Virus record (IMG/VR): IMGVR_UViG_2541047881_000001
Strand: one strand, 5' to 3'
Source of the DNA: a virus
Lineage: Duplodnaviria > Heunggongvirae > Uroviricota > Caudoviricetes
DNA: 10,771 nucleotides
Part shown: positions 1-10,771 of the stretch, piece after piece
Numbering within the stretch: position 1 is the stretch's first letter
Layout: each line of letters begins with the position of its first letter
Program-made: the position numbers and the translations under genes
Notes under the pieces: model-generated
What the model was told of the DNA's origin: nothing
The model's input: only the letters and a program-made list of their open reading frames with translations
Databases searched by the model: none

Positions 1-102
1 ATGGCCATGAATGGCGTTGGATGCCGGGCAACTGCCCGCATTATGGGCGTTGGCCTCAACACGATTTTACGTCACTTAAAAAACTCAGGCCGCAGTCGGT
101 AA
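1..102 (+). CDS. insA: IS1 InsA, C-terminal 33 codons (5' partial at window edge)
   Basis: Frame 1 translates [33 protein letters not shown] then stop (TAA at 100-102), matching the InsA C-terminus as recalled. The A6C slip site sits inside it. Confidence 0.8.
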
Positions 103-524
103 CCTCGCGCATACAACCGGGCAGTGATGTGATTGTCTGCGCTGAAATGGACGAACAGTGGGGCTACGTCGGTGCTAAATCACGTCAGCGCTGGCTGTTT
201 TACGCGTATGACAGGATACGGAGGACAGTTGTGGCGCACGTTTTCGGTGAACGCACTCTGGCCACACTGGAGCGTCTTCTGAGCCTGCTGTCGGCCTTTG
301 AGGTCGTGGTATGGATGACGGATGGCTGGCCGCTGTATGAATCACGCCTGAAGGGAAAGCTGCACGTTATCAGCAAGCGTTACACTCAGCGCATTGAGCG
401 ACATAATCTGAATCTGAGACAACATCTGGCAAGGCTGGGACGGAAGTCACTGTCGTTCTCAAAATCGGTGGAGCTGCATGACAAGGTCATCGGGCATTAT
501 CTGAACATAAAACACTATCAGTAA
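21..524 (+). CDS. insB: IS1 InsB (C-terminal part of the InsAB' transposase), 167 aa
   Basis: ORF track 21..524; the translation [58 protein letters not shown]...HYLNIKHYQ is near-identical to E. coli InsB as recalled. Confidence 0.93.
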
Positions 525-534
525 GTTGGAGTCA

Positions 535-1682
535 CTACCCCTGTTGTCGCTTGTTGTAATCGTTTATTGATGAATTTAGTACGTCCTGAGCAATTTTTTC
601 TGCTTGAAGTACGCCCAATTGCTGCTTTAATCGTGCCAGCCTTTTATTTTGAGCTCCGCCATCTCCAATGCCACCTAACCCGAAAACTCCGGGTCGGGTA
701 TTTTTTTCTATTTCATCAATTTGACGGAGAACATCTGAGATTTTTTGATCAAGGGAGGTCTCACGGCCAATATCCAGCATGGAATCCCATGCCCATTTTG
801 CGGAGTCTGCGACAGCTTTCCATGCAGTCTCAAGATAACCAAGATTTTCTTTAATCTGGTTGGTGCGCTGGATCATTGAGGATGAGTATTCTTCTGTCGC
901 AATGCGGGCGGCCTCCTGCTGGTTCCCTTCATCCTGTAGCGCCTTAATCTGGTTATAAGTCGCAAGTGTCAGAAAATGGTACTGATCATTAAGTTTTGAT
1001 ATGGCACTGACAGGATCCTTTGCAATTTCATTGAAGTCATTAACCAGTTGTTCGGTTGATATTCCTGTTACTTCGCTCGTTTTTACTATCGCTGTCGTCA
1101 CTTGCTCCAGCGAACTGCTCGCTACCTTTCCCGAACGCACAAGCTGATTTAATACTGCCGCCGCAGCACCAGTTGTCGAATCAGCCGCATTCCCGGCACG
1201 TTGAGCTATATCGCCCAATTGCCCGCTGGTTGTCCCCAACTGATTTCCGGTAAGAATAAGAGATTTATTAAATTCGTCCTGCTCCTGAGAGCCTTTATAG
1301 TAAGCCAGTCCTAAGACCCCAACGGCTGCTGCGGCCAGGGTAAAAGGATTAATTAATCCCAGCACATAAGAACCTACACCTTTGATCGCCGGGCCAATCC
1401 CACCGAACATATCTTTTAGCTGGCCGCCCTGCTGCATTAACACCATAAATGGCGACTGACCAGTGGACAACCCAACAACAATATCCGTCATTTGTGCAGG
1501 CAACATGCGCATAGCAAAAGCCGTTTGTTTTGCCGACATTCCGGTTTTGCTTAATTGTGATTGAGTAACCTCAAGCTCACTCCGCATAGCACGAAGTTTT
1601 CCAGAAAGCCCCTCATACATTTCAGGAGAAAGCATCCCCTTAGCTTTTGCTTCATTGAGCTGTTTCTGTTGTTCTACCAGAC
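535..1682 (-). pseudogene. Lambda H-like tail tape measure protein, N-proximal fragment of about 380 codons, truncated by IS629 at the 5' side and by IS1 at the 3' side
   Basis: ORF 535..1635 contains [39 protein letters not shown]...[13 protein letters not shown], which aligns with the N-terminal region of lambda gpH ([39 protein letters not shown]...SDFNKTLVLSGNQ, recalled). The frame stays open upstream of the listed ATG through the IS629 junction at 1682/1683. The stop TAG at 535-537 is supplied by the IS1 terminus. At about 380 codons it is far shorter than a full tape measure (about 850 aa in lambda). Confidence 0.8.
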
Positions 1683-1724
1683 TGAACCGCCCCGGGTTTC
1701 CTGGAGAGTGTTTTATCTGTGAAC

Positions 1725-2615
1725 TCAGGCTGCCAGATCATCGTTTCCGATGGAAGCATAATAAGCTTTTTCTGCTTCTGCCGGAGGAGTATGGCCCAGC
1801 CTTTCCAGCAATCGTCGATTGTTATACCAGTCCACCCACGTGAGTGTGGCCAGTTCCACTTCTGCACGGTTTTTCCAGCTCTTACGGTGTATTACCTCCG
1901 CTTTGTAAAGACCATTGATGCTCTCCGCCATCGCGTTGTCATACGAGTCGCCTGTACTTCCTGTTGATGCCAGTAATCCGGCTTCCTTAAGCCGCTGTGT
2001 GTAGGCCAGCGATACATACTGAGAACCTTTATCACTGTGATGGACCGTGCCGGACGGTCGACGGGCCCATAACGCCTGCTCCAGTGCATCCAGCACGAAT
2101 GTCGTTTCCATGGACGATGAGACCCGCCACCCCACGATGTATCCGGCAAACACATCAATGATGAACGCCACATAGACGAAGCCCCGCCATGTGCTGACGT
2201 AAGTAAAATCAGCCACCCACAGCTGGTCAGGTCGTTCTGCCACGAACTGACGGTTTACGCGGTCGCCTGCGGCAACGGCTTTCCGGCTGATGGTCGTACG
2301 GACCTTTTTACCCCGGAGAACACCGGCAAGTCCCATAACCGCCATGAGGCGCGCCACTGTACATCTGGCCACCCTGATTCCTTCCCGTAACAACTGACGC
2401 CAGACTTTACGCACACCGTACACCTGATGATTTTCATCGTATACGCGCTGTATCTCTCTCTTCAGCCAGTCATCGTGCTGCGCACGGGCACTGCGTTTAT
2501 CCGGATGATGTCGCTGTTGCTGACAATGGTAATACGTTGACGGGGCAATATGCAGTTCGCTGCATACCGGTCCGACCCCGTACTGCTCACGCAGCTTATC
2601 CAGCAGTGGCATCAT
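1725..2615 (-). CDS. IS3-family transposase OrfB (DDE catalytic domain), expressed as OrfAB fusion by -1 frameshift
   Basis: ORF track 296 aa in the -1 frame relative to OrfA, overlapping its end at TGGAAAAAATGATG (A6 run at 2615-2620). It contains integrase-core-like segments ([32 protein letters not shown]). Confidence 0.9.
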
Positions 2616-2938
2616 TTTTTCCAGAGGCGGTCGAACTCCGCCTTCGCAAAATAAGCGGAAGCCTGGCGAAGGATATCGTTACTGCGGCGCAGTTCACGAT
2701 TTTCACGTTCCAGCTCTTTCAGACGCTGACGTTCAGCGCTGGTGAGCCCACCATCACCGCCCCCGGTATCCCGCTCATGCTGGCGAACCCAGACACGCAG
2801 AGTCTCCGGCGTACAGCCAATCTTTGGGGCAATGGAACAAATTGCCGCCCACTGTGAGTCATATTCATCCTGACTTTCCAGAACCATACGGACTGCCCGT
2901 TGACGGACTTCGGGGGAAAAACGAGTATTTTTAGTCAT
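2612..2938 (-). CDS. IS3-family transposase OrfA (HTH DNA-binding, leucine-zipper region)
   Basis: ORF track 108 aa, [60 protein letters not shown]...; ATG at 2938; ends at an A6 slip site. Confidence 0.9.
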
Positions 2939-2992
2939 CCTGTTTACCTCTTTCTCAGGAAGTTTAGTCTCCAGGATTCCCGGGGCGGTTCA

Positions 2993-3133
2993 CTTCATCT
3001 TCGTTAGGCCATTTTGGGAGATAATTTTCCCCCTGCCTGCGCATTTCAAGCGTACCGCCCATCAGTGCGTCGTTAATATCCCACGCCTCCAGCATATCGT
3101 TATAGTCGAGGTTGGGTGTTGATATATCAGCCA
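2993..3133 (-). pseudogene. Phage portal-like protein, N-terminal 47 codons only, truncated by IS629
   Basis: ATG at 3133 lies 4 bp after the terminase large subunit stop. The translation MADISTPNLDYNDMLEAWDINDALMGGTLEMRRQGENYLPKWPNEDE runs straight into the IS629 inverted repeat at 2992. The portal assignment rests only on the conserved position immediately after the large terminase gene. Confidence 0.45.
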
Positions 3134-3136
3134 TAA

Positions 3137-4447
3137 TTAAATCCGAAGTGATGTGACTCTTCCGGTCGGTTTGACAATAGGGAATTGCTTAACGATGAAA
3201 TAACCTCCGGCATCATTCGGGTGATCATTGCCAGATTTTTTATCAGGCTCCCCCTTCTCATCCCAGACCTGTTGCTCCAGAGATTCGGCATATAACGGGC
3301 AACGCTTCACATTAACTTTATAGCGACGCTCACCATTGGCATTGCAGAACATTGCATTCATTGAGTTAACGCGATCTTTTACTGGCGGGTTCGAGCTGTT
3401 CACCACAACGTTAAAACCAGCCTGCTTAAGCTGGGCTATATCCGTCGTACTTGCGTTACTTGATTTTCTGGAATCCCCGGAAGCATCTGGATAAATATAA
3501 ATTTCCCTCACTTTCCGGTAATCATTCCCATCATACAGCCAGAAGCGTTCTTTAATGATGCGGATCATATCCGGCGTATCGTAGGCATTGATGATTTCAG
3601 TTACCGCACATGGAAGCCCCAAACGCAGCACATGGACGATTCCCGCCATCTTTCCAACGTTAAAATCCATCCCAATATAAATCGGCTCCCCTGGCTGCTC
3701 CACTTCTTCGCAATTATTCAGTTTCCGGTCAAACTGATGGTAAACAGTACCACTTGTCAGGTTAGTAAACTGTCCTCGAAGATAGGCTTTAATCAGCTCT
3801 GGAGGGTATGATTCAAGAAGCGAAGGAATGTAATCTGCTGGCAGGTTCTTTTCATTATCGAAAGTAGATGCCTGCACCAGACCATACAGTGAGGCCAGCT
3901 CTGTTTTTTCACGCACGGCTTTAACAAACTGCTCGTAGACAAATTTGAATCCTTCCGGCGTGGTTGTAACGTCAATACCGTTGCGAAGTCCATCAATCTT
4001 ATAACGCATACGTGCAATTATCTTGCGCCACGCCGTTCTGGCTTTTTCCTTCGGCAAAATGTCCAGTTCATCCACCAACGCATTACCAATTTTGAAACCG
4101 ACGATCGTTTGTGGCTTCTCCATCGATCTGCAGATAGTGGTTCCCCGATACTGGCGTCCGTAATAAAAGTGAACCTCTTTATTTCCCTCATTAATTTTTA
4201 CGTTCAATCCCCAGTCAGCAGCAACTTCTTCCACTGTAGGGTAAAAAATATCGCGAATTTGGGGATACGTTGGCGCAAAATATCCCTGATTTATACCTGG
4301 ATGCTCCCAAATCCCCTTGCATATGCCGCCACACCCAACCCATGTTTTGCCCGAGCCAAAACCAGCAATATAGGCTTTAAATTTATGGGGCATTGAAAGA
4401 AATCGCGCCTGAGGCACATTAAGCGTCGGAGAGATCATCTTCATCAC
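3137..4447 (-). CDS. Phage terminase large subunit (ATPase/nuclease)
   Basis: ORF track 436 aa. Walker A-like AGFGSGKTW near the N-terminus and Walker B-like hydrophobic stretch NALVDELD; overlaps the upstream small terminase gene. The listed start at 4447 is GTG; an ATG at 4438 preceded by AAGGAG about 8 nt upstream is the more likely start. Confidence 0.85.
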   Translation of the reverse strand: MMKMISPTLNVPQARFLSMPHKFKAYIAGFGSGKTWVGCGGICKGIWEHPGINQGYFAPTYPQIRDIFYPTVEEVAADWGLNVKINEGNKEVHFYYGRQYRGTTICRSMEKPQTIVGFKIGNALVDELDILPKEKARTAWRKIIARMRYKIDGLRNGIDVTTTPEGFKFVYEQFVKAVREKTELASLYGLVQASTFDNEKNLPADYIPSLLESYPPELIKAYLRGQFTNLTSGTVYHQFDRKLNNCEEVEQPGEPIYIGMDFNVGKMAGIVHVLRLGLPCAVTEIINAYDTPDMIRIIKERFWLYDGNDYRKVREIYIYPDASGDSRKSSNASTTDIAQLKQAGFNVVVNSSNPPVKDRVNSMNAMFCNANGERRYKVNVKRCPLYAESLEQQVWDEKGEPDKKSGNDHPNDAGGYFIVKQFPIVKPTGRVTSLRI

Positions 4448-5513
4448 TCCTTACTCTGGCATCAACCACATTAATATTGATCGCCACAGGCTGGGGATGT
4501 TCATTATCTTCCACCGTTTCGATCTCTTTGCGCAGCTTCTGGTTTTCCATTCTGCGCCGTTCAATTTCCAGTTCCTGTAGCCGTTTATCTGCACATAAAG
4601 CCCCGCCAGCAGAAAACAAACGCAACAATTCACGCCGGGCGGCAGCCTTATCCTCCAGCAGGATCTCAACGCCGAATTTTCCGAATTTTGCCCCTGCATA
4701 TAATTGCCGCGCATCCCCATCAAGCAGAGTGGTATCAGCCATATAAAGCTGTCCCGTTCCCTCACCGCAGCACTTCGGGCAGTCCGGATTGGGTATGGCG
4801 TTATCAACAAAGCCGAGGCCTCCATATTCCGGTTCGGGTTTGCCATCTCTGGAAGCCTGCGCCGCTGCCTTGTCGAATTCTGCTATATCGCGCCACTGGT
4901 AGAGATGATTCTCGCCCCAGCAATAACGGCAGTTAACACGGCGAAATTGTGCAAGCTGATTGGGGTCGGCCAGGACAATAGCCATCAACTGACTCACTAG
5001 TAAATCCAGGTCTGCGGTATAGCGTTTCTGGTACTGATTGCGGAAGTAGCTGATAGCGCGAAAAACCCTGGCATTTCTAAGCATACGACTGGCGTTGCTG
5101 TTAGCTGTCGCACCTTGCCCCTCATAACCGGCTAGTCGGTACGCCTCTGTCGGCTTTTTACCCTGAGCAACAAGCATCGCAAACTTAGCCTGCTGGTCAG
5201 AAATGCCGAATTCATCGGGACAGAACGAAAATTCCTCCGCGTCGCCCTCATTCAGGCCCGCATCGAATACTGGCTTTTTTTCCTGAGATTTTTCGTTCCG
5301 CTTTTGTGCAGTCTGCGCAGATTTTTTCTGCGCACTTTTTTGCGCAGTTTTGCACATTTCTGTCTGCGCATTTTTCGGAGTTTTTTTGATGTAACGACGG
5401 GCTGTTGCGTAATTCAGTCCCCTTGCTTCACACCATGCCACCGGAGATATACCGGAGCGGGTGTATTCAGCAATATACTCCTGCTGCAACGCCCCCCAGT
5501 CCGGTCTGCTCAT
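4419..5513 (-). CDS. Phage terminase small subunit (long form with extra N-terminal HTH, K/A/Q-rich repeat linker and Cys cluster)
   Basis: ORF track 364 aa, immediately upstream of and overlapping the large subunit. The segment SDQQAKFAMLVAQGKKPTEAYRLAGYEGQGATANSNASRMLRNARV resembles the small-terminase DNA-binding motif (Q..F..EY....T.AY..AGY.......AS.LL.N..V). The N-terminal 50 aa look like an additional HTH. Confidence 0.65.
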   Translation of the reverse strand: MSRPDWGALQQEYIAEYTRSGISPVAWCEARGLNYATARRYIKKTPKNAQTEMCKTAQKSAQKKSAQTAQKRNEKSQEKKPVFDAGLNEGDAEEFSFCPDEFGISDQQAKFAMLVAQGKKPTEAYRLAGYEGQGATANSNASRMLRNARVFRAISYFRNQYQKRYTADLDLLVSQLMAIVLADPNQLAQFRRVNCRYCWGENHLYQWRDIAEFDKAAAQASRDGKPEPEYGGLGFVDNAIPNPDCPKCCGEGTGQLYMADTTLLDGDARQLYAGAKFGKFGVEILLEDKAAARRELLRLFSAGGALCADKRLQELEIERRRMENQKLRKEIETVEDNEHPQPVAININVVDARVRSDEDDLSDA

Positions 5514-5516
5514 CAG

Positions 5517-5768
5517 TTAGTCCTGATTTTTATCCACCCTGAGTAGTTCGCGCAGAGCAAAGGCATCCCCTTTTCTGGCAAGCTTAAACAATGCCGCTCG
5601 TAACTCGGCTTCACCTTTCGCTCTGCCCTTACGGATGGCCGCATAAAAATCTGTCATTGCTTCCCGATTTTCTTTCAGTCGGTTCAGATCAACATCCAGA
5701 ACGTCAGCGATTTGTTGTGCAGTCATCCGGCACGCTGCCAGAGACTCGACTTTCGAATACGGAATCAT
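5517..5768 (-). CDS. Small hypothetical phage protein (83 aa), possibly DNA-binding, translationally coupled to the small terminase gene
   Basis: ATG at 5768 is preceded by GGGGGTGA at 4-5 nt. Its stop lies 3 bp before the small terminase ATG. It is a basic, helical-looking sequence (TAQQIADVLDVDLNRL...AIRKGRAKGEAELRAALFKLARKGD). No confident family assignment. Confidence 0.5.
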   Translation of the reverse strand: MIPYSKVESLAACRMTAQQIADVLDVDLNRLKENREAMTDFYAAIRKGRAKGEAELRAALFKLARKGDAFALRELLRVDKNQD

Positions 5769-6657
5769 TTGTCACCCCCATTGATATGCAGGGTGTCTTC
5801 TTCCTGTATTTTTCGTGAAGGATTTTTACTGCAGCGTTGTTCCAGGTGACCTGATGGTGAATGCGTTTATGGCTGGCACCCATCAGTGAGATTTTTACGC
5901 ACGACGGCGCATACATGACGGAGTAAAAACTTTTAACGTAGGTTGCGGAATCCAGATACAGCTCGGTCATTCCGCCGCTGTTTTTCTGCGTCTGTTTCTG
6001 CCCTAACTGGACAGCACCGATCGTCATAAACAATTCACCACAGCGACCGAGATTCGTGTACGTATTCACATCCTCGTTAATGCGCCCCATGAATGAGAAC
6101 GGTCGATCAACCGAACAGATAAAGCTGTTCATTGCCTTGCGTTTCACCCACGAAGCATGGCCGCCATTGTCACCAAGAAAATCCCCGCCCTGCGACATAG
6201 CGATGGAAAGAGCAGGTATTGATTCGTAGTACGCCAGCATTTCAGAAAGGATCGCATCCAGTTTCCTTATCGGAAAATAGGCCTGGTCATAGTTGCGATC
6301 CACCCGAAACTGGAACTCGTGATAATCATCATCGAGCTGAATGAAGTATTTACACCCGACCAGTTTTGCCAGGTCGAAACAGGCATTACGGGCGTAAAAA
6401 ATTGAGCGGCGGTCACAGAAATTATCGGCTTCGTCAAAACGACTGGCGATATCGGCTTTGGAAAACACCAGCACCTGTTCACCAAATTCAGCCATGTACT
6501 GATGCCGTGTCTTATCTTCATCATCAACCACGATAAAAATTTTCCCGGTATAGCCAGCACGACGCAACGTCCGGTAAGTCAGAACTTTGTCCGGTCGCCC
6601 GTGAGTCAGAATAAAGGCGCAAAAATCATCACGCATATTCCTCCTCCTCACCACCAT
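5704..6657 (-). CDS. Hypothetical phage protein with GT-A-like acidic (DxD-type) motifs; candidate nucleotide-sugar or other nucleotide-dependent transferase
   Basis: ORF track 317 aa. The likely true start is the ATG at 6636, with GAGGAGGAGGAA directly upstream, overlapping the ParB-like gene stop as ATGCGTGA. Motifs FILTHGRPDKV, IFIVVDDED and YFIQLDDDYHEF (hydrophobic strand followed by an acidic cluster) resemble GT-A fold glycosyltransferases. No transmembrane segment. The function is inference only. Confidence 0.55.
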   Translation of the reverse strand: MVVRRRNMRDDFCAFILTHGRPDKVLTYRTLRRAGYTGKIFIVVDDEDKTRHQYMAEFGEQVLVFSKADIASRFDEADNFCDRRSIFYARNACFDLAKLVGCKYFIQLDDDYHEFQFRVDRNYDQAYFPIRKLDAILSEMLAYYESIPALSIAMSQGGDFLGDNGGHASWVKRKAMNSFICSVDRPFSFMGRINEDVNTYTNLGRCGELFMTIGAVQLGQKQTQKNSGGMTELYLDSATYVKSFYSVMYAPSCVKISLMGASHKRIHHQVTWNNAAVKILHEKYRKKTPCISMGVTNDSVFESRVSGSVPDDCTTNR

Positions 6658-7420
6658 GCATGATCTCCACCATGCGCTGCGTCATCCGGACAAATCCATT
6701 TTCAATAGCCTGCTGATAATCAATGATCACCAGCGCCGACTCCTCGAAAAAACACTGAATTTCAGAGGGGGCGTGAGCGTAATAGTCCGCAATTCTGCTG
6801 AAATTAAACACCGTGTGACGTTCTGCCGCACACAGGAGGAATTTCTCAATATCAGGCTCAAGGGACGCCGAACGTATCCGGCTGATCAGCTCCTGAGTTT
6901 TCGTATCGTCGTACAGTTCACTGATATCCGGTTTACCGCCCGACGGCTCATAAACAGGCGTATCAATTTTCGTCGTATACGGCTCCTCCTCATTTCCTGT
7001 ACCGGGCAAAACATCCGTCAACAGTTCATCAATTTCTGTCGGGATGAAGCCTGTCAGGGAGACATCAAAATCAGCATTGATTAGGTCCGACAGCTCCATC
7101 CGCAACAGATCTTCATCCCAGCCAGCATTCATCGGCAGGCGATTATCTGCCAGGCGGTACGCCTTTTTCTGCTCATCCGTCAGGCCAGACAGAACAATGA
7201 CCGGAACAGAATCCATTTTGAGCATTTCAGCCGCCATAACACGACCGTGACCCGCAATAATTTCGCCCTTTTCGTCAATCAGCACCGGATTAGTCCAGCC
7301 GAATTGCTTAATACTTTCTACCAGTTGTGCCACCTGCTCAGTACTGTGCGTCCTGGCGTTGTGCGCATACGGTGACAATTCTTGTAATGGGCGATAGACT
7401 ATCTTTAATTTCTCGCTCAT
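6629..7420 (-). CDS. ParB/Srx (ParB N-terminal nuclease-like) domain protein with acidic C-terminal tail
   Basis: ORF track 263 aa. The N-terminal 100 aa (IVYRPLQELSPYAHNARTHSTEQVAQLVESIKQFGWTNPVLIDEKGEIIAGHGRVMAAEM...LTDEQKKAYRLADNR) fit the ParB/sulfiredoxin fold pattern, including a GxxRxxA box (GHGRVMAA, compare GERRxRAA in ParB). The C-terminus is highly acidic (GGEEEEYA). Confidence 0.8.
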   Translation of the reverse strand: MSEKLKIVYRPLQELSPYAHNARTHSTEQVAQLVESIKQFGWTNPVLIDEKGEIIAGHGRVMAAEMLKMDSVPVIVLSGLTDEQKKAYRLADNRLPMNAGWDEDLLRMELSDLINADFDVSLTGFIPTEIDELLTDVLPGTGNEEEPYTTKIDTPVYEPSGGKPDISELYDDTKTQELISRIRSASLEPDIEKFLLCAAERHTVFNFSRIADYYAHAPSEIQCFFEESALVIIDYQQAIENGFVRMTQRMVEIMHGGEEEEYA

Positions 7421-7435
7421 ACAGCCTTGCTTTAT

Positions 7436-7470
7436 GAATAAAACGCACCCCAGCAGCCAGTGCTACTGGG
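7436..7470 (-). terminator. Candidate rho-independent terminator downstream of trkG
   Basis: On the minus strand: CCCCAGTAG-CACTGG-CTGCTGGGG (9-bp stem with one G-U pair, 6-nt loop) followed by TGCGTTTTATTCAT. Located between the trkG stop (7558) and the ParB-like start (7420). Confidence 0.4.
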
Positions 7471-7557
7471 GACGGAGGGGTTGCTGGTAAAGTTAGGTAT
7501 TGGATCAATGAGTGAGTCAACATAATATTAAACTCACAATTATAAATCAGCCATATA

Positions 7558-9016
7558 TTAGGAGCGCCAAAAAAAACCTGAAAACAATATAATAACAGGA
7601 TAAATTTCAAGGCGACCAAGAATCATAGCTATGCACATTAAACATTTTGCAATGTCATTAAGCACTCCGAATGACGATGCAGTAGCCCCAAAACCTAATC
7701 CCATATTATTAATACATGCAGCCACTGTTGCAAATGATGTAAGAAAATCATATCCCATACCATTTAACACCAGTATAAAAAACACCGTGAAGAGAGTATA
7801 AAGAAAAAAGAAACTCCATACAGACCTCATTACACGATCTGTAACTATCTTCCCTCCTACATTTACACTCAACAACGCTCTGGGATGAGAAAGCTGATTT
7901 ATCTCGTGTTTGCTTTGTTTGAAAAGTATAAGAAATCGAAGTGACTTAATTCCACCACAAGTTGAACCTATACATCCCCCAAAGAAACTTGACAACAGCA
8001 AAAACACTATCGTGTGCGTGGGCCAACTTGCATAATCCTGCGTAGCTAAACCATTATCAGTGAGCATGGAGCTGGCAAGAAAAAACGAATGAATAAAACT
8101 TCCATGCAAGTCATACATACCTATATGCCAGACCTGGAAAGAGGTAACAATGATCACCCCTAAGGCTATTAACAGAAAGAAACGAAGTTCAATATCTCTG
8201 ATTAAAGGTTTTATCGTTTTCCTGCTAATAACAATATACCAAAGAGTGAAGTTGAAAGCCGATAGCAGGGAAAAAGAACCAGCCACCAGCTCAACCAAAT
8301 AGTTATTAAAATATCCGATACTCTCGCTATGAGTTGAGAAACCACCAAGCGAAACTGTGGAAATCCCGTGACAAATAGCATCAAACAAAGGCATTCCTGC
8401 AAGTCTATAACAGACAATACAAGCAATACCTAATAAAGAATAAGTTATCCACAGTGTCCGTGACGTATCGGCCAGGCGGGGAGTGAGTTTGTCATCCTTA
8501 AATGGCCCCGGCATTTCTGACTGATAAAGCTTTGCACCACCAATACCCAATAATGGCAATACAGCAACCGCCAGAACAATAACTCCTAAACCACCTATAA
8601 AATTTAACTGTGACCGATAGTACAAATATGCCCGAGGTAATGAACTAACATCATCAATTACAGTTGCTCCTGTTGTTGTTATTCCAGAAACCCCTTCAAA
8701 CAGAGCATCAATGAACGTTAAATTAAGTTCTGAGTCAATCCATAAAGGGAATGCACTAATAACAGAAAACAAAATCCAAAACATTACAATTATAATAAAC
8801 CCATCACGGGTACGTAATTGAATGCCAGATTTCTTAGTTGTATACCACGCTCCGCCACCAATGCAAAAAAAATATAACGAAAGTTATAAAGAAAACGAAC
8901 AGGCTTTTTTCTTTATAAAACAATGCTACAACCATTGGTGGCAACATTGAAAGACTATAGAGCCAAACCAGGAACCCACACATATGAGTAACAACTCTTA
9001 CATGAGATGTATTCAT
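7558..9016 (-). pseudogene. trkG: TrkG/TrkH-family K+ uptake protein, disrupted by a +1 frameshift in a homopolymer run
   Basis: Two overlapping ORFs in different frames (8834..9034 and 7558..8784) together read MNTSHVRVVTHMCGFLVWLYSLSMLPPMVVALFYKEKSLFVFFITFVIFF / CIGGGAWYTTKKSGIQLRTRDGFIIIVMFWILFSV...GGLGVIV...GFSTH.... The frame switch falls in the A8 run at 8865-8872 (T8 on the coding strand). Removing one base gives one 485-codon ORF from the ATG at 9016, the length recalled for Rac-prophage TrkG. TrkH-type signatures are present (GITTTGATV, GGLGVIV, LGGFSTHS). Confidence 0.85.
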
Positions 9017-9034
9017 ATCTAAATATTCTTTCAA

Positions 9035-9153
9035 TTATAACCACCTTGCTGCAATATTATGATTATACTGTATAAAATTTAACTCCTCTTAGATCTTACT
9101 TCACTGTTCCTTATGAAACAATCATCAAAATGAATCATATTGTAGTTAAGATT
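9035..9153 (-). promoter_or_regulatory. AT-rich upstream region of trkG with candidate sigma70 -10 elements
   Basis: Intergenic region between the Rz stop and the trkG start. It is very AT-rich and has TATAAT hexamers on the minus strand at about 9044-9049 and 9063-9068. No convincing -35 was found, so this is a low-confidence call. Confidence 0.3.
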
Positions 9154-9618
9154 TTACTTTAAACACTGCTCGGTTATGTATTGCTGAGCACCTTCAAGTT
9201 GGGCCTGCATCATTACCAGTCGTTCCCGGAGGGTGAAATAATCCCGTTCAGCGGTGTCTGCCAGTCGGGGGGAGGCTGCATTATCCACGCCGGAGGCGGT
9301 GGTGGCTTCACGCACTGACTGACAGACTGCTTTGATGTGCAACCGACGACGACCAGCGGCAACATCATCACGCAGAACATCATTTTCAGCTTTCGCATCA
9401 GCTAACTCCTTCGTGTATTTTGCATCGAGCGCAGCAACATCACGCTGACGCATCTGCATGTCAGTAATGGTGGCGTTCGCCTTCTCCAGTTCACTGGCCT
9501 TGTTATCGCGCTGTTCTTTGTAGGCGATTGCATTATCACGGTAATGATTAACAGCCCATGACAGGCAGACGATGATGCAGATAACCAGAGCGGAGATAAT
9601 CGCGGTTACCCTGCTCAT
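9154..9618 (-). CDS. Rz: Rz i-spanin (inner-membrane spanin subunit)
   Basis: From the ATG at 9618 the product is [31 protein letters not shown]...[45 protein letters not shown]..., closely matching lambda Rz as recalled. The start overlaps the endolysin stop as ATGA. The ORF-track start at 9630 is a GTG 12 nt upstream. Confidence 0.9.
9213..9398 (-). CDS. Rz1: Rz1 o-spanin lipoprotein, nested in the +1 frame of Rz
   Basis: ORF track 61 aa, [52 protein letters not shown].... It has a lipobox (VVGC) and a proline-rich mature region, entirely embedded in Rz, and matches lambda Rz1 as recalled. Confidence 0.88.
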
Positions 9619-10112
9619 TGTTGCCCCCACAAACAGACCTCACGCTCAATCTCACGACGAGTCATCAGGCCTTTCCATTGCTTACCGCCAGCGTATGCCC
9701 AGCGACGTAGCTGGTCACATGCGCCCTTGATATCGCCCTGGTTTATTTTGCGAAGAAGAGTAGATGTTCTGAAATTGCCTGCGCCCACGTTATAGACGAA
9801 CGAGTAAAGAGCGCCGCGCGTTGTTTCCGGTATATCGACTTTGATGTACGGGTTAATTTGTCTGGCTACCGTGGCAAGGTCTTTATTCAGGAGGGCTTTG
9901 CATTCTGCTTCGGTATACGTTTTACCGGGAATGATGTCTTTTCCTGTATGCCCGTGACATACAGTCCATACGCCAACGATATCTTTGTATGGTATGTAGC
10001 TGACACCTTCCAGACCATCGTTACCACTTGGGCCAGTGATTAACACTGATGCTATAGCAATTGCTCCGCCACCAATAGCAGCAGCAACGGCTTTTCGTAA
10101 TGATGGAGGCAT
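9615..10112 (-). CDS. R: SAR endolysin (phage 21 R-type lysozyme with N-terminal signal-anchor-release domain)
   Basis: ORF track 165 aa. The N-terminal Gly/Ala-rich weakly hydrophobic segment [20 protein letters not shown] is typical of a SAR domain. A lysozyme catalytic region follows ([24 protein letters not shown]). Near-identical to R21 as recalled. Confidence 0.92.
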
Positions 10113-10327
10113 TATTCACCTCTCGCAGCCTTGCGCTTATCTTCTTTAATCTTGAAATAAAGGTTTGTCAGGTACGTCAGCAGGCCAAATACCAAGCTAC
10201 CCAGCACACCTATTGCTGCCCACTGTGAGGGCGTGACTTTATCGAGCAGCTGTAAAAACCAGTAGCCAGCACTGCCTGCGGAGGTGCCGTAGGCAATGCC
10301 CGTTGTTAACTTATCCATGGATTTCAT
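10112..10327 (-). CDS. S: Class II holin / pinholin (phage 21 S-type) with dual-start motif
   Basis: ORF track 71 aa, [71 protein letters not shown]. It has two transmembrane segments and a charged C-terminus, and a Met1-Lys-Ser-Met4 dual start. SD GGAGGTGAGG lies upstream. Its stop overlaps the endolysin ATG by 1 nt (TAATG). Confidence 0.9.
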
Positions 10328-10420
10328 AGCCTCACCTCCGCAAATAACGGATGGTGTACACGGTTCGGAACGAAGAGGAAAGGTATAGAAGTTACATTAG
10401 CGTAAGGCTTGAACATCTAT

Positions 10421-10454
10421 TCAAAAAGAAAAACGCCGCGATTATTCTGGCGTA
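10421..10454 (-). terminator. Candidate tR'-like intrinsic terminator of the late leader upstream of the holin
   Basis: On the minus strand: ACGCC-AGAATAATCGC-GGCGT followed by TTTTTCTTTTT. The 5-bp stem is short, but the loop and T-tract resemble lambda tR' (GGCCTGCTGGTAATCGCAGGCCTTTTTATTT, recalled). Located about 95-125 bp upstream of the holin ATG. Confidence 0.35.
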
Positions 10455-10544
10455 GCTGAAAGCATCATACAATTATCAAATACGAAAATTACAAAATCAT
10501 TAAAACGCATCACGTTACATCATGTCTTTTTCTAAAAAAAATCT

Positions 10545-10771
10545 GGTAATGACTCCAACTTATTGATAGTGTTTTATGTTCAGATAATGCCCGATGACTT
10601 TGTCATGCAGCTCCACCGATTTTGAGAACGACAGCGACTTCCGTCCCAGCCGTGCCAGGTGCTGCCTCAGATTCAGGTTATGCCGCTCAATTCGCTGCGT
10701 ATATCGCTTGCTGATTACGTGCAGCTTTCCCTTCAGGCGGGATTCATACAGCGGCCAGCCATCCGTCATCC
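10545..10771 (-). mobile_element. IS1: IS1 insertion sequence, partial (right end and terminal inverted repeat; remainder beyond the window), inverted relative to the copy at 1-539
   Basis: GGTAATGACTCCAACTTATTGATAGTGTTTTATGTTCAGATAATGCCCGATGAC... starting at 10545 is the reverse complement of the IS1 right end. It differs from the first copy at terminal positions (CAATAAGTTGGAGTCATTACC here, CAGTAAGTTGGAGTCACTACC in the first copy). Confidence 0.93.
10560..10771 (-). CDS. insB: IS1 InsB, C-terminal part (5' partial; continues beyond the window end)
   Basis: ORF track 10560..10769 gives [69 protein letters not shown], identical to the C-terminus of the InsB at 21..524. Confidence 0.9.

Follow-up and report, generated by a model that had tools for sequence, protein, structure and literature searches.

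A probable IS629-associated deletion of head and tail-shaft genes in a decaying lambdoid prophage of Escherichia coli

The stretch of DNA analysed here (the window, 10,771 nt in full) is 100% identical to part of scaffold KE701683.1 in assembly GCA_000460355.1, from the clinical isolate E. coli UMEA 3151-1. It forms one gap-free contig whose ends lie at N runs within two IS1 copies, and these bracket the window in inverted orientation. The prophage remnant to which it belongs is located between ybhC and ybhB/bioA, carries int and xis genes of the lambda type, and has the att core GCTTTTTTATACTAA at attR; we assign it to att-lambda because of this combination of location, integration genes and core. 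Integration at the Rac locus (the ttcA/ompN side) was not borne out; the late region is of the Rac type, but the remnant is a prophage of att-lambda and distinct from Rac. On the minus strand, intact small and large terminase genes are followed by the beginning of a portal-like gene, a complete insertion sequence and an internal piece of a tape measure protein (TMP) gene (Table 1).

Table 1. Positions of the features in the window
Feature	Position	Strand	Remarks
Part of second IS1	1-539		About 91-93% identical to the other IS1 copy
Internal TMP fragment	540-1682	minus	nt 674-1816 of the 1,077-aa gene, from the second nt of codon 225 to codon 605
GAC flank beside IRR	1680-1682	plus	Differs from the opposite flank
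Complete element, assigned as IS629 isoform (IS3 family)	1683-2992	minus	1,310 bp, with inverted repeats
Right terminal inverted repeat (IRR) of IS629	1683-1707		25 bp
IS629 orfB	1725-2615	minus	296 aa; rve DDE integrase core, rve/HTH_21 matches
ALIL pseudoknot	2541-2657	minus	Programmed -1 frameshift signal of IS629; Rfam RF01497
IS629 orfA	2612-2938	minus	108 aa; HTH_Tnp_1
Left terminal inverted repeat (IRL) of IS629	2968-2992		25 bp
CTT flank beside IRL	2993-2995	plus	Differs from the opposite flank
Portal gene 5' stump	2993-3134	minus	Codons 1-47 plus 1 nt
Terminase large subunit (terL)	3137-4447	minus	Intact; Terminase_6N/6C
Terminase small subunit (terS)	4419-5513	minus	Intact
ynaK, glycosyltransferase-family gene and small ORF	5517-7420	minus	Between trkG and terS
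trkG	7558-9034	minus	Frameshifted
End of IS1B copy	10545-10771		xis-side junction common to strain 2017.15.02CC

The element between the two gene fragments has imperfect terminal inverted repeats that begin TGAACCGCCCCGGG and are 92% complementary over 25 bp. Its two reading frames overlap, and the overlap is spanned by a strong match to the ALIL pseudoknot model (121.5 bits, E 7.5e-32). In general ISfinder practice, insertion sequences count as isoforms at a nucleotide identity of at least 95%. The element aligns without gaps over all 1,310 bp, at 97.6% identity, to an IS629/IS1203 copy of E. coli O157:H7 that carries the RefSeq label ‘IS1203 family’ and is flanked by a normal AAC duplication, and many plasmids carry copies that are 100% identical to it. 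Taking the O157:H7 copy as the accepted standard, we consider the assignment as an IS629 isoform justified, because of both this identity and the identical plasmid copies. Judged by its sequence, the element looks functional. A fusion of orfB with the neighboring TMP fragment was considered and rejected, the two being in different frames.

The open reading frame (ORF) that follows the large terminase gene begins at position 3134 and meets the end of IS629 at 2993 after 142 nt, so that it runs for the 47 codons described in the initial annotation plus one nucleotide. It reads nine further codons into the left inverted repeat to make a 56-aa hybrid ORF (2964-3134), and the ‘hypothetical protein’ of that length annotated as G919_00857 is this portal stump fused to IS sequence. 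We read the 47 codons as the N-terminus of a portal protein encoded directly after the large terminase because intact relatives extend the same start to a portal of 468 aa, with the first 47 residues identical in E. coli NCTC9699 (L004) and 2017.15.02CC (L012). The intact protein matches phrog_145 (E 5e-165) and is of the DUF4055 type (PF13264, E 1.4e-44), and it also matches portal proteins in the PDB (E 3e-17). The possibility that the short ORF is a complete small gene was rejected, since it is the start of the 468-aa portal in E. coli APEC 102026 (L003), in NCTC9699, in 2017.15.02CC and in 10 phage records. A hot spot for breaks at codon 47 was also rejected: portal N-terminal fragments of 44-57 aa show no peak in counts at 47, the protein cluster admits only fragments of roughly that length, and most of the fragments continue as a normal portal.

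Beyond the opposite end of IS629, the TMP frame stays open between position 1680 and a stop at 535-537. The fragment, annotated as G919_00854, is internal to its gene, having been truncated at its 5' end by IS629 and at its 3' end by IS1. It matches PF06791 (TMP_2, E 1.9e-84) and phrog_24 (E 7e-162), and has 35% identity to residues 57-317 of lambda gpH. The initial annotation had the frame already open about a dozen residues from the start of gpH by alignment. This holds when lambda gpH is the reference, as the alignment puts the start of the fragment at about gpH residue 13 (an offset of 12), but not for the real gene. The full TMP of this phage type has 1,077 aa, including a 224-residue N-terminal extension relative to gpH, and the break lies after codon 224 plus one nucleotide, so the fragment starts in codon 225. 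The extension (codons 1-224, L012 11119-11791) contains three similar motifs, IDPVGAAIDTVG, IDPLAAALRNLE and LDPVGTAFNRLV; the break in the window and the IS629 insertion of NCTC9699 are both in or beside the third.

Strain 2017.15.02CC, a complete genome with the same prophage at att-lambda, was the best comparator. Positions 540-1682 of the window correspond to L012 9976-11118 with 1143/1143 bases identical, while positions 2993-10544 correspond to L012 20001-27551, a single mismatch and an additional A being the only differences in 7.5 kb. IS629 is thus located exactly at a joint whose flanks are collinear with the comparator at 100% and 99.97% identity, and the intervening 8,882 bp (L012 11119-20000) are missing at the element. 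In the record NZ_AP027818.1 this segment occupies positions 3,216,521-3,225,402. Measured against APEC 102026 and NCTC9699, both of which have the full head/tail-shaft module, the missing length is 8,884 bp. The 8,882 bp extend from portal codons 48-468 through TMP codons 1-224 and also hold the minor head, scaffold, capsid, connector, terminator, tail tube and chaperone genes. In APEC 102026 and NCTC9699 the genes are arranged in the order terS, terL, 468-aa DUF4055 portal, minor head protein, DUF6651 scaffold, P22-type capsid, five small connector genes, tail terminator, tail tube, YdaY chaperone, a 66-aa ORF and the 1,077-aa TMP, and PHROGs calls identify portal, head morphogenesis, scaffold, major head, tail terminator, tail protein and tail assembly chaperone among them. 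The region from terL to TMP is likewise contiguous in ten GenBank phage records at identities of at least 99%. A natural order with TMP next to terminase was rejected, as it occurs in none of these ten records nor in APEC 102026, NCTC9699 or 2017.15.02CC. The initial annotation had estimated that 8-10 kb of head and tail-shaft genes were lost and had proposed aligning the region to intact prophages of related strains; the alignment returned collinear flanks with 8,882 bp between them, containing the genes that had been named. Its central claim, that the joining of portal to TMP at IS629 implies an IS-mediated deletion, is supported, and neither of the observations that it listed as contrary, an intact relative with a free-standing small gene and TMP next to terminase, or identical repeats at the true ends of the element, was made.

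Insertion of IS629 produces duplications of 3-4 bp (PMC3271280), which are to be expected of a simple insertion. In the window, the GAC and CTT flanks differ, so there is no target-site duplication, and the 4-bp flanks differ as well (AGAC versus CTTC); re-inspection therefore confirmed what the initial annotation had said of the 3-bp flanks. The boundaries of the element are exact, since the match to intact relatives ends at 1682 and starts again at 2993, and they are validated by the proper 3-bp duplications seen at other IS629 insertions (GAC in NCTC9699, ATG in APEC 102026 and AAC in O157). A duplication hidden by misplaced IS629 ends was rejected, with no direct repeat present at the true boundaries. 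The insertions in NCTC9699 and APEC 102026 hit the same TMP gene, the former 42 bp from the break in the window. Whether a duplication is present depends on how the insertion took place and not on IS629 itself, and its absence is the signature of the rearrangement. Among IS629 sites in O157, matching flanks were reported at only 21 of 47 and the duplication was missing at the other 26, and 62% of the O157 copies are located in prophages (PMC3271280). The IS629 copy in terL of strain ET82 (L002 9015-10330) is also without a duplication (TAG versus CAT) and brings three extra bases (TAG) that are missing from the uninterrupted gene. In four of the five IS629 copies that were compared, CA occupies positions -5/-4 beside IRR: CAGAC in the window (1678-1682), CAGAC in L004 (13181-13185), CAATG in L003 (12127-12131) and CAAAC in L013 (1611-1615). 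This CA-NNN pattern next to IRR, noted post hoc in a tiny sample, may reflect a target preference.

Both IS629 junctions and the IS1 junction are real, because they were recovered in independent Logan assemblies. The portal::IS629 junction is present in the assemblies of SRR958586, a read set of UMEA 3151-1, and SRR7174191 (L006 and L007), and a 1,201-bp contig found in 6 samples (L011) is made up of 28 nt of IS629, the 1,143-bp TMP fragment and an IS1 end. Each IS629 junction was seen in about six Logan samples. The contigs stop 28 nt into each end of the element, which indicates that IS629 is multicopy in the strain, and a single draft contig from short reads provides the only link from one junction to the other across this multicopy element. 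We screened 5,426 complete E. coli genomes and found the empty portal site in 747 and the empty TMP site in 1,066, and none of the genomes had IS629 at either site. Searches with 32-mers across both junctions gave no matches in genome_contigs and metagenome_contigs (four scans). The initial annotation had suggested looking for other genomes with IS629 and a proper 3-bp duplication at either junction, and there were none among the 5,426 genomes and the contig collections. Apparent cases of IS629 beside TMP or terminase turned out to be at other sites, namely terL in ET82, the neighboring TMP position in NCTC9699 and elsewhere in TMP in APEC 102026. We also looked up the reciprocal proteins that two simple insertions would have left (TMP residues 1-225 followed by LNRPGNPGD, and 10 residues followed by portal residues 48-468). 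Both were absent by exact lookup, but so was the 391-aa Logan junction protein that served as positive control, and these absences therefore carry no weight.

Taken as a whole, the locus very probably records a genuine deletion, associated with IS629, in the decaying lambdoid prophage at att-lambda of E. coli UMEA 3151-1. A simple insertion is excluded because the duplication is missing, which fits the view of the initial annotation that the structure arose by an adjacent deletion or by recombination between two copies. IS629 would first have inserted at one of two sites, in the portal gene or in TMP, and the CAGAC flank beside IRR, which resembles those of bona fide IS629 insertions, hints that the TMP site may have been the original one. 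The DNA beyond the other side of the element would then have been lost. Our slight preference, held tentatively, is for a one-step adjacent deletion catalysed by the transposase and possibly assisted by IEE, in which an aberrant strand transfer would have joined one IS629 end to a remote target. We lean toward it because it calls for a smaller number of events in a stretch that has barely diverged, and because transposases of the IS3 family, above all when IEE is present, make documented IS-adjacent deletions, which range from a few nucleotides to more than 40 kb (PMC9943667; PMC8860574; 10.1101/2023.06.07.543989).

Almost as plausible is a route by which two IS629 copies in the same orientation, one in the portal gene with a CTT duplication and one in TMP with a GAC duplication, underwent RecA-dependent recombination. 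The two copies would have arrived by separate insertions or by a local hop. Recombination between these 1.3-kb direct repeats would remove 8.9 kb together with one IS copy, and it would yield the exact structure seen: a single IS between collinear flanks that carry halves of two different duplications. IS3-family elements that transpose by copy-out-paste-in retain the donor copy, so that a second copy nearby is to be expected, and IS629 has entered this TMP gene repeatedly and independently in APEC 102026 and NCTC9699. The two-copy route, however, needs three events within a span that has almost not diverged from the intact relative, neither single insertion was found in the 5,426 complete genomes or the two large contig collections, and the roughly six samples with one junction are apparently matched by six with the other.

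It is improbable that the joint is an artefact of assembly, with two simple IS629 insertions around an intact module, or unlinked IS629 copies, threaded through one IS. Such an error would be in keeping with a short-read draft as the source, with the multicopy state of IS629 and the break of Logan contigs just inside both of its ends, and with the two adjacent IS1 copies having been left unassembled with N runs. Against it, the contig is gap-free through IS629, and an independent assembly shows the TMP fragment as a 1,143-bp island between IS629 and IS1. A collapsed assembly is further made unlikely by three observations: the flanks are still ordered and oriented as in the ancestor, both junctions occur in equal numbers of samples, as would fit a single linked structure, and the same prophage, which was decaying anyway, has two other IS-bounded deletions. 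The risk of a mis-join at IS629 is in this way reduced but not removed. We give the least credence of all to a deletion that came first by another route, such as illegitimate recombination, with IS629 entering the joint later, for although the same module has been lost by IS-free deletions in EcPF15 (L001) and K-12 Rac, a duplication of 3-4 bp would be expected from a simple insertion and is missing here, and both flanks end exactly at IS629 with no joint sequence shared.

The IS629-associated deletion is one of three IS-bounded deletions (5.1, 8.9 and 13.3 kb) by which the prophage differs from its near-identical intact relative, and which have reduced it from 38.7 kb to about 13.6 kb. The IS1 at positions 1-539 bounds a 13,261-bp deletion with one end at TMP codon 605 and the other 516 bp before the attR core, and at IS1B an adjacent deletion of 5,052 bp has removed the nin/Q region relative to 2017.15.02CC. 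The locus documents the stepwise decay of an att-lambda prophage through these events. The prophage of UMEA 3151-1 is defective: it can build neither heads nor tails and so forms no particles, and the portal and TMP stumps are pseudogenes. Between the tail-fibre genes and attR, 2017.15.02CC carries a diguanylate cyclase gene as cargo (L015 10239-11570), which has been lost in UMEA 3151-1. This is ordinary, well-known IS-mediated prophage decay; the reading is useful for annotation, and neither the mechanism nor the kind of element is new.

Prophage deletions at IS629 and IS3 elements have been described in O157 (PMC9943667, citing Ooka 2009 and Kusumoto 2011; PMC3271280; PMC8860574). They share with the window the type of element, the prophage setting, the lack of a target duplication and an IS at the joint of a deletion on the kilobase scale. 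They differ in that the host of the window, UMEA 3151-1, is non-O157, and its joint is absent from all complete genomes searched. The IS1B deletion of the remnant resembles the classical IS1 deletions of the gal region, as these are cited in PMC8860574, with one junction ancestral and the other joined to a point 5,052 bp away. IS1 belongs to a different family from IS629 and has a different transposition chemistry, and no ancestral counterpart of either IS629 junction was found in the genomes searched.

Another close parallel is the cryptic prophage Rac of E. coli K-12 (trkG-ynaK-ydaY-ynaA/tmpR). It has the same late-gene family as the window, with lysis genes, trkG, a ParB-like ynaK and a lambda-type TMP, and it has likewise lost the head/tail-shaft module with a truncated tape measure gene left behind. 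The K-12 Rac deletion, however, runs from ynaK to ydaY with no IS at the joint, and Rac is integrated at ttcA/ompN, whereas the remnant studied here is at att-lambda with a lambda-type int/xis. Unlike K-12 Rac, the remnant keeps both terminase genes, a gene for a TET-associated glycosyltransferase (TAGT) family protein and a full-length ynaK. Independent losses of the same module are seen in EcPF15 (IS-free), PSS-13 (with IS1 between terL and TMP), ET82 (IS1) and K-12 Rac (IS-free). In EcPF15, the deletion has left portal codon ~442 joined to a point midway in the tape measure gene (L001 6091-6097). In each of these losses from trkG-carrying Rac-type prophages, the block of lysis genes, trkG, ParB/TAGT genes and terminase was retained. 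It is doubtful that this recurrence reflects selection, in which the virion would be disarmed and a useful block kept, with the locus and its relative forming a before-and-after pair. If that reading were true, the locus and the intact relative would be a natural pair for a one-step adjacent deletion by an IS3-family element.

Within the retained block, the segment between trkG and the small terminase gene encodes a full-length ParB-like YnaK (263 aa), of which K-12 Rac retains only an 87-aa stump, together with the TAGT family protein, which matches PF20691 (E 3.7e-35) and phrog_842; the third gene is a small ORF. These three genes may form a DNA-modification module. The trkG gene of the window is frameshifted at position 8865 by an extra A, with a run of eight A residues where 2017.15.02CC has seven. 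In Logan contig L007 (SRR7174191), the portal::IS629 junction is present together with an intact trkG of 491 aa, so the frameshift is younger than the junction.

Follow-up and report, generated by a model that had tools for sequence, protein, structure and literature searches.

A two-gene cassette of a TAGT-family transferase and a dedicated ParB-like partner upstream of the terminase genes of a Rac-like prophage

GT-A enzymes of phages that are related to the base-J glucosyltransferase (JGT) glycosylate 5hmC DNA, and the T6-type TAGT (TET-associated glycosyltransferase) has been assigned the transfer of a second glucose onto glucosyl-hmC (PMC13390438). The homologous domain of GREB1, a 1,949-aa multidomain protein, O-GlcNAcylates ER-alpha (PMC7968844). 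ParB-like proteins, for their part, are proven activators of phage DNA dioxygenases on double-stranded DNA, as described for the 5mYOX176/ParB176 pair by O'Toole et al. (PNAS 2026, PMC13229309); such proteins are specific for their cognate enzyme and often encoded near the terminase, and in the same study glycosyltransferases are associated with the ParB-independent subclass of dioxygenases. ParB-N modules fused to DNA methyltransferases have also been described in prophages (Kaljevic et al. 2025, PMC12704722). The conserved unit of the locus analyzed here is a two-gene cassette, which consists of a transferase of the TAGT/base-J-GT/GREB1 family, predicted to be of the GT-A type, and a dedicated ParB-like partner. 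Literature searches for ynaK, for HHTV-2 and for ParB combined with GT and prophage yielded no account of a ParB–TAGT pair.

Organization of the locus and gene boundaries

The cassette belongs to a defective E. coli Rac-like prophage, which carries IS insertions and a truncated portal gene. In the window (the whole stretch of DNA analyzed, 10,771 nt), three tightly packed minus-strand ORFs (6629–7420, 5704–6657 and 5517–5768) lie directly upstream of terS and terL, downstream of trkG and with the trkG moron (7558–9034) on their other side, as the preliminary description had placed them. The first (6629..7420, minus strand, 263 aa), called ynaK in RefSeq, encodes the ParB-like protein. The small terminase gene terS (4419..5513, minus strand, 364 aa; Pfam Terminase_2 3.7e-8, phrog_51 1.7e-75) starts 3 nt past the stop codon of the third ORF and overlaps by 29 nt with terL (3137..4447, minus strand), which encodes the 436-aa large subunit (Terminase_6N 3.7e-33, Terminase_6C 3.4e-10). 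A consensus scan revealed a terminator-like hairpin with a T-run (7448..7471, minus strand) between the trkG stop (7558) and the ParB start (7420), and no promoter-like site between this hairpin and the cassette, so that the latter is probably transcribed solely by antiterminated late transcription; the link to Q antitermination is drawn from lambdoid late-operon organization and from the Q gene lying upstream in locus L001. The tight coupling to terS/terL, together with the upstream terminator, likewise points to late expression.

The start of the transferase gene had been left between position 6657 (317 aa) and the ATG at 6636 (310 aa). The longer version was rejected on account of the homologue N-termini and of the Shine–Dalgarno sequence: all 32 aligned homologues start with MRDDFCAFILTHGRP, and the motif GAGGAGGAGG is read at 6640..6649 on the minus strand, inside the 3′ end of the ParB gene. 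The transferase gene is thus taken as 5704..6636 (minus strand; 310 aa, pI 8.0). Its ATG overlaps the ParB stop codon (6629–6631) by 8 nt, indicating presumptive translational coupling of the two genes. At its other end, it does overlap the 83-aa gene by 65 nt, as previously noticed, but this overlap is lineage-specific: the ancestral stop codon has been lost (TGC TAA in locus L051, TGC ATA TCA here), which added about 22 unconserved codons, and the last ~22 residues of the protein are accordingly an unconserved extension.

The 83-aa gene (5517..5768, minus strand) has a start at 5768 that finds support in the conservation of residues 1–14 in relatives and in the preceding Shine–Dalgarno sequence GGGGGTGA; the 69-aa call of RefSeq is probably too short. 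Its product, which is indeed basic (pI 9.25), matches phrog_309 'terminase small subunit' (8.3e-23, profile positions 145–218 of 319), clusters with the 85-aa genes that enterobacterial loci have between TAGT and a Terminase_2 TerS, and can be aligned at 20–29% identity to the N-termini of 149–167-aa TerS-like proteins. It ends where the longer TerS proteins run on for 70–85 residues, so that the oligomerization core and the TerL-binding region are absent; a complete Terminase_2 TerS comes after it, and a 125-aa TerS that follows TAGT in other phages matches the same PHROG 309. Only in the enterobacterial lineage with a Terminase_2 TerS was the 83-aa gene seen. Its product is a small-terminase-like HTH protein and probably a packaging accessory standing outside the conserved pair. 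The idea of a three-gene functional module was therefore abandoned, since the third gene co-occurs with the Terminase_2-type TerS and not with the other two.

The transferase and its ParB-like partner

The preliminary description could not place the transferase in any family, but it is a clear member of Pfam PF20691 (TAGT), with 122.2 bits for a cutoff of 27.5 over profile positions 4–205 of 205, and of PHROG 842 (3.4e-103, positions 1–269 of 270); newer RefSeq records name it 'GREB1-related protein'. The name TAGT reportedly goes back to Iyer et al. in 2013. The ORFs are genuine and did not arise by chance: besides this TAGT score, each of the two larger proteins has at least 7,930 homologues in the databases. 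The likeness to GT-A enzymes that had been suspected is borne out by this membership and by a confidently predicted GT-A (nucleotide-diphospho-sugar transferase) fold; the protein has no hydrophobic or membrane segment, and the segments FILTHGRP, VVDDED and QLDDDY are present and invariant across homologues, all in agreement with the earlier reading. More specifically, the invariant residues comprise R14, D38, D41, E69, D71, N72, Y81-A-R-N84 and D102-D-D-Y105, and further Q149, G151, D152, N187-E-D-V190, G221-G-M-T224, R258, H260 and H261. The TAGT motif pattern R ... DDD ... ED is kept, with R14, D102-D103-D104 and E188-D189 invariant in 33 sequences, although the third motif reads NEDV, a valine following ED where the TAGT pattern has EDY/F. 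All the catalytic-type residues are invariant over this set, which reaches down to 59% identity; in other phyla, TAGT homologues are found down to 27% identity. We take the acidic residues to correspond to D39, D98/D99 and D191 of SpsA, a match made without superposition. Matches by sequence to solved structures were confined to the N-domain of the ParB-like protein, none being obtained for TAGT.

The ParB-like protein consists of a ParB/Srx nucleotide-binding fold followed by a helical hairpin (residues 1–136; 7013..7420, minus strand), a linker predicted to be disordered (residues 137–169), a C-terminal domain and an acidic tail, which the first reading had noticed (protein pI 4.5). In the AF2 model, pLDDT is about 90 for residues 10–95 and below 50 for residues 137–169, while the C-domain, at 40–80, is predicted with low confidence. 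The ParB/Srx call holds: PF02195 (ParB_N) scores 29.3 bits (cutoff 26.3), phrog_620 matches at 1e-90, and the GHGR of the GHGRVMAA segment, invariant in 38 homologues, is the GxxR box on alignment. Indeed, G57-H-G-R60 aligns with the GERR of box II in the Noc, ParB and Spo0J structures, and in the Noc alignment (7ng0) ADN corresponds to IEN, which makes N93 the box III asparagine. The box II glutamate of ParB is implicated in hydrolysis; its position is occupied by His58 here. Yet the protein departs from ParABS proteins outside the fold and box II. TIGR00180 reaches 38 bits (cutoff 58) over the N-domain only; no HTH family matched, the predicted model passing from the helical hairpin to the disordered linker; no parS-like repeats occur in 5400–7650; and no parA ATPase is present in the window or in the annotated prophage, the neighbors of the ParB gene being trkG and the transferase gene. 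The N-module falls into one clade with ParB modules fused to phage DNA methyltransferases, as judged from its matches to phrog_498 'DNA methyltransferase' (8.8e-51, residues 3–141) and to PADLOC MTase_II (1.5e-38), and from a tblastn search that retrieved 430 phage records, many of which carry the annotation DNA modification methylase. This MTase-fused ParB module was the only match among PADLOC defence models, which recognized neither the transferase nor the 83-aa protein.

The C-terminal part (residues 143–263, linker motif included; 6632..6994, minus strand) has no Pfam match and forms a family not described before, which in the surveyed loci occurs only beside TAGT. In a set of bacterial and archaeal-virus sequences (A3), Y148, P155, Y157, E158, R201, H202, Q222, E226 and D234 are invariant, as are K151 and P159 in a proteobacterial and metagenomic set (A2). 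The domain is kept in E. coli, soil metagenomes, Lactobacillus phages c5 and phi jlb1 and halovirus HHTV-2; its 1,186 cluster representatives at 50% identity are nearly all proteins of 250–310 aa with the domain at the C-terminus.

The conservation of the neighborhood, whose survey had been proposed, was assessed in IMG/VR contigs from the two sides, the best 80 matches being kept, so that the sample is biased. Of the 44 non-redundant loci selected by TAGT, 43 have ParB directly upstream of it; all 80 loci selected by the ParB C-domain contain TAGT, which is adjacent in 73. The pair spans phages of E. coli, Lactobacillus and Porphyromonas as well as a haloarchaeal virus. Sequence identity is 42–47% for TAGT among phages of E. 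coli, Nocardia (TAGT only), Lactobacillus and the haloarchaeal virus, and 37–46% for the C-domain in the same group less Nocardia. In a mirror-tree comparison, the divergence of TAGT follows that of the C-domain (partial r 0.42) but not that of the N-domain (−0.03), a modest signal that disappears among distant pairs. In about a quarter of the loci the partner is reduced to the C-domain and lies among genes for DNA polymerase, clamp, helicase and DNA MTase. No ParB–TAGT fusion was found among the best 150 of the 1,186 C-domain representatives; the one fusion found joins ParB to donor-synthesis domains (locus L157).

Genomic context and candidate acceptors

The cassette directly precedes terS/terL, with at least five Pfam types of TerL represented, and at other loci it lies within replication modules that include PolA, beta-clamp, SNF2 helicase and N6_N4 DNA MTase. 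The genes beside TAGT in relatives include UDP-galactopyranose mutase (Glf), His_Phos_1 plus a cytidylyltransferase (once fused to ParB), CofD-like plus NTP-transferase, a second TAGT, a methyltransferase and radical SAM. The transferase would appear to be a working enzyme, because relatives add donor-supply or tailoring genes beside it. In E. coli the cassette is intact at ≥95% identity in 866 complete genomes, and its frequency is roughly one in six to one in three sequenced genomes; as the prophage is defective, the genes may be idle here.

A hidden hydroxymethylpyrimidine pathway was looked for and rejected. The annotated Rac-like prophage, the complete c5 and phi jlb1 genomes, 50 of the 52.6 kb of HHTV-2, and the surveyed flanks and recurrent neighbor clusters yielded no TET/JBP, no thymidylate-synthase-like hydroxymethylase and no cytosine-C5 methyltransferase; the flank search covered four precomputed Pfam neighborhoods and ~45 neighbor proteins compared with Pfam, which a very divergent 5mYOX can escape. 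Thus, the only acceptor chemistry known for the TAGT family is missing. Barring a highly divergent oxygenase that escaped the search, the acceptor must be something other than the usual 5-hydroxymethylpyrimidine. For none of these phages is there a report of glycosylated DNA. The acceptor is probably universal, like DNA and unlike a host-specific envelope polymer, because TAGT and the C-domain are conserved across unrelated hosts.

Any explanation of the pair starts from what is directly supported, namely its family membership, fold and catalytic motifs, the obligate pairing, the location in packaging or replication regions and the lack of a detectable hydroxymethylpyrimidine pathway. The reading we favor, to which we give an even chance, is that of a late-expressed, ParB-licensed DNA glycosylation module. 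The linker and C-domain of the ParB-like protein would bind or license the transferase on double-stranded DNA, a step paralleling the ParB-like activation of phage thymine dioxygenases. The transferase would move a sugar from a host nucleotide-sugar to replicated phage DNA just before or during packaging, where it would presumably blunt host nucleases, and the 83-aa HTH protein would serve packaging separately. In this scheme we infer DNA as the acceptor, a physical ParB–TAGT interaction and protection from restriction. The DNA-modification module put forward in the preliminary description seems to fit both the family assignment and the context. As to chemistry, it is possible, and we suggest it tentatively, that the pair glycosylates DNA without 5-hydroxymethylpyrimidines, on a canonical base, a base methylated by host Dam/Dcm, the backbone or the ends, by a ParB-fold-licensed reaction so far undescribed, which viruses of Lactobacillus, Bacteroidota and haloarchaea would share with E. 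coli; relatives would then extend the cassette to more complex glycans by means of their Glf, cytidylyltransferase, radical-SAM and methyltransferase genes.

Several observations run against DNA as the acceptor. Besides the missing acceptor chemistry, the ParB-like protein is strongly acidic and has no recognizable DNA-binding domain, and cell-wall glycopolymer pathways, too, typically include donor-supply genes such as Glf and TagD-like cytidylyltransferases. The GREB1 homologue, moreover, glycosylates a protein (PMC7968844).

Protein glycosylation of the GREB1 kind, which we consider unlikely, would have as its likeliest acceptor the ParB partner, at its invariant linker motif with Tyr, Ser and Thr residues (Y148...P155-x-Y157-E-P), or else a terminase, virion or host protein. 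Such a reading draws on the O-GlcNAcylation of ER-alpha by the homologous domain and on the failure to find a hydroxymethylpyrimidine source in the prophage, c5, phi jlb1 and the 50 of 52.6 kb of HHTV-2. For all its predicted disorder, the linker has invariant Y148, P155, Y157 and E158 (and K151 and P159 in most sequences), like a docking or acceptor peptide, and a partner that co-evolves with the enzyme is as universal as DNA. However, a docking motif explains the invariant linker equally well, the characterized prokaryotic and viral members of the TAGT family act on DNA, the ParB N-module is attached to bona fide DNA methyltransferases elsewhere, and the quarter of loci with a C-domain-only partner place it among DNA replication and modification genes.

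It is quite improbable that the transferase is a soluble TarP/TarS-like enzyme acting on teichoic acid, LPS or capsule precursors for superinfection exclusion or receptor masking, with ParB taking part in packaging. Some loci do carry Glf, cytidylyltransferase-like and CofD-like genes beside TAGT, and such genes typically belong to wall-polymer pathways, but the enzyme is highly conserved across hosts with unrelated envelopes, a haloarchaeon included, lacks a membrane segment and is obligately paired with the ParB C-domain (ParB being fused to donor-synthesis domains in L157); the genes also occupy late or replication modules, even in the virulent phage c5, and not lysogenic-conversion positions. 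Least probable of all, by our estimate, is a packaging accessory, in which the ParB-like protein would be a nuclease, nickase or DNA organizer for the terminase and the transferase a passenger or relic: the cassette adjoins terS/terL in most loci, a stand-alone ParB-like gene directly precedes the terminase in another E. coli phage, the prophage is defective and the transferase gene has lost its ancestral stop codon, but the invariance of the catalytic-type residues, the persistence of homologues to 27% identity, the intact E. coli cassettes, the many loci with the pair away from the terminase and the fact that the transferase was not seen without a C-domain partner in the sample (43/44 and 80/80 loci) all speak against this reading.

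Characterized prokaryotic and viral members of the TAGT family decorate DNA with a hydroxymethyl handle provided by a hydroxymethylase or TET/JBP, none of which was detected beside the pair. If DNA is the acceptor, temperate coliphages long assumed to have plain DNA would possess an unrecognized glycosylation system with a new acceptor chemistry, bearing on restriction evasion, Type IV restriction targeting, sequencing artefacts and DNA-labelling tools; if it is the ParB partner or another protein, the pair would represent protein glycosylation of the GREB1 type in prokaryotes for the first time. In both cases, it would extend the recent idea of ParB-fold proteins as licensing factors for DNA-modifying enzymes, and the acceptor question is directly testable in E. 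coli (e.g. ETEC H10407) or in the cultured phages c5, phi jlb1 and HHTV-2.

Comparison with known systems

The phage TET/JBP-associated GTs (PF20691; the GT-A class of '5mYOX-associated' DNA GTs) belong to the same Pfam family as the transferase and share its predicted GT-A fold, its R...DDD...ED catalytic pattern and its neighbors (ParB, terminase, a second GT, methyltransferases and sugar-tailoring enzymes); they differ in the accompanying TET/JBP, C5 methyltransferase or hydroxymethylase, none of which was detected here, and in having EDY/F in place of NEDV. The beta-glucosyl-HMC-alpha-glucosyltransferase of T2/T6 is a distant homologue of the same family and PHROG (the BFVD match of the transferase is the Klebsiella phage PKO111 enzyme, E 2.5e-6). 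Like the activity proposed here, it transfers from a nucleotide-sugar to a hydroxyl on modified DNA, but it extends a glucose already present on hmC made before replication, has no ParB partner and is encoded by an early gene of a large virulent phage. The trypanosomatid JGT and vertebrate GREB1 have a homologous GT domain, according to the literature and to the RefSeq name, and no ParB partner; JGT needs 5hmU made by JBP, whereas the acceptor of GREB1 is a protein, ER-alpha.

On the ParB side, the ParB-N/MTase fusions (phrog_498, MTase_II) are 45–57% identical over the N-terminal 141 residues and often occupy the same spot just upstream of the terminase; here, by contrast, ParB is unfused and has a dedicated C-terminal domain, and the enzyme is a separate glycosyltransferase. 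Finally, the partner of the ParB176-type activators is a dioxygenase in place of a glycosyltransferase, and the C-terminal domains are likened by architecture, not sequence; in both systems, however, a nucleotide-binding fold is followed by a C-terminal domain without HTH, and the gene lies beside that of its enzyme (43/44 and 80/80 loci in our surveys), a post-replicative DNA-modifying enzyme in the ParB176 system and possibly here.

The prophage setting and gene boundaries

The window comes from a lambdoid, Rac-like E. coli prophage that is defective and bounded at both ends by IS1 transposase genes (21–524, plus strand, and 10560–10769, minus strand). The minus strand carries the holin, lysozyme and Rz genes (10327–9154), the AT-rich trkG moron (9034–7558), terS (5513–4419), terL (4447–3137), the N-terminal 56-aa stump of the portal gene (2964–3134), an IS3-family element with rve and HTH_Tnp_1 ORFs (1725–2938) and a tape-measure fragment (535–1635). 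It is the IS3-family element that cut the portal gene to a stump; since it abuts the tape-measure fragment, the intervening head genes are missing. The prophage being defective, the ParB-like and transferase genes (hereafter the cassette), even if intact, may be idle here. DNA matching positions 5400–7500 at 95–100% identity is found in 1,600 of 5,426 complete E. coli genomes, 866 of which cover at least 80% of the query, and in 10 deposited phage records; RefSeq names the ParB-like gene ynaK and, in recent records, the transferase a 'GREB1-related protein'. The trkG moron is broken into a 66-aa ORF (8834–9034, minus strand) and a 408-aa ORF (7558–8784, minus strand) by a single extra T near 8872, compared with the intact 485-aa trkG of E. 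coli 23CRST009 (L001), which holds an intact relative of the prophage; the split points either to a frameshifted pseudogene or to a T-run sequencing error. The same relative encodes, between its cI-like repressor and N, a 345-aa protein (L001 36717–37754) with no Pfam match, at a position typical of lysogen-expressed defence morons.

The three minus-strand ORFs of the preliminary description are all present between trkG and terS: the ParB-like gene (6629–7420, 263 aa), the transferase gene (5704–6636, 310 aa) and an 83-aa gene (5517–5768). Of the two transferase starts then considered, the ATG at 6636 stands: homologues all begin MRDDFCAFILTHGRP, and this ATG, which overlaps the ParB stop codon by 8 nt, is preceded by GAGGAGGAGG; on both counts the start at 6657 (317 aa) was rejected. 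The 65-nt overlap between the transferase 3' end and the 83-aa gene is real and results from the loss of an ancestral stop codon in this lineage (TGC TAA in the comparison locus L051, TGC ATA TCA here), the tail of about 22 residues beyond the lost stop being unconserved in the homologue alignment. The 83-aa gene starts at 5768, where relatives share both the opening 14 residues and the GGGGGTGA Shine-Dalgarno sequence; it ends 3 nt before terS, and terL and terS overlap by 29 nt. This gene, at first counted as a member of the module, belongs with packaging: its product matches PHROG 309 'terminase small subunit' (profile positions 145–218 of 319) and can be aligned to the HTH region at the N-terminus of the 149–167-aa TerS proteins that follow the transferase elsewhere. 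In enterobacterial loci, its counterparts of 83–86 aa (61–82% identity) are encoded between the transferase gene and a Terminase_2 TerS gene. Finally, a terminator-like hairpin (7471–7448, minus strand) lies between trkG and the cassette, with nothing resembling a promoter between hairpin and cassette, so that cassette expression probably depends on antiterminated late transcription.

The transferase and its ParB-like partner

The transferase, which the preliminary description could not place in any family, is a clear member of the TET-Associated Glycosyltransferases (TAGT, Pfam PF20691; 122 bits for a cutoff of 27.5) and matches PHROG 842 (3e-103), named after the T-even beta-glucosyl-HMC-alpha-glucosyltransferase. 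No solved structure is detectable by sequence for any member of the family. The AlphaFold2 model (33 input sequences) exceeds pLDDT 90 over its N-terminal half, and its structural neighbours among viral models are other TAGT proteins (TM 0.73–0.80). The acidic motifs on which a GT-A fold had been proposed end strands 32–38 and 97–101 of this model, in agreement with that proposal; they would thus occupy the nucleotide- and metal-binding positions of GT-A enzymes and presumably correspond to D39, D98–D99 and D191 of SpsA. The residues invariant in the alignment are R14, D38/D41, E69-x-D71-N72, YARN81–84, DDDY102–105, Q149-x-G151-D152, NEDV187–190, GGMT221–224 and R258/H260/H261. Among them is the R...DDD...ED pattern described in the GT-A DNA glycosyltransferases of phages and in the JGT of trypanosomes (10.1101/2023.12.21.572611).

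Residues 1–95 of the ParB-like protein are confidently modeled as a ParB/Srx fold. Its assignment to ParB holds, since box II (G57-H-G-R60) aligns with the GERR of the Noc, Spo0J and ParB structures, and N93 aligns with their box III asparagine. The first 141 residues match methyltransferase-fused ParB modules (phrog_498, 9e-51; PADLOC MTase_II, 1.5e-38) and are 45–57% identical to 'DNA modification methylases' among 430 phage records, whereas the match to segregation ParBs (TIGR00180, 1e-9) is under its cutoff; judged by these matches, the N-terminal module is far closer to the ParB modules of phage DNA methyltransferases than to segregation ParBs. Profile search detected no HTH in the protein, the annotated prophage has no ParA gene and no parS-like repeats surround the cassette. 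The protein is acidic (pI 4.5). Its linker (residues 137–169) is predicted to be disordered, yet Y148, P155, Y157 and E158 are invariant, and K151 and P159 are kept in most sequences. Residues ~170–255 form a predicted helical domain (C-domain) with invariant R201–H202, Q222, E226 and D234 and the motif SALVIID. This region matched no Pfam family and constitutes a large separate family: clustering at 50% identity leaves 1,186 representatives, of which 1,000 have E ≤ 1e-10, and nearly every one is 250–310 aa long and carries the domain at the C-terminus. In L001 (21230–22021), the ParB-like gene is frameshifted and RefSeq lists a pseudogene ynaK (N-terminal part) and a separate 'transcriptional regulator' (C-terminal domain), a name that none of the profile matches obtained here supports.

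Conservation of the pair and its gene neighbourhood

The first survey covered 44 non-redundant loci picked via the transferase from IMG/VR, metagenomes, bacterial genomes and complete phage genomes. In 43 of them, a ParB gene with the C-domain lies directly upstream of the TAGT gene, the overlap usually being a few bases; in the exception, L091, it lies 3 kb upstream. Conversely, of the 80 best matches picked via the C-domain, for which a Lactobacillus phage sequence served as lead, 73 loci have TAGT directly downstream of the C-domain gene and the remaining 7 have it at another place in the locus. Rather than the three-gene operon initially proposed, the conserved unit is the ParB–TAGT pair (43/44 and 80/80 loci). 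In roughly one in four of the loci selected by the C-domain, the partner is reduced to that domain (121–164 aa), which makes this domain the TAGT-specific part of the ParB-like protein. The pair occurs in Enterobacteriaceae, soil metagenomes, the Lactobacillus phages c5 and phi jlb1, a Porphyromonas phage and the haloarchaeal virus HHTV-2, with identities across this range of 27–47% for TAGT and 37–46% for the C-domains compared. Over 87 pairs, TAGT divergence correlates with that of the C-domain (r 0.51; partial r 0.42) and not independently with that of the ParB N-domain (partial r −0.03); the signal is lost among distant pairs, so that support for co-variation is weak. The ~191-kb Vibrio phages carry a TAGT homologue amid replication genes (44% identity; 6887–7888 in pv27, 191 kb, L093), preceded by a 139-aa ORF with no annotated ParB gene upstream.

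Most commonly, the pair sits immediately upstream of terS/terL, with at least five unrelated TerL types downstream (Terminase_6, Terminase_3, TerL_ATPase/nuclease, GpA and T7-like); in other phages it lies inside a replication module with a family-A DNA polymerase, beta-clamp, SNF2 helicase and N6_N4 DNA methyltransferase. A second TAGT paralogue is found beside it in about 15 loci. In 22 of the 80 loci, TAGT is directly followed by an uncharacterised radical-SAM enzyme of ~320 aa, absent from the E. coli cassette, whose best NCBIfam matches (SPASM/twitch, MoaA-like maturases) are all far under cutoffs and which might generate or modify the acceptor or the sugar in the phages that carry it. 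Loci with this gene after TAGT include L103, L105, L116–L119, L123, L144, L151, L159, L161–L169 and L173. In five c5-like loci (L097–L101; L098 1638–2777), a UDP-galactopyranose mutase gene (Glf, 2e-74) between TAGT and the terminase genes implies a UDP-galactofuranose donor. Histidine phosphatase (His_Phos_1) and cytidylyltransferase-like domains are fused to ParB-N and the TAGT-specific C-domain in one 560-aa protein (L157 4572–6254) or make up a gene of their own, placed between those of ParB and TAGT (L139 5208–6176, L142 814–1782), and a cytidylyltransferase-like gene follows TAGT in L131 (6371–7117), L120 (6260–6691) and L140 (7119–7565), suggesting an unusual nucleotide-activated donor. 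L104 (1531–6140) and L113 share the unusual order TAGT, C-domain-only protein, 572-aa CofD-like protein, MobA/IspD-like NTP transferase and second TAGT. Class-I methyltransferases are also among the added genes, and the TAGT of L091 (8001–9719) carries a class-I SAM methyltransferase domain fused at its C-terminus; those of L153 (5345–6736) and L159 (5348–6769) have a ~185-aa N-terminal extension of no assigned family. Altogether, the genes added beside the pair are donor-supply and glycan-tailoring functions and show that TAGT works as an enzyme within a modular glycosylation pathway. Note that a phage with the pair also has four consecutive Glycos_transf_2 genes just downstream of the major capsid gene (L006 17837–20316, L007 8659–11138), which may reflect virion or further DNA glycosylation.

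Acceptor of the transferase and comparison with known systems

TAGT-related enzymes have been assigned both DNA and protein substrates: a T6-type TAGT is considered the enzyme that puts the second glucose on glucosyl-hmC (PMC13390438), JGT-related phage GT-A enzymes glycosylate 5hmC in DNA (10.1101/2023.12.21.572611), and the homologous domain of GREB1 O-GlcNAcylates ER-alpha (PMC7968844). Neither a TET/JBP dioxygenase nor a thymidylate-synthase-like hydroxymethylase nor a cytosine-C5 methyltransferase turned up in the annotated E. coli prophage, in complete c5 (31.8 kb) and phi jlb1 (38.3 kb), in 50 of the 52.6 kb of HHTV-2, or in the flanking-gene Pfam tables and recurrent neighbour clusters, an absence to be read with the caveat that many phage 5mYOX (TET/JBP-type) dioxygenases escape the Pfam model (PMC13229309). 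The usual hydroxymethyl handle, being absent, does not account for the acceptor. DNA nonetheless is the acceptor suggested by the known substrates of the family, by a ParB module that DNA methyltransferases also carry, by the location of the pair amid replication and packaging genes and by its strong conservation in hosts whose envelopes are unrelated; the DNA-modification idea of the preliminary description seems sound. The best-supported reading, in which we place about even confidence, is a late, post-replicative DNA glycosylation module: the ParB-fold protein would use its linker and C-domain to license the transferase on dsDNA or to tether it there, and the transferase would glycosylate DNA late, after replication.

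Protein glycosylation, possibly at the invariant Tyr-containing linker of the ParB partner, would agree with the GREB1 precedent and is an unlikely alternative, set against the DNA-directed company that the ParB module and the pair keep. Modification of an envelope polymer by the transferase is improbable, given the unrelated envelopes of the hosts. Least probable, by a little, is a packaging accessory with an idle transferase: the frequent position next to terS/terL would suit it.

ParB genes were previously noticed near TET clusters and proposed by Aravind's group to direct the modification machinery during packaging (PMC8256090). In 2026, HTH-less ParB-like proteins made of a nucleotide-binding and a C-terminal domain proved to be required, cognate-specific activators of a phage thymine dioxygenase subclass acting on dsDNA (PMC13229309). 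ParB-fold/DNA methyltransferase fusions, which bind CTP or ATP, are enriched in prophages (PMC12704722). Our literature search found no paper on a TET-less ParB–TAGT pair; Iyer et al. 2013 may already mention such neighbourhoods. The cassette is widespread, easily testable and present in E. coli itself, with an acceptor that the usual handle does not explain. Compared with these systems, its components are ordinary, and what would be new is their combination into a TET-independent TAGT cassette that depends on a ParB C-domain.

Follow-up and report, generated by a model that had tools for sequence, protein, structure and literature searches.

A single extra T in a homopolymeric run splits the trkG gene of an Escherichia coli prophage remnant and probably represents a heritable loss-of-function allele

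In phase-variable contingency genes, such as those of Campylobacter, Haemophilus and Neisseria, the reading frame depends on the length of a homopolymeric tract in the coding region. Known contingency tracts are longer than the run described here and are highly polymorphic even among close relatives. A second group of described cases consists of the “pseudo pseudogenes,” in which a strain-specific one-base insertion lengthens an A/T run in an otherwise intact gene and transcriptional slippage brings about a rescue (Baranov et al. 2005, PMC1088944). The gene under study is a member of the TrkH family (PF02386) of Trk-system K+ transporter subunits, for which solved TrkH structures exist (3pjz, 4j9u) and whose closest described representative is TrkG of the Rac prophage in E. 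coli K-12. trkG has been characterized as a foreign, phage-delivered gene with a GC content of 38% that is partly repressed by H-NS, and trkH as a core gene that supports growth better than trkG (PMC9898762). TrkG can replace TrkH, needs Na+ and also imports Na+, an influx that was toxic at high Na+ (PMC9898762).

The stretch of DNA analysed here, termed the window, comprises 10,771 nt and is an exact substring of the E. coli scaffold KE701683.1 of assembly GCA_000460355.1 (window 1-10771 corresponds to L209 817-11587). Its trkG locus is composed of the following elements:

7558-9016, minus strand: predicted trkG pseudogene (whole locus), 1,459 nt in length, or 1,458 nt if intact
8865-8872: homopolymer that holds the +1 insertion, reading T8 on the coding (minus) strand and A8 on the plus strand, trkG nt 145-152
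8834-9016, minus strand: 5' fragment ORF of 60 aa, consisting of 50 native TrkG residues and LHWWRSVVYN, with a TAA stop at 8834-8836
7558-8784, minus strand: 3' remnant ORF of 408 aa, starting at TrkG Met78
8837-8883, minus strand: segment of about 47 nt in which both reading frames are open according to three-frame translations
7569-7576, minus strand: native in-frame T8 run in trkG codons 481-483, four codons before the stop, which serves as an internal control

A first-pass annotation of the window had proposed that a one-base frameshift in an A8/T8 homopolymer divides trkG, that the upstream frame runs through ...FITFVIFF into LHWWRSVVYN and a stop, and that the downstream frame continues into the 408-aa ORF. 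All three points are borne out at 8865-8872 by the translations and by alignment. Starting from the ATG at 9016, the upstream frame reads MNTSHVRVVTHMCGFLVWLYSLSMLPPMVVALFYKEKSLFVFFITFVIFF (MNTSHV...FITFVIFF), followed by LHWWRSVVYN and the stop at 8834-8836. The downstream frame is open from 8883 to its stop at 7558 and reads LSLYFFCIGGGAWYTTKKSGIQLRTRDGF... / LSLYFFCIGGGAWYTTKKSGIQ... into the 408-aa ORF, with the ATG at 8784 as its first possible start codon. The frame switch thus coincides with the run as proposed, but the overlap of the two frames, put at about 60 bp, measures approximately 47-50 bp (8834/8837-8883). Likewise, the range 8834-9034 assigned to the upstream part corresponds to a mechanical 66-aa ORF opening at TTG, whereas identity with TrkG proteins places the true start at 9016.

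In the normal trkG allele, a T7 tract forms the codons of Phe49 and Phe50 and the first base of Cys51 (TTT TTT TGC). In the window, the upstream reading frame departs from TrkG after Phe50: a +1 frameshift at codon 51 leads to ten wrong residues and a stop. Computed repair, in which one base was removed from the run, yielded the single 485-codon ORF that had been anticipated, and the repaired 485-aa protein lies 1-2 residues apart from named 485-aa TrkG proteins. In an alignment with a normal strain, the extra T is the sole difference within 101 bp, and in comparison with strain 7/2 it is the only indel across 5,061 bp. As encoded, the locus contains no uninterrupted frame for a whole TrkH/TrkG protein and, to judge from its sequence, is a pseudogene rather than a working member of this family. 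Its GC content of 38% compares with 46-54% in the neighboring genes.

The 408-aa ORF matches the Pfam TrkH profile (PF02386) with 449 bits at a cut-off of 27 (E=2e-134) and covers profile positions 41-500 of 502, and the 60-aa 5' fragment alone gave no Pfam match. Residues 7-485 of the repaired protein align to residues 4-485 of solved TrkH (4j9u/3pjz, E=1.2e-120), while the alignment of KtrB to the repaired protein begins only at approximately residue 83-84. Because TrkH aligns from residue 7 and KtrB only from about residue 83, the break falls in the pair of N-terminal helices by which TrkH/TrkG are extended, and the KtrB-equivalent pore region is kept in the 408-aa remnant.

The genomic context of trkG is dominated by phage genes and insertion elements. 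On the trkG coding strand, the order is IS1, holin, lysozyme, Rz-like gene, trkG, ParB-like gene, TAGT-family gene, small and then large terminase, and it continues with a 56-aa portal stub, an IS3-family element, a truncated tape-measure gene and IS1. The individual features are:

9154-10327, minus strand: lysis cassette directly upstream of trkG (Phage_holin_2_1, Phage_lysozyme, Phage_lysis)
10112-10327, minus strand: holin gene of the lysis cassette
9615-10112, minus strand: lysozyme gene of the lysis cassette
9154-9630, minus strand: Rz-like gene of the lysis cassette
2993-7420, minus strand: block from the ParB-like gene to the portal stub, downstream of trkG
6629-7420, minus strand: ParB-like gene, downstream of trkG
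5704-6657, minus strand: TAGT-family gene, downstream of trkG
4419-5513, minus strand: small terminase gene, downstream of trkG
3137-4447, minus strand: large terminase gene, downstream of trkG
2964-3134, minus strand: 56-aa stub of a portal (DUF4055) gene, downstream of trkG
1725-2938, minus strand: IS3-family element that cuts the structural genes, with orfA at 2612-2938 (108 aa) and orfB at 1725-2615 (296 aa; NF033516)
21-524, plus strand: IS1 transposase gene at one edge of the remnant, with a second IS1 copy from about 10536 at the other edge

Beyond the IS1 pair, one flank holds integrase and excisionase genes and ybhC, and the opposite flank holds ybhB-bioA-bioBFCD-uvrB. The window is what remains of a lambdoid prophage, bounded by IS1 and disrupted by IS3, at the lambda attachment site. 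From IS1 to IS1, this remnant extends over about 10 kb, and regulatory, replication and most structural genes are gone. The portal stub left by the IS3-family element is now joined to the truncated tape-measure ORF (535-1635), a junction that is unique to the source genome among the collections searched. An assignment of the window to the Rac prophage or to Shigella DNA was ruled out, as it is an exact piece of E. coli KE701683.1 beside int/xis-ybhC and ybhB-bio. In other strains, trkG occupies the same slot between a lysis cassette and ParB-like/terminase genes, with differing prophage flanks, and the gene was also identified in 10 deposited phage records. Fifteen of the 1,562 trkG places in the complete E. 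coli genome set are located on plasmids instead of chromosomes. One of these, CP159687.1, exhibits 93.7% identity around the run, which indicates that diverged trkG is also carried by plasmids or phage-plasmids.

The first-pass annotation had suggested a comparison of the run length in trkG orthologues. trkG is present in 1,551 of 5,426 complete E. coli genomes, and the length of the run was recorded in four sets of sequences:

Complete E. coli genomes (1,526 with the site): T7 in at least 834 as exact matches on the window's flanks; T8 in at least 3 as exact matches
Phage records (10): T7 in 10, T8 in 0, no other form
Metagenome contigs (69): T7 in 66, T8 in 2, an A insertion in 1 (about 2x coverage)
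Viral contigs (105): T7 in 103, T8 in 0, T6 in 1, T7 followed by N in 1

Nearly all of the remaining complete genomes show one mismatch to the T7 query. Every sampled row of this group carries the K-12-type base change and spans 79 nt, the same as K-12 and BL21, and no other run length was seen among the sampled rows. The three complete genomes with T8 are NMBU_W05E18 and TK3887, on the window's flanks, and strain C (CP029371), on K-12-type flanks. PGAP labels trkG as “frameshifted” in all of them (FVA71_RS12425 in NMBU_W05E18, ACZ5W9_RS11820 in TK3887 and DIZ83_RS03625 in strain C), and the window trkG is 100% identical over 1,459 nt to the genes so labelled in NMBU_W05E18 and TK3887.

Among species-representative genomes, T7 is found in E. 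coli, E. ruysiae and E. albertii (93% protein identity). The Buttiauxella homologue (68% identity) has no run, and the Morganella homologues (about 62% identity) mostly show TTTTCTTT at the homologous site. Intact orthologues in Escherichia differ from the window at the break by run length alone. Based on the census and on the other Escherichia species, the single-ORF T7 form is ancestral and overwhelmingly common and the two-ORF form a rare derived allele; the suggested comparison has thus returned T7 as the standard form and T8 as a rare one.

Several homologues outside E. coli exhibit run-length peculiarities of their own. One Morganella sequence (L021) has an in-frame T8 at the homologous Phe-Phe codons. 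Morganella morganii CYJ1 (L025 2632-2670) has T7 at this place and its gene is out of frame, unlike those of L020-L023, so that the equivalent site of another genus shows either a frameshift or an error of sequencing. In E. albertii NBRC 107761 (L017 around 2621-2632), a second in-frame T8 (GTT TTT TTT ATA) precedes the T7 site by 20 nt, and two tracts prone to slippage thus lie near each other in its trkG.

The 408-aa remnant is recorded in identical form from 248 contigs, a number that does not equal a T8 count as the same ORF arises from any 5' lesion. Ten of these places were read, and six of them proved to be T8. In the other four, T7 is followed by GT instead of TG with the same overall length as in T8 (+1; L011 around 5910-5922), the A before the run is lost and a T merges with T7 (-1; L012 around 5905-5920), IS1 is inserted at nt 183-192 (L004 around 5184-5951), or an IS2-like element is inserted at nt 162-166 (L006 around 4598-5930). 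The metagenome contig with the A insertion (L098 1840-1850, extra A before T7, +1, about 2x coverage) gives the same 408-aa remnant. A search of a collection of 15 billion called proteins did not return the exact 60-aa N-terminal peptide, which gene callers evidently do not call.

At least four trkG haplotypes carry T8, as do at least five backgrounds of the prophage. The T8 form is common to TK3887 and L010, whose prophages are 99.99% identical over 8 kb, and to NMBU_W05E18 and L007, whose prophages are 99.89% identical over 13 kb, and in both pairs the assemblies are independent. L006 shares the TK3887/L010 background but has T7 and an insertion element. As independently sequenced close relatives share T8, which random read error would not predict, T8 is a genuine heritable allele of E. 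coli populations, and its distribution points to slippage that recurs at a weak hotspot. A separate case is the trkG of Shigella flexneri SFBU0723 (L033 2482-3926), which shows 94% aligned identity with 30 gap openings over 1.46 kb, unlike all compared E. coli copies, which are at least 99.6% identical; it looks as if the assembly were error-prone and rich in indels or the copy heavily decayed.

The best-surviving alternative is that the source strain is truly T7 and that the eighth T is a homopolymer miscount that entered GCA_000460355.1 at the sequencing or assembly stage. Miscounted homopolymers are a classic type of error, and the window lineage is known from this one assembly only among the collections searched. 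Use of the truncated tape-measure ORF as a lineage probe agrees with the latter point, as its 366-aa version was not on record and its 350-aa version was found in the source genome only. Moreover, two of the three aberrant metagenome contigs, L062 with T8 and L098 with the A insertion, have about 2x coverage, and one viral contig (L105, IMGVR_UViG_2609460218_000012, 7075-7105) carries an N directly after T7 at the same run. L105 has a further N 30 nt upstream, likewise in a T-rich place, which makes the uncertainty of homopolymer length in that assembly visible. The source assembly itself, however, contains the other 8-nt run of trkG and all further window runs of at least 7 nt without an indel relative to close relatives, and no other indel was found in comparison with relatives over 5-6.6 kb. 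The T8 run at 7569-7576 has the same length as in other genomes: 1,469 of 1,534 records match an 80-nt query spanning it exactly, and the other 65 differ by base substitutions or indels, so that this control census gives an upper bound only. A slip at this second run would alter only the last few TrkG residues. Errors at the run in question must also be rare, as at most a few of the 1,526 complete genomes deviate in length, and T8 is real elsewhere, being shared by near-identical prophages from independent assemblies. A miscount is consequently considered unlikely, and it is probable that T8 in the source genome is a real mutation.

A different set of explanations accepts the mutation and retains some use for the gene. 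In the first of these, T8 would be a leaky and reversible “dimmer,” in which slippage of the polymerase or of tRNA-Phe gives a small fraction of full-length TrkG and DNA slippage regenerates T7. On this view, selection for lower activity of a phage-borne, Na+-leaky K+ transporter would explain why T8 and other 5' lesions recur in unrelated E. coli. This scenario is very doubtful, and a related one that assumes a useful amount of full-length TrkG from the T8 allele, either because RNA polymerase drops one U or because the ribosome makes a +1 slip on UUU-UUU-U, is slightly more improbable still; trkG would in that case be down-tuned rather than dead. Partial correction at the mRNA level has been described for E. 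coli genes in which a frameshift has lengthened an A/T run (Baranov et al. 2005, PMC1088944). On seven or more T residues, E. coli RNA polymerase slips with a preference for poly(T), and insertions reach about 0.8% at T6/T7 (PMC6260861), so that traces of full-length TrkG may still arise. As read from the sequence, ...FFCIGGG would be restored if tRNA-Phe re-paired at +1 on the run. Nevertheless, a run of eight is classed as “non-slippery,” nine or more A/T being the usual threshold for slippage in most bacteria (PMC1088944), and the window run has 8 nt. For a rescue, the mRNA must lose one base or gain two, and slips that delete are less common (PMC6260861). The run is followed by the codon UUG, no stalling codon or stimulatory element lies beside it, and the expected rescue amounts to about 1% at most. 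Nor is the two-ORF form conserved together with a slippery run, as the homologues have a single ORF.

Phase-variable expression had been offered in the first-pass annotation as one possible meaning of the tract, which would then be a selected slippage switch between T7 (on) and T8 (off) that tunes a Na+-leaky K+ transporter. The T8 change recurs on several backgrounds and is reversible in principle, and an off state could sometimes pay, since Na+ influx through TrkG can be harmful (PMC9898762). Other lesions (IS1, the IS2-like element, the one-base deletion and the A insertion) cluster in the same 5' 200 nt. A switch of this kind should nonetheless be accompanied by frequent length polymorphism, and off-length alleles account for only about 0.2% of the complete genomes, 2 of 69 metagenome contigs and none of 105 viral contigs; besides the three T8 alleles in 1,526 complete genomes, a single T6 was recorded. 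The tract consists of plain Phe-Phe-Cys codons in an AT-rich gene and is missing from the Buttiauxella homologue and most Morganella homologues. With a short tract and length variants in about 0.2-3% of sequences, the proposal is unsupported and the switch scarcely credible. Programmed recoding or separate translation of the two halves, a conserved form of which would have overturned the pseudogene reading, is ruled out by the clear rarity of the two-ORF form and by the lack of a start before Met78 and of a ribosome-binding motif.

The interpretation that we favor is that the window carries a real, heritable loss-of-function allele of an accessory, redundant, prophage-borne trkG, which we consider probable. 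Among the three readings offered earlier (pseudogenisation, phase variation and sequencing error), real pseudogenisation is the one favored by the prevalence of T7, by the “frameshifted” annotations and by the sharing of T8 between independent assemblies. In this model, slipped-strand mispairing during replication of the T7 tract at Phe49-Phe50-Cys51 would have added one T. Ribosomes starting at the ATG at 9016 would then produce a 60-residue peptide, the last ten residues of which are wrong, and terminate at 8834-8836. Of the N-terminal hairpin of TrkH/TrkG, which is absent from KtrB, the peptide would comprise the first transmembrane helix and most of the second, and the remaining 408 codons, with the whole KtrB-equivalent pore region, would stay essentially untranslated. 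No start codon precedes Met78 in the 408-aa remnant, its ATG lies 50 nt past the upstream stop, and no Shine-Dalgarno-like motif was found in the approximately 12 nt upstream of this ATG (TTATAATTGTA). Because of the missing earlier start and ribosome-binding motif, independent translation of the remnant is unlikely. The predicted outcome is a 60-residue membrane peptide and no functional TrkG, and the cell would rely on the core trkH.

As trkH is a core gene and TrkG is Na+-leaky, loss of trkG in the presence of trkH should be nearly neutral or occasionally beneficial, which fits the location of the gene in a decaying prophage. The prophage remnant is decaying as a whole, and the change from T7 to T8 has arisen several times and remained rare, with no designed switch behind it. 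The 5' 200 nt of trkG have been hit independently in different strains by a T insertion, a base deletion, IS1 and an IS2-like element. These repeated hits are consistent with weak selection to keep trkG or with occasional selection against it.

The locus is a pseudogene of the ordinary kind, in which a homopolymer frameshift has broken a well-known accessory gene, and identical alleles are already flagged as “frameshifted” in public annotations. It should be labelled as a trkG pseudogene and not as two genes, and the K+ uptake of the strain should be credited to TrkH, Kdp and Kup. Of modest wider note, trkG has a weak but recurrent frameshift hotspot in its Phe-Phe-Cys T7 tract.

Compared with the described systems, the window gene is closest to trkG of E. 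coli K-12. Its repaired 485-aa product is separated from named TrkGs by one or two residues and is colinear with the solved TrkH structures 3pjz and 4j9u, its GC content equals the published 38%, and, like the K-12 gene, it is cargo of a lambdoid prophage between lysis genes and ParB-like/terminase genes. In contrast to the K-12 gene, its frame is broken at codon 51 and it is located at the lambda attachment site (int/xis-ybhC to ybhB-bioA) instead of the Rac site. With the “pseudo pseudogenes” it shares the strain-specific lengthening of an A/T run by one base in an otherwise intact gene. The cases of Baranov et al. went from 8 to 9 bases, a slippage-prone length (Baranov et al. 2005, PMC1088944), whereas the window trkG went from 7 to 8. 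As in phase-variable contingency genes, the length of a coding mononucleotide tract sets the frame, but the trkG tract is short, its variants are rare (about 0.2-3%) and the tract is not conserved outside Escherichia. The “frameshifted” RefSeq trkG genes of NMBU_W05E18, TK3887 and strain C have the same T8 allele as the window. The flanking prophage content of all three differs from that of the window and strain C has another trkG haplotype, and the T8 events in the window and in these strains were probably independent.
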